Source: a virus. Taken from it: a stretch of 64,000 nt of DNA. Numbering within the stretch: position 1 is the first letter of the stretch; each line of letters begins with the position of its first letter. The notes under the pieces are model-generated. The model made no database searches. It saw only the letters and a list, made by a program, of their open reading frames with translations, and was not told the origin of the DNA. The stretch lies in the IMG/VR virus record IMGVR_UViG_3300033145_000668, positions 1 to 64,000 of that record; one strand, given 5' to 3'. Below are positions 1 through 64,000 of the stretch, piece after piece. A program made the position numbers and the translations under genes.

Positions 1-49
1 GTGCTCGACTCTTAATCGAGACATCTGGGTGAGAATCCCAGTGAGTCCA
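1..49 (+). tRNA. tRNA-Lys(CTT), 5'-truncated by window edge
   Basis: Anticodon arm ctcga-CT CTT AA-tcgag; T arm ctggg-TGAGAAT-cccag. Confidence 0.8.
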
Positions 50-57
50 TTTAATAT

Positions 58-129
58 GCCGCCATAGCTCAGTGATAGAGCAACTGCCTTGTAAGCAGTA
101 GGTCGAGGGTTTGAATCCCTCTGGCTGCT
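58..129 (+). tRNA. tRNA-Thr(TGT)
   Basis: Cloverleaf; actgc-CT TGT AA-gcagt; acceptor gccgcca/tggctgc with one mismatch. Confidence 0.9.
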
Positions 130-134
130 TTTAT

Positions 135-205
135 GGAGTATTAGTCTAGTGGTAGGACTCGTGGTTTGGGACCACGGAGCGGGTGTTCGATTCATCCATA
201 CCCCA
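135..205 (+). tRNA. tRNA-Pro(TGG)
   Basis: cgtgg-TT TGG GA-ccacg; T loop TTCGATT; acceptor with A3.C70 mismatch. Confidence 0.88.
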
Positions 206-210
206 TTTAT

Positions 211-291
211 GCCTCCGTCGCATAATGGTTAGTGCACCGAGCTTGAGACTCGGGAGTTTATCTCATCTCCGTTCAATTCGGAGCGGGGGCG
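211..291 (+). tRNA. tRNA-Ser(TGA)
   Basis: ccgag-CT TGA GA-ctcgg; long variable arm; G73; 5' GCC. Confidence 0.9.
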
Positions 292-294
292 TAT

Positions 295-375
295 GCCACG
301 TTGCCGGAGCGGTTAACGGAGCAGTTTGCTAAACTGTGCCCTTGTGGTTCAGAGGTTCGAATCCTCTACGTGGCG
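295..375 (+). tRNA. tRNA-Ser(GCT)
   Basis: gcagt-TT GCT AA-actgt; long variable arm; perfect acceptor gccacgt/acgtggc; G73. Confidence 0.92.
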
Positions 376-377
376 TT

Positions 378-456
378 AGATGTAGATTATGATGTTGACA
401 TAATATCGGAACTTAGTTATGTTAAAATGTCGTTCCTGAAAAAATAATCTATGTCT
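378..456 (+). ncRNA. Candidate structured ncRNA (three-way junction with complementary loops) inside tRNA array
   Basis: 13-bp closing stem 378-390/444-456, hairpins 391-407 and 408-436, loop GACAT complementary to ATGTC. Confidence 0.5.
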
Positions 457-463
457 TTATAAT

Positions 464-535
464 GTTGGTTGTAGCATATTGGTAATGCGTGCGGTTGTGA
501 TCTGTGAGAAGAGAGTTCGATTCTCTCCTTCCAAT
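464..535 (+). tRNA. tRNA-His(GTG), weakly paired, possibly degenerate
   Basis: tgcgg-TT GTG AT-ctgtg; canonical D and T arms; encoded G-1; two U.U mismatches in acceptor. Confidence 0.72.
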
Positions 536-565
536 CTTTAAATAAAATATTTAGGAAATATTTAA

Positions 566-641
566 TGGGATGTAGCTCAGTCTGTTCAGAGCGCTGGTCT
601 GATACGCCAGAGGTTCGCAGGTTAGAATCCTGTCATCCCAA
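566..641 (+). tRNA. tRNA-Ile(GAT)
   Basis: ctggt-CT GAT AC-gccag; acceptor tgggatg/catccca. Confidence 0.88.
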
Positions 642-646
642 TTTAA

Positions 647-719
647 TGGCTTGTAGCATAGTGTTTAATGCACCCGTCTTATGAGCGGGAGACCGTGGGT
701 TAAAATCCTACCAAGCCAA
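647..719 (+). tRNA. tRNA-Ile(TAT)
   Basis: cccgt-CT TAT GA-gcggg; acceptor tggcttg/caagcca. Confidence 0.85.
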
Positions 720-728
720 TATTAAAAA

Positions 729-1244
729 ATGAAATGTAAAAAATGTAAAAAAGAACACGATGGAACTTTTGGTTCCGGAAAATTTTGTAGTCGTAGTTGT
801 GCTAATAGTAGAACTAGAAATAAATCATATAAAAATAAAATGAGTAAAATAATGAAAAATGTAAAACCTAAAAAAAGAATTAAAATAAAATTTAGTAAAG
901 AAAGAATAGAAATCCATAAAAAAGGAATACAAAAATATCATAAAAATAAAGAAGAACTAATTAAGAAAACATTATATTTTAATGATTGGCCATCTGAATC
1001 AATGAAAATTAGAGAATTCAAAAAAGAAAAAGGAAATAAATGTGAAGTATGTGGATTTGAATATTCAAATAAAGATGGAAAAGGTCCATTTGAAGTTCAT
1101 CATAAAGACGGAAATAATAAAAATAATAACTATGAAAATCTACAAATGATATGTTTAATTTGTCATTGGAAAACTGATAATTATAGATTTAGAGGAAGAA
1201 GCAATAAAAAATTAAAGACCTGTGGTGCACTGGATAGCACATGA
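729..1244 (+). CDS. HNH homing endonuclease with N-terminal zinc finger
   Basis: CEVCG...EVHHKDGNNKNN..ENL..ICLICH HNH motif; N-terminal CKKC..FCSRSC. Confidence 0.88.
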   Translation: MKCKKCKKEHDGTFGSGKFCSRSCANSRTRNKSYKNKMSKIMKNVKPKKRIKIKFSKERIEIHKKGIQKYHKNKEELIKKTLYFNDWPSESMKIREFKKEKGNKCEVCGFEYSNKDGKGPFEVHHKDGNNKNNNYENLQMICLICHWKTDNYRFRGRSNKKLKTCGALDST

Positions 1245-1287
1245 CTCTTCTAAAGTCGAGAAGTGGGTTCGATTCCCTCCAGGTCTG
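1216..1287 (+). tRNA. tRNA-Arg(TCT)
   Basis: tgact-CT TCT AA-agtcg; acceptor agacctg/caggtct; A20. Confidence 0.88.
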
Positions 1288-1292
1288 TTCAT

Positions 1293-1367
1293 GGCTCCGT
1301 AGTTCAGTCTGCGCAGAACACTTGCCTTTTAAGCAAGATGTCGGGGGTTCGAATCCCTCCGGGGTCA
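1293..1367 (+). tRNA. tRNA-Lys(TTT)
   Basis: cttgc-CT TTT AA-gcaag; T loop TTCGAAT. Confidence 0.9.
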
Positions 1368-1370
1368 TAA

Positions 1371-1445
1371 GGTTCCATAGCTCAGCCTGTTCAGAGCATC
1401 CGGTTTTTACCCGGAGTGTCGGGGATTAGAATTCCTCTGGGACCA
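1371..1445 (+). tRNA. tRNA-Lys(TTT), second copy with variant loop
   Basis: tccgg-TT TTT AC-ccgga; acceptor ggttcca/tgggacc. Confidence 0.82.
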
Positions 1446-1448
1446 TAA

Positions 1449-1520
1449 GGAACATCAGTATAGTGGGCATTACATCCGACTGAAGCTCGGAAGAGGGAAG
1501 TCCGATTCTTCCATGTTCCA
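1449..1520 (+). tRNA. tRNA-Phe(GAA)
   Basis: tccga-CT GAA GC-tcgga; acceptor ggaacat/atgttcc. Confidence 0.87.
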
Positions 1521-1523
1521 TAA

Positions 1524-1595
1524 GTGCCTATAGTTCACTGAATAGAACGCAAGGTTTCGACCCTTGAGAATTTGGTTTAATTCCAAATAGGCATG
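1524..1595 (+). tRNA. tRNA-Arg(TCG)
   Basis: caagg-TT TCG AC-ccttg; acceptor gtgccta/taggcat. Confidence 0.87.
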
Positions 1596-1598
1596 TAG

Positions 1599-1672
1599 AG
1601 GGCTATAGTACAGCAGGACAAGTACGCTGGGTTTTGGACCCAGAAACCTCCGTTCGAATCGGAGTAGCCCTA
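1599..1672 (+). tRNA. tRNA-Gln(TTG)
   Basis: ctggg-TT TTG GA-cccag; acceptor agggcta/tagccct (A1:U72). Confidence 0.92.
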
Positions 1673-1675
1673 TAC

Positions 1676-1748
1676 GAGCGATTGGTGTAATGGTTTAGCA
1701 CGACAGTTTTACATGCTGTAGACATGAGTTTGATTCTCTTATCGCTCA
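1676..1748 (+). tRNA. tRNA-Val(TAC)
   Basis: acagt-TT TAC AT-gctgt; acceptor gagcgat/atcgctc. Confidence 0.87.
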
Positions 1749-1752
1749 TTCA

Positions 1753-1825
1753 GGGAATATAGTATAATGGCCTAGTCCGTTCGGTTCCAACCCGAGAAGT
1801 CTCAGTTCGATTCTGGGTATTCCCA
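1753..1825 (+). tRNA. tRNA-Trp(CCA)
   Basis: ttcgg-TT CCA AC-ccgag; acceptor gggaata/tattccc. Confidence 0.87.
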
Positions 1826-1865
1826 TCAATAATTTTAAATAAAATTAATAATTATATATACTTTA

Positions 1866-1898
1866 TTATATATAATTTACTATAAATATGTTTATAAA
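1866..1898 (+). promoter_or_regulatory. Archaeal-type TATA promoter (TAAATATG-TTTATAAA class)
   Basis: TTTATAAA at 1891-1898; 30/33 nt identical to 7795-7827. Confidence 0.6.
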
Positions 1899-1926
1899 GA
1901 ATATAATTATTAATTATATGTAAAGA

Positions 1927-1984
1927 AAGATACACCCAGCAATCAAAACAATTTATTACTGTAAATAATAACCAAACGTATCTT
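1927..1984 (+). ncRNA. Leader RNA element with tRNA-Tyr-like anticodon stem-loop
   Basis: Closing stem aagatac/gtatctt; internal ttatta-CTGTAAA-taataa hairpin; 20 nt before the TROVE-like ATG. Confidence 0.55.
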
Positions 1985-2004
1985 GACTTACACTATAAAA
2001 GAAA

Positions 2005-3537
2005 ATGACATGGACAAACGATTTAATAAAAAAAGAAGTAATTGTTTCAAGCGAAAAGAAATCCCAAGACCAAGGAACTTCTAATAATTCTTTATGGAAT
2101 GCAATGAAAGACGAAACTAATTATACTAAAACTGAAAATAATGCTGACACATTAAAATCAACTCAATCTAAAGTATTAGATTTATTCTCAATGGGTGGAG
2201 CGTTAAGAAAAAGAGATAATGAAGAAGTTAAAAAAATGATTTCATTAGCGCTTGCTGAAGATTTTAATTTAGGTTTAAAATGCTTATTCTATTTAAGAGA
2301 CGTTAGAGGTGGACAAGGAGAAAGAAAAACATTTAGAACTGGATTAAAAGTTTTATCAGATTATTACCCAACAGAAACAAAAAAGATACTCGAATTAATT
2401 CCAGAATATGGAAGATGGGATGATATATTATCTTTAGAAGGAATAGATATTAGAGATTTTTTATTACATAAATTATTAGATGATTGTTCAACAAGCAAGC
2501 CGTCGTTATTAGCAAAATGGTTACCGTCTGAAAATACTTCATCTAAAAAAACTAAGATGGTAGCAAGAGCATTAAGAAAATATTTAGGATTTAGTTCTAT
2601 AAAATATAGAAAAATGTTAAGTTCTGTTAGACATAATTTAAAATTAGTAGAATCTAAAATGTCTCAAAATAAATGGGGATTTATAAATTATTCTTCAGTT
2701 CCATCTAAAGCTAATTTAAAATATAAAGATGCTTTTATAAAACATGATACGGAAAGATATGCTAAATTTTTAGAAGCAGTAGATAAAGGAGAAGCAAAAA
2801 TAAATACTTCTACTATATTTCCTTATGAAATTGTTAAAAAAGCAAGAGAAGACAATAATCAAACATTAGAAGTATTATGGAAAAACTTACCTAATTATGT
2901 AAGAGAAGATGATAAAGGTATTGTAGTTGCAGATGTTTCTGGAAGTATGTATGGAATGCCAATGGATGTTTCAGTAAGTTTAGCAATGTATTTTGCAGAA
3001 AGAAATGTCGGACCTTTTGCAAATAAGTTTATAACTTTTTCAGGAAACCCATCTTTACAAGATATTACTGGAATTACTTTAAAGCAAAAAATTAACAATT
3101 TAGAAAGAGCCCACTGGCAAATGAATACTGATTTACAAGCAGTATTCGATTTAGTATTAAATACTGCTAAACAAAATAATGTACCACAAGAAGATTTACC
3201 AAAAACTATTTATATAGTTTCAGATATGGAATTTGATGAAGCTAATGGTGGCGCTGGGGGATTTAGAACTGTAGCTAATCCAAGATTAACTAATTTTGAA
3301 GCTATAAAACAAAAATATGCAAGTGCTGGATATGAAATGCCTACATTAGTATTTTGGAATGTAGATTCGAGAAATAATAATGTTCCGGTAAAACAAAATG
3401 AAGACGGTGTAATTTTAGTTAGCGGATGTTCTCCTTCTATTTTTAAAATGGTAATGGAAAAAACAACACCATATAAATTTATGTTGAACGCGTTGAACGG
3501 TGAACGATATAAGTTGGTAGATGAGAAGTTAAAATGA
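2005..3537 (+). CDS. DUF2828 / TROVE (Ro60-like) protein with C-terminal vWA domain
   Basis: TEN..., RDVRGGQGER, YGRWDD, AKWLPSE motifs; MIDAS DVSGSM; SDMEFD; VFWNV. Confidence 0.88.
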   Translation: MTWTNDLIKKEVIVSSEKKSQDQGTSNNSLWNAMKDETNYTKTENNADTLKSTQSKVLDLFSMGGALRKRDNEEVKKMISLALAEDFNLGLKCLFYLRDVRGGQGERKTFRTGLKVLSDYYPTETKKILELIPEYGRWDDILSLEGIDIRDFLLHKLLDDCSTSKPSLLAKWLPSENTSSKKTKMVARALRKYLGFSSIKYRKMLSSVRHNLKLVESKMSQNKWGFINYSSVPSKANLKYKDAFIKHDTERYAKFLEAVDKGEAKINTSTIFPYEIVKKAREDNNQTLEVLWKNLPNYVREDDKGIVVADVSGSMYGMPMDVSVSLAMYFAERNVGPFANKFITFSGNPSLQDITGITLKQKINNLERAHWQMNTDLQAVFDLVLNTAKQNNVPQEDLPKTIYIVSDMEFDEANGGAGGFRTVANPRLTNFEAIKQKYASAGYEMPTLVFWNVDSRNNNVPVKQNEDGVILVSGCSPSIFKMVMEKTTPYKFMLNALNGERYKLVDEKLK

Positions 3538-3686
3538 ATAATAAATGTAAATTAAAAGATTTAGTTGATGATTTAGTAGAAGTGTTTGATGTAACTGAAA
3601 TAACAATGGATAATTCTGGCATAGGAATGGTAATTGTAGATGCTTTAAGAGAAAAAGGAGTTAAAGTAACTGAAAAAAGAAAATGA
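3534..3686 (+). CDS. 50-aa ORF resembling a terminase nuclease-domain fragment
   Basis: ATGA overlap with upstream stop; MNNKCKLKDLVDDLVEVFDVTEITMDNSGIGMVIVDALREKGVKVTEKRK. Confidence 0.55.
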   Translation: MNNKCKLKDLVDDLVEVFDVTEITMDNSGIGMVIVDALREKGVKVTEKRK

Positions 3687-3742
3687 ATAACGAGGTATAT
3701 AATTTAAGGACACTATAAAGGATATAGTATTAAAAAAAATTA

Positions 3743-4021
3743 ATGATTAAAAAGAAAAAAGAAATTACTTCTGAACAAATAATTAAAAGGGTTCAAAAAC
3801 TTTTTGATGAATATAATATTTCCGGTGTATTGAAAATACCTAATGTAGATATAATGTCTAATTTTAGAAGTCATGCAGATAAATTAGAAATTATAGAATT
3901 TGTAGATATAGAACAAAAAATATCTGTCGAATTACTTAAAAAAGAAATTGAAACTTCTGTAGTTGATGAATTTAATTCTAAAAATAAAATACAGCGTTAT
4001 ATACCGGAGTATGTGAAATGA
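3743..4021 (+). CDS. hypothetical protein
   Basis: 92-aa ORF in co-oriented gene run. Confidence 0.65.
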   Translation: MIKKKKEITSEQIIKRVQKLFDEYNISGVLKIPNVDIMSNFRSHADKLEIIEFVDIEQKISVELLKKEIETSVVDEFNSKNKIQRYIPEYVK

Positions 4022-4151
4022 AAAAGAAAAATAAATTAGAAAGTTATGGAATCAGTCTGGCCGAATATTTAACAATACATTATCCGGAAATACTAGATGA
4101 ATATTATAAAAAATATAATATTAATGAACTACACATAACAGAATAATACAT

Positions 4152-4337
4152 ATGGGAAGAAAAAAAGTTGACAACAAAAACAAGAATGTTTCTATCAGTT
4201 TAACTATACATCAAGCAGAGTATGTTAAAAAAAATAAAGATTTTGATTTATCTAAATTTGTACAATTGTGTTTACAAAATCATATAGATTTAGATGATGA
4301 TATATTACACGCAAAAGTAGAAGGAGGTAAAAAATAA
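4152..4337 (+). CDS. ribbon-helix-helix-like DNA-binding protein
   Basis: MGRKK...VSISLT...LSKFVQ strand-helix-helix pattern. Confidence 0.55.
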   Translation: MGRKKVDNKNKNVSISLTIHQAEYVKKNKDFDLSKFVQLCLQNHIDLDDDILHAKVEGGKK

Positions 4338-4619
4338 ATGGCAAAACGACAATTAAATGAAGATGAAAAAAGAATTATTTCTAAAAGCTTATTAAGTATA
4401 AATAAAGAACTAGAATATAAAGAACGAGTTGAATTAGCAAGAAAAAAATTCAATCTAGAGGTTGCTGATTTAGAAGTAGAAAAACAAAAGAATGCAATAA
4501 AAGCTGAAATAAAACTTTTAGAAAGAGAAATTGCTGAATATAAAAGAGCAATTGAAGAATTAGAACAACAAATTAAATACGGTGTTGAAATTAAAACAAT
4601 TTCAAAAGATACTCAGTAG
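4338..4619 (+). CDS. coiled-coil hypothetical protein
   Basis: AGGAGGT SD upstream; E/K/L heptads. Confidence 0.7.
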   Translation: MAKRQLNEDEKRIISKSLLSINKELEYKERVELARKKFNLEVADLEVEKQKNAIKAEIKLLEREIAEYKRAIEELEQQIKYGVEIKTISKDTQ

Positions 4620-4698
4620 AAAAATATGAAGAAAACATTAAAATGCACATTCTTACGAATAGAAGATAAATATAATTTGAAAGGAGGTAAAAAATAAA

Positions 4699-5295
4699 AT
4701 GGGAGAATATAATTTTTTTCGTCCTCTTTCTAATGAAGAACAAGTAGATACGGTTGCAATAGGTTCTACAGATATATTATCTACTTTTTTAAAAAAGTTA
4801 GCTGATGTACAAACAGAATTTAATAAAAAACTAAGACCGTTTGATGCATACGGTGCAAAGATTGATTTTGAGCACAAAGTTAGAAATAAGATAAATGATA
4901 TATCAACAAATTTAGATAGAGAAGGTATTAGTAGAACAATTGATTTTGGCGACTTAGAGGCATACGGAAATACAGATAGATTCGAATTCATAGAAAGAGC
5001 TGAACAACAAGTTACAAAATTAGTAGCAGGAACTATAAATAATGTTTCTATTGGATATAGATATAAGTTTAAATGTATAGCAAAAGGAAACAGAATATCT
5101 ATTTATGTTGAAAATAGTAAAATAGATGAATTCGAAAAATGGTTAAACGAAGAATTTTTGAAGGATGATAAGCTTGTTAAAAAAGCACCTACACCGGATG
5201 AACCAATGTCGTTAGATGACGTGGAACAAAAAGGTTCAGCAAAGTCTGAAGTGGTAAAGGAAACTAAAAAAACAAATACAAAAAAAGTTAAGTAA
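4699..5295 (+). CDS. hypothetical protein
   Basis: AGGAGGT SD upstream; 198 aa. Confidence 0.75.
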   Translation: MGEYNFFRPLSNEEQVDTVAIGSTDILSTFLKKLADVQTEFNKKLRPFDAYGAKIDFEHKVRNKINDISTNLDREGISRTIDFGDLEAYGNTDRFEFIERAEQQVTKLVAGTINNVSIGYRYKFKCIAKGNRISIYVENSKIDEFEKWLNEEFLKDDKLVKKAPTPDEPMSLDDVEQKGSAKSEVVKETKKTNTKKVK

Positions 5296-5343
5296 GTAAT
5301 TAATTTAACTTAGTATTATTTTATTTTATTATTATATTATAAA

Positions 5344-5679
5344 ATGGGGACAGAAAAAATAGAAGAAACAATAGAAGACGAAATTATATTAAAGAAAGGA
5401 GACGATGAAGTAGTTCTAACTGAAACAAGAATACGAAATCTAACATCTAAGTTTATAGAGTTGTGTGCAGGCCAAGCAGACGACTATCAAGATTTTGGTA
5501 TGAATACTAAAGTCGTAGAACTATTAATTGATATTAAGAAAGCTTACTATCCGGCCACACAGCGAAATATAAATCTTAATGTTAAAGACTTTGATGAAAA
5601 ATTACAAAAATGGAAAGCTGCTAGAGATGAGATGAAGCTAGCGCAAAGCGAAGGATTAACGGTAATGGAGGTAAAATAA
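5344..5679 (+). CDS. hypothetical protein, possible terminase small subunit
   Basis: Helical 111-aa protein upstream of TerL; function inferred from position only. Confidence 0.5.
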   Translation: MGTEKIEETIEDEIILKKGDDEVVLTETRIRNLTSKFIELCAGQADDYQDFGMNTKVVELLIDIKKAYYPATQRNINLNVKDFDEKLQKWKAARDEMKLAQSEGLTVMEVK

Positions 5680-5685
5680 CATAAA

Positions 5686-6357
5686 ATGACGAGCGGTGTA
5701 TATGAAAGAACTGAAGAGAACAAAACAAACATTAGTAAAGGAAGAAAAAAAATATTTAAACGCGGTTATATAAATCCGTTTAAAAATAAATCACATTCTG
5801 CCGAGTCAAAAAACAGAATGAGTAAAAGTAGAAAAAAACTATTTGAGTGTGGATATATACATCCAATGAAAGGTAAACATATTTCTGAATCTCATAAAAA
5901 AAGTGTAAGTAAAAAACAAAAAGAAAACCCTTCTAGATATTGGAAAAACAAAAAAAGAAAACCATTTTCTGATGAATGGAAAAAAAATATCAGTAAAATC
6001 AGAAAAGGAAAAACTTATATGGAAATATATGGAGAAAAGCGAACAAAAGAAATTAAAGAACTTAAAAGAAATATCAGACTAAAACAAATTAAAGAAAATA
6101 ATAGTAGTTTACAAATAGGTAAACACGAACAACAAATTTTAGATGAACTAGAACTATCTAATAATATAAAAATAATTAGACAATATACGACGTGTGGTTA
6201 TATCGTTGATGGATATATTGACGAATTAAACTTATGTATTGAAGTCGATGAGAATTTTCATAAATATCAACAAGAAAAAGATAAAATCAGAGAAAATAAT
6301 ATTAAAGAAGAGTTAAAATGTAAATTTTTGAGAATAAAAGACACATATGATTTCTAA
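5686..6357 (+). CDS. Homing endonuclease, NUMOD3-like repeats + DUF559/Vsr-like nuclease
   Basis: HSAESKNRMS and GKHISESHKK repeats; VDGY..ELNLCIEVDE..H..D..RE. Confidence 0.8.
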   Translation: MTSGVYERTEENKTNISKGRKKIFKRGYINPFKNKSHSAESKNRMSKSRKKLFECGYIHPMKGKHISESHKKSVSKKQKENPSRYWKNKKRKPFSDEWKKNISKIRKGKTYMEIYGEKRTKEIKELKRNIRLKQIKENNSSLQIGKHEQQILDELELSNNIKIIRQYTTCGYIVDGYIDELNLCIEVDENFHKYQQEKDKIRENNIKEELKCKFLRIKDTYDF

Positions 6358-7144
6358 TAAATTACCGTCAATAACATTAGAACAGTTAAAAAGCGACGGA
6401 GAACTTTTAAATGATTTTGTATCATTTTTTTTCGGATTTGATTTATACAAATATCAAACTAGATTCTTGCTTGCATGTTTAAACCACACAAGAATAGCTG
6501 GGCTTTGGTGTAGACAGTCGGGTAAGAGTCAAACGGTTGCAATTTTTTGTGTATTGGTTGCTATGTTTGATAAAAAGGATATTATTATTGCAGCGCCAAC
6601 TGACACACAGGCGAGATTAATATATGCAAAAGTAACGGAACTTATAGAACAAAACACAGATTTAAAAGTTTTAGTAGTTAGTTCAATTCAAGAAGAAACT
6701 AAATTTAAAACTGGAAGCACTGTTAAAATGATTACTGTTGGACCTTTTGGAACAACTAAAAGAGGACACACTTGTGATATTTTAATCGAAGAAGAATCGC
6801 AAGACATAAAAGATGAAATTCATAATAGTGTTTTAATGCCGTTCTTAGCTTCAAAAAAATCAGAAGGAAAGGTTATTAAAATTGGAACGGCAAAAAAGAG
6901 AGGACACTTTTGTGTTAGTTGTTTTGAGGATAAAAACTTTGAGTTGTTTAAAGTTAAATGGGAAGAAGTTGTTGAGGCTGGACAATATTCTATTGATTTT
7001 ATTGAAGAACAGCGACTTACATTAACTGATTTTGAGTTTGATGCTGAGTATTGTTCGAAATTCATTGATGATGTAAATGCATACTTTCCAATTGATTTAA
7101 TTGAATCTTGTATGCTCGAGTACAACTGCATTAGAATATTATAA
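6347..7144 (+). CDS. terL: Terminase large subunit, ATPase half
   Basis: YQ adenine motif, Walker A CRQSGKS, APT..QA, RG, Walker B ILIEEE, coupling motif IGT. Confidence 0.88.
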   Translation: MISNKLPSITLEQLKSDGELLNDFVSFFFGFDLYKYQTRFLLACLNHTRIAGLWCRQSGKSQTVAIFCVLVAMFDKKDIIIAAPTDTQARLIYAKVTELIEQNTDLKVLVVSSIQEETKFKTGSTVKMITVGPFGTTKRGHTCDILIEEESQDIKDEIHNSVLMPFLASKKSEGKVIKIGTAKKRGHFCVSCFEDKNFELFKVKWEEVVEAGQYSIDFIEEQRLTLTDFEFDAEYCSKFIDDVNAYFPIDLIESCMLEYNCIRIL

Positions 7145-7145
7145 A

Positions 7146-7778
7146 ATGAAACACGAAAAAATAATACCAAAAAAAGTACCGAATGGTGAAATCAATCCTA
7201 AAGCTAAATTTATTTTAGGGATAGACCCTGCAAGACAGGGCAAGGATGAAACTGCATTTGTAGTATTAGAACAACCAGCATTCGATGATAATATTTTTGT
7301 AGTTTATGTTGAAGCGATACACACTCCCGATTTAAAACAAGTAATTAGTAAGGCAATATATTTAGATAAGTTTTTCAATTTCAAAAAAATAATTATAGAT
7401 GAAACAGGATTGGGTTCTGGAGTTACTGATATTCTAAAAGGTAGATTAAAAGGAAGAGTAGATGGTATTTGGTATACACAAAAAAAGAAAGCGTCAATGT
7501 TTCAGAACCTGCGAATTCTAATGGCCAGACCGAATGCTAAATTATATTTTCCAGACCATGAAAAAAATAAAGACCCGGTGATTAAAAAAATGTATTTTCA
7601 GTTTTTAACTATAATGGCTGAGTATGATGATAACACCGGAACACGAACTCCAAAAATATATCATGAGAAGGGAAAACATGACGATATTATAAATGCGCTG
7701 TGCCTGGCTGCTACAGCATTTAACGTTTCCGGTAACAGAAACAAAACACCGAGAATTGGGTGTTTTAATTATACATAA
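7146..7778 (+). CDS. terL: Terminase large subunit, RNase H-like nuclease half
   Basis: GIDPA..GKDETA, IDETGLG, HDDIINAL; ATG at 7146 (ORF track start 7101). Confidence 0.88.
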   Translation: MKHEKIIPKKVPNGEINPKAKFILGIDPARQGKDETAFVVLEQPAFDDNIFVVYVEAIHTPDLKQVISKAIYLDKFFNFKKIIIDETGLGSGVTDILKGRLKGRVDGIWYTQKKKASMFQNLRILMARPNAKLYFPDHEKNKDPVIKKMYFQFLTIMAEYDDNTGTRTPKIYHEKGKHDDIINALCLAATAFNVSGNRNKTPRIGCFNYT

Positions 7779-7794
7779 ATTAATTTATAATATA

Positions 7795-7827
7795 TTATAT
7801 ATAATTCTCTATAAATATATTTATAAA
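7795..7827 (+). promoter_or_regulatory. TATA promoter, near-copy of 1866-1898
   Basis: TTTATAAA at 7820-7827, 26 nt before ATG 7854. Confidence 0.6.
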
Positions 7828-7853
7828 TGTCATTTGATTAATATCATCATAAA

Positions 7854-8072
7854 ATGGATAAAATAATGAAAGAAATAAAATCACTAGTAAATAAAGAAGA
7901 GTGGAAGGAAATAAATACACCTTTTATTAGAGATAAATCAACAGGAGAAAAATGGTTTGAAAAAGGATATCAATCAGACGAACATATTATTATTAAAAGC
8001 GGATTTATTGCAGGTCCGCAAAGAGCAATAAGTTTTAATACTAAAACAAAAGAAATTGAATGTATTACATAA
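7854..8072 (+). CDS. hypothetical protein
   Basis: 72 aa with its own promoter. Confidence 0.65.
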   Translation: MDKIMKEIKSLVNKEEWKEINTPFIRDKSTGEKWFEKGYQSDEHIIIKSGFIAGPQRAISFNTKTKEIECIT

Positions 8073-8148
8073 GATTAATCAGGATAATATATTCAGATAA
8101 CCTTCTATATATTTTAACTACATATTGGGAACATCTATTTATAAAATA

Positions 8149-8976
8149 ATGATAAAAAATAAATGTAAAAGATGTGGTAAAATTTTTGAAGTTTATCCAT
8201 CCCAACGAAAAAAATATTGTTCAAGAGAATGTTTTTCTAAAAAATTTCAAGTTAAATGTATTATTTGTGGTAAAATAAGAGAATTTAGTTTTATTAAATC
8301 TAAGAAAAGAAAATGTTGTTCTAGAAAATGTGCAAATAAATTAAATTCTATAAGAATGATGGGTGAAAACCATCCAAGATATAGAGAAAGAGTTAAATTA
8401 AAATGTATTATATGCGGTGATAACTTTGAAGTTATACAATCTCAAAAAAATCAAAAATGTTGTTCGAGAAAATGTTCAAGTAAATTACAAGGTGAAAATA
8501 GAAAAAAAGAAAAAATTAAACTTGAATGTGTTATTTGCGGCAAGACATTTAAAGTTAATCTGGCAGTTTCTAAGTATAAAAAATATTGTTCTAGAAAATG
8601 TGTAGAAATATTTCAATCTATCAATAGGAAAGGAAAATCATATGAAGAAATGTATGGAAAAGAAAAAACTAAAGAAATAAAAATGAAACAAAGGATAAGT
8701 GCAATAAATTATATTAATAATCACAGTAAAGGAATACAGCCACATTTAGGAAGAAACGAAAAGGACTTTCTTGACGAAGTAGAACTATCCAATAATATAA
8801 AATTAGTCAGACAATATGAGGTATTAGGTTACTTCGTTGATGGTTATTGTGAAGAATTGAATATAGTAGTAGAAATAGATGAAAGACCTAAAACCCATGA
8901 AAGAGATATCGAACGAGAAAATAATATTATAAAAGAATTAAATTGTAAATTTCTAAGAATAAGAGACGACTTCTAA
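8149..8976 (+). CDS. Homing endonuclease, four zinc-finger repeats + DUF559/Vsr-like nuclease
   Basis: 4x C..CG..F....CSR.C; FVDGYCEELNIVVEIDE; paralog of 5686-6357. Confidence 0.8.
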   Translation: MIKNKCKRCGKIFEVYPSQRKKYCSRECFSKKFQVKCIICGKIREFSFIKSKKRKCCSRKCANKLNSIRMMGENHPRYRERVKLKCIICGDNFEVIQSQKNQKCCSRKCSSKLQGENRKKEKIKLECVICGKTFKVNLAVSKYKKYCSRKCVEIFQSINRKGKSYEEMYGKEKTKEIKMKQRISAINYINNHSKGIQPHLGRNEKDFLDEVELSNNIKLVRQYEVLGYFVDGYCEELNIVVEIDERPKTHERDIERENNIIKELNCKFLRIRDDF

Positions 8977-8977
8977 A

Positions 8978-9007
8978 CTATATAGATTTTATTTAAACCT
9001 TTATAAA
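8978..9007 (+). promoter_or_regulatory. Bipartite promoter CTATATAG-N14-TTTATAAA (portal operon)
   Basis: Same architecture at four structural operon starts. Confidence 0.7.
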
Positions 9008-9056
9008 TAAAAAGTCATATAAATACATACAATGAATACTAATTTTCCTCTATATA

Positions 9057-10604
9057 ATGACAAAAGAAGTAAAACCAACTCAAGAAGTTATTCAGAGTAA
9101 ACATTTCATATACAATCCAGTAGAGAATTCTAATATATTGGAAACAAATAATTCTTATTTTAAAGAACAAATTAAGTCTTTATATACTAAAACCGAAACT
9201 GAAGACGGAATAGATAAAAAAAAGAAAGAAGAGGTAGGAGAAGAACATCCTTTTGATTATGCCACAATAGAACAATTATCAAAACGATTTGCGATTATTT
9301 CATCTGTAGCAGATAAAATTTGTGATTATGCTTTAGGTGATGGATATAATATTTATTCTGAAAATAAAAAAATAGTAGAAGCTCTAACTTTATGGCGAAA
9401 AAATTCTAAGATAGATTTTTTTATTAGACCGTGGTTTAATGAAGGACTTTTAAAAGGAACTTCTTTCTTGGAAATAGCAGATTTTAAGTTAAATAATACC
9501 GGTGTTATTATTAAAAATCCATCTGCAAATACTATTTATGTTAAAAAAGATGATGTGGGAAATATAATCGGATACACACAATACATAGATAGAGGACTAA
9601 GTAAAAGTAATGAAGAAGAAGTAGTACCTTTAGATACAGATTCAATGGTTCAATTGAACATTAATAATATTTCTAATAATACTTATGGAATGGGAATTGT
9701 ATATTCTGCTTTACCAATAGTAGAAAATTTCTTAAATGCTCAAAAATCAATGCATAAGTTGTTAAAGAGAAAAGCAAATTCTCCTATTCATGTTAAAATT
9801 GGTAATGCTGAAAAAGACGACTATCCAGAACAATCAGAAATTAATACTGTAGGAAAATCAATGCAATTTATGAATGATTCTACCGAATATGTTACTGGTC
9901 CGAATGTAGAGATGGAAGTATTAGATTTTGGTGATGTGGGTGATAAGTTTATTAGCGTAATAGATAACGATTTAAAATTATTATCATATTCATTTCAAGT
10001 TCCTGAAATAATTTTAGGAGCAACTTCTGGATTTGTGGGTTCAGCTGAAGTACAAGAAAAAGCATTTGAAAGAAATATAAAATCATATCAAGAACAAATG
10101 GGTTATATAATGAAGAGAGAAATTTTTGATAAAGTTTTATTAGAAGCTGGTATTACTGATTTAGATTATGAGATACTTTGGAATTCAAAAACTAATCAAG
10201 AAAAAAATGATGAAATAAAAATAATTAAAGATTTATTGGGTTCTAGTATAATATTAAGTTCTGGAATGAGAAAAAGTTTAGAAAGACAATTAGCAGCAAT
10301 ATATGATTTTAATTACGACGACATAGAAAAAGAAACAGAAGAAGAAGATGAAAAGATAAAAAAGGAAGAAGAAGAAGAAAGAGAAAGAGAACAGGAAAGA
10401 GAAAAAGAATTACAACCAAAACCAAAGGATGAAGAACCAATAAAACCAATTGATAAAAAACAAGTAAGCAAAAAACCAATAGATAAAAAAGCATTAGGTA
10501 AAGAGGATGAAAATATTAAAAAATTTATAGATAAAAAACTATCACCACAAGAATTAGAATTAGAATTAGAATTAAAATTAAATAAGAAACCTAAAGAAAA
10601 ATGA
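9057..10604 (+). CDS. Portal protein
   Basis: Follows TerL; YGMGIV.SAL and FQVPEIILG portal-like motifs; charged C-terminal tail. Confidence 0.82.
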   Translation: MTKEVKPTQEVIQSKHFIYNPVENSNILETNNSYFKEQIKSLYTKTETEDGIDKKKKEEVGEEHPFDYATIEQLSKRFAIISSVADKICDYALGDGYNIYSENKKIVEALTLWRKNSKIDFFIRPWFNEGLLKGTSFLEIADFKLNNTGVIIKNPSANTIYVKKDDVGNIIGYTQYIDRGLSKSNEEEVVPLDTDSMVQLNINNISNNTYGMGIVYSALPIVENFLNAQKSMHKLLKRKANSPIHVKIGNAEKDDYPEQSEINTVGKSMQFMNDSTEYVTGPNVEMEVLDFGDVGDKFISVIDNDLKLLSYSFQVPEIILGATSGFVGSAEVQEKAFERNIKSYQEQMGYIMKREIFDKVLLEAGITDLDYEILWNSKTNQEKNDEIKIIKDLLGSSIILSSGMRKSLERQLAAIYDFNYDDIEKETEEEDEKIKKEEEEEREREQEREKELQPKPKDEEPIKPIDKKQVSKKPIDKKALGKEDENIKKFIDKKLSPQELELELELKLNKKPKEK

Positions 10605-10756
10605 TGCAAAGACCAAAATGTTTTATAGAAGGATGTAATAAAGGAGCAATGTTAATGTTATGCGGACAATATATTTGTGGCGATTGTTACATGGAAATGT
10701 ATGAAATAGAAAGATTAGAAAAAATTAAAAATATGCAAGCATTATTGAAGAAATAA
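10601..10756 (+). CDS. small zinc-finger protein (51 aa)
   Basis: ATGA overlap; C..EGC...ICGDC. Confidence 0.55.
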   Translation: MMQRPKCFIEGCNKGAMLMLCGQYICGDCYMEMYEIERLEKIKNMQALLKK

Positions 10757-10757
10757 T

Positions 10758-11105
10758 ATGAGTAACGCAATATATATCCCGGGAACTGACCGTATTATTT
10801 TTGTTAATCCTCACCAAGGTGACCTAGTAGTTGACTTATCTAATTATCCAGAAATTGATGACACGCAAAGAAATGAGGATGTAGTTGTAGTTGGTGATTG
10901 GGAAGACTATTCTGGAAGCGGAACTATTGGAGGACAGCAAGCTATGTTGCAAGGTATCCAAGATATAGATGAATCTTCTGTAATGGCACAGTTGTGGGGA
11001 ACAGAAATAGCAAGAACAGATAGAGGAGCAAAAGCTGCTACTCATAGGCAACGACCTAGATTGGTATATATTGAAAATAGCGGAGAAGAAGGAAATGAAT
11101 GTTGA
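10758..11105 (+). CDS. hypothetical protein
   Basis: 115 aa, coupled to neighbours. Confidence 0.7.
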   Translation: MSNAIYIPGTDRIIFVNPHQGDLVVDLSNYPEIDDTQRNEDVVVVGDWEDYSGSGTIGGQQAMLQGIQDIDESSVMAQLWGTEIARTDRGAKAATHRQRPRLVYIENSGEEGNEC

Positions 11106-11673
11106 AGAACTATATTTAGAAACTACTACTTTAGATGAAGGACACGTCCATACTTTTCACATTGAAGATGGAAACGGCGAAACATTAAAAACATTATCTT
11201 TAGAAGGTAGAACAAAAAACCACATTCATAAAATAGAAAATTATATTATATCGGAAAACGAAGCTCATATACATACTATTAAACCTGAAGTTATGGAAGA
11301 AGAAAAAAAAGAGGAACCTGTAGAAGAAATAGAAGAAGGTGTTAAAGAAATATTTATAATTCTAAATACTGGCGAAGATGCTGTTGCAGAATATATTACT
11401 GAAAATATAAATGGTAAATTAGGAAGTATTATAATAGATTCGAGTTCTCAGATAAATCTTAAAATAACATTAGCTAAATACGATGGTGTTGTATTGTATG
11501 AACGACAAGGATATTTCGGACAAAAATATTTATCTCTTCGAAATGATTCTACCTTTTCTAATAATGAAAAAGCTCAAAGTAATGGTTCTGATTGGATATT
11601 AAATGATAAATTAAAAATAAATATTGAAGGACCAATAAATACTTCCACGAGTTTTTCAATTAGGTATAGTTAA
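11095..11673 (+). CDS. HxH-repeat protein with C-terminal beta domain, putative virion protein
   Basis: GHVHTF, HIHKI, HIHTI; C-terminal part resembles 17607-18005. Confidence 0.65.
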   Translation: MNVEELYLETTTLDEGHVHTFHIEDGNGETLKTLSLEGRTKNHIHKIENYIISENEAHIHTIKPEVMEEEKKEEPVEEIEEGVKEIFIILNTGEDAVAEYITENINGKLGSIIIDSSSQINLKITLAKYDGVVLYERQGYFGQKYLSLRNDSTFSNNEKAQSNGSDWILNDKLKINIEGPINTSTSFSIRYS

Positions 11674-11674
11674 A

Positions 11675-11914
11675 ATGCCAGATAGTATAATAGACGGAAC
11701 AGGAAGCGGTTATACGGTTGCAGTAACAGATGACAATCGTATGAAAGTATCTTCTGTATCCGAAGAAGTAATACAAACAAAAAGTGCTTATGAAGGAACT
11801 GTTGCGATGAAATTTAAATCACAACTAGAAGAGATAATAAGAGAACTTAAAAAAATTAATATTCAATTGTCATTTATGACAGACGAAGAATTAAATAATG
11901 GGAGGTTAAAATAA
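11675..11914 (+). CDS. putative virion protein (IxDGxGSG N-terminal motif)
   Basis: N-terminus shared with the next two ORFs. Confidence 0.65.
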   Translation: MPDSIIDGTGSGYTVAVTDDNRMKVSSVSEEVIQTKSAYEGTVAMKFKSQLEEIIRELKKINIQLSFMTDEELNNGRLK

Positions 11915-12454
11915 ATGTTTATAGAAGACGGAAAAGGGAGTGGATATTTAACAGGTGTTACGAGTGAAAATAAATTAAGAACCTATGCTACTATTGAAGA
12001 TGAAGTGTCTTATGAAAGTGAAACTAATCAACAAGCTTATACTTGGACAAATGTAACATATAATTATAGTGCAAACGATACAATTCTTTTAGTTAAAAAT
12101 ACAAATAATACAGAAAATTTAATTATTGATTTAATTGTAATTTCTGGAGATACTAGCACAACTATTACAATACACAGTCCAAATTGTGGAACACCGACTG
12201 GAACAACAGTTACTGGAACTAATTTAAATAGAACAAGCAGTTTAACAGCAGATGCAATAGCAAAAAGCAATGAAGCAACAAATACTCAAGATAATATTAT
12301 TGCTATAGCAAAAATTAATGGAAGTAATGCAGCAATATTACCAGTTCAAGGAGCAATCGTATTAGGATTAAATGATTGTATAGCAGTTGATTTTACAACA
12401 GATGGTGGAGCTGCTAATGTAACAATTCGTGGTTATTATCATACAAAACAATAA
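11915..12454 (+). CDS. putative virion structural protein
   Basis: T/N-rich beta protein; IEDGKGSG motif. Confidence 0.7.
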   Translation: MFIEDGKGSGYLTGVTSENKLRTYATIEDEVSYESETNQQAYTWTNVTYNYSANDTILLVKNTNNTENLIIDLIVISGDTSTTITIHSPNCGTPTGTTVTGTNLNRTSSLTADAIAKSNEATNTQDNIIAIAKINGSNAAILPVQGAIVLGLNDCIAVDFTTDGGAANVTIRGYYHTKQ

Positions 12455-12455
12455 A

Positions 12456-13001
12456 ATGGTATATATAGAAGACGGACAAGGAACTGGAAAAAAAGCAGGA
12501 ATTAATGAAGAAAATAGATTATTAGCGAATTGTGTTACTGAAAGTGTTGAACATCATGCAAATATACATGAAAAAGAAGCATATAATTATATGATGAATG
12601 AAATACCAGCAACAAGTGGTGCTACAATTATTTATATAAAAAATACAAATGAAACAGATTTAATTTTAGAAGGTATTCAAATTATGAATCAAGAAACTCA
12701 GTTTTATGAAGCGAGTTTAGGAGACACAGGAACACCAGCTGGAACAATAAATGTAATACCAGCAAATATGAATGCAGGAGCAGGACAAGAAGCTGATGGA
12801 TTATTTTATACTGGTAGTAATATAACTGGATTAACGCAAGGAATAGTTATTCAACAAATTTGGCAAATTGGCGGAAGTGGAACACAAACAAATAATTTTG
12901 AAATGGATGTAATAATTCCAAAAAATCAAACATATGTTATTCGAACAGGTATAACTGGAAGCAAGACGAGTATTACAATTCCAATGTATTTTCATAATTA
13001 A
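12456..13001 (+). CDS. putative virion structural protein, paralog of 11915-12454
   Basis: IEDGQGTG motif; IKNTNETDLI vs VKNTNNTENLI. Confidence 0.7.
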   Translation: MVYIEDGQGTGKKAGINEENRLLANCVTESVEHHANIHEKEAYNYMMNEIPATSGATIIYIKNTNETDLILEGIQIMNQETQFYEASLGDTGTPAGTINVIPANMNAGAGQEADGLFYTGSNITGLTQGIVIQQIWQIGGSGTQTNNFEMDVIIPKNQTYVIRTGITGSKTSITIPMYFHN

Positions 13002-13009
13002 ATTAATAA

Positions 13010-14107
13010 ATGGCAGTTAAAAGTTTAATAACTGACCCTGCTACTGAAAAACAAGCCAATGTAGTAGATGTGAATGGTTATCATGGTTTAGTAGTTGGAA
13101 CTCATCCATTAAAAGAATATATAAATAAAGCATTATTTTTTACAGATGATACTGGTAACATTAATATGAATATAAATAGAGGTGTTTTGACTGGTTCTAT
13201 CTTGATGTACGAAGAAGATGTTGAATGGGATACAACAGTAGTTGCAGGACCTACTACAAATTTTGATTTCCTTAGTACAGACCAAAACCATACTTCAACA
13301 GGAAGTGTTTGCATAGATTGTACCTCTTCGAGACAGGGAAATGTATTTGAATTAGGAAGTAATTTTGATTGTACAGACCATACTAGTTTTTCTGGTTGGG
13401 CTTATGTTACGGGATGGGCTAATAGTGACCCGTTTAATATATACGCTTGGGAAAATACAACTCCTGGAGTAGAAGGAAACGTAGTTGATTTAATAAATTA
13501 TATAAATACAGGAGTCCAAAATGTTTGGCAAAAATTTACAATACCTTTTACAGATATGGGATTATCTACTCAACAAATAAATGGCGTAAGATTTGAACAA
13601 ACTCATAGAGATAATAATTTATATTTAGATGATATTCATGTAAATGTTTCCGGAGCAAATGCCACACCTGTATCATATTCAATTAATGCTCCTGCTGGAA
13701 AAACATATCTTGTAAATAAAATAAGAATAACATTAGCAGACGATATAAATAATACATTAGCTAATTCAAATACACATAATATAGATTATAGAACATGGTT
13801 AGGTGCTGGAAGTTTAATAAACGGAATTGCTTTTCAAAGATTTGATGATGGTGTTTCAGAAGCAACTGCAACATTTAAAGGAATTGGAGAAATTTTAGTG
13901 CAACCAACTGCTCAATTATCAAATATAATAAGTACTGGTTCGAATGTTTTTTTAAACTTAACTTTCAACTATACTGAACCAATTATTTTAAAAGGTTCTC
14001 AAGATGATAAAATTAGTTTTACAATTCAAGATGATTTATCTAGTTTATCAGTATTAAAAGCTACTGCATTAGGAAGAGAAGAACTATTGAATGGTGAAAA
14101 TTATTAA
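13010..14107 (+). CDS. putative virion protein with carbohydrate-binding-like domain
   Basis: WQKFTIPFTD...LYLDDI pattern typical of CBM jelly-roll ends. Confidence 0.6.
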   Translation: MAVKSLITDPATEKQANVVDVNGYHGLVVGTHPLKEYINKALFFTDDTGNINMNINRGVLTGSILMYEEDVEWDTTVVAGPTTNFDFLSTDQNHTSTGSVCIDCTSSRQGNVFELGSNFDCTDHTSFSGWAYVTGWANSDPFNIYAWENTTPGVEGNVVDLINYINTGVQNVWQKFTIPFTDMGLSTQQINGVRFEQTHRDNNLYLDDIHVNVSGANATPVSYSINAPAGKTYLVNKIRITLADDINNTLANSNTHNIDYRTWLGAGSLINGIAFQRFDDGVSEATATFKGIGEILVQPTAQLSNIISTGSNVFLNLTFNYTEPIILKGSQDDKISFTIQDDLSSLSVLKATALGREELLNGENY

Positions 14108-14133
14108 ACTAATATAATTCTATTTTCTTAAAT

Positions 14134-14163
14134 CTATATAGTAACAATTTAAACCTTTATAAA
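14134..14163 (+). promoter_or_regulatory. Bipartite promoter CTATATAG-N14-TTTATAAA (capsid operon)
   Basis: Exact 14-nt spacing. Confidence 0.7.
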
Positions 14164-14192
14164 TAAAAAAAGATATCAGTTTATATTATAAA

Positions 14193-14450
14193 ATGCCAGC
14201 AGATTTTGATAAACTAAGATTAGCAATAAAAGGACAATTAAAAAAAGATAATCCTAAATTATCTGAAGATGATTTAGATTCTCGTTCTTTTGCAATAGCA
14301 ACTTCTCAATGGAAAAAAACACATGGTGGAAAAGCTCCTTCTATAGAAATAGTAAATAGAGAAGAAAAGTTTGATATTGAAGGACGGCTGATAGTTGGAG
14401 AGAATGTTAAGATGTTTATTGATTCTACTATAAGTGCTATAACAGAATAA
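14193..14450 (+). CDS. small head-module protein (ChaB-like)
   Basis: MP..FD...SFAIATSQWKK; upstream of protease. Confidence 0.55.
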   Translation: MPADFDKLRLAIKGQLKKDNPKLSEDDLDSRSFAIATSQWKKTHGGKAPSIEIVNREEKFDIEGRLIVGENVKMFIDSTISAITE

Positions 14451-15565
14451 TGAAAGACGGAAGAATATTTATACAAGGTGTTGCAGTAAAAGAAGGGATT
14501 TCTAAAAACAATAGAAAATATATAGCTAAAGAATTAAATAAATTTGCAGCTACTTTAATTGGAAGACCAATTTTAAAAGACCACGAATCAATGACAGATA
14601 ATATAATTGGTAAAGTTACTGAAGCTGAATCTGTAGAAAAAGGTAAATACGTTACATATAAGGGTTGGGTAAAGGGTTCTGATGTTATTGAAAAATTAAA
14701 AGATGGTAGAATTTCAGAAGTAAGCATTGGCGCTATGTCTAAACGGATAGTTAAAGAAGATAAAGATGACGATTTTATTATACCTGTTGATATGACAGCA
14801 TTAGAATTATCAACTACTCCGACACCAGGAGTCGACGGAACTTCAATGATAATTTCAAACGGACAAGAAGAAAAATATTCTGAAGAACAATTAAAAGAAA
14901 TGATTACAAGACATATTATAGAACAAGAAGACGACGAAGATGAAGAAAATAATGAAGAAGAAATTTCTAAAAACAATTCGCAATCATTATCGCTAGACGA
15001 TAATATAAATAAAATTAGAAAGGAGGAAAACATGAAAACGGAAGACAACGCTATCTCTACTAAAGAAAATGTTGAATTATTAGCTATGACTGAAGAATTA
15101 AATTCTATCAAAGTTAAGCTTAAAGAAGCAGAAGATGCTAAAGATGAAGCTGAAAAAAATAAAAAAGAAGCTGAAGACGAAGCAGAAGAAGCAAAAGAAT
15201 CTTTAAGAATAGATGCAATTTCGAAGTACGAAGAAAAAGCTAAATCTAAAGGCGCAAAAGTTTTAAATCTGTCTAAGTCAAACATGGAAGCAGTTAAATT
15301 TGCTATTGAAATGGTTGACAGTATGCCAGAACCAAAAGCTGAAGAAGAACCAAAAGTTGAAGAACCAGAAGTTGAAGAACCTAAAGTTGAAGAACCAAAA
15401 GTTGAAGAACCAGCTAAAGAAGAAGACAATAAGCCAGAAGAAAAAGCTAAACTTCGAACTAAAGAGGTGAATAGTAGTGTTCCATCTGTAGCTGAATCTT
15501 TAAAGGGTTACACAGTAACTCAAGAAGATTGCAGCAAAGGATTTGCTTTTTATAGAAATTATTAA
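14450..15565 (+). CDS. Prohead protease / scaffold fusion
   Basis: PILKDH...IIGKV, VSIG, ELS.T.TPG protease motifs; acidic coiled-coil C-terminal half. Confidence 0.82.
   Translation: MKDGRIFIQGVAVKEGISKNNRKYIAKELNKFAATLIGRPILKDHESMTDNIIGKVTEAESVEKGKYVTYKGWVKGSDVIEKLKDGRISEVSIGAMSKRIVKEDKDDDFIIPVDMTALELSTTPTPGVDGTSMIISNGQEEKYSEEQLKEMITRHIIEQEDDEDEENNEEEISKNNSQSLSLDDNINKIRKEENMKTEDNAISTKENVELLAMTEELNSIKVKLKEAEDAKDEAEKNKKEAEDEAEEAKESLRIDAISKYEEKAKSKGAKVLNLSKSNMEAVKFAIEMVDSMPEPKAEEEPKVEEPEVEEPKVEEPKVEEPAKEEDNKPEEKAKLRTKEVNSSVPSVAESLKGYTVTQEDCSKGFAFYRNY
15344..15412 (+). repeat. 15-nt tandem repeat encoding EEPKV
   Basis: gaagaaccaaaagtt about 4.6 copies. Confidence 0.85.
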
Positions 15566-15567
15566 AA

Positions 15568-16026
15568 ATGACAGTTAACCCATTAGGTTTTGTTCAAGTT
15601 AGTGATTTTGGAAACCCAAAAGTAGTTACAGGAGGAGCGAGAGAAGTTATTTCTGGAGGTCAATTTGTTAGCGCATCAGGTGCTACAGGAGTTGTATCAT
15701 CAGGAGCAAGCTCATTCTTAGAAACTGACATCACATTTTATGTAAGTGATGATGCTGAAAGTTTTGTAGGAATTGCACTTCAAAACACTGCTTCAGGTGC
15801 TAAAGTTGCTATTGCAATGGACGGTGCTATGATTGTACCATGTACAGGGTCTGTTTTTGCAGGAAGAATCGTTAAATCAGTTGCATCAGAAGATGCAGTA
15901 GCTAATTTAGGTTCTCAAATTGTTCCAGCTGATGCTGAAGATGCATCAATTGCAGGAAACATTGCAGGAAGAGCTCTAACAGCAGGTGCAAGTGGTGGTT
16001 TCGCGGTGGTTAGTTTTGGAATTTAA
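15568..16026 (+). CDS. Capsid decoration/cement protein
   Basis: G/A/S-rich, FVGIAL and AGRALT patterns, between scaffold and MCP. Confidence 0.7.
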   Translation: MTVNPLGFVQVSDFGNPKVVTGGAREVISGGQFVSASGATGVVSSGASSFLETDITFYVSDDAESFVGIALQNTASGAKVAIAMDGAMIVPCTGSVFAGRIVKSVASEDAVANLGSQIVPADAEDASIAGNIAGRALTAGASGGFAVVSFGI

Positions 16027-16027
16027 G

Positions 16028-16888
16028 ATGACAGAAATGAAACATATTACAGAATTACTTAACACTGGGACTGCAACAGAAGGTTCACTTTTGATTGTAA
16101 AGAAAATTCACGACAAATTAGTAGAAGAAGTTGATAAGAGACTAATTCCAAGAGACCAAGCAGCTTTAATTATTGGACCATCAGGTATACCTGGGTCTAG
16201 TGTTGATGTTGACAGAGAAGACCCTAATTCATTAGCAATTAGAGAAATCGCTGAAGGTGCAGACATTTATATCGATAACCAAACATACGACAGTGTTAAT
16301 ATCAAACCGCTTAAATACGGTGTAGGTATTAGAATCACTAGAGAAATGATGGAAGATGGTAAATGGAATTTACTTGCTAGAAATATTACAACAGCAGGTA
16401 AAAGATTTGCAGAAAACGAAACAAGCTTAATTATAACGCAACTTGACTCAGCAGGAACAACTAACTCAGGAGGTTCGGCACTAACAGTAGCAGACATCAC
16501 AACAATGATGTATGATGTTGAAAACAGTGACTATATACCTTCAACGATGTTAATTGGTACAGAAGTATTAAATGATTTAAGAAACATTGATACATTTGTT
16601 GAAGCTGATAAACTTGGAAGTCGAGAAATGCTAGAAACAGGTTTTGTTGGAAGAATATACGGTATGAACTGTATGAGATTCTCAACAAATGCAGCTCCAT
16701 CATCTACTTATGCTAAATATGCATATGTATTCGATAAGAGTGAAGCATACTACATTGTAGAAAAAAGACCAATTACTGTTGAAAGATTTGAATTACATTC
16801 AAATGATATGTCAGCAGCTAGTATAACTCAAAGAATCGCGGTTAAGCTAATTAGAGCTAACGCAGTTTCTAAAACAACTACAAATTAA
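16028..16888 (+). CDS. Major capsid protein (HK97 fold)
   Basis: IAEGA.I, KYG..I.ITREMMED, GRIYGM motifs; 286 aa from ATG 16028. Confidence 0.88.
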   Translation: MTEMKHITELLNTGTATEGSLLIVKKIHDKLVEEVDKRLIPRDQAALIIGPSGIPGSSVDVDREDPNSLAIREIAEGADIYIDNQTYDSVNIKPLKYGVGIRITREMMEDGKWNLLARNITTAGKRFAENETSLIITQLDSAGTTNSGGSALTVADITTMMYDVENSDYIPSTMLIGTEVLNDLRNIDTFVEADKLGSREMLETGFVGRIYGMNCMRFSTNAAPSSTYAKYAYVFDKSEAYYIVEKRPITVERFELHSNDMSAASITQRIAVKLIRANAVSKTTTN

Positions 16889-16921
16889 TTACGTGAGTAA
16901 TTTTTCGCACTAGTATTAGGA

Positions 16922-16963
16922 GGGGTGTTTGATATACGCCCCATTATTATTTTTATTATTTTT
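16922..16963 (+). terminator. Hairpin plus T-rich tract after MCP
   Basis: ggggtgt-ttgatat-acgcccc then AT/T tract. Confidence 0.45.
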
Positions 16964-17042
16964 AAAATTATATCTAAAAAGAAATTAAGTCAATGACTTA
17001 ATTCAATTGAATTAATTAAATAAAACAAAAGGAGATAAATTT

Positions 17043-17534
17043 ATGGCAACAATGGTTGACGGTTTAGGAAGAGAAGAAGTTAGTCCTAGTGGATTAACTG
17101 TAAGTGGAACAGCATTAGCACAAAGTATGTATATGCTTGGAAGCTTAACTACAATAAACCAAATTAGCGGAGCAAATATTTATTCAACTGGAGCTCTAAA
17201 AGGTGAAAACGTTTACGGTGATACTGTTGTTAGTGGTGCTACTGTAAAAGGTACAACTGTTAATAATACAGATGGTGAATTACAATCTGTAGCAGTAGGA
17301 AGTCCGAGTTCGGTTTTCGGAGCATATATCCAAGCTGGTAGTGGAACATTAGATTCAGACTCAGGTCTGTGGTTAACATTCCCAACAGCATTCACAGGAC
17401 AACCAACAGTAGTGGTATCTAATATAACATCTATTAGTAGTGTTGTTAGTGTAGGAAGTGTTAGTACAGGTAGTTGTATGGCGTTCGGTGAAACAGCAGC
17501 AGATGAATTCAGTTGGATTGCAGTTGGATTATAA
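17043..17534 (+). CDS. putative virion protein (head fibre/spike-like)
   Basis: C-terminal IQAG...TFPTAF...P.VV...FSWIAVG fibre-tip pattern. Confidence 0.65.
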   Translation: MATMVDGLGREEVSPSGLTVSGTALAQSMYMLGSLTTINQISGANIYSTGALKGENVYGDTVVSGATVKGTTVNNTDGELQSVAVGSPSSVFGAYIQAGSGTLDSDSGLWLTFPTAFTGQPTVVVSNITSISSVVSVGSVSTGSCMAFGETAADEFSWIAVGL

Positions 17535-17606
17535 TTATTTTTTTATTTTTAATTAACGCGCAAGTCGCAAGTCGAAAGACGATAAGAATAGAAGGAGGTA
17601 AAATAA

Positions 17607-18005
17607 ATGGTTAGAGACAATAGAATAAAAACATATAGATTCCCAGTAGGAAGTTTAGTAGCTAGTGCTGGAGGTATAATAGATATACACACGCACACAC
17701 CTTTAAATGGATTATTACAAGCTGTAGAATATACAGGCGGTAATTATGGAGGTACTGGAAGCTTACAAATACTTTTATCAGGAACTAATACACAATTATT
17801 AGTTATAAAAAGTGGAACTGCTTTTGGTAATGATATAGCTACTGGTGATGCAATTTATCCAAGAGCAATAACTCGAGGAACAGATGGTTCATCTCAATCT
17901 GGATTAAATTATGCAGAGATGCCGCTTAATACGGTTATTAGAATAATTGGAAGCGGATTAGGTAATCAAAAATCTGGAACAGGTTTCAGTATAGGATATA
18001 TTTAA
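17607..18005 (+). CDS. putative virion structural protein
   Basis: AGGAGGT SD; G/S/T-rich. Confidence 0.65.
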   Translation: MVRDNRIKTYRFPVGSLVASAGGIIDIHTHTPLNGLLQAVEYTGGNYGGTGSLQILLSGTNTQLLVIKSGTAFGNDIATGDAIYPRAITRGTDGSSQSGLNYAEMPLNTVIRIIGSGLGNQKSGTGFSIGYI

Positions 18006-18024
18006 AATGAGGTTTATAAATTAA

Positions 18025-18411
18025 ATGGTAATATTTAATACGGGGTCGATAGCAACGCATGTCGGAAATGTAATAGGTTGGGATAATCTTAGCGCTATAA
18101 GTGGAACTACATTAATAGCCATGGCTTCTCAAGAAGTAAATTTCGTAGAAACTTATACATCTACAGCTATTTCTGATGATTATATAATAGAAAAATATCA
18201 AAGTCCGGTTATAGATTTGACAATGTCGAAAGCATTTATTTCAATAGATGCTCAAGGTGGTGGAATCAGTGATATTAAATTAGGTGATTTATGGGTAAAG
18301 GGTGGAAACAGTTCTAATGCTAAATTAGCGACCCAACTTCGCGCGGATGCTCTTTTACGTTTACGCGAATTACAGCGAGCAGTTAGTTTTAAAAGGGTGA
18401 TAGGTTGTTAA
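18025..18411 (+). CDS. Head-tail adaptor protein (putative)
   Basis: Size, position, IKLGDL.V beta-hairpin pattern. Confidence 0.6.
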   Translation: MVIFNTGSIATHVGNVIGWDNLSAISGTTLIAMASQEVNFVETYTSTAISDDYIIEKYQSPVIDLTMSKAFISIDAQGGGISDIKLGDLWVKGGNSSNAKLATQLRADALLRLRELQRAVSFKRVIGC

Positions 18412-18412
18412 A

Positions 18413-18817
18413 ATGACAATAGCTACAAAAGTAAATGATGCAGTTGCTTCTATAATAAACGACGGTGGTATAAGTACCACTATTAATATTATTTCTTATA
18501 CATTTATAGAAAGCGATTATGACGATGTACCAGAACAAACACAAACCGGAAGTACCGTTGTTAGTGGATTAGTGTTTCCAATTAATCTTATACAAGGTAG
18601 TTCAGAAGCATTTCTTGTAGAACAAGGAAAATTATTAACAGAAGATAAAATGATATATACAGGTTCGGTTTGTGTATCTGGGAATATTTTAGTTGAATTA
18701 AAATCGGGCGAGTATTATTCTATTAGACCTAGCGGTATACAAACATGGGAAATTAGTGGTAGCATTGCGTATCAAAAAATGTATCTAACAAGAAACTTAG
18801 ATGGAAGTAGATTTTAA
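18413..18817 (+). CDS. Head closure protein (putative)
   Basis: Size and position; G.L...DK.IY pattern. Confidence 0.55.
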   Translation: MTIATKVNDAVASIINDGGISTTINIISYTFIESDYDDVPEQTQTGSTVVSGLVFPINLIQGSSEAFLVEQGKLLTEDKMIYTGSVCVSGNILVELKSGEYYSIRPSGIQTWEISGSIAYQKMYLTRNLDGSRF

Positions 18818-18852
18818 AAATGATTAAAAAATTAAAAAGAGGTAATATTTAA

Positions 18853-19317
18853 ATGAAAGATAGTATAGGAATAAAAGGTAAGTTACATATTGTTTTAAAA
18901 GACGAAGATGGAAATATAAAACAAGATAAAGTTTTACACAATACGATTACTAACGGCATGGATGAACATATCGCAGACCAAATGAGCGACCAAACTGAAG
19001 CTCAAATTAGTTATATGTGTATTGGTTCCGGAACGGGCCAAAGCGCAGCATCAACAGATTTGTCTAATTTTATAAGTATAATGGCATTATCTGGAACTAG
19101 TCCAGTTCAAGGAACTGGTGGAGACGATAATGATGTTATTTATTCAGCATATTGGGCAGCAGCTGCAGGAACTGGAAGTATAAGAGAAGCTGGTATATTT
19201 ATAGGTTCAGCAACTTCAAGAGCGGATATGATGACATACAATGACGCGTTGACTGTTAATAAAGGAGTAAACGATACCTTAAAAATTGATTGGACTGTAA
19301 CATATGGTGCAAGTTAA
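18853..19317 (+). CDS. Tail-collar/fibre-attachment-like structural protein
   Basis: NTITN.G, YMCIGSG, IREAGIF, K...DTLKIDWTVT; paralog of 31942-32301. Confidence 0.65.
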   Translation: MKDSIGIKGKLHIVLKDEDGNIKQDKVLHNTITNGMDEHIADQMSDQTEAQISYMCIGSGTGQSAASTDLSNFISIMALSGTSPVQGTGGDDNDVIYSAYWAAAAGTGSIREAGIFIGSATSRADMMTYNDALTVNKGVNDTLKIDWTVTYGAS

Positions 19318-19360
19318 TTGTTTTTATTATATATTTTACTTTAAATAGAACATATTATAA

Positions 19361-22300
19361 ATGGCGGATAAAAAAATTACTGCTTTACCAGAACTTACCT
19401 CACCAGCAGATGCTGATTTATTAGTAATTGTTGACGATGTAGCTGGTGTTGCAACAACTAAGAAGGTAACTATGGCGAACATAGGTTCGTTAATAGACCA
19501 CGCAGCAATACAAAATATTGGAACTAATACGCATAGTGTTATTGATACGCATATAGATGGTGATGGTAGTGACCACGCTGACGTAGCTTCAAACACAGGA
19601 AGCTTAGCAGATAATTTAAATTTAATAACAAATAATACAGGTAGTATAGTATCTAATTTAGGTATTATAACAACTGTTTCTGGAGCAGGTTATACTAATA
19701 CTCAAGATATATTAGCCGTTTCTGGAGCTGGTGTTACAAATACTGCAGATATATTAACCGTATCTGGTGCAGGTGTTGCTGTTTCCGGAGCTATTGTTCC
19801 ATTAACTGATAACTCTATCTGCGACACTTTACATCGCCATTCGGAATTAGTAGCAAGTGATGGAAGTCCAGACCCAGCTTTGAGCGTTGATGCTACTGGA
19901 CAAGTAGGAATTGGAACGAGTAGTCCTTTACAAAAATTACATGTTGTTGGTGGGGAAGGAACACAACCTTCGATGTCAAATTCAAATATTTTAGTTATTC
20001 AGAATAATGATGATACAACAGATTCAAATTATTTGAGTATGATTGCAGGAAATACAGGAGATAATATAATTGAATTTGGAGATGAACAAGATAGAAATGC
20101 AGGAGTAATAAGGTATGATAATGATGGAGATATAATGTATTTTAAAACGAATGCAAATAATAGGATGGTAATTGATTCTGATGGGAATGTAGGGATTGGA
20201 ACGATTAGTCCAGATAGTGATTTACATATACAGAGGGATAGTGCAGGTACAATATCAGCGGGAATTAATTCAGTTCTTTCCTTAGAGCGTAGTACAAGTA
20301 TGTATCAGGAATTTCTTAGTCCTAATACAGCTTTTGCAGGTTTTGCTTGGAGTGACCCAGAACAATTTGGAGACGCTGCGATAACTTATAGTCATGTTTC
20401 TGGAGATATGTCTTTTAAAGCAAGAAACACAGGAATAATGACTTTAGATGGAGATAATGGAAGAGTGGGGATTGGGACGAGTAGTCCAGATAATAAATTA
20501 GAAATTGTTTTAAATAATGTTGATGATGGTTTGGCGATTATTGAATATGGAGATAGTACAGCAGGATTAATTAATATAAAAAGAGCACAAGGAACATTTG
20601 GAACTCCAACAGCAGTTGTGGATAATAAACAAATTGGAGCTTTCAATTTTAGAGGATATGATGGAGATAGTTTTGAAAATTCAGCAAGAATTATAGCTAA
20701 TGTGGATGGAGTTGTTAGTGATGGAGTTGTTCCGGGAGAATTAAGATTTTATACAACTGATTCATCTGGAAGTAGTGTTGAAAAAATGATAATTAGGGCT
20801 AATGGTAATGTGGGGATTGGGACGAGTAGTCCTGATACAAGTTTACATATTAGCACAACAGATACAGCAATAACTAATTTTTTAACACTTGCAGGAGATA
20901 GGAATGCAGGTGACACAGAAGTGGGTATTTTATTTAGAGATAGAAATGTTGTTACTGCTGGTGGTGGAAATGCATCGAGAATTTATGCTGATAGACAGGC
21001 TGGTTCTGATGATTTTGATTTAGTTTTTGAAACTGCTACAAATCATGTTTTAGCAGAAGGTATGAGAATAGACCAATCTGGAAATGTGGGGATTGGGACT
21101 AGTAGTCCAGCGTCAAAGTTACACATAAGAAGAGTTGATGGCAATGATGTAGCACCTTACATAATAATAGATGTCTTCAATTCGGGAGGTGATGAAGAGG
21201 GCGGAGGAATTAAGTTTGCTAATAGTCAATATGTATCGGATGAAGTTAATGCTGCTATTCGTATGGATACAGGAGATACTAGAAGAGATGGTGATTTATT
21301 GTTTTTAACTGGGCAAAGTGGGTCTATTTCAGAAAGAATGCGAATTAATCACGATGGAAATGTGGGGATTGGGACGACGAGTCCACAAGCACAAACACAT
21401 ATACAAGGAGTGGCAGTAACAGATGGAATTTCTCCTAATACTGCTTATGATGAATTAGTTTTAGAGAATAATGGACATGCAGGAATGACAATTTATTCAG
21501 GTGCTACTTCTAATGCAGGTATCAGATTTGGGACACATGATAAGAATACTCAAGGAGGATTTAGTTATTTTATGTCTGATGATACTTTAAATTTTTATAC
21601 CGTTAATACAAAACAGATGACTATTGATGAAGATGGAAATGTGGGGATTGGGACGGATAGTCCGACTTATAGATTTGATGTAGAGGGAGAGGGTGGAGTA
21701 ACTGACACATGGTTAGCACATGTTAACAACGCAGCAACAGGTCACGGAATACTGGTAGATGCAGGAGATTCATCATCACAATTTGCAGCACAATTTAGGA
21801 CAGCAGGGGGTGCGGCTCCTTTAATGGCTATTAGGTCAGATGGGAATGTAGGGATTGGGACGAGTAGTCCAAATTATCTTTCAGGTAATGGAAAATATTT
21901 GTCGATATTTGAAAGTTCTACTGGTGCATATGTGCAACTCATATCTTCAAGGTCAGATGGAGATAATGCTTTACTTGGAGGTATTCACGCAATACAAACA
22001 AGAGGAGATGATGGTTACGAAAATGTTGCAGATATTAATTTTAGAAGTCAGGGTTCAACTGCAAAAAAAAGAGGAGGGGAAATTCAGTTTTTAACACAAG
22101 CAGATAACGATGCTGATAATTTACAGATTAGAATGAATATTCAAGAAGATGGGAATGTAGGGATTGGGACGGATAGTCCACAAAATGATTTACATATTGC
22201 TGGAACAAGTGGAGAGGGCAGAATAAGATTTGAAGACCCAAATACACCAAGAAATAATTTTATCGGTATGACTTCTTATGATAATCTTATATTGGGTGCT

Positions 22301-22522
22301 GATGAGGGAGATGTCGGTGGTAGTAGTTATATGGGGTTTAGAGTTGATGGTTCTGAAGCAATAAGGATTATCGCTGGCGGGAATGTAGGAATTGGAGAAA
22401 CAGCCCCAGACAGCCCTTTAGAAGTTGCGGGAGACATTCATATATCCGATAGCGGAGATTTAATAATCGGAAGCACAACACTAACAGAAGCCAACCTTAT
22501 CGCACTTCTGGCTTTATTATAA
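19361..22522 (+). CDS. Long fibre protein with ten GNVGIGT modules
   Basis: MADKKITALPEL anchor; ten (G)NVGIGTxSP..L(H/E)(I/V) repeats. Confidence 0.82.
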   Translation: MADKKITALPELTSPADADLLVIVDDVAGVATTKKVTMANIGSLIDHAAIQNIGTNTHSVIDTHIDGDGSDHADVASNTGSLADNLNLITNNTGSIVSNLGIITTVSGAGYTNTQDILAVSGAGVTNTADILTVSGAGVAVSGAIVPLTDNSICDTLHRHSELVASDGSPDPALSVDATGQVGIGTSSPLQKLHVVGGEGTQPSMSNSNILVIQNNDDTTDSNYLSMIAGNTGDNIIEFGDEQDRNAGVIRYDNDGDIMYFKTNANNRMVIDSDGNVGIGTISPDSDLHIQRDSAGTISAGINSVLSLERSTSMYQEFLSPNTAFAGFAWSDPEQFGDAAITYSHVSGDMSFKARNTGIMTLDGDNGRVGIGTSSPDNKLEIVLNNVDDGLAIIEYGDSTAGLINIKRAQGTFGTPTAVVDNKQIGAFNFRGYDGDSFENSARIIANVDGVVSDGVVPGELRFYTTDSSGSSVEKMIIRANGNVGIGTSSPDTSLHISTTDTAITNFLTLAGDRNAGDTEVGILFRDRNVVTAGGGNASRIYADRQAGSDDFDLVFETATNHVLAEGMRIDQSGNVGIGTSSPASKLHIRRVDGNDVAPYIIIDVFNSGGDEEGGGIKFANSQYVSDEVNAAIRMDTGDTRRDGDLLFLTGQSGSISERMRINHDGNVGIGTTSPQAQTHIQGVAVTDGISPNTAYDELVLENNGHAGMTIYSGATSNAGIRFGTHDKNTQGGFSYFMSDDTLNFYTVNTKQMTIDEDGNVGIGTDSPTYRFDVEGEGGVTDTWLAHVNNAATGHGILVDAGDSSSQFAAQFRTAGGAAPLMAIRSDGNVGIGTSSPNYLSGNGKYLSIFESSTGAYVQLISSRSDGDNALLGGIHAIQTRGDDGYENVADINFRSQGSTAKKRGGEIQFLTQADNDADNLQIRMNIQEDGNVGIGTDSPQNDLHIAGTSGEGRIRFEDPNTPRNNFIGMTSYDNLILGADEGDVGGSSYMGFRVDGSEAIRIIAGGNVGIGETAPDSPLEVAGDIHISDSGDLIIGSTTLTEANLIALLALL
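19898..22408 (+). repeat. Ten dispersed ~30-nt direct repeats GGRAATGTRGGGATTGGGACGNNNAGTCC
   Basis: Starts at 19898, 20183, 20459, 20804, 21080, 21356, 21635, 21842, 22151, 22379. Confidence 0.8.
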
Positions 22523-22563
22523 CTATATAGTAGTTACGATATATTAAATTAGGAGGTATAAAA

Positions 22564-22722
22564 ATGATAGAAAATAAAGAAAATAAAGAAAATAAAGAAA
22601 AAGAAGTATCTGTAACAGATTTAAAAGCAATGATTTATGATATATTATTGGAAAAACAAATATTAAATGAAAATCAAATGAAAATAGAACAGATGATTAT
22701 TAAAAAACAAAATAAACAATAA
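22564..22722 (+). CDS. small coiled-coil protein, possible fibre chaperone
   Basis: AGGAGGT SD; LKAMIYD motif; 52 aa. Confidence 0.55.
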   Translation: MIENKENKENKEKEVSVTDLKAMIYDILLEKQILNENQMKIEQMIIKKQNKQ

Positions 22723-22782
22723 AAAACAAATAAAAATAAATGAAAACACTAAACAATAATTCAACTTTTGTTTTCAATTGAT

Positions 22783-23580
22783 ATGGCGGATTTTATATTA
22801 ATTGAAGACGGTGAATATATTCTTCAAGAAAGTGGAGATAAATTAATGTTAGAACTTCAAAAATATGTTAAAGCATTATTGGATAATTTAATACTTAATG
22901 ATAATTTTACAAAAGTGTCTAATATAAATAGACCATTAAATGAATCTTTATCATTAGTAGATAGTTTAATAAGATACGTAAACTATAATAAAAAAACAAA
23001 TGATTCCGTATTATTTTCAGACAGTGTAAGCGTGCAGCAAGAATTTACTGCAATATTGAATGAATTATTATATATAACTGATAATATTTCCACAACATCT
23101 AACTACATAATATTACCCTCAGATAGTATAATATTAGCTGATGATTTAAATAGAACTGTAAAAACAATATTAGAAATAAATGAGTCGGTTATATTAACTG
23201 ATAGTTTATTGGCTATAGAAATTGCATATATAATTCCCAGAAGTATAGAATTATTAATGGGTATAAGTAATATAAATTTAAGTATGTTTGACGAATCATT
23301 ATTATTAAAAACTTCAAAATCTAATATTAAAATAAAAGATTCAGGAACATTAATAACATCAATAATATTGAATTCATCAAATTCAAATATAATATTAAAA
23401 GACGCGGAAGTATTAACATTAATGTTATCAGATTCAAACATAATAATAAAAGATTCAGGAACATTAATAACATCAATAATATTGAATTCATCAAATTCAA
23501 ATATAATAATAAAAGATATAGGAGCATTAATATTAAAAGCATCAAATTCAAATATAATAATAAAGGAGGCAGCAATTTAA
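22783..23580 (+). CDS. repeat-rich putative virion protein
   Basis: ILIEDG.YILQE anchor; repeated (N/S)(E/D)S(L/V/I).L.D units. Confidence 0.65.
   Translation: MADFILIEDGEYILQESGDKLMLELQKYVKALLDNLILNDNFTKVSNINRPLNESLSLVDSLIRYVNYNKKTNDSVLFSDSVSVQQEFTAILNELLYITDNISTTSNYIILPSDSIILADDLNRTVKTILEINESVILTDSLLAIEIAYIIPRSIELLMGISNINLSMFDESLLLKTSKSNIKIKDSGTLITSIILNSSNSNIILKDAEVLTLMLSDSNIIIKDSGTLITSIILNSSNSNIIIKDIGALILKASNSNIIIKEAAI
23331..23508 (+). repeat. 64-nt exact duplication, 114-nt period
   Basis: 23331-23394 equals 23445-23508. Confidence 0.8.
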
Positions 23581-23913
23581 ATGGTACAAATTTTTAAAAT
23601 TAAGAAAAATGATACTAAACCAGTTATCTCAGCAACATTACAAACTAGTGATGGAACTGCAATAGATTTAAATGGAGCAACAGATGTGCATTTTAATTTA
23701 GGTAATTTACAATATGAAGCATTAACTTCAGGTACTTGTATAATAACAGGTAGTGAAACTGGACAAGTAGAATATCAATGGACTGGGTCTACTGACACCG
23801 GAAGTGTTGGAACTTGGTTTGGTGAATTTCAAGTTAGTTGGGGAGCAGGAAGTGTATTAACATTACCTAATAATCACGACTTAAAAATAATAGTATACGA
23901 AGACTATAATTAA
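23581..23913 (+). CDS. BppU-N-like baseplate/virion protein
   Basis: F.IKKNDT.P...L...G.AIDL.GA...G.V.Y.W...DT...G...GEF.V. Confidence 0.7.
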   Translation: MVQIFKIKKNDTKPVISATLQTSDGTAIDLNGATDVHFNLGNLQYEALTSGTCIITGSETGQVEYQWTGSTDTGSVGTWFGEFQVSWGAGSVLTLPNNHDLKIIVYEDYN

Positions 23914-24285
23914 ATGGTAGTTAAAGTAAAACTCTACGGAGTAAGAAATGTTTTGCGTTATTTATCGATTAAAGAAGCTGCTGTCAATAAAGGAATTGAT
24001 GAGGGTAGTATTCAGGCTGCTAACTTGTTAAAAGAAGAAGTTAAGGCTAGTATTAGAGGTCAGCGAGCTGAACCCAAATCGATTTTATCTGGAAAGTTTA
24101 TAGATTCGGTAGAATTAGCAACACAAAAAAATGCAGTTGTTGTATTTTCAGATGTTGAATATGCTAAATTCATCGAATTTGGGACTCGTAAAATAAATCC
24201 TCGTTCCCACTTTAAGAATTCTGCTGACAGAAATAAGAATAAAATTACTAAAATTATGAAAAATAGTGTTGGTAAAAAGCTATAA
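23914..24285 (+). CDS. HK97 gp10-like neck/tail completion protein
   Basis: VEYAKFIEFGTRKI.PR..F motif. Confidence 0.82.
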   Translation: MVVKVKLYGVRNVLRYLSIKEAAVNKGIDEGSIQAANLLKEEVKASIRGQRAEPKSILSGKFIDSVELATQKNAVVVFSDVEYAKFIEFGTRKINPRSHFKNSADRNKNKITKIMKNSVGKKL

Positions 24286-24315
24286 CTATATAGATATTAT
24301 TTAAACCTTTATAAG
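24286..24315 (+). promoter_or_regulatory. Bipartite promoter CTATATAG-N14-TTTATAAG (tail operon)
   Basis: Exact 14-nt spacing. Confidence 0.7.
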
Positions 24316-24360
24316 TAAGTAAATATTCATATCATCAAATAAAATCCAAGCGAGGGTATT

Positions 24361-24516
24361 ATGGAAATAGATAAGTCAAGCGAGACTAAAGAAATAAAGA
24401 AAATAGAAGTAAAGAAAGAACAAAAGAAAGTTTTAATTCTCTGTAATTCGTGTAAAGCCGAATTACCTAAAATACTTGATAAGAACATCTGTCCAAATTG
24501 CGGTTGTAAGAACTGA
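24361..24516 (+). CDS. small zinc-ribbon protein (51 aa)
   Basis: CNSC...CPNCG; TGATG overlap with next gene. Confidence 0.55.
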   Translation: MEIDKSSETKEIKKIEVKKEQKKVLILCNSCKAELPKILDKNICPNCGCKN

Positions 24517-24962
24517 TGGCAATTTCGTCGGAAACTTTTATTTCAGACATAGTTCTGTTCATTAGAAATTTACTTCGAACTAGATTAGAAGACCCTATAC
24601 AAACTAGAACTGAAGCATTTGTTATGACTAGTTATCCAAAAAGAAAAACACAATATCCTCTAATTACAATAAAACAAACTAATGCCGCAACTACTAAATT
24701 GGGAATGTCATCTGAGGTTCATCAAGCTACTGTAGATATTGAAGTTAGAATATGGGCGAGAAATTCTAAAGAATCAGATAAATTATCTGCCGAAGTTATT
24801 CAAATCTTAAGACAAAATCAATACGGAGCGAGCGGAACAGATAACGAAGAAATATTTGGATTTAAAATTGATTCATTAAATTCAATGGTAGAAACAGAAG
24901 GTGAAAAAACAATCCACAGTAAAATAATAGCGTTGGAGTACAAAGCTATTTTGACCGGGTAA
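24516..24962 (+). CDS. Tail terminator protein (putative)
   Basis: YPLITI...IEVRIWA pattern; precedes tail tube. Confidence 0.7.
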   Translation: MAISSETFISDIVLFIRNLLRTRLEDPIQTRTEAFVMTSYPKRKTQYPLITIKQTNAATTKLGMSSEVHQATVDIEVRIWARNSKESDKLSAEVIQILRQNQYGASGTDNEEIFGFKIDSLNSMVETEGEKTIHSKIIALEYKAILTG

Positions 24963-24976
24963 TAAAAATAATAAAA

Positions 24977-25483
24977 ATGATAAAAAAATGTTTACAATGC
25001 AATAAAGAATTAACATATCAAAAGAAGTTTTGTAGTCGTCAATGTGCTCAAGATTCCGGTGTTTCAGTTAATACAGGAAGAACTAGATTTAAAAAAGGAA
25101 TTATACCGTGGAATAAAGGAAAACAAGTTTTAAAAACTAAAGGTGAAAACCATTGGAATTGGAAAGGCGGAGTATCATTTGAAAAATATCCAGAAAAATT
25201 TTATTTAATAAAACCAAAAATTAGAGAACGAGATAATCATATTTGTCAAATGTGTAACAAATATACTCGAGGTATTAAATTAGACGTTCATCATATAGAT
25301 TATAATAAACAAAATAATAAAGAAAATAACTTAATTTCATTATGTCATAAATGTAATATGAAATGTAATATTAAAAGAGAATACTGGACTTGGCAGTTAC
25401 AGGTTTTTATGAATTTATTCAACAATACCAATCATGAATTAAATATGATATATAATAATAAAATGGAGGTTAAACAAAAATGA
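24977..25483 (+). CDS. HNH homing endonuclease
   Basis: PWNKG, NWKGG, RD.H.CQMC, VHHIDYNK.NN..NLISLC..C. Confidence 0.88.
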   Translation: MIKKCLQCNKELTYQKKFCSRQCAQDSGVSVNTGRTRFKKGIIPWNKGKQVLKTKGENHWNWKGGVSFEKYPEKFYLIKPKIRERDNHICQMCNKYTRGIKLDVHHIDYNKQNNKENNLISLCHKCNMKCNIKREYWTWQLQVFMNLFNNTNHELNMIYNNKMEVKQK

Positions 25484-26487
25484 TTTATATAGGAGACCAA
25501 AATGCAGTAGTATTCAGATACGATTCAGGAACATATGCAACTCCATCAGGAGCAAGTGGAAACTGGTTAGGATTAGTTACAGACCACAGTCCGACAGATG
25601 AAGAAAATGTAGTATCGATTAGATACACAGGTACTAATAGCAGAAATGTAGGACAACAAATAAATACTGCAAAAGATTATGAAGGAACAATTTCGTACCA
25701 TCCTCAAGATATGAGAATGTTTGGATTTGCTTTCGGAAGTATTGTAGATTCAGGTTCACCATCACCATATCAACATACATTCAGCGAAGCTGATAGTAAT
25801 GATATTTATGCGTACACAAGTGGAACTGGAAGAAATCAAAACTTCGCTTCGTTCAATATTGTTGATAGCAAGAAAGGACCAAGCGACGGAGAACATCAAG
25901 CAAGATTATATAAAGGATGTGTAGTAAATAGTTTATCGATGACTGCATCGCAAGGAGAACCAGTAGTTTGTGAATTAAATTATATAGCTCAATCAAATGA
26001 CATTGGAAGTAAATCAACTGATATACCAAATATATTAGATGAAGATACTACAAGACCATATTTGTGGAGTGATATAAAATTACATAAACCATCAGGTACA
26101 GTTATTCAAGAAGTTACCGACTTAGGTTGGACACTTAATAACAATGCAGAGAGAAGACATTACGATAACGGAAGTAAAGTTGTTGATAGCATAGTTCCTT
26201 TAAATAGGGATTACGAAATGACAATAACTATGGATGCGAATTCAAGTGATGCAGATACTTTATACAATGATAATTGGCAAAGTGGAGTTACTTTCAATTC
26301 AATGATTGAAGGAGTTATATCAGCAGGAAGTGAACAATTCTTTTTAGTGATGAGTGGTTGTAAGATTACTTCATTCGAAAGTCCAAGTCCAGCAGAAGGT
26401 ATCAACGAGTATTCAATTACTGTTGTTCCAGAAAATTGTATTATGGTTACTGACGATTTAAAAGAGTTGCATAACCCTTGGGCTTAA
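25480..26487 (+). CDS. Major tail tube protein
   Basis: 335 aa, YKGC.VNSL motif; between terminator and chaperone. Confidence 0.78.
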   Translation: MIYIGDQNAVVFRYDSGTYATPSGASGNWLGLVTDHSPTDEENVVSIRYTGTNSRNVGQQINTAKDYEGTISYHPQDMRMFGFAFGSIVDSGSPSPYQHTFSEADSNDIYAYTSGTGRNQNFASFNIVDSKKGPSDGEHQARLYKGCVVNSLSMTASQGEPVVCELNYIAQSNDIGSKSTDIPNILDEDTTRPYLWSDIKLHKPSGTVIQEVTDLGWTLNNNAERRHYDNGSKVVDSIVPLNRDYEMTITMDANSSDADTLYNDNWQSGVTFNSMIEGVISAGSEQFFLVMSGCKITSFESPSPAEGINEYSITVVPENCIMVTDDLKELHNPWA

Positions 26488-26570
26488 TTATTTTAATATA
26501 ATTATGAAAAGGAATGTTAGTCATAGAGTTAACTAAAAATGTTTTACACAATACAAGGAGGTAATAAAAA

Positions 26571-26963
26571 ATGACATACCTAAAAAAAGAAGATATATTC
26601 TTCGAACGAGACGGTGAAGGAAATGTTTTACCGGTAGAGATAACTTTAGAAACTCTAGAAGGTAAACCAATGATAAAAGCAACACCTTTGTCAAAAGGTG
26701 AATTAGCAGAAGTTGTTTCAAGTTCAACGGGAAATGAAACAAATATCGATACAGATGTTGATATCATTATAAAACATTGTAAAGAACCGTCTTTTAGCGA
26801 AGAAGATAGAGAAAGTTTAAAGAAAGCAGCTAAATCAACTTTTACAAATGCAATCGCATTAGCTATTTTAAGTGTTAGCACTGGCATGGACCAGAATAAA
26901 ATACTTGAAGAAGGAAAGAAAAAAATAGTTGAAACAGAGTTGCGAAATTTTCCGAAGCAGTAG
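26571..26963 (+). CDS. Tail assembly chaperone (G)
   Basis: Between tube and TMP; SD GGAGGT; slippery heptamer near 3' end. Confidence 0.78.
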   Translation: MTYLKKEDIFFERDGEGNVLPVEITLETLEGKPMIKATPLSKGELAEVVSSSTGNETNIDTDVDIIIKHCKEPSFSEEDRESLKKAAKSTFTNAIALAILSVSTGMDQNKILEEGKKKIVETELRNFPKQ

Positions 26964-27142
26964 AAAGCGGTAAGCGAGATAGTTTATACTATTTCTTACA
27001 CGAGCGAGGATATTCGTTTTTTACTGTTCCTAAATTAACATTGCCAGAAATTAACTTACTAGTTAGAGAATTCAATAAGCAAGAAAAGAAAAAACAAAAT
27101 GCAAATAAAAGAGCACAAGCTAAATCACGGAGAAAAAGATAA
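26945..27142 (+). CDS. -1 frameshift extension of tail assembly chaperone (GT)
   Basis: A AAT TTT at 26945-26951; -1 frame open with no ATG to TAA 27140-27142. Confidence 0.75.
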   Translation, partial: KFSEAVESGKRDSLYYFLHERGYSFFTVPKLTLPEINLLVREFNKQEKKKQNANKRAQAKSRRKR

Positions 27143-29022
27143 TGGTACTATTTGATAATAGAGTAGCAATATCGATAGATGCAGTAGATAATTTTTCTAG
27201 AGTTTTTAGACGAGCTGGAAAAACTATGTCTGCATTTTCGAGAAATGCTATTGCGATGGGAGCAGTTGGTGGAGGTATTGCTTTAGGATTTAAAAAAGCT
27301 ATTACTGCATCGATGGATTTTGAAACTGCCTTTACTGGAGTGAGAAAAACAGTTGATTTAACCGAAGCTGGGTTTGCTGACTTAGAACAAAGATTTAAAA
27401 ATATTACTAAAACCACACCTGTAACATTTGTTGAGCTATCTCGAATCGGTGAAATAGCTGGACAGTTAGGAGTTGAAGGTGTTAATAACTTAGAAAAATT
27501 CACTAAAACTATTGCTGATATTTCAGTTACAACTAATTTAACTGCCGAATCGGCAGCAACGTCATTTGCTAGATTATCAAACATCATGGGCGAACCGTTA
27601 GATAATATCGACAGAATGGGTTCAGCTGTTGTAGGATTAGGAAATAATTTTGCTACAACTGAGCAAGAAATTGTAGATATGTCGTTGCGACTTGCTGGAG
27701 CCGGTAAAACAGTAGGTCTAAGTACTCCTGAAATCTTAGGTATGAGTGCTGCATTAAGTGCATTAGGTATTCGTTCTGAACTAGGTGGTAGTGCAGTTTC
27801 TAGAACAATGATTAAAATAGCAAAAGCAGTATCAAACGGCGGCATGACAATTAATGAATTAGCTAAAAAAACAGGGATGACTGGAGATGAATTAAATGCT
27901 GAATTTAATTCAATGCAAAGTGACGTTCGTAATTTTGCTGAAGTTTCCGGAATGTCAGTAGAAGATTTTTCAAAAGCGTGGAAAGAAAAACCAGTAGATG
28001 CAATGGGAGCTGTTATTATGGGATTAAAAGACGTTTCAGAATCAGGCGGTAACACGTTTGGAATATTAGAAGACTTAGATTTAAAATCAATTAGAATAAC
28101 AGACACGATGTTAAGATTAGCTAATTCAGAAGATGGATTATCCAGTGCAGTAGATTTATCAAATAAAGCGTGGGAAGAAAATGTTGCTTTAACTGAAGAA
28201 GCAGATAAAAGATACGATACCTTTCAATCACAAGTTGATATTGTAAAAAATAAATTTGCTTTATTGGGAGACGAAATCGGTGATAGATTAATTCCAATAT
28301 TGAAAGATTATTTAATTCCCGCAATAGATAAACTAATAAGCTTTTGGAATAACTTATCTCCAACAACACAAAACATAATTATAATGTTTGCTGGAGTAAC
28401 GTCTGCTGTAATGTTATTAGCGGCGGCAATTGGTATTTTAGTATTAGTGTCTTCACCTTTGTTGTTAGTATTATTAGGAATAGCTGTAATAATCACAGCA
28501 TTAATATTATTATGGAAACATTGGGATGCTGTAATTTTAGCTGGTACTAAGAAAATGTTATGGGCTGCAGGAGTAATGGATAAAACTTGGGAACTAGTTA
28601 AAGATGGATTTGAAATTGCGTGGACTGGTATAAAAAATATTTTCTTTACTGTTTGGAATGCAATTATTTCCGGTTATGAGTGGGGTATCAACCTTATAAT
28701 AAAAGGAATTAATAAACTAATATCAGGTTATAATAACCTTCCGTTTACGCGAGACATTAGTTTCGTTGCAAAAATGGATTTTAGCGGTGCAAAAAAAGAA
28801 ATTACAGACATAGGTGATTTGATGGCTAATCAAAAACAAGCAAGAGCATTCAGGGCAGAACAATTTGCAATAGTTGCTGATAAATTATACGAAGGCATTG
28901 CAGAAAAGCAAAGATTAGCTGCAGAAGAAAAAAATATAACAGTAATAAACATAGAAAATCTTCAAGCAACAGACGCAGAAAGCGTTGCAGAAACATTAGA
29001 GGATGTTATAAATTTAAAATAA
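27142..29022 (+). CDS. Tape measure protein (TP901-like core)
   Basis: DFETAFTGVRKT, LGNNFATTE.EI, hydrophobic segment, W-periodic repeats. Confidence 0.92.
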   Translation: MVLFDNRVAISIDAVDNFSRVFRRAGKTMSAFSRNAIAMGAVGGGIALGFKKAITASMDFETAFTGVRKTVDLTEAGFADLEQRFKNITKTTPVTFVELSRIGEIAGQLGVEGVNNLEKFTKTIADISVTTNLTAESAATSFARLSNIMGEPLDNIDRMGSAVVGLGNNFATTEQEIVDMSLRLAGAGKTVGLSTPEILGMSAALSALGIRSELGGSAVSRTMIKIAKAVSNGGMTINELAKKTGMTGDELNAEFNSMQSDVRNFAEVSGMSVEDFSKAWKEKPVDAMGAVIMGLKDVSESGGNTFGILEDLDLKSIRITDTMLRLANSEDGLSSAVDLSNKAWEENVALTEEADKRYDTFQSQVDIVKNKFALLGDEIGDRLIPILKDYLIPAIDKLISFWNNLSPTTQNIIIMFAGVTSAVMLLAAAIGILVLVSSPLLLVLLGIAVIITALILLWKHWDAVILAGTKKMLWAAGVMDKTWELVKDGFEIAWTGIKNIFFTVWNAIISGYEWGINLIIKGINKLISGYNNLPFTRDISFVAKMDFSGAKKEITDIGDLMANQKQARAFRAEQFAIVADKLYEGIAEKQRLAAEEKNITVINIENLQATDAESVAETLEDVINLK

Positions 29023-29028
29023 ATTAAA

Positions 29029-31863
29029 ATGGAAAACATTAATGTTTTATATCAAGTGAATGGTTCTAATATTTCTGATATTTATAACTCTGATGTAGTT
29101 ATTACAACTGGCGATGATAATTTGTCTGCTAATTTTACCGCTAAGGTTAATAATACATTCGGAAAAAATAGTGATAAATTTACTATTGGAGATGAAATAA
29201 AAATAATAGCCGATATTGGAAGTACATGGCCACCAGAAAATACAATATTTAACGGAATAATTGAAAATATAACATATCCGAGTAAAGGATTAACAGAATA
29301 TATTAGATTATCTGGAAGAGATTATACTGCTCGTATGATGGATAGAACCGTCGAACCAGAAGTTTATACTAATTTACAAGCTGGTAGTATTGTAAAAGAT
29401 ATTATTGCAAAATATACTGATGATATTACTACAACAAATACAGATGATTCTACCACAACTATTTCAAGAATAGCATTTAATCAAACTAATGTTTATGATG
29501 CAGTAAAACAATTATCTGAATTAGCTAATTACACCTTTTACGTTGATACCGATAAAGATTTACATTTTTCATCTCGTTCTGCTATGAGTAGCGGATATAC
29601 TTTTAATAGCGGTAATGTGTTAAGCGCTAATTTTAAAGAGCGGCGAAATACAGTATTTAATGAAGTTTGGATTTATGGAGATAGATACCTAGATGGTTTT
29701 AAAGAAGAGTTTACAGCCGGAAGTCCATTAGGTGGAAGCGTATTTACTTTATTATATAAACCATCAAACACAATTGTTAATGTTGGTAGTCCAATAACTC
29801 TAGCTACATCTCAAGTTGGAGCAATTGCAAATATTACTTCAACGCAAACTAGTGGAGCTAATTATACCGTAAATTATTTTGACAAAGAAATTACTTTTAT
29901 TAGTGGAACTGATATTGGATATAATTCTATTCCGTCTAGTGGAGCATTGGTCACTGTAGATTACCAAAGAGAATTACCTATTGTTAAAGTTGGAAGAAAT
30001 GCGGATAGTGTAGCTAAATATGGAAAACGAATTAAAAAAGTAATTGATAAAAGTATTAAAGACCCGGACACAGCGCAAGAAAGATTAGTTAGAGAATTAG
30101 ATGAAAATTCAACTCCGAAAAAAGAAGGAACAATTAAAACTAGAAGTATTATCGATATTACTCCGTCACAAACAGCAATTGTGAATTTACCTAATCAAAA
30201 CGTGAACTCCAAAACATATGATATTTTAGAAGCTCAATATAATTTTGAAAAAAAGAAAAATATAACGGAAAATGTTTTAACTATAAAATTAAATAAAAAA
30301 CTAGATGATATCACGGACACTATTAAAAATTTAAGAAGAGATGTTGATTCTATTCAATCTGCTGATATTTCAGATAGTGATAGTTTAACAAGATTTGAAA
30401 CGTCTACTGGGAGTGCAGGAATTAGACATAGTGGAGTTGAAGTTTATAGTAGAGCAATAAATGATAGTTTTATTGCTGGACATCCTATTAATGGTGTTGT
30501 TGGTTTGGTTAATCCGAGTACTGTTGGGAGTATAATCAGCGGTAATTCGTGGGTAAGTGGTAATATAGGTACTGGTTATGATAAAGCAATAAATTTTAAT
30601 GGTTCTCAAATAAATAATATTTATATTGGTACAAATAATCCAATGACATTAGGAAGTAATTCTACATTTGCTGGATGGTTTAGGTTAGATAAAGAAATGG
30701 GAATCGGAGCACATAACTATCGACCAGGTATTGCAGCGAGTGGTGTTAATGTTTTTGATGATTTCATTACATTTGATGAAAACAATGGAAATGGATATTT
30801 AATACAATATGAAGATGAAAATGGTGGTGGTAGGAAGTCTGGTTCTTTTGCATATACTATAGGTAGTTGGATTCATTTAGCAATAACTATGGATAGTAAT
30901 ATAGCTCCTAATTTTTACGTTGATGGTAATTTAAACAATGGATTTGTAAATGCATCAGCTAAAGTGAATTTAAACACAATAGGAACAGGATATGGAGGAG
31001 CGACATTAGATGGTGCATTTGATGGAGATATTGATGAAATAAGATTTTATGATAAAGAATTATCGGCTAGTGAAATTGGAAGCTTATATGCTAAAAAAAA
31101 TTATCCACTTGATAGATTAACACATTATTACAAATTCGATGAAGGAGTAGGTTCATTTGCATACAACTCGGCAAGTGTTGAAATGCCAACTAGTGATTCA
31201 ATTGCTTATTGGAGATTTAATAAAAGTGGAACTATATTTAACGACGAAACTGGAAACTTTCCAGCAACTACTTTTAGTGGAGTAGAACTTCAAGCTGGTG
31301 TATATGGAAATGGAAGTGCTTTAGCATTTGGAAGTCCTGCATATTGCACATATCCTTCATTAGGATTTGGTCCTGGAAGTCCATTAAGTTTAACTGGCTG
31401 GTTACAATTAGGTTCTGATGGATTTAATGCATATAATTCTCAACCTGTTATACTTTCTAATTATTTAATATTAACAGTAAGAAATGATACAAATCAAATA
31501 AACTTTAGATATGATAATGCAGGAGCAAGAATCGTGGCATATCAATTAGGAACTGGAGATAGAGATTGGCATCATTTTGCTGGAATATTTGATGGTGGTA
31601 GTAGTACCTCGCTTTATGTAGATGGAATATTAAGAGATAGTGATGTTCATACAGCTGTACCAGCAGTAGATTATAATAACTATATTGGAAGATTTGGTGC
31701 TGAATTTTTTAGTGGATTAACCGATGGATTGAGAATTTACGATAGAGCTATATCATCATCAGAAGTAGGAAGCCTCTACGAAGGAAAAACAATCCAACCA
31801 CTTCTCGGAGATAGAAGAACAGGTTCAATATTAGAATATTCCGGAGGTTATCCAAATGTTTAA
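29029..31863 (+). CDS. Tail tip/hub protein with two LamG (concanavalin-like) domains
   Basis: L.GRDY, FYVD.DKDLHF hub motifs; WIHLAIT..FYVDG..IDEIRFY and WHHFAG..LYVDG..D.LRIYDRA. Confidence 0.8.
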   Translation: MENINVLYQVNGSNISDIYNSDVVITTGDDNLSANFTAKVNNTFGKNSDKFTIGDEIKIIADIGSTWPPENTIFNGIIENITYPSKGLTEYIRLSGRDYTARMMDRTVEPEVYTNLQAGSIVKDIIAKYTDDITTTNTDDSTTTISRIAFNQTNVYDAVKQLSELANYTFYVDTDKDLHFSSRSAMSSGYTFNSGNVLSANFKERRNTVFNEVWIYGDRYLDGFKEEFTAGSPLGGSVFTLLYKPSNTIVNVGSPITLATSQVGAIANITSTQTSGANYTVNYFDKEITFISGTDIGYNSIPSSGALVTVDYQRELPIVKVGRNADSVAKYGKRIKKVIDKSIKDPDTAQERLVRELDENSTPKKEGTIKTRSIIDITPSQTAIVNLPNQNVNSKTYDILEAQYNFEKKKNITENVLTIKLNKKLDDITDTIKNLRRDVDSIQSADISDSDSLTRFETSTGSAGIRHSGVEVYSRAINDSFIAGHPINGVVGLVNPSTVGSIISGNSWVSGNIGTGYDKAINFNGSQINNIYIGTNNPMTLGSNSTFAGWFRLDKEMGIGAHNYRPGIAASGVNVFDDFITFDENNGNGYLIQYEDENGGGRKSGSFAYTIGSWIHLAITMDSNIAPNFYVDGNLNNGFVNASAKVNLNTIGTGYGGATLDGAFDGDIDEIRFYDKELSASEIGSLYAKKNYPLDRLTHYYKFDEGVGSFAYNSASVEMPTSDSIAYWRFNKSGTIFNDETGNFPATTFSGVELQAGVYGNGSALAFGSPAYCTYPSLGFGPGSPLSLTGWLQLGSDGFNAYNSQPVILSNYLILTVRNDTNQINFRYDNAGARIVAYQLGTGDRDWHHFAGIFDGGSSTSLYVDGILRDSDVHTAVPAVDYNNYIGRFGAEFFSGLTDGLRIYDRAISSSEVGSLYEGKTIQPLLGDRRTGSILEYSGGYPNV

Positions 31864-31941
31864 TCGTAGTGAATGGACTAAATTGCAACATAAAAATAAT
31901 CCTAATTTTGGAATGAAATTTATAAATAAAAGGGGGTCAAA

Positions 31942-32301
31942 ATGATAAACAATTATGCAAAAAATAGAGCAATTTTATTAATGGGAGGAAGTATTGCTGA
32001 AAATATTGATTATTTTATGATAGGTACTGGAAGTGCTACTGCAGTAGCCACACAAGATGCTCTAATAACACCAGTAGATAGACAATTAGTAACAGCAACT
32101 ACATATCCATCTCTTCAAAAAATAAAATTACAAGGTGATTGGAATAGTGTTGAAATGTCTGGAATTCAATTAACTGAATTTGGTGTTGCAACAAGTGGAA
32201 CGGGAACAACTGGTAGTATTTGGTCTAGAACTAATATTCCATCTTTAACATTCGATGGAACTAATGAACTTAGATGCGAAGAGACGATATCTATATTTTA
32301 A
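31942..32301 (+). CDS. Tail-collar/fibre-attachment-like structural protein
   Basis: YFMIGTG, LTEFGV; paralog of 18853-19317. Confidence 0.65.
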   Translation: MINNYAKNRAILLMGGSIAENIDYFMIGTGSATAVATQDALITPVDRQLVTATTYPSLQKIKLQGDWNSVEMSGIQLTEFGVATSGTGTTGSIWSRTNIPSLTFDGTNELRCEETISIF

Positions 32302-32391
32302 TAAATAAAAATAAAAAAGATAATTCTATAAATAATTTGATAAGTCTATGTATATCTTGCCATATGAGATTACATAGATTAACGGATAAAA

Positions 32392-32421
32392 CTATATAGA
32401 TTTAAAATTAAACTTTATAAA
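32392..32421 (+). promoter_or_regulatory. Bipartite promoter CTATATAG-N14-TTTATAAA
   Basis: Exact 14-nt spacing; 22 nt before ATG 32444. Confidence 0.7.
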
Positions 32422-32443
32422 TGATAGATAATTTAATTTAAAA

Positions 32444-33475
32444 ATGGTAAACGAAGGAGATTTAAATAAAATAAACGGTAATATTTGGTATGCCGGAGAT
32501 GTAACTGCAGTAGTTAATGCTTTTGGTTTTATGTTAAAAGATTACTCACAAGTAATTTTTAATGCAGCTTATGAAACTTGGGACTCCAGACTAAATGGAG
32601 GAACACCAGATTTTATTAATGTAGATTATGATATTTTTATTGCTGATACAGCAGATACTAAAACTAATATTTCTTATAATTCAACTAAGGATTATTATTA
32701 TACAAATTATCCCGACGCAAGTTTTACAACTTTAGATGAATTTAATGATTCCAGTGTTGATACAGGAATATGGGATGTTGCTGTTACTGGAACCGGTAGT
32801 ATTGTAGAAGGTGTAGCAAATTTAACCATAAGAGTTTCTGGAGGAGCAGGAACAGCAACTTTAACAACCGACGATGATATTTTTGGAAATTATGCGAATA
32901 ATATTAGAATACAACTTGCAAACACAGTTGACGGTCCAGCTACAGGAAGTCAAAATATTGAATTATATGATGGTACTGATACTGTTATTTTATTATCTAA
33001 ATCTCAATTTACTGATAATGATTTAATTGATATATCTAAAATTGATGCAAATAATGTTAAAATTAGAATAAATGGTGGTGCTTGGACTAATAAAGATATT
33101 AGTTCGTTATCAGGAACAATTAAATTAAGATTTAATTTATCTGATTCTAGTACTTTTGATTGGAATATTAATTGGATAAGATATTCTTCTGATACAATCA
33201 CATCAACTTTAATTACAAATGTTGCTACAACTGCAAGTGCAACAATAACAAATGCCATGTTGTGTATTAATAGCGAAGATAATACAGATGCTGGAATAAC
33301 TTACTATCTTTCTGCTGATAATGGTGCAAATTATGAAGAAGTTACGCCAAATAAAATTCATACATTTACTGATACAGGAACTGAATTAAAATTAAAAGTG
33401 GAAGAAACTGGAATTGAAATTTATGCAAAAGATTTTACGGTTTATGAATATCTAGTTAAATATAATTTATATTAA
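32444..33475 (+). CDS. putative virion/receptor-binding protein
   Basis: DEFNDSS.D...W lectin-like start; YLSADNG.NYE..T...H.F...G..LKLK. Confidence 0.6.
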   Translation: MVNEGDLNKINGNIWYAGDVTAVVNAFGFMLKDYSQVIFNAAYETWDSRLNGGTPDFINVDYDIFIADTADTKTNISYNSTKDYYYTNYPDASFTTLDEFNDSSVDTGIWDVAVTGTGSIVEGVANLTIRVSGGAGTATLTTDDDIFGNYANNIRIQLANTVDGPATGSQNIELYDGTDTVILLSKSQFTDNDLIDISKIDANNVKIRINGGAWTNKDISSLSGTIKLRFNLSDSSTFDWNINWIRYSSDTITSTLITNVATTASATITNAMLCINSEDNTDAGITYYLSADNGANYEEVTPNKIHTFTDTGTELKLKVEETGIEIYAKDFTVYEYLVKYNLY

Positions 33476-33742
33476 ATGACATACAAAAAAGAAGAAAACT
33501 ACTGCACACTAAGTCCAGATGAATTATTCGGAGTAAGATTTAACCACGGATGTTATTTACACGATAGACAATATCGAAATGAAGTTAAAAAAAGAAAAAC
33601 AAGAGCGCAAGCAGATAAAGATTTAAGAGATAATATTTACAAAACATATTCTAAGAAAAATAAAAAAGTAACTGGATATATAGTAAGTAGAATTTACTAT
33701 TATGCGGTAAAGGTATTTGCTGGTAGTGCTTGGGTTAAATGA
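33476..33742 (+). CDS. Phospholipase A2-like (DUF1353-type) protein
   Basis: C...PD, C.LHD..Y, R..AD..L, YY.AV..F motifs. Confidence 0.65.
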   Translation: MTYKKEENYCTLSPDELFGVRFNHGCYLHDRQYRNEVKKRKTRAQADKDLRDNIYKTYSKKNKKVTGYIVSRIYYYAVKVFAGSAWVK

Positions 33743-33778
33743 TGATGACATACAAATTAAATTTAAATATAATTATCA

Positions 33779-34033
33779 ATGGTTAAACAAAATTGTGATT
33801 TATCTAAAGAAAATCGTATTATAATAAATACTGTAAAAGAAAATATCAATAGTATAAAAACTTCAGTCGAAAAAATTGAAAAATCTAATGGTGAAATGTT
33901 TAATCATTTTACGGAAAGATACGAGTCTATGTTTGAGAGGTTACGAAGCAGAGTTCCTGTTTGGGTAACAATAATAACAACTACTATGAGTTCTGCTTTA
34001 GCTGGATTAATAGTATTATTAATTACTCTTTAA
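33779..34033 (+). CDS. C-terminally anchored membrane protein, holin-like candidate
   Basis: Coiled coil plus single C-terminal TM helix. Confidence 0.5.
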   Translation: MVKQNCDLSKENRIIINTVKENINSIKTSVEKIEKSNGEMFNHFTERYESMFERLRSRVPVWVTIITTTMSSALAGLIVLLITL

Positions 34034-34259
34034 TAAACATGAATATACATATTACAATATAAATAATTTAGTGTAAATATGTTTAAAAGCAAACAAATTG
34101 GTATATATATGTTAAAACAAAGCGAATTAATATAAAAATACAAAAAAGTATTAAAAAGTACTACTATAAAACTTTTTAGTTCTCAAAACGTATTTAAAAA
34201 TAAATCTAATAGTCAAATATGACAATATATAATTACAAGGAGGAATATAAATAATTAAA

Positions 34260-34892
34260 ATGACACAAAAAAATAACACTGGATTGAAATTAGCAGCAGC
34301 AGTAACTGTAGGTTTATTAGTTGGTGGTTTTGCAACAGCAGGATATGTTAGTGACGATAGTAAAATTGACGACCTTAACATGAAAATTGCTGAATTAGAA
34401 AATATGCCAGCATCAGTAGCAGAGATTATTGAAGTTGAAGTAGATAACGGAAACTTAGATTTAGTTCTAAACAATTTATATGATAACGCGGAAGATAATG
34501 AATATTTAGAATTATTAACAGACGATTTAGATGATGATGAAGTTAGTAAAATTACAGATAGAATTGTATTCATTAATGAAATTAAATCATTAGCAGTTAA
34601 AGCAGTAAAAGCCGAATTATACGACGAAGTTGATATGATGGATGTAGTTGAAAATTCTAGTGGTACAATTACACCAATTCAATTAGATGAAGATGAATTA
34701 TCAAGATTAAGAATTAACGACGATGATGATGAATTATCAGTTACAGTTGATGATTGGTCAGATAAAGAAGCTACTGTTGAAGTAACTGGAACTTTTAGAC
34801 AAAAGGACGATAACTTCGATTTTACTGCAAACGCAGTATTTGAAAACGGAGAATTTGATGAACTTAACATCGTTAGTATTACTCAACAATAA
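34260..34892 (+). CDS. acidic membrane-anchored/secreted protein
   Basis: N-terminal hydrophobic helix; D/E-rich; AGGAGG SD. Confidence 0.7.
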   Translation: MTQKNNTGLKLAAAVTVGLLVGGFATAGYVSDDSKIDDLNMKIAELENMPASVAEIIEVEVDNGNLDLVLNNLYDNAEDNEYLELLTDDLDDDEVSKITDRIVFINEIKSLAVKAVKAELYDEVDMMDVVENSSGTITPIQLDEDELSRLRINDDDDELSVTVDDWSDKEATVEVTGTFRQKDDNFDFTANAVFENGEFDELNIVSITQQ

Positions 34893-34984
34893 ATAAACTA
34901 TTAATTTAGTTTATTATTTTTTTTAAATTTTTAAACTTTTTTCTAAATAGAAACATTTATAAACCATAATATTGTATCAGTATT

Positions 34985-35557
34985 ATGGTAAATAATTCAA
35001 ACGATTCAAAATTAGTAAGAAATTTCTTAATAGCCGGAGGTATCATATTCTTTTTTATAATGATTTCGATTATATCTAATATATCAGATGCATCAAATAT
35101 AGTTAAAAATGAATCGAATAAAATAAAAATAGAAACAGAAGAACATAAAATAAAAGAAGTTTCAAGCGATAAAATTTCAAATGATGAAATTGAATATGCT
35201 GAATTAATATTAAAATTTAATTCATATATAATAAGTATAGACCAAGCTGCGGCTGATGTTTCTACTGCTGCATCGACTGGTAAAATTACTGCATATCAAG
35301 CCGGAGATTTATTTATTAAAGCCGAAAATACTTATAACATCGCGTTGATTACTTTAGATGAATTCAACGTTCCGACTAAATACAAAATAGTTCACCAACA
35401 TTATAGACAAGCTATAATTTATAAAATTGAAGCTATGTATTTAATTGCTGATGGTTTTTATATGAACGACGTTGATAAAATAGATGCAGCTACAAATTAT
35501 ATTTATTTAGCTACAACAGAAATTGAAAAAGCTATATCTATTATAGAAAACTTTTAA
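34985..35557 (+). CDS. membrane-anchored helical protein
   Basis: N-terminal TM; own TATA ~28 nt upstream. Confidence 0.65.
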   Translation: MVNNSNDSKLVRNFLIAGGIIFFFIMISIISNISDASNIVKNESNKIKIETEEHKIKEVSSDKISNDEIEYAELILKFNSYIISIDQAAADVSTAASTGKITAYQAGDLFIKAENTYNIALITLDEFNVPTKYKIVHQHYRQAIIYKIEAMYLIADGFYMNDVDKIDAATNYIYLATTEIEKAISIIENF

Positions 35558-35621
35558 ACTTCTTATGTACTCTATAGAACGATAAAATATATAAACATGC
35601 GTTGTTTTATATGTATATAAA

Positions 35622-36125
35622 ATGGCAACTCAAACAAAAAAATGGTATAAAGAACAATTAAAACTTATAGATAAATATTTACCAAAATTAAAAAAATTAT
35701 TAAACACAGAAAATATTATATTAAATCCAGTTACTATAATAATTAATAAGAGAAAACATATGAGAAGTTTATGTGGTAGATGGGATGGTGAAAAAATAAT
35801 TTTATATAAATACCATTATTCTGGTTTAACAAAAGAAACTTTATTACATGAATTATTACATTGTTTTATATCACAAAATAAACTATGGAAATATGATAAA
35901 AAATCTAAATTATTTAATAAATTAGTATTAAACTTAAATACTAAAAAATTGAGAATTGGTAGTTGTCATGGTGCTTATTTATGGAAATATAAATGTAATT
36001 GTGGAGCTTGGTTAAAGACAAATGATAAACGTATAAATGGATGGAGATGTAGTCAATGTGGAGAACATATTAAAAAACCAATAATTAATATGACAAAGAA
36101 AATAGATTTTTTAATTAATCTTTAA
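35622..36125 (+). CDS. SprT-like zinc metalloprotease
   Basis: TLLHELLH plus YKCNCG...CSQCG. Confidence 0.72.
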   Translation: MATQTKKWYKEQLKLIDKYLPKLKKLLNTENIILNPVTIIINKRKHMRSLCGRWDGEKIILYKYHYSGLTKETLLHELLHCFISQNKLWKYDKKSKLFNKLVLNLNTKKLRIGSCHGAYLWKYKCNCGAWLKTNDKRINGWRCSQCGEHIKKPIINMTKKIDFLINL

Positions 36126-37253
36126 TTCTAATAAACATTCTTTTGCTTTAATTGCTGAATTGTTCCAAGTCCATCTTTTAGAATCTTCTATAGCTATTTT
36201 ACTTTTTTCAATAACTTCATTTTTATTATCATAAATATATCTCATTTGTTTTCTAATTTCTTTTATAGATGGATATTTCCACGATATATCTTCATACATT
36301 ATATCCCACTTAACTTCTTTCATTTCTCCCTCCTTTAATAACCAACCATTTTCTTCGGTTACGAAATCAGATTGCCCACCATACTCCGTTGCCAAGACCG
36401 GTTTACCACAAGCCATTGCCTCCAACGGCGGAAGATTAAACGACTCTGCTAACGATGTAGTAACAAATACATCGCTTTTATTGTATAATGTGCTTAATTG
36501 GCTTAGAGTAATATTATCTGTAACAATGTTCAGTTTAGGTTTATTTGTATTTTGAATATCTAAATCTTTTATATTTTTATCCAAGTCAACGCCATAACAA
36601 GCATTAATTTTTACTAACATCTCTGCATTATCTTCTTTAGTAAACTCTTCCATAAATGCTTTTATTCCATAACTTATTCCGCCTCTATCCTTCCACGAAC
36701 TCGGCCAACCTTTGTTCATCATAAAAGTAAACTTATCACTAGCTTCTTTAGGTTGTTCTTCAAAAATAGATAAATCAACTCCATGAGGAACTATTTTAAT
36801 TTTATCTGCTATGTCAGGATGAAAACAAAAACTTTCTCCCTTATGTTCTACTCCCTTTATTGTTTGATTTAAAGTATTTAAAATAGCATTTTTTGTATGC
36901 ATAGATGGAACCCAAATTTGAGTTACTCTTTCATCTTCTAAAATATTTAACCAACCTTTCGGTATTCGGTCGCCTTCGTGCACTACCATTCCTATGAATT
37001 TTTTGTCTTCGCATAGATAATATTCCCAACTCGGCGGAGTGCTTATTAATAAATTCACGTCAGCATCTAATCTGTTTCTTTGTATCATTTTTAATTCTTC
37101 GTCATTAACTCGTCTTAACCAATCTTCGGGTAGGTTAGTTGTAATACTAACGTCTATATTATCTAATTTATTCAGATGATTAGAAAATTGTCTAGCGTTA
37201 TTTGAATATCCGTCGGTTCCAAAAAAAGACGAAATTATATTAACGTTTAACAT
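36111..37253 (-). CDS. Glycosyltransferase family 4 (GT-B)
   Basis: VPHGVD, ESFNLPPLEAMACG (EX7E). Confidence 0.9.
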   Translation of the reverse strand: MLNVNIISSFFGTDGYSNNARQFSNHLNKLDNIDVSITTNLPEDWLRRVNDEELKMIQRNRLDADVNLLISTPPSWEYYLCEDKKFIGMVVHEGDRIPKGWLNILEDERVTQIWVPSMHTKNAILNTLNQTIKGVEHKGESFCFHPDIADKIKIVPHGVDLSIFEEQPKEASDKFTFMMNKGWPSSWKDRGGISYGIKAFMEEFTKEDNAEMLVKINACYGVDLDKNIKDLDIQNTNKPKLNIVTDNITLSQLSTLYNKSDVFVTTSLAESFNLPPLEAMACGKPVLATEYGGQSDFVTEENGWLLKEGEMKEVKWDIMYEDISWKYPSIKEIRKQMRYIYDNKNEVIEKSKIAIEDSKRWTWNNSAIKAKECLLELKIN

Positions 37254-37857
37254 TTGAGTTCCCAAACAATTTATTATCTGCACCGTGAAATAAATTCATA
37301 AATACTTGCAATTGCCAAATCCAATATTCTTTTCTTTTTTCCGCGTGTAACGTTCGATGACAACACCTACATAATGAAATTAAATTATTATCGACGCAAT
37401 TTAATTTATTATAATCTATATGATGAACAGATAGTGTTTCTTTTAATTTTTTATTTTTATTATTACATACTTGACAAATAAGTTTATCTCTTCTTCTAAT
37501 CTTTTGTCTTAATTCCTCAGTCCACTTTTCGGAATATCTTAATAATCCTCTATCTGCTATCCATAGATGATGTTCTTTACCTCTTTTCATTACTTGTAAT
37601 TTTCGTTTTTCTCTTATAAGTTTTTTTGTTTTTTCGGTGTGAGGATGTCCTTTATGCGGAGGATTTATTTTGTTTAATCTACTTCTATTAGGATTCGGTC
37701 TTCCTCTTAACTTTTCAGCTTGTCTTTTAACACCTTCATTATTTTCTTTTGTAAACCCTTTTTTACTCGGATAATCGTATTTTGTCCAAATATAAGATTT
37801 TGGATTTTTTGTTCCACCCTTTACAAATCTTCCCTTTTTATCTCTTTCTATTGTCAT
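37240..37857 (-). CDS. HNH homing endonuclease with NUMOD3-like motif
   Basis: RDKKGRF, HTEKTK, RD..ICQVC, VHHIDYNK..NLISLC..CH. Confidence 0.88.
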   Translation of the reverse strand: MTIERDKKGRFVKGGTKNPKSYIWTKYDYPSKKGFTKENNEGVKRQAEKLRGRPNPNRSRLNKINPPHKGHPHTEKTKKLIREKRKLQVMKRGKEHHLWIADRGLLRYSEKWTEELRQKIRRRDKLICQVCNNKNKKLKETLSVHHIDYNKLNCVDNNLISLCRCCHRTLHAEKRKEYWIWQLQVFMNLFHGADNKLFGNSNVKR

Positions 37858-38624
37858 TTTATATCCGGTTTACCTCCTTTCTCGCTAAACCTCGACGAAC
37901 TACTTGCTCCGCATTCCATACATCTATACCTTTGAAATTTAGAAATTCTTGTCATATAAAAACCATTCTTCTGTAATTTATTTTCTCCACAATTTGGACA
38001 AGCAAACTGTTTGTTTAAATATAATCCGTAATTAGGATGGTTTTTAATATAAGGTAAGAATCTCATATATAATTTCTCAGTTAATCTTACATCGCCTTTA
38101 TTATATTTCATCATTAAGTTCCAAGCTTTTTTATCACCGCTCATACATTGTTTCCATAGTTTAAAACCAGTATGTGGTATCTTTTCTCCTAATTTTAAAT
38201 GTTGTCCTAATGCATTTAATCCATTTTCATTAAACTTAAAATATTGTTTAGCAATTCTATATGTGTCGATATTTTTTACATCCGAAAAAGGTTTAAAACT
38301 ATGATATAAGAATCTTGCATTTAATTTTCTAATATCAAAAGAAATACTATTATGTCCAATAACTATATCTGCCGAATCCAATAATTCCCACAACTTATTA
38401 CATAACTCTAAATCATTAGTTTTATCTTTTTTATACAAACTAAAATCATTTAATTTGAATCCGTGAACTTTCTTTTCTCCTAACCATTTATATGCGAATG
38501 ATAACATATACCATTCTTCTTTAAACTCTATTACATTCTGGTCGTACTTTCCCCATGTGTAAGATAAGTTTGGAGACGTTTCTATATCAAATATTAGTAT
38601 CTTAGGTTTATTGTTTTCTTTCAT
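37854..38624 (-). CDS. DnaQ/RNase_H_2-like 3'-5' exonuclease with zinc ribbon
   Basis: FDIET, GHN..SFD, YNKGDV; CPNCG...CMECG. Confidence 0.85.
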   Translation of the reverse strand: MKENNKPKILIFDIETSPNLSYTWGKYDQNVIEFKEEWYMLSFAYKWLGEKKVHGFKLNDFSLYKKDKTNDLELCNKLWELLDSADIVIGHNSISFDIRKLNARFLYHSFKPFSDVKNIDTYRIAKQYFKFNENGLNALGQHLKLGEKIPHTGFKLWKQCMSGDKKAWNLMMKYNKGDVRLTEKLYMRFLPYIKNHPNYGLYLNKQFACPNCGENKLQKNGFYMTRISKFQRYRCMECGASSSSRFSEKGGKPDIK

Positions 38625-38796
38625 TTTTCATTTGTAGCGTCATTTTAATATTTCTGATATCTTCTTCCATTTGTTTCATTCTTCTAACTAATTGTAAAAT
38701 TGAAAATTCACCGTTCACCGTATAACTTTTTAAATATTTTAATACTTCGCTTCGTTGCGATGAATTCAGTTGTATTCTATTTTGAAATGTGTTCAT
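38608..38796 (-). CDS. hypothetical protein
   Basis: 62 aa, overlaps both neighbours. Confidence 0.55.
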   Translation of the reverse strand: MNTFQNRIQLNSSQRSEVLKYLKSYTVNGEFSILQLVRRMKQMEEDIRNIKMTLQMKNERKQ

Positions 38797-39701
38797 TATA
38801 TAACACCTCTCATCAAATTAGTAGATTTAATATATTCGTCTGCATCTAACTTTCTTGGAATGGTGTCATTGCTCTCATAATATGTTTTTAAGAAATCACC
38901 GTGGCTTTCATGCATTCTTTTAACCGTGTCTTTAAATACTTGCATATTAAAACCAGCTTTATCTACAGTATCTCTTTCTCCTCCAGAAGGAGTCATCAGG
39001 TGGTAATTAACTGCCCCAGTATTTACCCCTAATTTAAATCCTTTTATAATAGCTTTAAAACTAAATATAGCTTCTTCTAAAAATCCGTGTTTACTTAATC
39101 TACTTTTATAATCAACGCCCGCTTTATGTAATTCTCTACGATACAAACACGAGCTTCTAAAATGAGGAGTTAATAATATTTTTTCTTCAGTATAATGTTG
39201 TCCGCAATCATCACCCATATAAATAAGTTCTCCTTTTTCATTTAATTCACAGTATCCAATTACAGGCTCAACAAACTTCACGTCTCTAACAACATTAGGT
39301 CCAGCAAACGCAGGAACGACTCCAGACATTAAATCATAACCTTGTTCTATCCCATATAATAACTTCTCAATATAATCTGGTTCAACCGCAGAATCATCAT
39401 CAATTCTACAAATCAATTCTTCTTTACCATTCTCCATAGTATAATCAACAAGTTGCTGTCTCGCTCCACTAACTCCAGCACTAATTTGATTTGTCAACAT
39501 AGTTACATTATGTCCTTCTAATTTTAATCTATTAACAAGATAATTTACAAAATAAAAATTTGTAAGTGGAACTAATGATGCGTCATCTAAGATTAAAATA
39601 TTAAAATCTTGAAATGTTTGAGTTCTAAGACTTTGTAATAGTAAAGCTAATTCTGTTGCTCTGTTCTTTGATGCTATATGTATACTTATTTTTTTATTCA
39701 T
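38796..39701 (-). CDS. Glycosyltransferase family 2 (GT-A)
   Basis: ISIHI.SKNR, SL..QT, ILDDAS, IDDD. Confidence 0.88.
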   Translation of the reverse strand: MNKKISIHIASKNRATELALLLQSLRTQTFQDFNILILDDASLVPLTNFYFVNYLVNRLKLEGHNVTMLTNQISAGVSGARQQLVDYTMENGKEELICRIDDDSAVEPDYIEKLLYGIEQGYDLMSGVVPAFAGPNVVRDVKFVEPVIGYCELNEKGELIYMGDDCGQHYTEEKILLTPHFRSSCLYRRELHKAGVDYKSRLSKHGFLEEAIFSFKAIIKGFKLGVNTGAVNYHLMTPSGGERDTVDKAGFNMQVFKDTVKRMHESHGDFLKTYYESNDTIPRKLDADEYIKSTNLMRGVI

Positions 39702-40531
39702 TTTTTAATATCTACCTGACAGTCGAGACCATCAAGGAAGTGATTCATTTTTAACTTAATATCACAATAATTGCAATCTCCAAAATTAGAGCATTTTCTA
39801 TACTGAGGTTTAGGTAAATTATGTTTTAACATTCCCGTAGCAAATTCGTCTTTGTATAAGTCTCGATGACATTTATATATTAATCCGTCAGGAGCAATTA
39901 ATAATTCTTTAGATTTACAAACTACATTTTCTAATTTCCCACTTAAACCTTCTGGATATTTATAGGTTCCATATAATTGTCCATCTTGTTCTCCCATAAA
40001 TTCTTTAGGATAAAAAAACAATTTTTTTAATCTAGTAATTTCTTCCATTTGATTGTTTTGTGCTCCTAATTCAGGACTAGTTAATCCAAATATACCTATT
40101 CTATATCCAGCATTTTGTAATTTTTCTGCTTTAGCTGCTAATTCATTTGGTTCCATTTGTGACGGATGATAACTTACTCTAATTGATTTATATGCCGGAT
40201 TATCTTTATCGGTAAACCTTTCAGGAGTAGTATTTTTAATAAATTCATCGACATCAAATTGTAAATTAGTCAATAAATCTACTTTAATATCATCTTTCAA
40301 TCCATTTAATATTTTATAAAAATCCTTATGAATTGTCGGTTCTCCTCCTCCAAGAGTTAACGAAATATCTCTAAAATCAACTTTATTTAATTGTGCTATC
40401 CATTCATCACCCGACATTTCATTTCTTTTTCTTTTTACTGTTTTATTGTCATTAATACAATATGAACAATTAAGATTGCATCGAAGAGTGAGGTAAGCTT
40501 CTACATAATTTATAGTTTCATCTATTTTCAT
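39698..40531 (-). CDS. Radical SAM protein
   Basis: CNLNCSYC, GGEPT, C-terminal Cys cluster. Confidence 0.9.
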   Translation of the reverse strand: MKIDETINYVEAYLTLRCNLNCSYCINDNKTVKRKRNEMSGDEWIAQLNKVDFRDISLTLGGGEPTIHKDFYKILNGLKDDIKVDLLTNLQFDVDEFIKNTTPERFTDKDNPAYKSIRVSYHPSQMEPNELAAKAEKLQNAGYRIGIFGLTSPELGAQNNQMEEITRLKKLFFYPKEFMGEQDGQLYGTYKYPEGLSGKLENVVCKSKELLIAPDGLIYKCHRDLYKDEFATGMLKHNLPKPQYRKCSNFGDCNYCDIKLKMNHFLDGLDCQVDIKK

Positions 40532-41202
40532 GGGCGACGCTTCTCCATTTTAGGATAAATAAACATATCAATAATAGCATTATCTCCTCTCGTAGCAGTA
40601 AAATAAATTGCATCAACAACTTCTTTTACATCCATTTGTTCTGGATTAGGTTCATTAAAAGGTGTATTTGTTGCTCCTGGATAAATAGTACTAACAGAAA
40701 TATTAGTATCTTGTTTAATTAATTCATCTCTAACCGAATGAGACATCCCAACGAGCGCATGCTTACTAGCTGAATAAGGACTTAAAAATGCACACTCTCT
40801 AGTTCCAACAGTAGATGCAATATTTATTATTTTTCCATAACCTTGTTCTTTCATTATTGGTATTATATATTTCATCATATTAAACGCACCTTTAACATTT
40901 ACATCCATTACTTTATCAAATTCTTCTTCTGTAATATCTTCTAATTTTCCAGACGTTTTTGTTCCTGCATTATTAACGAGACATCCTATATTTTTAATAT
41001 TTTTATATATTGCTTTTTTAACTTCTTCTGAATTACTTACGTCACATTTAAAAAAATAATTTTTAGTAAATTCTTTACTCAATCGTTCTACTCCTTCATC
41101 TGTAGTAGACGTTCCATAAACTCTCCAATCTTCTCTAACAAACTTTTTAGTTAATTCATATCCAATTCCGCTACTTGCTCCTGTTATTAATATCGATTTC
41201 AT
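40528..41202 (-). CDS. SDR family NAD(P)-dependent oxidoreductase
   Basis: TGASSGIG, NNAG, YSASK. Confidence 0.93.
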   Translation of the reverse strand: MKSILITGASSGIGYELTKKFVREDWRVYGTSTTDEGVERLSKEFTKNYFFKCDVSNSEEVKKAIYKNIKNIGCLVNNAGTKTSGKLEDITEEEFDKVMDVNVKGAFNMMKYIIPIMKEQGYGKIINIASTVGTRECAFLSPYSASKHALVGMSHSVRDELIKQDTNISVSTIYPGATNTPFNEPNPEQMDVKEVVDAIYFTATRGDNAIIDMFIYPKMEKRRP

Positions 41203-42605
41203 CTTTTAGTTGGTTCTAATTTATTTGTTTTCTTTACTAATGCTTTTTGCTCGTCATCTGAATGTTGATAATCATAAACATTTTTAGCAAAGAAATCCGT
41301 TTTAACATGAAAGTATGCTTTGAAAAATGCTTCACTATATTCTGCATTTAATGCTTGCTCTACAATCATATCTTTTAACTCTGGATAATAACAAGCAACA
41401 GTTCCGAGCGTAGCAAGATTTTTTAATATTCTTTTTCTATCTTCACTAAAATTCATAACCGAGTGATGCCCAAAAGACATATGCATATCACTGAAGTCAC
41501 CATTGAAATAATTATTTTTTATACAGTAGTCACCCAATTCTGTTTTAGGATACGGTTGATAAATTGGGAAGTCACAATAACCAACTTTATTTTTTATAAT
41601 AAAATCAATACCAGCTAAATCATCTTCTAATGTAGAAGTTGGTAATCCTAACATAATATTTGGAACAACTGTTATTCCATTATCTTGACATAATTTAATT
41701 CCATCTTCCATTGTTTCATTAGACATATTTCTTTTTAGTATATCATTTCTTATTCTATCATTTGTAGATTCAATCGAACATTGTAGCGCTCTACAACCGG
41801 CATCTTTTAATAACCCAACATTTTCTTCATTTAACATATCGTATCTCATCATAGTAAAAAATGGAACTCCTACTTCTTTTGGAAACTTATCTGCAAATTC
41901 TTTTAACCATTTAGTATTTTTAGTAGTAAAAACATCATCATAAAATTTAATAGATTCTAAACCATATTTTTCTTTAATTTGTTTTACTTCTTCTATTACA
42001 TAATCAACCGAATGCTTTCTAATTCTTTTTTGTCCTTTATACATTTTTTTAGCACTACTATTAAAACAATATGTACATTGATACGGACAACCTCTTCCTA
42101 CCATAAAATGTTTAGAACCTGATTTGCCTGTTTCATTACATTCTTCATTATTAAAAAATAATTCTCTATCTGGAAAAGGTAAATCATCTAAATTTTCTAC
42201 TAATGGTCCTGGCTGTATAACTCTATCTACTGGTCTTTCGTAAATAAAATCTTTAAAAGTATTTTCAGCTTCTCCTCTAATTAAATAATCAAACTTCCCT
42301 TCTTCTAATACTTCTGGAAAGTATGTAGCGTGCGGTCCACCAATAACAGTTAATTGATTGGGAAATAGTTTTTTTAAACTTCTATTAAAATTAGTATAAA
42401 ATACATGTTCTCCAGTTCCTCCTCCGTAAGCAACTAAATCCGGTTTATTTTCTCTTATTTTTTGTAATACATTTCCTTTTTCTATTATACCTAATGAAGT
42501 AGTACATCCTTCTTGTTTAGCATTTGCTGATAGTTGCATTATTCCTAATGGAGGATAGTAATCAACTTCTTTCATTACAAACATTATTTTTTCTAATTTT
42601 TTCAT
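41199..42605 (-). CDS. B12-binding radical SAM enzyme (class B methyltransferase-like)
   Basis: PPLG, GGPHAT, RGEAE, RGCPYQCTYC, FYDDVF. Confidence 0.9.
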   Translation of the reverse strand: MKKLEKIMFVMKEVDYYPPLGIMQLSANAKQEGCTTSLGIIEKGNVLQKIRENKPDLVAYGGGTGEHVFYTNFNRSLKKLFPNQLTVIGGPHATYFPEVLEEGKFDYLIRGEAENTFKDFIYERPVDRVIQPGPLVENLDDLPFPDRELFFNNEECNETGKSGSKHFMVGRGCPYQCTYCFNSSAKKMYKGQKRIRKHSVDYVIEEVKQIKEKYGLESIKFYDDVFTTKNTKWLKEFADKFPKEVGVPFFTMMRYDMLNEENVGLLKDAGCRALQCSIESTNDRIRNDILKRNMSNETMEDGIKLCQDNGITVVPNIMLGLPTSTLEDDLAGIDFIIKNKVGYCDFPIYQPYPKTELGDYCIKNNYFNGDFSDMHMSFGHHSVMNFSEDRKRILKNLATLGTVACYYPELKDMIVEQALNAEYSEAFFKAYFHVKTDFFAKNVYDYQHSDDEQKALVKKTNKLEPTKR

Positions 42606-43072
42606 TTTAACTTCTTTAAACTCATAAAACACGGTTCATCAGTTTCAAATATTTTTTTAATACTACAATCTAAAGCTCGTTCATCAATAGGATAAAATTG
42701 CTCAATGTTATCAAATACTAACATTATCGATTCATCAATACACCTATGCGTAATTCCCTGGTCAGGATAATCACAATATCCTATAAGTTTAACATTAGTT
42801 TTCATTGCATCAATATCTACTTTTATCATTTCAAACGCGCGTTCAATTAAAAATGGAGTAATTGTATAGACTAATGGTTTTAATCCTTGTAGAGCCATTC
42901 CTGCAGCCATTGCAACCATCGTTTGTTCACATATACCGACATTAATAACTCTTTCTGGAAAATCTTTTTCACAATCTGTGAAGACGCCATAGCCGATGTC
43001 TCCGAGTAGTAAAACTATTCGCTCGTCTTTTTTCATTTGCTTGTATAGTTCTTTTCCGAATTTATAACGCAT
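42602..43072 (-). CDS. Transketolase, pyrimidine-binding domain only
   Basis: PER.INVGICEQ.MV..AAGMA, ERAFE, G.TH. Confidence 0.88.
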   Translation of the reverse strand: MRYKFGKELYKQMKKDERIVLLLGDIGYGVFTDCEKDFPERVINVGICEQTMVAMAAGMALQGLKPLVYTITPFLIERAFEMIKVDIDAMKTNVKLIGYCDYPDQGITHRCIDESIMLVFDNIEQFYPIDERALDCSIKKIFETDEPCFMSLKKLK

Positions 43073-43095
43073 TTTAAATTTAAAGGAAATCGCTA

Positions 43096-43227
43096 TTAGC
43101 GACTTCCTTTTAATCCACCTGTCTTTTTTCCGACTCCCTTTCCATCAGCTCTTCCCTTACCTTCTCCTCGTCCGTCTCTTGGTCCTTTAGCTCCACTTCT
43201 CGGTCCTGTTTTATCTCTTTTTGGCAT
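43096..43227 (-). CDS. 43-aa Gly/Arg/Lys-rich micro-protein (DUF5320-like start)
   Basis: MPKRDKTGPRSGAKGPRDGRGEGKGRADGKGVGKKTGGLKGSR; AGGAGG upstream. Confidence 0.6.
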   Translation of the reverse strand: MPKRDKTGPRSGAKGPRDGRGEGKGRADGKGVGKKTGGLKGSR

Positions 43228-43228
43228 T

Positions 43229-43837
43229 TTATTTTTCCTCCTTTATATTTTTAAAATCATTTATTATCTCCTCATATTTTTCATCTGTAATTTCCATAAC
43301 GTGCGGATATTCTTTTTTTCTACCGTAAAAATCTATGTCTGTAGTTTCCATTAAATTTTCAATCATTTTTACATTAACATCTCTCATTGCTTGTTTACCA
43401 TTATAATCAACGTGAATATGTAAATTAGTTAATTCTAATTCATTTGCTAATATTAAACTTTCCCAGGTAGTTCCTTCAGCGCATTCTCCATCTCCTAATA
43501 AAACATGAATAGTTCCTTCTTCTCCTTTTATAAATTTAGCAACGGCCATTCCAACAGCAAGTGGTAATCCATGTCCTAAGCTACCGGTTGTACAACTTAC
43601 TCCATTTTCAATATCAATATCTGGATGTTGTTGTTTAAAATCTGGATTATAACCATAATATTCTAATACAGTAAATAATGCTTTACACGCGTGACCTTTT
43701 GATAAAATAAAAACGTCATTATCAAAATCAAACTCTTCATAAATTTGTTCTATGATAGGAAGTGCGGATAGACAACTAGCAAAGTGATGGTCACCATATT
43801 CTTTACATACATCTAATAATCTTTGTTTTAGTTCCAT
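43229..43837 (-). CDS. Transketolase, N-terminal TPP-binding domain
   Basis: FILSKGH, TGSLGHGL, GDGECAEG..WE, D.N. Confidence 0.9.
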   Translation of the reverse strand: MELKQRLLDVCKEYGDHHFASCLSALPIIEQIYEEFDFDNDVFILSKGHACKALFTVLEYYGYNPDFKQQHPDIDIENGVSCTTGSLGHGLPLAVGMAVAKFIKGEEGTIHVLLGDGECAEGTTWESLILANELELTNLHIHVDYNGKQAMRDVNVKMIENLMETTDIDFYGRKKEYPHVMEITDEKYEEIINDFKNIKEEK

Positions 43838-43838
43838 T

Positions 43839-44930
43839 TTAAATAAAATTAATCCCCCTTGGTGGATTTACGTAATTATAAATAAATTCGTTAATTTTAT
43901 CTTGTCTGCACGCTCCCTTACAATCATTATGAACATCAAAATTCTTCATTGTTTTAATTACTTCCCAATACTTCTCGCTTTCAATTATTTCTTTAATATT
44001 ATTATCATGTATATTACCCATTAAAAATTCCTTTTTTCCGAATAGATGCCCACAAGGAAAAACATCTCCATTACCTGATATTTGTACTAGTAAAGGAATT
44101 CCCAAACATCCATCATAAGGTCTTTTTCCTTCTTGTTCCATTAAAACTCTTTTAGCAATTATTTTAGTATTATCAGTTGACGTCGCTTCACAAATATCTA
44201 ATACTTCTTTTACTCTCGGTGAGTTATAATCTTTTATATCAAACTTTATATCATTAACACTTTCATTTCCTTCTGGTAAACTACATTGTTTAATTAAAAA
44301 ATAATCTACTCCTAACTCTACTGCCAGTTTAGCTTCTACAATCATTTCTTCATCCATCATTCCTGGAACATAAACAGACTGTAAACCAATTTCACATTTA
44401 TATCCTTTTTCTTTTTTTAGTTCAATCATTCTTCTAATATTTTTTAATAGTATATCGAATCCATCTACTCTATGTATTTTTAAATATCCTTCTTTAGTTC
44501 CTGCGCTTAAATTAAATCTCATCCAAGTACAATTTCTTAAAATATTTTCTATTTTTTTATCATCCGTTAATAATAAACCATTAGTAGAAATAGCAATATC
44601 CAATCCATTTTTCTTTCCAACATCCATTGCTTCGTAAATATGAGGATTACAAGTCGGTTCTCCATCTCCAATCAATCCAATTCCTTTAATTCCAATTTTA
44701 GGAGCAGTTTCAAATAAACTAATTAATGCATCTTTTTTGATATGTTCTCCTGACATGTTTTGATAAGCTCCATAACAATAAACACAATTAATATTACAAG
44801 TTTTAGTTGCACCCATATCAATATATAGAGGAGCTATTCTTTTACCATCTCTAAAATGTTCATGAACTCTATCCATATGCCAAAGCAATTTAGTTCCATT
44901 CATTCTGTGTGTTTTGTCTACTTTATTCAT
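43839..44930 (-). CDS. Radical SAM / SPASM-twitch protein
   Basis: CNINCVYC, GEPT, GDVFPC...GNI. Confidence 0.9.
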   Translation of the reverse strand: MNKVDKTHRMNGTKLLWHMDRVHEHFRDGKRIAPLYIDMGATKTCNINCVYCYGAYQNMSGEHIKKDALISLFETAPKIGIKGIGLIGDGEPTCNPHIYEAMDVGKKNGLDIAISTNGLLLTDDKKIENILRNCTWMRFNLSAGTKEGYLKIHRVDGFDILLKNIRRMIELKKEKGYKCEIGLQSVYVPGMMDEEMIVEAKLAVELGVDYFLIKQCSLPEGNESVNDIKFDIKDYNSPRVKEVLDICEATSTDNTKIIAKRVLMEQEGKRPYDGCLGIPLLVQISGNGDVFPCGHLFGKKEFLMGNIHDNNIKEIIESEKYWEVIKTMKNFDVHNDCKGACRQDKINEFIYNYVNPPRGINFI

Positions 44931-46644
44931 CTTTTTTCATTAACCTCCAATCTGGTACTTTAGCCATTACTATTAAATTATTTTTTTGTGCAAATTCATC
45001 AACAGCAATTTTAACTCCAGGATGATTTGGTTTAATATCATAATCGTGTCCGCATATAATTCCACCATCTTTCAACATAGGATAATAATTTTCTATATCT
45101 TCCTTTACACTTTTATATGCATGATTTCCATCTAAATAAATAAAATCAATGTTATTAGGAATATCTTCAAGTGCGTCGGTAGCTGATTTTTTAATTCTAA
45201 TTATTTTATCTTCACTCCCCTTCAATAATATATTAGATATTTTTTCAGCATCTTCAAAAGACGAGACCTTTAAACTTGTATCCATAGTAGATATGCCATC
45301 TTTAAAATCATCAAACTCGCAATAAGGGTCTATTAGATATAATTTGTCTATATTCAAGTTTTGTAAAATAGATAATGCATTTTCGCCTTTCCAGGTTCCA
45401 ACTTCAACTGCAACTATTTTTTTATCTTCAAACTCTTTCATTGCTATTTCTGTTGAGGGTCTTAATTTTATTTCTTTTATAACCGGACTTGGACATTTTT
45501 TAAAATACATTATATTTCTATACGGTCTACTACTTTTTTCATCATAAATTAATTCAAAATTATGTTTTAATGATAGTTCAAGTAATTTTTCTCTATCGCA
45601 ACCTTTAATATTTTCTTGCATTCTTTTATATCCTTCCTGAACTCCAGAACTAAAACCTTCAAACTGGACTTCCATAATTACTTCATTTGAATTACTAAAT
45701 GCATCATTTAAAAATCTTTCTGTATTAGGAACATGATGTAGCATATTTAATATTAAAATAATATCGTGTCTTTCTGGTAATTTATCTTTACCTGCTTCGT
45801 ATTTCTTAAAATCCATATTAGTAAAACATTTTACTTTTGCTATCTCTCCTGCTGTGTCACAAGCTTGTTGAAATAAATCGTAACCAACTATTCTATTTGC
45901 TCTCATATCTCCAACCTTAAAACAATAATAACCGTTTAAACAACCTATATCTGCAACTGATTTATTTTTCCAATTAACTAAATCCTTTATTTGATTCCAA
46001 GTTTCTATTTCATATCCAGCATATCCTCCTATTTGATAACCATAAGGCAATGATATAGTTTGATAAAATTTATCATAATTAGTTCCATTTAGCGATTCTG
46101 CTGGTAATTTTTTCAAATCTTCAATTATTTTAATTACTTTATTTTCATCAACACCAATTATTATTTTCATCATTTTAGCATATTCTGTAATATTTTTAAA
46201 TTTACCATTTATTGCATGATAACACTCTGCATTAGATAAATTGAAATTTTTATAAATTTTTTCATATGCATTAATAACAAATCTTTTATCTACTCTATCT
46301 GGATTAATTCCTGAATCTCTTGATTGTATTCTATTCACTATTGTCTCTGCGTCTGTAAAAATTATAATTGGTTTAATAATATGAGTTTTTAATTTAGATT
46401 TTAAATACATAAAATTTTTACCATGCATCTTTCCATTTATAATTGATAAATATCCATCTAAAAATATATCGTCGTTTGGTTTGTCTTCGCATTCTTCTAC
46501 AACTTTATCCATTGATAAATTGAACTCTTCTTCCGTTCCATAAATTGGTAATATATCGGCTGGTATTACAAATCCGCCTATTGACTTCGCAAATGTTGTT
46601 TTTCCACTTTCTCCCATTCCTAATAATATTTTTAGTTCAGCCAT
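44923..46644 (-). CDS. P-loop kinase + two class I methyltransferase domains
   Basis: GMGESGKTT; ADIGCLNGYY; VEVGTWKG...FIYLDGNH.Y..GHDY. Confidence 0.82.
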   Translation of the reverse strand: MAELKILLGMGESGKTTFAKSIGGFVIPADILPIYGTEEEFNLSMDKVVEECEDKPNDDIFLDGYLSIINGKMHGKNFMYLKSKLKTHIIKPIIIFTDAETIVNRIQSRDSGINPDRVDKRFVINAYEKIYKNFNLSNAECYHAINGKFKNITEYAKMMKIIIGVDENKVIKIIEDLKKLPAESLNGTNYDKFYQTISLPYGYQIGGYAGYEIETWNQIKDLVNWKNKSVADIGCLNGYYCFKVGDMRANRIVGYDLFQQACDTAGEIAKVKCFTNMDFKKYEAGKDKLPERHDIILILNMLHHVPNTERFLNDAFSNSNEVIMEVQFEGFSSGVQEGYKRMQENIKGCDREKLLELSLKHNFELIYDEKSSRPYRNIMYFKKCPSPVIKEIKLRPSTEIAMKEFEDKKIVAVEVGTWKGENALSILQNLNIDKLYLIDPYCEFDDFKDGISTMDTSLKVSSFEDAEKISNILLKGSEDKIIRIKKSATDALEDIPNNIDFIYLDGNHAYKSVKEDIENYYPMLKDGGIICGHDYDIKPNHPGVKIAVDEFAQKNNLIVMAKVPDWRLMKKDE

Positions 46645-47528
46645 TCATCCACCTGTTCTTTTATTTTATTATAACAATCACTATCTGCATTTACAAATAA
46701 ATAATTTTTATTTTCTAAATATTCTTTTCTCATTACTATTTCCGCCGGTCCTGCTCCCGTACTATCTGGAGTTGCTATAATTGTTGGTTTATTAGAATGA
46801 AATCTATGGTAAGTAAACATTGAACTACTTCCAAACATATAATCAATTGTTCTGATATAATAAAATAATTCACTTATAGTTAACTTACTTCTTAAATCAA
46901 TAATAAGTCTATTACTAATATCTAAATTAATTTCTTCTAAATTTCCAATCAAAATACATCTTATATTATTACCGGTGCAATATTCAATAAATTTTTTATA
47001 AAATGTTTCATTAATAAAGATTCCTTTTTTTCTTACATGTATCAAAAGAATTTTAGGACTATTATTTGCTGACTCTAATGGTTTTCTTTCTAAATCTAAT
47101 AAAATATTTTCACCATTTTTCCATTCATAAATTTCCTTTCCCATTACAGCAGAAATAAAAATATCATTATCGTTAATTTTATCTTTCATATATTCTTTTG
47201 TTTCTGATAATCTATAAAATAGAAAATCATTTTTAATATTTTCATAAATAATTCCTTTTTGTCTATCAACACCGTCTGGAAAATAAATATTTTTATAAGA
47301 ACCACATTCTTTTGGGACAATAATCCAATCATCAGAATATCTATTTAATAATTCTTCAGCTGTAAATCTTTCATTAATAAAAGTATTATCATGAAAATAA
47401 ATACAATCTATATATATTTTTATATCTTCTTTTTTAAGATTTTTTTCTTTTAATATTGCTGGTAACATAGCTAAAAGGTCATACCAATCGCCCAACCCAC
47501 ACTGCAGATATAATATTAATTTTGTCAT
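46632..47528 (-). CDS. putative glycosyltransferase (GT9/GT11-like)
   Basis: GLGD start, IHVR, IDLR.KL. Confidence 0.55.
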   Translation of the reverse strand: MTKLILYLQCGLGDWYDLLAMLPAILKEKNLKKEDIKIYIDCIYFHDNTFINERFTAEELLNRYSDDWIIVPKECGSYKNIYFPDGVDRQKGIIYENIKNDFLFYRLSETKEYMKDKINDNDIFISAVMGKEIYEWKNGENILLDLERKPLESANNSPKILLIHVRKKGIFINETFYKKFIEYCTGNNIRCILIGNLEEINLDISNRLIIDLRSKLTISELFYYIRTIDYMFGSSSMFTYHRFHSNKPTIIATPDSTGAGPAEIVMRKEYLENKNYLFVNADSDCYNKIKEQVDEWLN

Positions 47529-47529
47529 T

Positions 47530-47691
47530 TTATTGTTCCCCTCTCATTGCTTTTACCCAACCACTGTAGCCACCAGATGGATATTTCTTTCCATTTTCAT
47601 CTTTACAAAATACATCTTCAAACCATAATTTTTCTTGTGCCACTTCTTTTAATATTCTAATTTCTTCTTGTGTAAATTCTTCTTTACTCAT
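47530..47691 (-). CDS. small hypothetical protein (53 aa)
   Basis: Fills the gap with an ATGA overlap. Confidence 0.45.
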   Translation of the reverse strand: MSKEEFTQEEIRILKEVAQEKLWFEDVFCKDENGKKYPSGGYSGWVKAMRGEQ

Positions 47692-48632
47692 ACAAACTTC
47701 ACATGTTCAGGAATATTTTTAATTTTTTTGAGAGCATCATTATATTGTGAATAATAACAAACGTCACATACCGAACCATCGAAATGTTTTTGTTCTTTAA
47801 ATATGCATTCCAAATCTTCTAGTTCTCCCATTTTCATATTATCTACATAATCCCTATTTTGTCCTATAATAGCATATTGCGCTCCGCAGCATGGAAATAT
47901 TCCTTCTGGAGCAATTACTGGTTTTAATAAACTGATATAACAATCTTTTGTACCAAATGTACTATCTTTTCTTCCTTGATAAATAACCTTCGAATCATCA
48001 AAATTATTTTGAAAATATACCTGCAATAAACTTAAATCTGGAACATTTTTTAAATTTAAAAGGTCAGAAACTAATCTTACATGAGTCATATTCACATCAT
48101 TAGCAAACTTTATTACTTCTCCTATTATTTCATAATTAGGATTATTAGTAACAACGTGACTAAATGCCCAACCTGTGTTTGGATTTTTTTGAATAGCATT
48201 ATATATTTTTGAAAAATTAGGAACTCTATCATCTGAACTTGATATTCTACACCAAGTTAAATTATCATGAAATTTTAATTTATCAATATTATTACCATTA
48301 GAAACTAAACCAACTTCCATTCCTTTTTCTAATGCATAATCTATTGTTTCATTAATTTGTTTATATAACATTGGTTCTCCTCCTCCAGTAATAGTCACAG
48401 CTTTAGTACCATATTCTTTACTAACATCTAATATTCTTTTTATTTCTTCAAATGGTATCTTTTTCTTTTTATCTCTATCTGAACAAGAACAAAATTCACA
48501 ATTTAAATCACAAGCATTTGTTGGAATTAACTGGATGTGATATGGTTTAATTTTATCATTATCGTGTATATTATTATGCATTAATTTAACCGGAAATGAA
48601 CTTGCTGATGTGTATGATTCTACTGATTTCAT
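47688..48632 (-). CDS. Radical SAM protein
   Basis: CDLNCEFC, TGGGEP, PCC...C..C. Confidence 0.9.
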   Translation of the reverse strand: MKSVESYTSASSFPVKLMHNNIHDNDKIKPYHIQLIPTNACDLNCEFCSCSDRDKKKKIPFEEIKRILDVSKEYGTKAVTITGGGEPMLYKQINETIDYALEKGMEVGLVSNGNNIDKLKFHDNLTWCRISSSDDRVPNFSKIYNAIQKNPNTGWAFSHVVTNNPNYEIIGEVIKFANDVNMTHVRLVSDLLNLKNVPDLSLLQVYFQNNFDDSKVIYQGRKDSTFGTKDCYISLLKPVIAPEGIFPCCGAQYAIIGQNRDYVDNMKMGELEDLECIFKEQKHFDGSVCDVCYYSQYNDALKKIKNIPEHVKFV

Positions 48633-49378
48633 TGTGCAAATAATTTCTCCATATCTTTAAATTCTCTAATGTCTAATTTACTTTCATCTTCTTCCATCCA
48701 AATTGCTTTTAATTCACCTTTATCATCATATCCAAATTTTTCTTTATCGTTGATGTATTTTTGTCGTTTCTCTTCTCTTAATTTTTTTGTCATGTGTCCA
48801 AAATGTTTTATCATTACATTAACATTTTGTTCGCTCGGTGTACAATTTTGAGGAATTACGCCACTATGTTCATCTTGAATATCATAAGCAAAATGTGATT
48901 GTACTTTATACATTTCATGTGACATTCTCGCATGTTTATCATTTTCTCCTTTTTTAGGTAGCATAACGTAATGGTCTTCGTCATTTCTCATTTCAAATAA
49001 TGGAAACCCTATACTTTTATCGAATGTATTTAATAAATAAGTTCTAAACGAATTTAAATTAAATTCAGGAACATATTTGTCATGGTCTAAAAGCCAAACC
49101 CATTGACATTTTTCTTCTCTTGCCATATCTAATATTTTTTGATAATCTCTACTCATGTTTCTATTTTTAAAATGTTGTTTATGATATTGAACTACTTTTG
49201 GATGATTAATTAATTTTTCTCTAACCTCATCGTCAGCATCGTTATCAACTACTAAAATTACATCTCCACTTCTTTCAGCGCTTTCAATCCATTCGTTAAT
49301 AAATTCCTTTCCTCCGCGAACTACTAAACCGATGGCGATTTTTGGATTCAATACTATTTCTATTTTTTCTTTATTCAT
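48629..49378 (-). CDS. Glycosyltransferase family 2-like
   Basis: ILVVDN, W..LDHD, IKHFGH. Confidence 0.72.
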   Translation of the reverse strand: MNKEKIEIVLNPKIAIGLVVRGGKEFINEWIESAERSGDVILVVDNDADDEVREKLINHPKVVQYHKQHFKNRNMSRDYQKILDMAREEKCQWVWLLDHDKYVPEFNLNSFRTYLLNTFDKSIGFPLFEMRNDEDHYVMLPKKGENDKHARMSHEMYKVQSHFAYDIQDEHSGVIPQNCTPSEQNVNVMIKHFGHMTKKLREEKRQKYINDKEKFGYDDKGELKAIWMEEDESKLDIREFKDMEKLFAQ

Positions 49379-49515
49379 TTTTTATTCCATTATTTAATTT
49401 ATTTATATATAATTGAAAAGCAAAAAATACTTCTTCTTCAAATGGTTTATCATTTATTCTTCCTTCTTCATTCATAATTCCAGTTAATAATGCTTTTGCT
49501 TCTTTTACGCATTTA

Positions 49516-50811
49516 TCAAATATTTTTTTCGTCATTTTTTCTCCCAATTAAAATCTGTTCATAAAACGACCAATCTTTCGGTGTTTCTTTTATCTCTATT
49601 CCATATGATTCAATTAACTTAATCCATTCTTCTTTTGTTTTTTTCTGTATATGTGTTGAGTCTGCTTCTAAATTTGGGTCTCCTATGAATGGAATTGAAA
49701 ATAAAAATTTCTTTCCATATTTAGATATATTTGTTAATGTTTTATCTAAATCTTCATCTGATAAATGTTCTAAAACATCTATTGCTGTTATTAAATCTGC
49801 TTCGCATCCAATATATTTTTTTTCATTACTAATATCTCCTATTATCATTCCGGAAGTAAATGCATTTTTTATTGCCCACTCACTTATTTCTATTCCTAAA
49901 CTTTTGTTAACATACCACTTCCAAAAGTATAAATAACATCCTCTTCCGCAACCTAAATCTAAAACACTCTCGGGGTTAAAATAGTCATTCCATTGCTTAA
50001 CCATTAAACTATGTTTAACTTCTAATCCTCTATTAGCGAAATAAATCTCATCTTTATCAATACTAAATTTATTTAAAATAATCTCCGGTAACTCAATAGG
50101 ATTTAATTTTGTAACAGGATACATTCCAAATAAATGCGCTCTACTCCAATTATTCAAAAAATCTTTTTCGTGACTAACATCTTTTAGATGTCTCAACATT
50201 TGACCATCATATCTTTTTTTAACATCCCATACACCTCCAACATAGCCCATGTGCCAAATAACACCATTATGAAAATTATAATTTTTTAATTCTTTAGCAG
50301 ATAAAATACAATGTTCTGCATCTGGAAAAAATTTATCATTTGTAATTTTAAATACTCTAATAGGAACAAAATGAATTGGCTTAGTAGAATCTTCATGACA
50401 TAAATTTCCAATTAAGTGTCTCATTCTTGGATTAAACGTATCATTATCTTCCCAATCATGTTCATCTAATAATTTTCTATAAGCAGAAAAATCATCTACT
50501 ATCTCATCAGAGTCCAAATATAAACACCAATAATCTTTATAATTTTCTTTTAAATAATTTAACCAATAATTTTTTTGTTTTGATATTGCTAATTTATCTT
50601 TTTGAATAAATTTATTTTTAATTATATCTATTTTATCGTCTGGTTTTTGATTTCTGCAAAATTCTAGTACCATATCTAATGTATTATCTGTACTCCCACC
50701 ATCGCAAAAAACAATCGCATCTGCGGTTTTAACCGATTCTAAGCACATATCAATTGTATTTTCACAATCTTGCCCCATGATAACACACACTATGCGATTT
50801 TTATTTTTCAT
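49516..50811 (-). CDS. GT2 + class I methyltransferase fusion
   Basis: DGGSTD.T, LDSDE, H.GY; VLDLGCGRG, DVLEHL. Confidence 0.87.
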   Translation of the reverse strand: MKNKNRIVCVIMGQDCENTIDMCLESVKTADAIVFCDGGSTDNTLDMVLEFCRNQKPDDKIDIIKNKFIQKDKLAISKQKNYWLNYLKENYKDYWCLYLDSDEIVDDFSAYRKLLDEHDWEDNDTFNPRMRHLIGNLCHEDSTKPIHFVPIRVFKITNDKFFPDAEHCILSAKELKNYNFHNGVIWHMGYVGGVWDVKKRYDGQMLRHLKDVSHEKDFLNNWSRAHLFGMYPVTKLNPIELPEIILNKFSIDKDEIYFANRGLEVKHSLMVKQWNDYFNPESVLDLGCGRGCYLYFWKWYVNKSLGIEISEWAIKNAFTSGMIIGDISNEKKYIGCEADLITAIDVLEHLSDEDLDKTLTNISKYGKKFLFSIPFIGDPNLEADSTHIQKKTKEEWIKLIESYGIEIKETPKDWSFYEQILIGRKNDEKNI

Positions 50812-50938
50812 TTTGAGTATATATCATTTTTATTTTTCCGCAATTATTACAAATTACTTCTGTTCGTTTTTTTAAATCATTAATCATAATTCTGAATAAT
50901 TTCTTTTTACAATCATCGCATCGTTGTCTTTGTTCCAT
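50801..50938 (-). CDS. small zinc-ribbon protein (45 aa)
   Basis: CDDC...CNNCG. Confidence 0.5.
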   Translation of the reverse strand: MEQRQRCDDCKKKLFRIMINDLKKRTEVICNNCGKIKMIYTQNEK

Positions 50939-50939
50939 C

Positions 50940-52175
50940 TTAATAACTACCCCCCAATTCTTCTATAACTTTTTTCCACTCTTCTTTTAATACATTCCAG
51001 TCGTAGAATTTCATGACAGCATCTCTTCCATTTATTCCCATTTCTTTTCTTTTATCTGGATTATTAAATAAATAATCTAATTTTTTAACACCATCTTTAA
51101 TACTACAAATTCCTCGTTCTACTGCCCACGAACCTGTTATTGTTCCATCTATTATTTCTGTTCCATGAACGTCTGGATTTTCTTCTTCTGTTGTTCCAAC
51201 CAAATTTATTCCTAAACCTGCATTATTATCAATCACAAGTTCTTTAGTAGTAGTATAATTCGTAGCTAATACCGGAACCTGACAAGCCATTGCTTCGATT
51301 ATAGGAATACCAAATCCTTCTCCGGATGTAGTTAATAAAAAACAATCCATTACATTATAAACTTCATTCATATCTTTTTCATCAAATCCTTTATAATATT
51401 TAGTACCAGTAAAAAATACTCTATTTTGAATTCCATATTTATTTATTAAAGAATTAATTGGAAAAACTTGTGCATTATCATCGGGGTCACAATGTAACAT
51501 TAAAACAGCATTAGGATTTAGTTTAGCATATTCTCCCATTATTTTTAATGTTCTATCTAACATTTTTCTTCCTTGATTTCTTGCCACTACTCCAATAACA
51601 AACTTATCATTTACTCCCCACTTTTGTCTTAATCTATTTCTTTCTTCTATAGAAACTGGAAAATAATTTGAAATATCTATTCCGTGAGGTATATGGCGGG
51701 TTTCTAAATTATGAACTTTTTTACATTGTTCTTTACCAAATTTAGCCATCGCTATCGGTACATCTACTTTCCTTAGAATATTTTCACAACCAAGCGGCAT
51801 CCCTCCTCCACCATCTGAGGGAAACCAAAAGATTGTTTTAGCTGGAGATAAATCTAATTCAAGTAAAAATGGATAAAGCATGAAGGTGTCTAAAAGTATT
51901 ATAAGAACATCTATTTTAAACTCCTTAACATAAGTCGATAATAAATCTTTAAAATAAGCTTCTCTACCTTGTCCCATAATTGTGAAGTTTAATTTTCTAC
52001 CATCTTCAAATGTTACTGGAGGAACTATCGTTTGTCCTACATAAGTGTGAGCAAAATATCTAACATTATGTCCTTCTTCTACTAATATGTTTCCTAAACT
52101 TTTTGCCTGATTCGAGTACCCTGTTGTTATAAATGGAGAATCACTTAGTATTCCTATATTAAAACTTGTTTTCAT
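50940..52175 (-). CDS. Glycosyltransferase family 4 (GT-B)
   Basis: TGYS, IPHGID, ARNQGRK, GEGFGIPIIEAMAC. Confidence 0.9.
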   Translation of the reverse strand: MKTSFNIGILSDSPFITTGYSNQAKSLGNILVEEGHNVRYFAHTYVGQTIVPPVTFEDGRKLNFTIMGQGREAYFKDLLSTYVKEFKIDVLIILLDTFMLYPFLLELDLSPAKTIFWFPSDGGGGMPLGCENILRKVDVPIAMAKFGKEQCKKVHNLETRHIPHGIDISNYFPVSIEERNRLRQKWGVNDKFVIGVVARNQGRKMLDRTLKIMGEYAKLNPNAVLMLHCDPDDNAQVFPINSLINKYGIQNRVFFTGTKYYKGFDEKDMNEVYNVMDCFLLTTSGEGFGIPIIEAMACQVPVLATNYTTTKELVIDNNAGLGINLVGTTEEENPDVHGTEIIDGTITGSWAVERGICSIKDGVKKLDYLFNNPDKRKEMGINGRDAVMKFYDWNVLKEEWKKVIEELGGSY

Positions 52176-52178
52176 TTT

Positions 52179-52418
52179 TTATAAGTCAATAACATTTATT
52201 TTTTTTGAATGTATATTAATTTGTTTTTTTGAAAATGGCATTGGTATTGCACCAGACTCTAATATTAGGGAGGTTCCAGATTCATGAACTTTTACATAAA
52301 TATTTTTCCACTTGTTCATAAATTGCACAGGAAGTACAACACCGTAAGTAGGTTGTAGGTTAGCGGGTTTCATTATCACCCTTATTTTTCGAAGCCTGTT
52401 ATTAGTTTTGAATATCAT
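52179..52418 (-). CDS. small protein, possible AbrB-like regulator
   Basis: TYGVVLP...VKVHESG..LILES pattern; first gene of the operon. Confidence 0.5.
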   Translation of the reverse strand: MIFKTNNRLRKIRVIMKPANLQPTYGVVLPVQFMNKWKNIYVKVHESGTSLILESGAIPMPFSKKQINIHSKKINVIDL

Positions 52419-52491
52419 CTATATAGAATATAATAAACAATACATTTGTGCATTTATAAACATATTTACAATAAAGTATATATGTTGTGAT

Positions 52492-53184
52492 TTAAAATAT
52501 CTTAATTTTTTCTCCAGTTTCTATACAAATGTCATAAACATGTAATTTTAATACATCGCCTTCTTTTACTTTTTCGGAAACTCTTCTATATGTATAGTCT
52601 GGAATTTTATCTCCTTCTGTTGGTTTTTTTCTGCATCCTTCTCCTTCGTAATGCCACATACCAAATTCGTTAGGTACGAAATTATAACCTTCTTCTAACA
52701 ATTGTTCTCTAATTTTTAGATTATGTAAACCCTGATGATAAAGTTCTTCACTTTCGCTCAGTACACAATTGCTACAACGAAACGCATATGCAATATTAAC
52801 ATTATTTTCTGAATCTATTATATAACCATTACCTATTCTTTTAAATTTAGTGTCTAAAGGAAATTTAAACATTTTACTGCCGCACAATCTACAAATAATA
52901 AATTCATTTTCTGATAATAAATCTTTTATTTGTTCTTTCATATTCAAATTAATTTTTCTTATCATAACTAATTTTTCTATTTTTTCATTTATTATTTTAT
53001 CTTCATGAGATGGTTGTATTAAATTAACTCCATCTATCTTAAGTAAATCTGCTCGTATATTTTCGAGTTCTATTTCAATATTTTTTAATAAATTAGAAAA
53101 AAAGTTTCTACTAGTATCAATAGTTTTAACTAATCTCAACTCATATCTATTTTCTTTCGACTTTATATAAAATTCAAATTCCAT
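52492..53184 (-). CDS. hypothetical zinc-binding protein
   Basis: CRLCG...CSNC. Confidence 0.65.
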   Translation of the reverse strand: MEFEFYIKSKENRYELRLVKTIDTSRNFFSNLLKNIEIELENIRADLLKIDGVNLIQPSHEDKIINEKIEKLVMIRKINLNMKEQIKDLLSENEFIICRLCGSKMFKFPLDTKFKRIGNGYIIDSENNVNIAYAFRCSNCVLSESEELYHQGLHNLKIREQLLEEGYNFVPNEFGMWHYEGEGCRKKPTEGDKIPDYTYRRVSEKVKEGDVLKLHVYDICIETGEKIKIF

Positions 53185-53250
53185 TTTTTTATAATATAAT
53201 TAACAAATTAGCATTTATAAACAAGTTTATAATTTATTGTTTATATTTTA

Positions 53251-53892
53251 TTATTTATATTCCAGTTCATCCACAGATAACTTTTCTTGTTCGGGTTCAA
53301 TGTCGTTATCTATCATTTCTTTTAATTCTGTTAACTCTTTTAATTTACTTTCGACTAATGGTTTGTCTAACTTCACTGGAAATATTTTATTTATTTGTGT
53401 ATTTTTATTCTCATAAAGTATCATTCCATTTTCTAAATTTGAAAAATATAAATAGAATTGTAATTGAAATATGTGAGAATTCAGAGGTTCTGTTAATTTT
53501 TGAAATGACCATAGGTTCATGGATTTAATTTCAACGATATAGTTTTTTTCACCATCTGTTATTATACAATCTAATCTCCCCTTAACTATGTCATTGGCAT
53601 TAATATCTATTTCACTGGCTACAAGAACTCCCATTTCTGCAAAATACCGTGCATATCTTTCATGCACCGAATCTCCATTATCAAAAACCTTTCTTAGATT
53701 TGCATTTATTTTAAACTGACTTCCTTTCTTTAATGTATCGAACAATTCCTTTTTAGATTTAGTTACCTCAGTAACATAGAAATAATCTCGTATTCTCGGA
53801 GTAGTTTGCTTACTATCTAAGTGAAAGTCTATTGCTTTCTGCAAATCAAACTTATCTTCTTTTTCAAAACCGAGTCTAGATTTTATTGTCAT
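53251..53892 (-). CDS. Cas4-like PD-(D/E)xK exonuclease
   Basis: G..VH, GRLD, IVEIKS, H.FQLQFY, YENKNTQ. Confidence 0.8.
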   Translation of the reverse strand: MTIKSRLGFEKEDKFDLQKAIDFHLDSKQTTPRIRDYFYVTEVTKSKKELFDTLKKGSQFKINANLRKVFDNGDSVHERYARYFAEMGVLVASEIDINANDIVKGRLDCIITDGEKNYIVEIKSMNLWSFQKLTEPLNSHIFQLQFYLYFSNLENGMILYENKNTQINKIFPVKLDKPLVESKLKELTELKEMIDNDIEPEQEKLSVDELEYK

Positions 53893-53942
53893 ATTATATG
53901 CTATCAACAATTTAAATAAAAATAAAATCTAGAATCTCAGTT

Positions 53943-54125
53943 TTATTTTTTCTTTGTTTTGTTGTTTTTAACAGCTTGTTTCATTGCCTTTTCTTGACAT
54001 TTTCTACAAACGTGCTTATTTAGAGTTCCAGCTTCTTCCTTTATCTTGTATTGCTGGTAGTTAGTTTTCTTAACCGCTCCACATTTTTTACATTTTACAG
54101 TGTACATTTTTCCTTGTGTCTCCAT
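53943..54125 (-). CDS. small zinc-finger protein
   Basis: CKKCG...CRKC. Confidence 0.6.
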   Translation of the reverse strand: METQGKMYTVKCKKCGAVKKTNYQQYKIKEEAGTLNKHVCRKCQEKAMKQAVKNNKTKKK

Positions 54126-54174
54126 TTTAATTGGTTATGGCAAGATTATGTCACTTATAAATGTTTGCTTTTTG

Positions 54175-56613
54175 TTAAAATAGCGTCTTCTGACCGCTTA
54201 ATTTTAATTTTGCGATTGCTACAATTTTATCCAATTCTTTCATTCTACCCAATACTTCATAAATTGGTTTTGCTTTTTGATATATATTTTTTATTACCAT
54301 TGCCGACCAATCTATTTTAATATTTTTATCTTTAAACTGTGTTTCATCTTCGAAGCACATAACATCGGACACTTGTCCTGTAATATATAATAACTTAAAT
54401 TTATTTCCTTCTCTTAATCTTAAACCTAAATTTTCATTGCTCCACTTCACTCCTCTAATAACCGGACGATTCGCTGGTTTAGTTGTTGTATGTCCTTCTT
54501 TATCTGTTCGTGTAATAGTATATTTTTCAATTGCTTTATTTAACTTAGAAGGAATAGCAATATCATTTAACTCTATTTTTCTCATAATCATATCATCGAT
54601 AGTTTTACAAACATAATCATTTAATAAATTAAAATCATCTTGCATTAATAACAATCTAAATAACTCCTTTTGAAAAACTTTTGACATTGGAGCAGTGTCG
54701 CTTCTCCTAACTTGCATTCCGCACGCTTTAATTTTATCACATTCTTCTCCATCATCCCAAGTTGTTCTTAAAACATATCTTTTCTTAGTTTGAATAAAAG
54801 CTTTTTTAGCAAACTTTTCGAATTCCATATTAATAGTACTCTTCGGCATACCTAAATCTTCTATTACAAACTTTTCAATTTGGTCGTTAATTAATTTTTG
54901 TAATCTTTTTCCTTCTACAATTGGGTCTTTATCTTTAGGAATTACAAATCCAATAGAATCAGTATCAGACATAACATGAGTATATCCTGTATCTTCTACA
55001 ACTATATCTCTAGCTTTACAAATTAATTGTCGAGCATTAGCTGTTACTGCATTTGCTAATCGCAAATCATTCATTCTAAATCCATTAGATGCGAATACAC
55101 CCCAAATACTATTGATAACGATTTTAATAGCAAACATTTTATCTCGTAAATCCTGTCCTCCAGTTCCTTGCATTTGTTCTTTTAATTCTTTTTTTAGTTG
55201 TAGCAAATCATCAATTACGCTTGGCATAATTCCTTGTCCTTGTTGGTCGACTTTTAAACCGGTTTCAATATTAACAATTATTCCATCGTCGCTAATTTTT
55301 TCTTTACTTAAATTAAAAGTTTTAATAATATTTGGATACAATCCACTATAATCAAAAAATACTACATTATCATATAATCCAGGATTAGTAAAAACATAAG
55401 CTCCTTGAAGATGTTCGTCTTCTCCTCGTTCTCTAAAAATAGGTTTAGTAGGAAATGATTTTTGAGTATTATATTTTTTTAATATCTTAGTATCGTGAAT
55501 TCTCGACATATAAAAACAATCAGTAATATTTCTTACTCCAGCAAAGTTTCTAATTTGTTCAAACAAATCTAATAATTTACACTTCTCATTAATTCTAACT
55601 ACTAATTCAACATCTTTTATATTATAATAAATCAGTTCTTCTAGGTTTTCCCTCCACGATTTGCTCATATCATGCACTGGTAACTTCTGGTCACCGAGCT
55701 CAGTATCAGCAACGCTATTTAAAGAATAACTCGCTAATTCTCCAAAGTGTAACTGTCTGTACATTTTTAAAGAATCTGCTAATACTAATCCTAATATTTT
55801 TATTTCTCCCTTCATCATCTTTGCTACTCTTGCATTAAAATCAATTCCGTGCCACATTACTGTGTCGAGCGGATTAGTAAAAGAACATAACTTTTCTACA
55901 TCAATCTCTAAATGTTCCAGACGAGCATATAAATATCCTATATCGAATCCAATGTTCCATGCCGTTAATATGTCACCGTCTTCACAATTAAGATAAAAAA
56001 GAAATTGTCTTAACATTTGGTCTTCATTATTAAAATAGTAAATAGTTTTATCGCCGTCTTTTTTAATTACACTTTCAATATCTTCTCTCCAAACATATGT
56101 AACATATTTATTACTAAAACTATCGTGCGCCGTAATGCAAGTTATTTTTTCAACAGGATTATCATTATCAGGAAATCCTTTATCGCAAGTTGTTTCAATA
56201 TCAAATGTTATTGTTTTATATTTTGTCGACTCAACCTTCTCAACTTTATCTATCATATATCGCATATCAATAGATAAATCTAATTCGTATGTATTATCTA
56301 AATTACCTCGTAAGTCTGTAATATATTTTTTAAAAAATAATTGTTCTTTAGGATGATTAAATATAATCTTATAAACCGGTTCTCCGTAAATATCATTAGG
56401 ACCAAATCCAGACATTTGAGCATAAGTTGGAAGTATAAAGTTTTTACTTTTTAGGAGAGTATCGTTAACATAACAATATGGCTTAAAATCAGTTACTCGT
56501 CTAACTTCTTTTGTTCCGTCTTTATTTCTAATAAATAAAAGTATAGTTGGCACACCATTAATAATCTTAGAACTAATATCATATAATCCAATATACGTGT
56601 CTCGTTGCGTCAT
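54175..56613 (-). CDS. polB: Family B DNA polymerase
   Basis: Exo FDIET, WN.GFD..YL, YN.KDV; Pol DYSGLYP, K...NS.WG, SDTDS, KKRY. Confidence 0.95.
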   Translation of the reverse strand: MTQRDTYIGLYDISSKIINGVPTILLFIRNKDGTKEVRRVTDFKPYCYVNDTLLKSKNFILPTYAQMSGFGPNDIYGEPVYKIIFNHPKEQLFFKKYITDLRGNLDNTYELDLSIDMRYMIDKVEKVESTKYKTITFDIETTCDKGFPDNDNPVEKITCITAHDSFSNKYVTYVWREDIESVIKKDGDKTIYYFNNEDQMLRQFLFYLNCEDGDILTAWNIGFDIGYLYARLEHLEIDVEKLCSFTNPLDTVMWHGIDFNARVAKMMKGEIKILGLVLADSLKMYRQLHFGELASYSLNSVADTELGDQKLPVHDMSKSWRENLEELIYYNIKDVELVVRINEKCKLLDLFEQIRNFAGVRNITDCFYMSRIHDTKILKKYNTQKSFPTKPIFRERGEDEHLQGAYVFTNPGLYDNVVFFDYSGLYPNIIKTFNLSKEKISDDGIIVNIETGLKVDQQGQGIMPSVIDDLLQLKKELKEQMQGTGGQDLRDKMFAIKIVINSIWGVFASNGFRMNDLRLANAVTANARQLICKARDIVVEDTGYTHVMSDTDSIGFVIPKDKDPIVEGKRLQKLINDQIEKFVIEDLGMPKSTINMEFEKFAKKAFIQTKKRYVLRTTWDDGEECDKIKACGMQVRRSDTAPMSKVFQKELFRLLLMQDDFNLLNDYVCKTIDDMIMRKIELNDIAIPSKLNKAIEKYTITRTDKEGHTTTKPANRPVIRGVKWSNENLGLRLREGNKFKLLYITGQVSDVMCFEDETQFKDKNIKIDWSAMVIKNIYQKAKPIYEVLGRMKELDKIVAIAKLKLSGQKTLF

Positions 56614-56614
56614 A

Positions 56615-57376
56615 TTATAACACCCGCTTTACCATATCTATATTATATTGTATTGTGTTTAACTGGTCTTGTGTTAATTCAGAAATATTATGGTCTAATC
56701 TTTCTAATGGTTCCGTAATACATTCATCTAACTTAATTCCCATCGAACCTAACTTAAAACAAATATTCGAATCCATACTTCTTACCAACGGATATTTTTT
56801 ATATGTTTCGATTTCGTGAATTAAATAATGATTAGCTCCAGCACAATGAATTGGCTTCCTAACTAAATCTTGTTCGTGTAAAAACTCTAAACATTTAATT
56901 CTACAAATTGCAAAATCTTTTGTTCCTGCCATTTCTGCAAACGCTTCCACAGAATATTTACTAATAGCAATTACATCTATGCTTGGATGATTTAGCATCC
57001 ATTTGTAGCAAGATATCCATTCGCTTGCGTTTTTACCTTGCGGAAGACCAACAATTCTAAAATTAATTTTATCGTTTGTTGTTAAGTGTGAAATAAACTC
57101 TTCTGTTAATCTTACAGTTTCTTCATAATCGTATAACTTATCACTTGCCCAAATTTCATTACTATTAACATCTCTAGCAGATTGTATTACTTGTTCGACT
57201 GGAGAACTAACTCCATTTTCTGCAGCCATATTATCTGTGATTTTATAATTTTTATGGTCCCTATAATAAGCAGTATATTCAGGATTGTTATTTATCCAAT
57301 CACAAAGAGTGAATGCTATTTCTCCTTGCTCTGAGAATTCTGGATAGTTTATTCCTGCTATAAATCCGAATTTCAT
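56615..57376 (-). CDS. TGT-fold protein, DpdA-like base-exchange candidate
   Basis: ITDNMAAE, PQG, H.AG, RSMDS pattern; inside deazaguanine cluster. Confidence 0.6.
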   Translation of the reverse strand: MKFGFIAGINYPEFSEQGEIAFTLCDWINNNPEYTAYYRDHKNYKITDNMAAENGVSSPVEQVIQSARDVNSNEIWASDKLYDYEETVRLTEEFISHLTTNDKINFRIVGLPQGKNASEWISCYKWMLNHPSIDVIAISKYSVEAFAEMAGTKDFAICRIKCLEFLHEQDLVRKPIHCAGANHYLIHEIETYKKYPLVRSMDSNICFKLGSMGIKLDECITEPLERLDHNISELTQDQLNTIQYNIDMVKRVL

Positions 57377-58164
57377 TTCGAACCTCGCTCATTAAGAATC
57401 TTTATTTTACTATAAATGTTAACATCTTCTTTAGTATAAGAATTATTTGCATTATTTTTTATTTTCCTATTATGTTTTTGTCTATTTAATAAATATTTTT
57501 TTAATAATATAGCTTGTTCTTTTTTAACGTATAAATGCGGTATAATTAAATCGCATAATTTAATTAAATCAACTTGTTTCGAAAACTTTACATTATAAGT
57601 TCTTTTCCACCTATTATTAGGATGTTTATAATCTGATATATTAATAATAGTAGACGATACATATTTATTAAAAATATTTACACAACGTTCTATTGATTTT
57701 TTATGTGTTCCGCCTATAGAGATACCATAAGCATATGCAATACCATTTTTTCGCTTTGTCTGCCATATTCCAATATATCCCTCACCGTCTATAAAACCAC
57801 ACAACCACAACAAATCTGGGTCATAATTATTTTCAATATATGCTCCGTAATAACCATCTTCATTTATTTCAACTTTAACCTCTCGATTTTTATATTTTTT
57901 TTCAATTCTTTGTTTTAATGCTGACGCCATCATTTCACAACTTTTATTTTCAGTTAGTTTTATTTTTTTAATTAAACTATCTATATATCGCTGAAAACAT
58001 ATATATTCTATGTCGCGGTTATCGTGAAATTGTTCTATCCAAACGATAACTTTAAACTCATGATGGTGTTCATTTTTTAAAAAATCAACTTGTTTAATAT
58101 TACAATCTACCCATTTATGCGTGTCTCTAAAGGATGTAGTTACTTTTGCAAATATTTTAATCAT
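57373..58164 (-). CDS. QueD-paralog (DpdL-like T-fold) fused to LAGLIDADG endonuclease
   Basis: H.W...FLKNEHHHEF, H.NRDIEY, SCE, EDG; then WLCGFIDGEGYI...HLYVKKEQA. Confidence 0.75.
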   Translation of the reverse strand: MIKIFAKVTTSFRDTHKWVDCNIKQVDFLKNEHHHEFKVIVWIEQFHDNRDIEYICFQRYIDSLIKKIKLTENKSCEMMASALKQRIEKKYKNREVKVEINEDGYYGAYIENNYDPDLLWLCGFIDGEGYIGIWQTKRKNGIAYAYGISIGGTHKKSIERCVNIFNKYVSSTIINISDYKHPNNRWKRTYNVKFSKQVDLIKLCDLIIPHLYVKKEQAILLKKYLLNRQKHNRKIKNNANNSYTKEDVNIYSKIKILNERGSK

Positions 58165-58306
58165 TTATTATTTCTCCTATACTTTTTAGTTTTATTTTAC
58201 ATAACGTACATCTTCTACCACCAATTTTATCAACATACACGCCTCGTCTGTTACAGCGTTCACATCTTAAAATTTCTAATACTTTTTTAACTTCATAATT
58301 AGTCAT
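58157..58306 (-). CDS. small zinc-ribbon protein (49 aa)
   Basis: CERC...CTLC; ATGA overlap with folE2 stop. Confidence 0.5.
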   Translation of the reverse strand: MTNYEVKKVLEILRCERCNRRGVYVDKIGGRRCTLCKIKLKSIGEIIND

Positions 58307-59130
58307 TTTAAATCTCTACCGCAATTTAATACTGCAACAGCTTTATGCTGGTGAATTGATTCATTATGATTTATTACAATTACATAATCATTAATTACAT
58401 CATCTAAAATTTTATCTAATTCAATGGAAATATCTCTACTCATATCTTCAACAAATTTAGGATTATTATAAGCTGTTTCTGTTACATATTTTTCATCCGG
58501 TCTTTTTAATACTGACCATATAGGACAACTAGCACAATTTTCTACTATATTTATTATTTCTTCAATTAAAACATCTTCTTTTAATTCAACAGTAACCGAA
58601 GCATTAGATAATTGATTATGAGCAGAATATTCTGAAATTTCTTTACTGCAAGGACATAAACTTGTATAAGGAACGTTTACAGTTAAATATATTTTATCTT
58701 CACCATTAATACTTTTACCTTCTATCGTACAAAGATAATGTACATAACCTTTTATTTTACTAACCGGTGCTTCTTTTTTAAGAAAATAATTAAAATGAAC
58801 TTTTATATAACTATCATTTGAATTTAATTTTTCCTTTAAATCTATTAATAATTGTCTAATAATATCTGTACTAACGTAATCTTCTTCTAAAACATCATGT
58901 ATTAAAATCGGTAACCTACTCATAGAAATTCCTTTTTCTTCTTCACTTAATGAAACATAAATACTCACATCTCCAACAGTAGACCTTATCTTTTTATTAT
59001 GGTCTAATATTTTAATAGGAACGATTAAATCTCTTATACCAACTTTATTTATTTTTTTATGCCTCGCGTCTTTTTGTTCTTGAACATCTGGTAACGCATT
59101 TTTTAATTTTTCTAATTCAATTGAGTTCAT
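58303..59130 (-). CDS. folE2: GTP cyclohydrolase IB (FolE2/MptA family)
   Basis: LPDVQ, KGI.MSR, SLCPCSKEIS.YSAHNQ, KRPDEK.VTE..Y.NPKFVED, ESIH.H. Confidence 0.93.
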   Translation of the reverse strand: MNSIELEKLKNALPDVQEQKDARHKKINKVGIRDLIVPIKILDHNKKIRSTVGDVSIYVSLSEEEKGISMSRLPILIHDVLEEDYVSTDIIRQLLIDLKEKLNSNDSYIKVHFNYFLKKEAPVSKIKGYVHYLCTIEGKSINGEDKIYLTVNVPYTSLCPCSKEISEYSAHNQLSNASVTVELKEDVLIEEIINIVENCASCPIWSVLKRPDEKYVTETAYNNPKFVEDMSRDISIELDKILDDVINDYVIVINHNESIHQHKAVAVLNCGRDLK

Positions 59131-59488
59131 CTTCACCCTCCCAGGGGAAGACCAACCATTCGTTCTTCTTACCTTTTGTTTCAATAAAAAAATCAGGTTT
59201 AACCTTAGTCCACTTTGAATTATAAATACAAGCTATCTTTTTATTTTTTACATTTTGTAATGTTGTTCCTGTATCTGAAATATCATCGCACACCAAAGTA
59301 TTTTTAGTAGGATGTATTAAAATAGGTAATCTTAAAACGTGACTCATTTTAACTGCAACTGGTAATCCGCCTCTCGGCACTCCATAAACACCATCAAATT
59401 TTATTTTAGAATCTACTACCATGTCAGCTAACTCATCTATCATAGCTCCTACTCCTTCCCATTTAATATAAATATATTTTTTTGTCAT
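59117..59488 (-). CDS. Purine phosphoribosyltransferase (Gpt-like)
   Basis: GVPRGGL, LVCDDISDTGTT PRPP loop, W.VFPWE. Confidence 0.88.
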   Translation of the reverse strand: MTKKYIYIKWEGVGAMIDELADMVVDSKIKFDGVYGVPRGGLPVAVKMSHVLRLPILIHPTKNTLVCDDISDTGTTLQNVKNKKIACIYNSKWTKVKPDFFIETKGKKNEWLVFPWEGEDELN

Positions 59489-59658
59489 TTTGAATCTCCC
59501 ATTATTATATCTGTTAATCCTCGTTCATATAAAAAAGTATCTTCTGGTTCAATTCCCAAGTCATTGCATGATTTATAATATGCAACTGCATTTTGAATTT
59601 GTTGATATTCTATTCTTTTATCATTTAATTCTTTTAGCTTTACTTCATAAGGTTTCAT

Positions 59659-60285
59659 TTAAACTCCTTTCTCATTGCCCCATACATCAATATGTATTCT
59701 CTGGCAATATTTTTTATTATTTTTAACACAATAATTCCAAACATCTTGTTGAATTTTTTTATCTTTTTCTTTATCATTTGTTGTTAAAGGCATAAGCATT
59801 GTTGCATCTGATATCATATCTTTATTCATTTTTAAATCTGTAACTATTTTTATATCACATTTTGTTGACTCATCTAATCTTTCAGAAAACGCTATAACAT
59901 TTTGTTGAGCTCGCTTATGCTTTGGACTAAATGCAATATAAGAAAATAAATCAGCATACAATGGAAGAATGTCACCATTTGTTTCTAGATGATGGTATAT
60001 ATATTCTTCTATGTTATAGATTCCAAATCCACATTCTTGTATTACTTCATATATTTCATCTTGTTGTAACATTGGCTCTCCTCCTGTCCAGACAACAATA
60101 TTACATTTACTTTTTTTAATTTCTTTTGTAATTTGTGCAACTGACATTTTTTTTCCTTTAATATGATACTTTGTGTCACAGAAGTCGCAATTTCTATTAC
60201 ATCCAGATGTTCTTATAAATAATACTGGGTGACCAGAATATTTACCTTCCCCTTGAATTGATTTAAAAATTTCTGAGATTATCAT
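59659..60285 (-). CDS. queE: 7-carboxy-7-deazaguanine synthase
   Basis: EIF.SIQGEG, FIR.SGCN..C.FCDT, TGGEP, ETNG, SPK. Confidence 0.93.
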   Translation of the reverse strand: MIISEIFKSIQGEGKYSGHPVLFIRTSGCNRNCDFCDTKYHIKGKKMSVAQITKEIKKSKCNIVVWTGGEPMLQQDEIYEVIQECGFGIYNIEEYIYHHLETNGDILPLYADLFSYIAFSPKHKRAQQNVIAFSERLDESTKCDIKIVTDLKMNKDMISDATMLMPLTTNDKEKDKKIQQDVWNYCVKNNKKYCQRIHIDVWGNEKGV

Positions 60286-60554
60286 TCTTTATTATCTCCA
60301 ACTTTAATTTCATCTAAACTTATTTCTCTTACTGAGCCATCTGGATAACTACAACAATCAAAATATGCAATAGTACCATCTTTGAACGTTATCTTAATAT
60401 TTCCAATTTCACTATCTTCTATTTTTAAAAATTCTTTTCCTATTAGTGCTTCTGCTTCGTCATAAATATGCCTTAAAGTTTTATCGCAACACTTTCCGGG
60501 CATGCCTACATCATCATAAATCTTACCACAACCGTGACAAATATATTTAGTCAT
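60282..60554 (-). CDS. hypothetical zinc-ribbon protein
   Basis: CHGCG...KCC. Confidence 0.6.
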   Translation of the reverse strand: MTKYICHGCGKIYDDVGMPGKCCDKTLRHIYDEAEALIGKEFLKIEDSEIGNIKITFKDGTIAYFDCCSYPDGSVREISLDEIKVGDNKE

Positions 60555-60970
60555 TCTAAATCCTCCGAATCAATTTCACAATAAGAATTTGGACTCTCAT
60601 AAACTTTAATTTTATAAGATAATCTATCATCCATTTGTTTTAGAAGTTTTAATATTTCATAACATAAATTCTCTGCTGTTGAATTTTCATCCATCCAATA
60701 AATTGCACCATCTCCGCAAATAAATGTAATCATTCCACCTAACTCTCTATTTTCCTCACAATCTTTTAATATAGTTTTATGGTCAAAATATTCCTTTAAT
60801 TTTTTACGATTAGTAAAGTCCCAAAGAATTCCTACATCATCAAAATGCTTATCGTCACCATTTATTTCGAGATGAACCTCCCACCTATGACCGTGTAAAA
60901 AATTACATTTACCATCATATCCAACCAGTCTATGTGCTGCATCAAAATCGAATCTTGTGTTTAATTTCAT
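60551..60970 (-). CDS. queD: 6-carboxytetrahydropterin synthase
   Basis: FDAAHRL..Y.GKC..LHGH, DH, TAEN, VYE. Confidence 0.93.
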   Translation of the reverse strand: MKLNTRFDFDAAHRLVGYDGKCNFLHGHRWEVHLEINGDDKHFDDVGILWDFTNRKKLKEYFDHKTILKDCEENRELGGMITFICGDGAIYWMDENSTAENLCYEILKLLKQMDDRLSYKIKVYESPNSYCEIDSEDLE

Positions 60971-61048
60971 TTATTGTTTTGTTTATGTTTACTTGTGTTT
61001 TAATTTAAAAAAAATAAAAAATAATATATCCAAACTAGTATTAAACAC

Positions 61049-61474
61049 TTAAATACTAATTCTTAATCTTCCGTTGTTAGTTTTTGGATTAACTTTCTTA
61101 ATAATTACGACTTCAGTTCCGATTACATTTTTAAATGCATCAACTTTGTACTTAGCAAGGAATTGTGCTGTTTTTGACTTTTCATGCATACCAACAATCC
61201 ACTTCCCATCCATCTCTTTAAGATTATAAGTTTCTACATGAGTAATTGCTCTTCCAATTTGCTCAGCTCCAAATTCTTCAGTTATTAATTTAATTACTTG
61301 TACATCTCGCAACTGTCCTTCTGGTAACGGTTGTCCATCAAGTCCAAATTTTGATGTGCTTTCATCAACATCACATTCTTTAATCTTTACTCTTGTACCG
61401 TCCAATTTATCCATTTCTTCTTCCGATGGACCTCCAAATTTAACATACTCTAGGTTATCTACTTTTTCTGACAT
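61049..61474 (-). CDS. hypothetical protein, possible ssDNA-binding protein
   Basis: Beta-rich 141 aa in replication region; AGGAGGT SD. Confidence 0.55.
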   Translation of the reverse strand: MSEKVDNLEYVKFGGPSEEEMDKLDGTRVKIKECDVDESTSKFGLDGQPLPEGQLRDVQVIKLITEEFGAEQIGRAITHVETYNLKEMDGKWIVGMHEKSKTAQFLAKYKVDAFKNVIGTEVVIIKKVNPKTNNGRLRISI

Positions 61475-61642
61475 TCTACTATACCTCCTTTCATTACGCC
61501 TTCTTCGTTTTTTCGGTTACTTATGCAACCTTCTTTTATTCGAAAACTATTATTAATTTTATTTTGTTTTTTCATATTTTATTAAATTGTTATTTACTTA
61601 TAAACACATTTATAGAGTTTTATTTATAATCTATTATATATT

Positions 61643-63874
61643 TTACATTTCATTTGAATCTAGGTAACTATTTCCTGCCTCGTTTATCATTATCATTGTA
61701 TTTCTTCCAGATTCAAAAGTTCCTATTAATTCTAAATCTATTAATTGTTTTATCATTTTTGACCTCATATTCGATGTCTTTATTTTGAATCTATTTTCTA
61801 GTTCATAATGCATTTGCATTTTTGGCATGCTGCCCTTTAATGATAATAATTTTAAGATAGAAAACTTTATTTTTTTATCTTTATTTTGACTAGTAACTAA
61901 AATCTTAATACTATCAATACACTCCATAATAATATTATAACAACTTTTAATCATTTTTTTCTCTATTAGTGTTTGTTTTCTCCAAACAGCATCCAGCACA
62001 CATAATTTATATAAATGAACACTTTCTCTTCTAACCATTGAATTTAAAATTTCTTTATCTATTGCCATAAATTCACTATAATTTGCTTCAGCTATTTCCC
62101 ACAAGTCATCAACAAAATTATCACTACCAGCTTCAAATTTAAAATCTTTTTTATTTTCTTCATACCATTTTTTCATATCTCTTAATTTTTCTAATAATTT
62201 CATAATGTATTTTTCTTTATTAAAACTTTTTTCCGTCTTAGTATTAAATTTAGATTTAACAATATGCTTTCTAATTACTTTATGGTCAACGTCTGTTAAA
62301 TCTTTTAAGTAAAAAATAGCTCTTTGAAACAATCCATTATGTAAAATAGCATTTACAATATTATCCATTTTATAAGTTGTTAAAACTATTGAAGTATTTG
62401 TTGTAACAGGAATACTATAACCGGCAACTCCTTTTTCAATTCTTCTCGACTTATCCATAGCTTGTCTTAAAATAATTTGAACGTGTTTATTATGCGCTCC
62501 TGGTCTAAAAATACTTTCTGATTCTGACAACGCTAACCAATGAGTATTTTCTAACCAACCTTTTTCAATTGGATTTTTATAAGTCTTACTACCATTAATT
62601 TGATTTTCTTCTGTTAATCCGTTTTTGGTATTAAATTCTACAGCTACTTGATTTACCGCACCTAATAATGTTCTATCTGTAACTTCGGCTGGTCTTTTTG
62701 TAATATATTTTAATCGCTCTAATATTTCATTAATTAAATTAACACCCTCATCTTTTCCAGAAGTAGAATATGAAGAAAAAATTAAATGAACTCTTAAGTC
62801 GTCTTGTTTTTCATCTAATATGGTTCCTAATAAATTATAAAAGCAAAGTTCTTTCCAAACAGGTTGTTGAGCAATACTATTATCCCAAATCTTATCCCAT
62901 AATTGTTTAATAGTATAAAAATCAATAATTTCTTCACCGTTATTTAGTTCATACATAACAGGATAATCGTGTTCAATAGACCACTGAACCATTTCTGATT
63001 TATTATATTCTGTTATTTGACCGTCCATTGCTTTATCAACCCAACCCATAAACTCACCTACATTTTTCCCAGGACAATTTTCTACTATTTTTTGAGCATA
63101 ATTTGTAGCTATTTCATCTTTTGTTAAACCGCTTAATACTAATCCAACAGCTAGATTTTTGAACAGCGTGTTGTTTCTATCTCCGTTTTCTATCATATTA
63201 TTCATCGCGTATTTTAAATAAGGGTCGTTTAAATGAAAGTCGACTATTATCTTCTTATTTTCTATTTGCTGTACTTTTTTATTTTCAATATCTTTTTTAC
63301 AATATTCAATTATTTCTTCATCAATTAAATTTTTTTCATTTGTGTTTACTGTATCATATAAATATTTTTCTTTTCCTGTTTTTAAGTGTTTAGAATATTC
63401 AAGAGCTAACCATTGATTTTCTTTCGCTAGTTTTTCATCTGTTCTAAAATATGTAATTATATATTTTCTTATTCTGTTTCTTAAATCTAAATCCAATTTT
63501 GCAAAATTGTCAAATAATATAGATATATGATAACCTCTCGAGCCAGTGTCCCAAATTACATAACTCCAATTTTTTTCAGTTAACTTTGTTTGAATATCAT
63601 GTATTTTATATTTTTCCTCGACATCTAAAATTATTTCGTTTTTAAAACTTTTTCTTAAATTTATTTCAATTTTTTCATCTTCTGATAATTCAGAAATAAT
63701 CTTTTCAGAAATCCATCTATTTTTATGTTTGCATTTTTTACAAACACCATAGGTATCTAAATCGGCTGACTTACAACCATTACATACTTTACTATTATAC
63801 ATAACTTTCATTTCAGAATTCTCTTTAAGTATTTTCCTTAAAAAATTCTCTTTAAGTTTTTTATAATTAGTCAT
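61643..63874 (-). CDS. Primase-helicase (AEP domain + PriCT-like + divergent ATPase + winged helix)
   Basis: ILDVE, TGSRGYH, H.KTG, GDRNNTLF, STSGKD, LRQAMD, GLFQR. Confidence 0.78.
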   Translation of the reverse strand: MTNYKKLKENFLRKILKENSEMKVMYNSKVCNGCKSADLDTYGVCKKCKHKNRWISEKIISELSEDEKIEINLRKSFKNEIILDVEEKYKIHDIQTKLTEKNWSYVIWDTGSRGYHISILFDNFAKLDLDLRNRIRKYIITYFRTDEKLAKENQWLALEYSKHLKTGKEKYLYDTVNTNEKNLIDEEIIEYCKKDIENKKVQQIENKKIIVDFHLNDPYLKYAMNNMIENGDRNNTLFKNLAVGLVLSGLTKDEIATNYAQKIVENCPGKNVGEFMGWVDKAMDGQITEYNKSEMVQWSIEHDYPVMYELNNGEEIIDFYTIKQLWDKIWDNSIAQQPVWKELCFYNLLGTILDEKQDDLRVHLIFSSYSTSGKDEGVNLINEILERLKYITKRPAEVTDRTLLGAVNQVAVEFNTKNGLTEENQINGSKTYKNPIEKGWLENTHWLALSESESIFRPGAHNKHVQIILRQAMDKSRRIEKGVAGYSIPVTTNTSIVLTTYKMDNIVNAILHNGLFQRAIFYLKDLTDVDHKVIRKHIVKSKFNTKTEKSFNKEKYIMKLLEKLRDMKKWYEENKKDFKFEAGSDNFVDDLWEIAEANYSEFMAIDKEILNSMVRRESVHLYKLCVLDAVWRKQTLIEKKMIKSCYNIIMECIDSIKILVTSQNKDKKIKFSILKLLSLKGSMPKMQMHYELENRFKIKTSNMRSKMIKQLIDLELIGTFESGRNTMIMINEAGNSYLDSNEM

Positions 63875-64000
63875 CCTCTTTTATTTCTAATCGTTTAATT
63901 GAACTCCTAAGAAATGGAGTTGGAATTGAGTCCGATAATATTGTTAGAAATACATGCGTTTCATCATAATCAATAAAAATTCCATCTCGTGGTCGAATTT
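63867..64000 (-). CDS. partial hypothetical protein (C-terminus)
   Basis: Open frame ...IRPRDGIFIDYDETHVFLTILSDSIPTPFLRSSIKRLEIKEDD*. Confidence 0.5.
   Translation of the reverse strand, partial: IRPRDGIFIDYDETHVFLTILSDSIPTPFLRSSIKRLEIKEDD

Follow-up and report, generated by a model that had tools for sequence, protein, structure and literature searches.

The tRNA Array and Its Virus

The window, by which we mean the whole stretch of 64,000 nucleotides that was analyzed, opens with an array of 15 complete tRNA genes and one truncated tRNA-Lys(CUU). The contig is that of a tailed virus, AT-rich at 29% GC, and this uncultured virus probably has an archaeal host. Its capsid protein and DNA polymerase find their nearest matches in haloarchaeal tailed viruses, and its near relatives fall in bins assigned to DPANN archaea (Pacearchaeota, Woesearchaeota); judged from binning and composition, a DPANN host lineage is likely. 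Protein searches return many relatives at 60-88%. The virus also encodes a class II (bacterial/eukaryotic-type) CCA-adding enzyme, Thg1, Pth2, and RtcB, which together form a tRNA maturation and repair kit. The features of the array, with the state of the elbow pair 19:56 and the Rfam tRNA score where relevant, are as follows.

1..49, + strand: tRNA-Lys(CUU), 3' part, its 5' end cut by the contig start; 30.4 bits over model positions 23-71; T-loop UGAGAAU (30-36), with G55 and A56
58..129, + strand: tRNA-Thr(UGU), A19:U56, 68.9 bits; D-loop AGUGAUA, T-loop UUUGAAU; G18 (74), A19 (75), U55 (111), U56 (112)
134..536, + strand: tRNA-Pro(UGG), Ser(UGA), Ser(GCU), and His(GUG), all four with GG and UUC and a canonical G19:C56
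566..641, + strand: tRNA-Ile(GAU), U19:A56, 64.2 bits; D-loop AGUCUGUUCA, T-loop UUAGAAU; G18 (584), U19 (585), A56 (624)
647..719, + strand: tRNA-Ile(UAU), U19:A56, 66.3 bits; D-loop AGUGUUUA, T-loop UUAAAAU; G18 (663), U19 (664), A56 (702)
729..1244, + strand: HNH endonuclease ORF of 171 aa, inserted in the array (PHROG HNH families, E = 9e-9); its 3'-most 29 nt are shared with tRNA-Arg(UCU)
1216..1287, + strand: tRNA-Arg(UCU), canonical elbow
1292..1368, + strand: tRNA-Lys(UUU) no. 1, T-loop UUCGAAU with C56; D-loop AGUCUGCGCA, without GG
1371..1445, + strand: tRNA-Lys(UUU) no. 2, U19:A56, 59.1 bits; D-loop AGCCUGUUCA, T-loop UUAGAAU; G18 (1389), U19 (1390), A56 (1428); also A53:U61
1449..1520, + strand: tRNA-Phe(GAA), GG present; T-loop UCCGAUU, with C55 (1502)
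1524..1595, + strand: tRNA-Arg(UCG), A19:U56, 55.7 bits; D-loop ACUGAAUA, T-loop UUUAAUU; G18 (1540), A19 (1541), U56 (1578)
1599..1672, + strand: tRNA-Gln(UUG), canonical elbow
1676..1748, + strand: tRNA-Val(UAC), GG in the D-loop, T-loop UUUGAUU; G19 (1693) and U56 (1731) form a G.U wobble
1753..1825, + strand: tRNA-Trp(CCA), canonical elbow
2005..3537, + strand: DUF2828/DUF7788 protein, directly 3' of the array (PHROG 850, E = 1.7e-149; Pfam PF11443 and PF25043)

The DUF2828 protein also has a weak VWA-like match (PF13519, VWA_2) that falls below threshold, at 17.7 bits with a cut-off of 27, and it is by this match that it might be described as a Ro60/TROVE-like RNA-binding protein. A tRNA-like Y RNA (YrlA, RF02553) partnering Ro60 was considered within the array and rejected: the match lies over two tRNA genes and scores 21.9 bits where the gathering score is 69, and all anticodon arms are complete.

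Elbow Pairs Within the Array

The G19:C56 pair of the tRNA elbow is nearly invariant, and the ribosome, RNase P, RNase Z, and the CCA-adding enzyme all dock on its face. A canonical elbow is present in seven of the array's tRNAs. Six fail to show G19:C56, five of them by a swap and one by G19.U56, and all six keep a Watson-Crick or wobble pair. The G.U wobble of Val(UAC) is the state expected to link G:C with A:U. The motif UUC is absent from 8 of the 16 T-loops in the window. All five swapped tRNAs, and Val, keep the contact between G18 and U55, the exceptions in the array being Phe (C55), Lys(CUU) (G55), and Lys(UUU) no. 1, in which the 18/19 register is ambiguous (G-C-G) and the Rfam model assigns U18 and G19 at low posterior. 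For the D-loop of Lys(CUU), which lies beyond the contig start, G55-A56 would predict A18-U19. The D-loop register of Arg(UCG) is also uncertain in the Rfam model, with A19 in both registers.

These assignments agree with the first-pass annotation, which had described the same pair states from the sequence alone. All six of the loop sequences that it quoted are found at the genes concerned, and ARAGORN and the Rfam tRNA model agree on A19:U56 for Thr(UGU) and Arg(UCG), on U19:A56 for the Ile tRNAs (GAU) and (UAU) and for Lys(UUU) no. 2, and on G19.U56 for Val(UAC). The G55 of Lys(CUU), the missing GG of Lys(UUU) no. 1, the C55 of Phe, and the A53:U61 of Lys(UUU) no. 2 are additions to what it had described. 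It had also allowed that alignment might put the changed bases elsewhere; in a covariance-model alignment they fall on Rfam tRNA consensus positions 19 and 56.

In other respects these are well-formed tRNA genes. All 15 complete genes score 47.8-68.9 bits, compared with a gathering score of 29 for Rfam RF00005, and every one has a 7-nt T-loop whose first base is U and whose fifth is A (U54 and A58, which form a reverse Hoogsteen pair). Stems, U8, A14, U54, and A58 are intact in all 15, and the anticodon arms are complete. An alignment of the window tRNAs by MAFFT was set aside, as G18/G19 fell in three different registers. Position 19 was instead assigned without reference to the T-loop, from ARAGORN loop parsing and a fixed rule, after which the T-loops were permuted among the tRNAs. 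A Watson-Crick 19:56 pair is present in 13 of the 15 window tRNAs, a count reached by 25 of 200,000 permutations, and chance or misalignment was rejected on this basis. With matched changes in two separate loops, the swapped tRNAs look functional.

Conservation in Related Viruses

The tRNA comparison with close viral relatives covers one relative, G001:C14, whose major capsid protein is 78% identical. In this related virus Ile(GAU) (orthologue at L144:10535-10609) and Ile(UAU) (orthologue at L144:10455-10530) have U19:A56 although their stems have diverged. Arg(UCG) of G001:C14 keeps A19:U56 within A18 A19 and G55 U56, such that 18:55 and 19:56 are both swapped. The Val tRNA of a 74%-related locus, L058, has a canonical elbow. 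The tRNA array of G001:C14 also contains an archaeal-type RNase P RNA of 224 nt (95.3 bits, gathering score 84), which was not found in the 95-kb contig of the window nor in 12 other array-bearing loci. No tRNAs are present in the IMG/VR relatives retrieved by capsid protein (L049-L057), and a scan of IMG/VR with the anticodon-arm pattern of Ile(GAU) returned two contigs, both unrelated.

Distribution in Other Viruses and Cells

Across a comparison set of 427 unique tRNAs, the covariation of 19 and 56 is essentially perfect. Every tRNA with U56 has either G-A (14) or G-G (4) in the D-loop, A56 is paired with G-U in 8 of 9 cases, the single G56 occurs with G-C, and C56 occurs with G-G in 389 of 399. 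Taken with the covariation in the window, the conservation in the related virus, and the phage T5 precedent described below, this bears out the earlier proposal that these are functional tRNAs in which the pair is under selection. The evidence thus supports a selected Watson-Crick 19:56 pair and suggests that the swapped genes are working tRNA genes.

What sets the virus apart is frequency. Swaps at 19:56 are found in 5 of its 16 tRNAs, as against 13 of 343 in other viruses, phage T5 among them, and 3 of 81 cellular tRNAs from three DPANN genomes (Fisher p = 0.0005 and 0.003 in the two comparisons). The latter two rates are alike. The cellular swaps are in intron-bearing tRNAs, with a tRNA(CAU) bearing U19:A56 in one DPANN genome; another has Thr(CGU) and Thr(GGU), both with A19:U56. 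An exact match to the D-arm of the A19 tRNA-Thr of genome G003 turns up in one of the 201 genomes in that phylum, so the G003 swap is species-specific rather than lineage-wide. The first-pass annotation had recognized that its interpretation would suffer if the host lineage varied likewise. It does so in part, in that DPANN tRNAs bear the same swaps, but the window is far denser in them. Since other viruses and the likely host lineage also show the swap, though at low frequency, the window is an extreme case and not a unique one, exceptional by swap density and not by kind. The viral tRNAs are 64-81% identical to DPANN tRNAs, a level that would neither prove nor exclude a recent host capture.

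Proposed Compensatory Change and Its Alternatives

The reading that we prefer, with a probability of about 50%, is that these are working viral tRNAs whose elbows have undergone structure-preserving, compensatory, and mostly near-neutral change, favored by AT pressure in a lineage where searches for a C56 methylase found none. Recognition of the elbow by shape has been described (PMC4810234). The elbow readers (the L1 stalk, L5, RNase P, RNase Z, and the CCA-adding enzyme) would mostly dock on the flat face of the pair or on the backbone rather than on the bases, so that any Watson-Crick pair would preserve the L-shape and function. The strong AT bias of the virus, at 29% GC, may then push the identity of the pair toward A:U or U:A, with Val(UAC) perhaps a captured intermediate. 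Trm56, the Cm56 methylase, is the one base-specific archaeal reader of C56, and the swap may be permitted in a lineage in which this enzyme goes undetected. Certain swaps may even derive ready-made from tRNAs of the host lineage, namely those in Thr and in the Ile/Met-like D and T arms. The predicted consequences are a weaker outer pair with two hydrogen bonds, the lack of Cm56, and the loss of the T-loop UUC motif.

Base composition is consistent with compensatory change under AT pressure. The share of non-canonical elbows per viral contig declines with GC (Spearman -0.50, p = 0.04), and among contigs with at least 8 tRNAs, 12 of 18 swaps are in those of 28-32% GC, the remainder being in L119, L022, and T5 at 40-43% GC. 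No Trm56 was found in the three DPANN genomes, whereas it was detected in all four archaeal controls; because these genomes are incomplete this is weak evidence. Each of the three does have an archaeal RNase P RNA. Against this explanation, cells of similar GC (27-35%) swap far less, such that AT pressure alone is insufficient for the density in the window. The swapped tRNAs are no more AT-rich than the others, and the commonest swapped state in the window is U19:A56, which needs two transversions and has no wobble intermediate. Moreover, the four tRNAs for the most-used codons (Lys AAA, Ile AUA, Ile AUU, and Phe UUU) are all non-canonical, contrary to what one would expect if constraint were relaxed on genes in little use, albeit the trend with codon demand does not reach significance (Mann-Whitney p = 0.19).

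Adaptive escape, which the first-pass annotation had also raised, is in our view a possible but tentative explanation. The swaps, along with the C55 of Phe and the G55-A56 of Lys(CUU), would remove U54-U55-C56 or alter the elbow in such a way that a putative nuclease, toxin, or modifying enzyme of the host or a competitor spares the viral tRNAs. A swap density about tenfold that of the host lineage at similar GC, its fall on tRNAs for the most-used codons, the missing UUC in half of the T-loops, and the viral CCA-adding enzyme, Thg1, Pth2, and RtcB would all fit, and phage tRNAs are known to evade anticodon nucleases through loop mutations (PMC10264068). A candidate for the type of enzyme concerned is the published defense nuclease Cash (CRISPR-associated Schlafen), which, in the available passages of its description, cuts tRNAs mainly in the T-loop at UUC, 5' of U55 and with UC after the cut, and is abolished in its cleavage by single changes of U54 or U55 (PMC13462974). 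Those passages give no effect for position 56 alone, however, and the retention of a canonical elbow in seven array tRNAs, the non-significant codon trend, and the identical swaps in cellular tRNAs all count against escape.

The elbows might alternatively have co-evolved with elbow readers of the virus's own, allowing viral tRNAs to be preferentially processed, protected, or distinguished from those of the host. The RNase P RNA in the array of G001:C14, the encoded class II CCA-adding enzyme, Thg1, and RtcB, and the Ro60-like DUF2828 protein adjoining the array favor such an arrangement. We nevertheless consider it unlikely: the RNase P RNA was not found in the window's contig, half of the array is canonical, and RNase P docks by stacking and should not tell Watson-Crick pairs apart. 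Arrays beside DUF2828 genes in other contigs, a sample chosen through that gene, have 18% non-canonical elbows, which may also fit. Far less probable still is that the changed elbows mark pseudogenes, or RNAs with a non-decoding use. Further departures within this array (C55, the G-C-G D-loop, and A53:U61), the weak Y-RNA-like match over 1339-1397, and the neighboring Ro-like gene would be expected of such RNAs, yet the changes are compensatory and not random, the stems, anticodon loops, and U54/A58 are intact with high Rfam scores, the swapped state is conserved in the related virus, and tRNA-Ile1 of T5 provides a functional precedent.

Wider Significance

With a third of its tRNAs swapped, and the partner always matched, the array amounts to a natural mutagenesis experiment, and suggests that the machines that dock on the elbow need pairing and not particular bases. 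The swapped tRNAs are ready substrates for asking whether T-loop-cutting nucleases or C56-specific modification can be escaped via the elbow, and whether archaeal viral tRNAs are insulated from host enzymes. Even if compensatory drift is all that has occurred, they bound the conservation of the "universal" G19:C56 pair in viruses and DPANN archaea.

In a broader and rather doubtful interpretation, archaeal viruses of this AT-rich family, whose hosts are probably DPANN, would have systematically redesigned both 19:56 and 18:55 alongside their own tRNA machinery, giving a pool proof against attack or shut-off, with the redesign concentrated on the tRNAs that read the most-used codons. The machinery in question would be the RNase P RNA of the relative, the class II CCA-adding enzyme, Thg1, RtcB, and the Ro-like protein, and the threats would be T-loop- or elbow-directed attack or a host shut-off of tRNAs.

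Comparison with Known Systems

A literature search for A19-U56 or U19-A56 and for G18/U55/A18/G55 found no paper, with most subscription journals outside its coverage; as a sign of novelty this is weak evidence. With the canonical elongator elbow (Rfam RF00005; PMC4810234, PMC7912444) the swapped tRNAs share the cloverleaf, G18, U55, U54-A58, and a Watson-Crick 19:56 pair, but A:U or U:A replaces G:C, which rules out Cm56 in archaea. Mitochondrial and other degenerate tRNAs (e.g., PMC2777451) likewise combine strong AT pressure with departures at "invariant" elbow nucleotides. However, they commonly lose the contact or shrink their loops, whereas the window keeps both loop sizes and pair. Phage tRNAs that escape defense (PMC10264068; PMC11555353) differ from host tRNAs at the positions read by nucleases, as the swaps might, although their changes sit in the anticodon loop and stem and those of the window in the elbow; the former paper makes no mention of elbow, T-loop, or D-loop.

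Among isolated viruses, Halogranum tailed virus 1 (HGTV-1, NC_021328) is the nearest relative in capsid protein and family B polymerase. It too is a tailed virus of archaea, and its large tRNA array is broken by HNH and LAGLIDADG endonucleases and has non-canonical elbows of its own. At 49% GC, as opposed to 29%, 3 of its 36 parsed tRNAs depart, all as A18/G55 (AG with UGC), plus one with an oddly parsed T-loop, and there is no 19:56 swap. The nearest counterpart to the swap itself is tRNA-Ile1(GAU) of phage T5 (NC_005859, 28210-28286), which is likewise a virus-encoded elongator with A19:U56 (D-loop AGCGAUCUA, T-loop UUUAAAU), and which, according to the note in its record, becomes a working suppressor upon a change of anticodon. 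T5 is a bacterial phage with one of its 24 tRNAs swapped, whereas the window has 5 of 15 as well as a G.U pair, and uses U19:A56 too.

The tRNA array and its surroundings

The IMG/VR contig whose first 64 kb form the window (G000:C1) is 95,174 nt long, with 29.3% GC and a completeness of 68% (CheckV). At the left end of the window lies an array of tRNA genes in the order partial Lys(CUU), Thr(UGU), Pro, Ser(UGA), Ser(GCU), His, Ile(GAU) and Ile(UAU), followed after an HNH ORF by Arg(UCU), two Lys(UUU), Phe, Arg(UCG), Gln(UUG), Val(UAC) and Trp. Each of the 15 complete tRNAs scores between 47.8 and 68.9 bits against the Rfam tRNA model (gathering score 29).

Features of the contig (window positions unless marked)
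1-49, 3' part of tRNA-Lys(CUU), its 5' end missing at the contig start
729-1244, HNH endonuclease ORF inside the array, after Ile(UAU); its 3' end runs 29 nt into tRNA-Arg(UCU)
2005-3537, DUF2828/DUF7788 protein directly after the array (PHROG 850 "RNA-binding protein", Ro60-like)
5686-6357 and 8125-8976, NUMOD3/DUF559 endonuclease ORFs around the terminase
15986-16888, major capsid protein
54175-56613, minus strand, family B DNA polymerase
G000:C1:79859-79931, aberrant lone tRNA-like gene assigned to Gln(CUG); its D-loop has 3 nt and its T-loop is UUAAAUU (46.8 bits with the Rfam model)
G000:C1:88206-95174 (L225:10207-17174), genes for a class II CCA-adding enzyme, ATP-dependent ligase, Thg1, Pth2 and RtcB

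This last set constitutes a tRNA maturation and repair kit, in which the CCA-adding enzyme has a PolyA_pol head and an HD domain, RtcB is truncated by the contig end, and homing endonucleases are interspersed among the genes. DUF2828 homologues likewise adjoin tRNA arrays in many other viral contigs, two of which (L031 and L112) also encode tmRNA and are thus bacteriophages.

Elbow states within the array

The first-pass annotation had claimed that the elbow pair G19:C56 is replaced by another pair in five of these tRNAs, and every loop sequence that it quoted is found in the window. G18-A19 accompanies U56 in Thr and Arg(UCG), G18-U19 accompanies A56 in Ile(GAU), Ile(UAU) and the second Lys(UUU), and Val(UAC) combines GG with U56 (G19.U56), all as described. 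The Rfam covariance model places the changed bases at consensus positions 19 and 56; the D-loop register of Arg(UCG) is uncertain in this model, with A19 under either register. When position 19 is assigned without reference to the T-loop, from the first G that is preceded by 3-5 bases and followed by 2-4, with preference for GG, 19:56 is a Watson-Crick pair in 13 of the 15 array tRNAs, a result matched by 25 of 200,000 T-loop permutations.

Further departures, absent from that annotation, are found in the array. The first Lys(UUU) (1292-1368) has the D-loop AGUCUGCGCA, with G-C-G and no GG, together with T-loop UUCGAAU and C56; an additional base may separate its G18 from its G19, and similar G-N-G D-loops with C56 occur at loci L028, L043 and L163. 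The second Lys(UUU) has A53:U61. In Phe (1449-1520), with T-loop UCCGAUU, C55 replaces the universal U55 and GG is retained, the UCC T-loop being shared with eight other viral tRNAs (L092, L112, L163 and L211). The T-loop of the partial Lys(CUU), UGAGAAU, has G55 in addition to A56, so that, from the G55 and A56 covariations observed in other tRNAs, its missing D-loop should be A18-U19 rather than the G18-U19 that had been predicted. With all departures counted, 9 of the contig's 16 parsed tRNAs have non-canonical elbows, a larger fraction than in any other of the 17 viral contigs with at least 8 tRNAs.

Elbow pairs in other viruses and cells

The elbow state was parsed in 461 unique tRNAs.

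Elbow states by source (tRNAs; Watson-Crick 19:56 swaps; any non-canonical elbow)
Window's contig: 16; 5; 9
Related virus from the Pacearchaeota-binned genome G001: 21; 2; 5
Other viral or metagenomic contigs fetched via the DUF2828 gene: 283; 12; 50
Halogranum tailed virus 1 (HGTV-1): 36; 0; 4
Phage T5: 24; 1; 1
Cellular, three DPANN genomes: 81; 3; 3

Among the 427 tRNAs with U54, U55 and A58, covariation between 19 and 56 is essentially perfect: C56 is paired with GG in 389 of 399; of the tRNAs with U56, 14 have G-A and 4 have GG; G-U is present in 8 of the 9 with A56 (all but the aberrant gene at 79.9 kb), and the one with G56 has G-C. Watson-Crick swaps amount to 13 of 343 tRNAs in other viruses, one of them in T5 and the remaining 12 in contigs fetched via DUF2828, and the window's rate differs from that of these viruses (Fisher p = 0.0005) and of cells (p = 0.003), in counts that include related, non-independent sequences and viral arrays gathered non-randomly by way of the adjacent DUF2828 gene. 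In phage PA5oct and in a Bacillus phage all 31 tRNAs have canonical elbows. The swapped T5 gene is tRNA-Ile1(GAU), with A19:U56; its GenBank note records that an anticodon change yields a working suppressor, which is direct evidence that a tRNA with A19:U56 functions in translation.

The cellular swaps all lie in intron-bearing genes, a Pacearchaeota tRNA(CAU) with U19:A56 and Thr(CGU) and Thr(GGU) of a Nanoarchaeota genome with A19:U56. They appear to be sporadic, since of the 201 genomes of that phylum only one has an exact match to the D-arm of the swapped Nanoarchaeota tRNA-Thr. The likely host lineage therefore shows in part the variability that the first-pass annotation had named as refuting its reading, in 3 of 81 tRNAs, but at about one tenth of the window's density; it is this density, and not the kind of swap, that sets the window apart.

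A second covariation, D-loop AG with T-loop UGC (A18/G55), is found in 19 of 380 viral tRNAs, three of them in HGTV-1, and in none of the 81 DPANN cellular tRNAs (Fisher p = 0.03). Examples are L219:48474-48544 and L220:1351-1425 and 1625-1698; others lie in L066, L070, L075, L095, L112, L119, L144 and L145.

A related virus with its own RNase P RNA

The close-relative comparison concerns one contig, G001:C14 (locus L144), whose CCA-adding enzyme, Pth2 and RtcB are 59-71% identical to those of the window's contig and which ends in a tRNA array.

L144:9383-9453, minus strand, tRNA-Arg(UCG), D-loop AAUAAUA and T-loop UGUAAAU
G001:C14:26457-26680 (L144:9458-9681), minus strand, archaeal RNase P RNA match (RF00373, 95.3 bits)

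Its Ile(GAU) and Ile(UAU) have U19:A56, as in the window, even though compensatory changes set their acceptor and T stems apart from those of the window's genes. Arg(UCG) combines A18-A19 with G55-U56, such that both the 18/55 and 19:56 contacts are swapped, while Thr(UGU), Lys(UUU) and Tyr (the last an ARAGORN call at a lowered threshold) have AG with UGC and retain G19:C56, an elbow also found in Ser(GCU) on a neighbouring contig end. Within this virus family the elbow state is thus changed repeatedly, and matched every time.

The RNase P RNA (224 nt, E = 1.7e-27, gathering score 84) sits in the array between tRNA-Phe and tRNA-Arg(UCG), with its conserved regions intact and two peripheral helices missing; the G001 bin has a second, cellular copy at C8:141147-141495. 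None was found in the window's contig, and no report of a virus-encoded RNase P RNA was found in the literature searched.

Virus type and host

The best isolated relatives of both the capsid protein and the polymerase are haloarchaeal tailed viruses, HGTV-1 first, which identifies the window's virus as an archaeal tailed virus. Uncultured relatives of the capsid protein, 60-88% identical to it, number in the hundreds. Among species-representative genomes the protein's best match (78%) is on a 27.8-kb contig in a "Candidatus Pacearchaeota" bin, with weaker matches in Woesearchaeota, Nanoarchaeota and some bacterial bins; further named relatives come from Heimdallarchaeaceae and Promethearchaeota bins. 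The GC contents of viral contig and bin agree (28.0 versus 27.5%; 33.8 versus 33.5%). These indirect indications, from binning and composition, make a DPANN host likely. Fitting this assignment, tRNA-Ile(UAU), a rare means of reading AUA, is encoded both by the virus (647-719) and, with an intron, on cellular contigs of bins G001 and G003 (L148 and L198).

Why the identity of the pair has changed

According to reviews, recognition of the elbow relies chiefly on the flat face that the 19:56 pair presents and on the backbone, and Cm56, an archaeal hallmark, is the product of the C-specific enzyme Trm56 (PMC4810234; PMC7912444). Trm56 (PF01994) was not found in the virus or in the three DPANN genomes, which are incomplete, with 4 of 4 archaeal controls positive; archaeal RNase P RNA was detected in all three genomes. 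AT-biased, near-neutral compensatory change is the explanation that we favor, at a probability of roughly 0.5. Viral contigs of higher GC have a smaller fraction of non-canonical elbows (Spearman -0.50, p = 0.04) and the 19:56 swaps lie mostly, though not exclusively, in contigs of 28-32% GC, both of which fit such drift. The G19.U56 of Val(UAC), whose counterpart in a 74%-related locus has a canonical elbow, appears to be a captured intermediate. Four observations argue that drift is only part of the explanation: swaps are few in cells of equal GC, the swapped array tRNAs are no more AT-rich than the others, U19:A56 requires two transversions, and non-canonical elbows are found in all four tRNAs that read the commonest codons (Lys AAA/G, Ile AUA, Ile AUU/C and Phe UUU/C), a codon-use trend that is not significant (Mann-Whitney p = 0.19).

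The earlier suggestion that the swaps might let viral tRNAs escape a nuclease or toxin is a tentative one, which we consider rather unlikely. It has a precedent in the CRISPR-associated Schlafen nuclease Cash, which cleaves tRNAs mainly in the T-loop, at UUC and 5' of U55, and is blocked by single U54 or U55 changes (PMC13462974). T-loop UUC is absent from 8 of the 16 window tRNAs, and the maturation and repair kit at 88-95 kb would be in keeping with such an attack. The published escape of phage tRNAs from nucleases involves the anticodon loop, and the elbow is not mentioned in the key paper (PMC10264068). That the swaps define a private tRNA pool linked to the viral processing enzymes seems improbable.

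Comparison with known systems

None of the papers found names A19-U56, U19-A56 or the A18/G55 combination, older T5 tRNA papers having lain outside the search. The A18/G55 and A19-U56 covariations are both observed when other contigs, HGTV-1 and T5 are taken together, and the window's swaps have a partial counterpart in the host lineage. The window is an unusually dense case of 19:56 swapping, and the first that can be pointed to in a probable archaeal (DPANN-associated) virus.

What the first reader, a model, noticed from the sequence alone, without database searches (positions are those of the whole stretch)
1927..1984. tRNA-Tyr anticodon mimic in the 5' leader of the Ro60/TROVE-like gene
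Seen: ~30 nt after TTTATAAA (1891) and 20 nt before the ATG, a 7-bp stem AAGATAC/GTATCTT encloses ACCCAGCAA and a 6-bp hairpin with the 7-nt loop CTGTAAA. That is the canonical tRNA-Tyr anticodon loop, with no D or T arm. Inference: the leader may sense or decoy anticodon nucleases, so that cleavage or protein binding controls expression of an RNA-repair/chaperone protein, or it may be a Y-RNA-like ligand. The loop also contains U33-G34-U35, the minimal TGT recognition element.
Basis: partly seen in the sequence, partly recalled or inferred. Interest (0 to 1): 0.8.

Follow-up and report, generated by a model that had tools for sequence, protein, structure and literature searches.

The report
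Ro60-like protein's partner RNA leader
The small folded RNA just ahead of this virus's Ro60-like gene is real: it belongs to a widespread RNA family that I found in neither Rfam nor the papers searched, always lies beside such genes, and often displays a copy of a tRNA anticodon hairpin, here a tyrosine-like one, whose purpose is still untested.

Summary
A 7-bp stem (1927-1933 / 1978-1984) encloses ACC-CAGCAA and a hairpin with loop CTGTAAA, 20 nt before the ATG of a DUF2828 gene. Alone it folds no better than shuffles, but comparison settles it.

- The same "handle" lies on the gene strand beside DUF2828 genes in 156 of 209 fetched loci. It is a 7-bp covarying stem, 3 nt, unpaired CAGCAA, a variable cargo, the 3' arm, then G.
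- A covariance model built without this lineage finds the window copy at 40 bits, the only significant hit in the 95-kb genome.
- The protein model matches Ro60 structures end to end.

The element is therefore most likely the partner (Y-RNA-like) RNA of a Ro60-like protein, made here as the 5' leader of that protein's own mRNA. Cargos elsewhere are hairpins, YrlA-like tRNA elbows or whole tRNAs.

Among 151 non-redundant short cargos, 16% carry a CU-NNN-AA heptaloop against 0.2-0.3% in controls, so anticodon-arm display is a real trait of the family. The Tyr identity is not conserved in the closest relatives, and the hairpin here is weak. Decoy or regulatory roles are untested.

This scan has found this family before on other DNA. 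I found it in neither Rfam nor the papers searched.

The parts
1891..1898 (+). TTTATAAA box, a probable archaeal-type TATA box of the promoter that drives the handle RNA and the DUF2828 gene
   Evidence: It is invariant and sits 27-29 nt upstream of the handle's 5' arm in the window, L050, L051 and L052, although the DNA between differs in L052. The same box lies 29-30 nt before the ATG of genes at 32444 and 34985, a leaderless-type layout. Promoter function and a transcription start near 1920 are inferred.
1919..1923 (+). 5' strand of the outer extension helix (UGUAA)
   Evidence: It pairs with 1988-1992. Among four relatives, two of the five pairs change on both sides and stay paired, and a third does so in one relative.
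1924..1926 (+). 5' side of the 3x3 internal loop (AGA), opposite GAC at 1985-1987
   Evidence: The pattern is NGA opposite GA(C/A) in all four relatives. Tandem G:A pairing is my inference.
1927..1933 (+). 5' arm of the handle stem (AAGAUAC)
   Evidence: It forms 7 bp with 1978-1984. In 41 family members six of the seven pairs covary and the third pair is always G:C, though the scan that picked these members required G at that position; 89 cells change on both sides against 19.6 in shuffles.
1934..1942 (+). 3-nt spacer (ACC) plus the unpaired conserved CAGCAA motif
   Evidence: CAGCAA, 3 nt after the 5' arm, was the anchor of the scans, and the sixth base is A in 99 of 103 representatives. The Rfam Class I RNA consensus carries CAGCAAU at the same place.
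1943..1952 (+). A-rich linker between the handle and the cargo
   Evidence: Direct reading. Its length and sequence vary among relatives.
1953..1971 (+). Cargo hairpin: 6-bp A:U stem (UUAUUA/UAAUAA) with the 7-nt loop CUGUAAA, which has the frame of a tRNA-Tyr(GUA) anticodon loop
   Evidence: Relatives keep a hairpin here with different complementary stems. Anticodon-frame loops are enriched in the family. On its own it is weak, at +0.2 kcal/mol.
1972..1977 (+). 3' linker (CCAAAC)
   Evidence: An A/C-rich linker precedes the 3' arm across the family.
1978..1985 (+). 3' arm of the handle stem (GUAUCUU) followed by G
   Evidence: The G after the arm was required by my scan, and it is also present in all four closest relatives.
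1988..1992 (+). 3' strand of the outer extension helix (UUACA)
2005..3537 (+). Gene for the Ro60-like protein (DUF2828 + DUF7788/vWA, 510 aa), the presumed protein partner
   Evidence: Pfam gives DUF7788 at 1.4e-55 and DUF2828 at 9.6e-36. PHROG 850 is named 'RNA-binding protein'. The AlphaFold model has pLDDT 86, and the eleven best Foldseek PDB matches are all Ro60. D310, S312 and S314 are invariant, which I read as the MIDAS DxSxS motif.
1..1825 (+). Context: tRNA gene array (15 whole tRNAs plus one cut at the contig start) with an HNH gene inside it, ending 101 nt before the handle's 5' arm (93 nt before the extension helix)
   Evidence: No tRNA-Tyr is found in the 95 kb held.

Best explanation
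Window 1919-1992 encodes the single partner RNA of the virus's Ro60-like protein (DUF2828). It is a small Y-RNA-like RNA built from a conserved 'handle' and a variable 'cargo'.

The handle is a 7-bp closing stem, a 3-nt spacer and unpaired CAGCAA. Here the stem is lengthened by a 3x3 internal loop and 5 further pairs. I infer that the ring-shaped protein binds the handle, as Ro60 binds the conserved stem of Y RNAs.

The cargo is a hairpin whose 7-nt loop CUGUAAA has the frame of a tRNA-Tyr anticodon loop. I infer that it is displayed to some factor that reads anticodon arms. Candidates are a host tRNA-cutting defence nuclease, a modification enzyme or a synthetase.

In this lineage the RNA is made as the first ~72 nt of the DUF2828 mRNA itself, from a conserved TATA-like box about 30 nt upstream. 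RNA and protein are therefore produced together. The RNA may then be cut off, or may also let the protein throttle its own translation.

Shown: the conservation, the covariation, the linkage to the gene and its strand, the Ro60-like fold, and the enrichment of anticodon-like loops in the family. Inferred: binding, the transcription start, processing, and the target of the cargo.
For: 1. Linkage. A pattern scan (7-bp arm, 2-4 nt spacer, CAGCA[AG], complementary arm, G) gave 192 hits on the gene strand against 12 on the other strand in 129 loci around DUF2828 homologues. Shuffles gave 11-19 hits for both strands together. In 80 loci from bacterial and archaeal assemblies it gave 204 against 16. 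In all, 156 of 209 loci carry at least one copy.
2. Covariation. Six of the seven stem pairs covary in 41 members, with a covariation score of 0.87 against 0.22 in shuffles and at most 0.17 when the partners are slid. Non-Watson-Crick pairs are G:U type 36 times and A:C type 9 times, which fits RNA of the gene strand.
3. Membership. A model built without the window or its close relatives finds 1923-1988 at 40.0 bits, E 1e-5. The next hit in the whole 95-kb genome scores 17.9 bits.
4. Specificity. Whole-genome searches of five bacterial genomes gave three significant hits, each just upstream of the DUF2828 gene.
5. Protein. The model has pLDDT 86 and pTM 0.85. The eleven best PDB matches are Ro60 of frog, human, Thermus phage phiLo and Deinococcus, aligned over 520-570 columns (1yvr: E 3.8e-8, TM 0.57).
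6. Cargo in other members. It can be a YrlA-like tRNA elbow: Rfam YrlA scores 43.8 bits on L002 (cargo part of the model only) and 44.5 bits on L054. In 14 of 235 clusters it is a whole tRNA.
7. Anticodon-like cargo. Of 151 non-redundant short cargos, 31% have a hairpin with a 7-nt loop carrying U33 and R37, against 4.7-4.9% in controls. CU-NNN-AA loops make up 15.9% against 0.2-0.3%. CUGUAAA itself recurs in three independent clusters.
8. Leader position. TTTATAAA is invariant 27-29 nt upstream of the handle in four relatives. The handle ends 20 nt before the ATG, and no Shine-Dalgarno motif lies between, although many internal genes of the window have GGAGG.
Against: - No experiment or transcript data exist. 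No sequencing run holding this DNA could be listed.
- Binding of the protein to the handle rests on genomic association and on analogy with Ro60.
- The cargo hairpin here is all A:U and marginal (+0.2 kcal/mol), and a competing fold is slightly better. The virus's real tRNAs have G:C-rich anticodon stems.
- The closest relatives do not keep the Tyr loop, and two of the three do not keep U33.
- Half of the 235 family clusters (118) carry none of the tRNA-like features I looked for in the cargo.
- The spacer here is ACC, whereas its third base is A in 78 of 103 representatives.
- The transcription start is inferred from a TATA-like box whose count in the window is not above chance (18 against 16 expected).
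- An archaeal host is not established.
Confidence: 0.6

Rival explanations
1. The element is purely a cis-acting operator. It works only as the 5' untranslated leader, where the DUF2828 protein (or another factor) binds to repress or activate translation of its own mRNA, and no free RNA has a function.
For: - The virus has a single copy, ending 20 nt before the ATG, with no Shine-Dalgarno motif between and a conserved promoter-like box directly upstream.
- In 57 of 104 loci with an upstream copy, the nearest copy ends 10-38 nt before the start codon.
Against: - Across the family, 92 copies lie downstream of the gene, and many lie hundreds of nt upstream in tandem arrays mixed with tRNA genes.
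- Cargos that are tRNA elbows or whole tRNAs make no sense for a simple operator.
- Tight spacing is also the rule between neighbouring copies, so nearness to the ATG may only reflect dense packing.
- The two roles do not exclude each other.
Confidence: 0.2
2. The element is a specific decoy or sensor for an anticodon nuclease or for tRNA-guanine transglycosylase acting on tRNA-Tyr, and its cleavage or binding controls expression.
For: - The loop CUGUAAA fits the Tyr anticodon loop and contains U33-G34-U35.
- Anticodon-frame loops are strongly enriched in the family.
- The commonest mimic anticodons are UUU, GCA, GUA, CAU and GUU. From my own knowledge, these include tRNAs cut by known anticodon nucleases.
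- The element lies next to a viral tRNA array.
Against: - The Tyr loop is not conserved in the nearest relatives.
- G34-U35 anticodons are 9 of 48 mimic loops, so no preference for TGT substrates stands out.
- No nuclease, ligase or TGT gene was found next to it.
- The hairpin is weak.
- Mimic anticodons showed no relation to tRNA genes in the same loci: 0 of 29 matched, against 1.4 expected.
Confidence: 0.12
3. The element is a degenerate or armless tRNA, or a tRNA-Tyr pseudogene left at the end of the tRNA array.
For: - It has a 7-bp closing stem like an acceptor stem.
- About 19 nt lie where the D arm would be.
- The hairpin has a 7-nt anticodon-frame loop.
- The element lies 101 nt after tRNA-Trp.
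Against: - ARAGORN and Rfam tRNA give no hit, and there is no D or T arm.
- What is conserved is CAGCAA and the handle, not tRNA features.
- L051 and L052 carry the same element although no tRNA gene was found anywhere in those loci.
Confidence: 0.03
4. The stems are chance inverted repeats in AT-rich intergenic DNA, or a DNA-level signal, with no RNA function.
For: - The single-sequence fold is not significant (z -1.5).
- The spacer is full of A/T inverted repeats.
Against: - There is compensatory change and conservation over relatives whose proteins are 63-74% identical.
- The strand bias is 396 to 28.
- G:U pairs exceed A:C pairs 36 to 9.
- The leave-out model gives E 1e-5.
Confidence: 0.02

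Closest known systems
Ro60 (Rsr/TROVE2) with Y RNAs, especially bacterial and phage YrlA/YrlB (Rfam RF02553; Chen et al. 2014, PMC4201824) and Thermus phage phiLo Ro60 with Yrl1/Yrl2 (PMC12135203)
   Same: - The protein is a ring-shaped HEAT-repeat plus vWA protein. The fold match was tested here.
- The small RNAs are encoded within a few kb on the same strand, often in several copies.
- The RNAs are modular: a conserved stem for the protein and a second module that mimics tRNA.
- Some family members carry a cargo that Rfam's YrlA model recognises.
   Different: - Pfam assigns the protein to DUF2828/DUF7788, not TROVE, and a sequence profile finds no PDB Ro60.
- The conserved RNA motif is a covarying stem plus CAGCAA. 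YrlA has GNCGAAN0-1G and animal Y RNAs have GGUCCGA (PMC4201824).
- No Rfam family reaches its threshold on the window element.
- Cargo made of a bare anticodon-arm mimic is not part of the YrlA description.
- Here the RNA is the leader of the protein's own mRNA.
Class I RNAs of dictyostelid social amoebae (Rfam RF01414; Kjellin et al. 2021, PMC7919456)
   Same: - The architecture is the same: 42-65 nt, a short stem joining the 5' and 3' ends whose structure but not sequence is kept, a conserved unpaired motif right after the 5' arm, and the rest variable (PMC7919456).
- The Rfam consensus reads CAGCAAU at model positions 11-17, and this aligns with window 1937-1943.
- The conserved 3' end CTG resembles the C-U-U-G at the end of the handle.
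   Different: - The Rfam model scores only 16 bits against a gathering score of 41.5, and it did not reach E <= 1 on nine further loci.
- Class I RNAs are eukaryotic, have their own promoters, and were reported as unique to Dictyostelia.
- Their known direct binder is the RRM protein Rnp1A, not a Ro60-like protein.
- A protein of unknown function, DDB_G0281243, was also pulled down with a Class I RNA (bioRxiv 10.1101/2020.04.05.026054). I could not check whether it is a DUF2828 protein.
tRNA anticodon stem-loops
   Same: - The loop has 7 nt with C32, U33, A37 and A38 around a triplet, closed by a stem of 4-6 bp.
- The virus's own 15 tRNAs show the same frame.
   Different: - There is no acceptor end, D arm or T arm.
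- The stem here is all A:U.
- The hairpin is embedded in a handle with CAGCAA.

Membership tests
CAGCAA-handle RNAs that accompany DUF2828 genes (not in Rfam; defined here and in earlier notes of this scan) | A 7-bp closing stem joins the two ends, with G:C as the third pair and the other pairs covarying | tested here: met
   AAGAUAC pairs with GUAUCUU and the third pair is G:C. Family covariation is shown.
CAGCAA-handle RNAs that accompany DUF2828 genes (not in Rfam; defined here and in earlier notes of this scan) | Unpaired CAGCAA lies 3 nt after the 5' arm, and a G follows the 3' arm | tested here: met
   ACC-CAGCAA is at 1934-1942 and G at 1985. The third spacer base is C here, whereas it is A in 78 of 103 representatives.
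CAGCAA-handle RNAs that accompany DUF2828 genes (not in Rfam; defined here and in earlier notes of this scan) | Recognised by a covariance model built from other members only | tested here: met
   Model R2 was built without the window, L050, L051 and L052. It scores 40.0 bits, E 1e-5, and this is the only significant hit in the 95-kb genome.
CAGCAA-handle RNAs that accompany DUF2828 genes (not in Rfam; defined here and in earlier notes of this scan) | Lies on the same strand as a DUF2828 gene and within a few kb of it | tested here: met
   It ends 20 nt upstream of the gene at 2005-3537, on the + strand.
Y RNA / YrlA (Rfam RF00019, RF02553) | Reaches the Rfam gathering score, or carries the Ro60-binding motif GNCGAAN0-1G (YrlA) or GGUCCGA (animal Y RNA) | tested here: not met
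   No Y RNA or YrlA match at E <= 10 in 1700-2200 or 1900-2010. Neither motif is in the sequence.
Y RNA / YrlA (Rfam RF00019, RF02553) | Bound by a Ro60 protein | not testable with these tools
   Only the genomic linkage and the Ro60-like fold of the neighbouring protein are shown.
Y RNA / YrlA (Rfam RF00019, RF02553) | tRNA-like module with T arm, closed acceptor stem and D arm (YrlA) | tested here: not met
   The window cargo is a single hairpin. Other members of the handle family do have this module.
Dictyostelid Class I RNA (Rfam RF01414) | Reaches the Rfam gathering score of 41.5 bits | tested here: not met
   It scores 16.0 bits, E 0.86, as a local match to model positions 11-48 only.
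Dictyostelid Class I RNA (Rfam RF01414) | A short terminal stem plus a conserved motif ending in CAGCAA next to the 5' arm, with the rest variable and a length of about 60 nt | tested here: met
   The architecture is as described in PMC7919456. The consensus CAGCAAU aligns to 1937-1943. The element is 58 nt, or 74 nt with the extension.
Ro60 / TROVE protein family (for the neighbouring gene) | HEAT-repeat ring plus a C-terminal vWA domain with a MIDAS motif | tested here: met
   The eleven best Foldseek matches are Ro60 structures over the full length. D310, S312 and S314 are invariant in 33 homologues, which I read as the MIDAS DxSxS motif. There is a weak Pfam VWA_2 hit.
Ro60 / TROVE protein family (for the neighbouring gene) | Match to the Pfam TROVE domain, or sequence-level similarity to solved Ro60 structures | tested here: not met
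   Pfam gives DUF2828 and DUF7788 only. A profile search of PDB sequences finds no Ro60.
tRNA | Cloverleaf recognised by ARAGORN or Rfam RF00005 | tested here: not met
   No call at 1826-2004.

The most novel reading that the evidence does not exclude
A second, undescribed branch of the Ro60/Y-RNA particle may exist in tailed viruses of bacteria and probably archaea. In it, a DUF2828 ring protein holds small 'handle' RNAs that display isolated pieces of tRNA. In this virus the piece is a Tyr-like anticodon arm, made as the leader of the protein's own mRNA. The displayed anticodon arms would act as baits or decoys for host tRNA-cutting defence enzymes. The same handle would be the ancestor or cousin of the unexplained Class I RNAs of social amoebae, which would give those RNAs a candidate protein partner.
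Probability: 0.25. Interest if true: 0.85.

Novelty: new variant of a known kind. Interest (0 to 1): 0.7.

Why it matters
Ro60 and its Y RNAs are a conserved RNA-surveillance particle, and how they choose targets is still debated. The work here points to a large sister family: DUF2828 proteins with CAGCAA-handle RNAs, seen in 156 of 209 loci sampled.

Three points make it useful.
- The RNAs carry interchangeable pieces of tRNA (anticodon arms, elbows, whole tRNAs). This suggests a programmable way to bring a ring protein together with tRNA-reading factors, possibly in the conflict over tRNA-cutting host defences.
- This window gives the simplest version: one RNA, one protein and one promoter. 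That makes a clean system for binding and reporter tests.
- The shared handle offers a testable lead on the function of Dictyostelium Class I RNAs, which have been known since 2004 without a mechanism.

This scan has met the family many times before. This window adds the single-copy 5'-leader layout, the probable archaeal-type promoter, and an independent statistical test of the anticodon-like cargo.

Tried and rejected
The upstream DNA of the closest protein homologues that are known only from that collection (for example P0003, 73%) could not be fetched. I used the search for related loci on metagenome, viral and genome contigs instead.
- The look-up of sequencing runs listed no run, so there are no transcript data. 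No RNA holder was listed.
- A megablast of window 1-6000 against the phage collection gave only short tRNA matches.
- Rfam found no family on the element at gathering score or at E <= 10, apart from a 16-bit local match to Class I RNA. RF01414 did not reach E <= 1 on nine other loci.
- TATAAATA, the T4 late-promoter word, is enriched in the window (40 against 22), but by my count of the listed sites it is not biased to the coding strand in the minus-strand half. I dropped it as a promoter.
- The sigma-70 and terminator scans gave nothing above shuffles near the element.
- The resemblance of CUUGAC in the 3' arm to the Y RNA stem was rejected. Only YUUG is conserved in the family, and the pairing register differs.
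- Mimic anticodon against tRNA genes in the same locus: 0 of 29 coincide, 1.4 expected. This is inconclusive because the loci reach only about 3 kb on each side.
- I tried to learn whether D. discoideum DDB_G0281243 is a DUF2828 protein. It is named in only one paper of the library, the supplements say nothing, and a protein search from a giant-virus homologue returned no named eukaryotic protein.
- No further handle copy was found in the rest of the window or genome.
- The neighbouring small ORFs have no Pfam or PHROG match that links them to RNA repair.
Full report
**What is in the sequence.** The window is the first 64 kb of a 95-kb IMG/VR virus record, about 68% complete. It is 26-34% G+C. 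It is a tailed virus with an HK97-type major head protein and a large terminase.

Positions 1-1825 hold a tRNA array of 15 whole tRNAs plus one cut by the contig end, with an HNH gene inside it. A 179-nt spacer follows. Then comes a 510-aa gene at 2005-3537 with Pfam DUF2828 and DUF7788, a vWA-like domain.

- TTTATAAA at 1891-1898;
- the stem AAGATAC / GTATCTT at 1927-1933 / 1978-1984;
- ACC-CAGCAA at 1934-1942;
- the hairpin TTATTA-CTGTAAA-TAATAA at 1953-1971.

After a 3x3 internal loop (AGA opposite GAC), five more pairs form between 1919-1923 and 1988-1992.

**Is it more than chance?** Taken alone, no. The 58-nt fold has z = -1.5. The inner all-A:U hairpin is worth +0.2 kcal/mol, and a competing tetraloop hairpin -1.4.

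Comparison changes the picture. I therefore fetched loci through the search for related loci.

The three closest loci with upstream DNA are L050, L051 and L052 (74, 68 and 63% protein identity). All carry the same element just before the start codon: GAAAGAYAC-A-NN-CAGCAA, a hairpin, then (C)GTRTCTTGA.
- L052 has the compensatory change GACAC/GTGTC.
- The inner stems differ in sequence but stay complementary (TTATTA/TAATAA, TTACT/AGTAA, TTTGAA/TTCAAA, TTTGA/TCAAA).
- The outer extension covaries.

**A large family.** I scanned 129 loci around DUF2828 homologues. The pattern was a 7-nt arm with G third, a 2-4 nt spacer, CAGCA[AG], 10-140 nt, a complementary arm with at most one G:U or mismatch, then G. 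It gave 192 hits on the gene strand and 12 on the other. Shuffled loci gave 11-19 hits for both strands together.

In 80 further loci from bacterial and archaeal assemblies it gave 204 against 16. These included Clostridia, Synergistaceae, Treponema, a cyanobacterial chromosome and two Promethearchaeota MAG contigs. In all, 156 of 209 loci have at least one copy.

Copies often form tandem arrays of 2-7, before and after the gene and between tRNA genes. In total 253 lie upstream and 92 downstream.

The arms differ widely (AAGATAC, TAGACGC, ACGACAC, GAGATTC, TGGACGC, AGGAAGG and others).
- In 41 aligned members six of the seven pairs covary, and 89 cells change on both sides against 19.6 in shuffles.
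- Non-canonical pairs are G:U type 36 times and A:C type 9 times, as expected for RNA of the gene strand.
- These members were chosen for complementarity, so the percentage paired is by construction. The strand bias, the shuffles and the covariance models are the independent checks.

The model checks were as follows.
- A model built from members other than the window and its three relatives finds window 1923-1988 at 40.0 bits (E 1e-5). The next hit in the whole genome scores 17.9 bits.
- In five whole bacterial genomes, the three hits at E <= 0.01 each lie just upstream of the DUF2828 gene. Only 150 candidates per genome were scored there.

**The protein.** An AlphaFold model from 33 homologues has pLDDT 86 and pTM 0.85. 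Its eleven best PDB matches are all Ro60, aligned over 520-570 columns: frog 1yvr (E 3.8e-8, TM 0.57), the Ro60 complexes with misfolded pre-5S rRNA (9nep, 9nfa, 9nf8), Thermus phage phiLo (9l5y, 9kop) and Deinococcus Rsr.

D310, S312 and S314 are invariant, which I read as the MIDAS DxSxS motif of the vWA domain. At the sequence level nothing ties it to Ro60: Pfam gives no TROVE hit, and a profile search of PDB sequences finds no Ro60. PHROG 850 calls the family 'RNA-binding protein'. So 'Ro60-like' holds by fold, not by sequence family.

**What the RNA resembles.** Ro60 proteins work with Y RNAs encoded next to them. Bacterial and phage YrlA RNAs join a Ro60-binding stem (motif GNCGAAN0-1G) to a tRNA-like domain (PMC4201824; phiLo Yrl1/2, PMC12135203). 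The handle RNAs have the same logic but a different conserved motif.

In some members the cargo is a YrlA-type module of T arm, closed acceptor stem and D arm.
- Rfam YrlA scores 43.8 bits on L002, covering only the cargo part of the model.
- It scores 44.5 bits on L054 and 28 bits on L009.
- All are below the gathering score of 69.

A rough sorting of 235 clusters at 80% identity gave these cargo classes:
- whole tRNA: 14;
- T loop plus D loop: 9;
- T loop only: 28;
- anticodon-frame hairpin (YU-NNN-RA): 37;
- other 7-nt loop with U33 and R37: 29;
- none of these: 118.

No Rfam family covers the window element. The only weak match is Dictyostelium Class I RNA, at 16 bits. Its consensus has CAGCAAU at the same place. 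Its published description is a short terminal stem, a conserved motif next to the 5' arm, a variable remainder and about 60 nt (PMC7919456), which fits the handle RNAs. Earlier notes of this scan gave me this lead. I confirmed the motif and the architecture, but not membership, because the model scores too low.

**The anticodon question.** I tested this on 151 non-redundant cargos of at most 62 nt. Controls were 300 rounds each of shuffled cargos and of random genomic segments from the same loci.

| Feature | Cargos | Controls |
|---|---|---|
| Hairpin of at least 4 bp with a 7-nt loop | 58% | 28-30% |
| Loop with U at position 2 and purine at position 6 (U33, R37) | 31% | 4.7-4.9% |
| Loop CU-NNN-AA | 15.9% (24 of 151) | 0.2-0.3% |

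In the 88 loops, U is at position 33 in 64. C is the commonest base at position 32, and A at positions 37 and 38.

The triplets are diverse: UUU 5, GCA 4, GUA 4, CAU 3, GUU 3, GAA 3, UCU 3, and many singles. CUGUAAA occurs in three independent clusters, and CUGUAAA or UUGUAAA can be read in L140, L147, L156, L183 and L204. The virus's own 15 tRNAs show the same loop frame. Anticodon-arm display is therefore a real, recurrent kind of cargo.

Four cautions apply to this window.
- The three closest relatives have loops ACAAUCUA, AUAUUGA and ACUGUAA, so neither Tyr nor even U33 is kept.
- Of the relatives with the same handle sequence found in viral contigs, L213 carries CUGUUAA on a 6-bp A:U stem, while L212 and L215 do not fit the frame.
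- The stem here is weak compared with the virus's real tRNAs.
- G34-U35 anticodons are 9 of 48, so no link to queuosine or TGT stands out.

**How it is made.** TTTATAAA is invariant 27-29 nt upstream of the 5' arm in all four relatives. In L051 and L052 no tRNA gene was found in the locus. L052 has an upstream ORF followed by GC-rich hairpins.

In the window the same box lies 29-30 nt before the ATG of the genes at 32444 and 34985, while many internal genes have GGAGG ribosome sites. I read this as an archaeal-type TATA box with the start of transcription near 1920, at the foot of the extended stem. This is inference. The box is not enriched overall (18 against 16 expected), and the host is unknown.

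If this is right, the handle RNA is the first ~72 nt of the DUF2828 mRNA, followed by 12 nt without a Shine-Dalgarno motif and then AUG. The genome held has only this one copy.

**Mechanism.**
- Shown: a conserved, covarying RNA structure on the gene strand, tightly linked to a Ro60-fold protein gene, with cargo types that copy parts of tRNA.
- Inferred: the protein binds the handle, the cargo is presented to a factor that reads anticodon arms, and the RNA is released from or acts within the mRNA leader.

Because the handle ends 20 nt before the AUG, a bound ring protein could also limit its own translation. I keep this as a rival that does not exclude the main reading. The nuclease-decoy idea is attractive, given the neighbouring tRNA array and the anticodons that known nucleases target (my own knowledge). 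It has no direct support here: there are no repair or nuclease genes nearby, and I found no relation between mimic anticodons and local tRNA genes.

**Novelty.** I found the family in neither Rfam 15 nor the searchable literature. 'DUF2828' occurs in five unrelated papers. Searches on Ro60, Y RNA, phage and anticodon found only canonical TROVE systems. This scan has found the same handle and DUF2828 pairing, and anticodon-arm cargo, in many other genomes. My tests were made independently on this window's relatives and agree with those notes. I rate it a new variant of a known kind (a Ro60/Y-RNA-type particle), with high interest for the system and moderate confidence in the specific role of the Tyr-like loop.

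Noticed in passing
window 377-464 (+): A tRNA-sized structured element lies between tRNA-Ser(GCU) and tRNA-His. It has a 13-bp closing stem and two inner hairpins, with MFE -19.9 kcal/mol, z = -3.7 and 0 of 200 shuffles folding as well. It is not a tRNA and has no CAGCAA handle. It may be another small RNA of the array.
   Followed up: partly
window 32414-32421 and 34956-34963 (+), also 1891-1898: TTTATAAA lies 29-30 nt before the ATG of the genes at 32444 and 34985, a leaderless-type layout. Many internal genes instead have GGAGG ribosome sites. This pattern is typical of archaeal transcription units and hints at an archaeal host.
   Followed up: partly
L119 374-471; L169 2368-2461; L192 2141-2235; L199 745-839 and ten others: Whole tRNA genes (Met, Arg, Ile, Phe, Ser, Leu, His) sit inside the CAGCAA handle, so that the 5' leader and 3' trailer of the tRNA pair as the 7-bp stem. 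This suggests that the Ro60-like protein may also hold tRNA precursors.
   Followed up: partly
L137 2364-2418; L158 2050-2125; L161 2286-2358; L075 2791-2870: Some handle RNAs carry a T-arm hairpin (GGTTCGAWTCC) and no D-loop or whole-tRNA signature. This is a third kind of isolated tRNA part, beside anticodon arms and YrlA-like elbows.
   Followed up: no
L006, L010, L014, L061, L064 and L077 cargos: Cargo loops containing UUUGG or UUGG recur (for example AUUUGGC, AUUUGGA, UUUUGGU). In these G37 nearly always follows G36, as in tRNAs that carry m1G37. Alternatively this is a separate loop motif.
   Followed up: no
window 729-1244 (+), 5686-6357 (+), 8149-8976 (+): There are three homing-endonuclease-like genes: HNH inside the tRNA array, and two with DUF559 and NUMOD3. 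The large terminase is split into an ATPase ORF (6347-7144) and a nuclease ORF (7146-7778).
   Followed up: no
L086 2414-2675: A HEARO RNA (Rfam RF02033, 98.7 bits) lies between the tRNA array and the handle RNAs of another DUF2828 locus.
   Followed up: no
L014 1665-1952; L085 1811-2094; L031 1379-1694: Phage-encoded tmRNA genes lie in the same tRNA and handle-RNA islands as DUF2828 in three loci.
   Followed up: no
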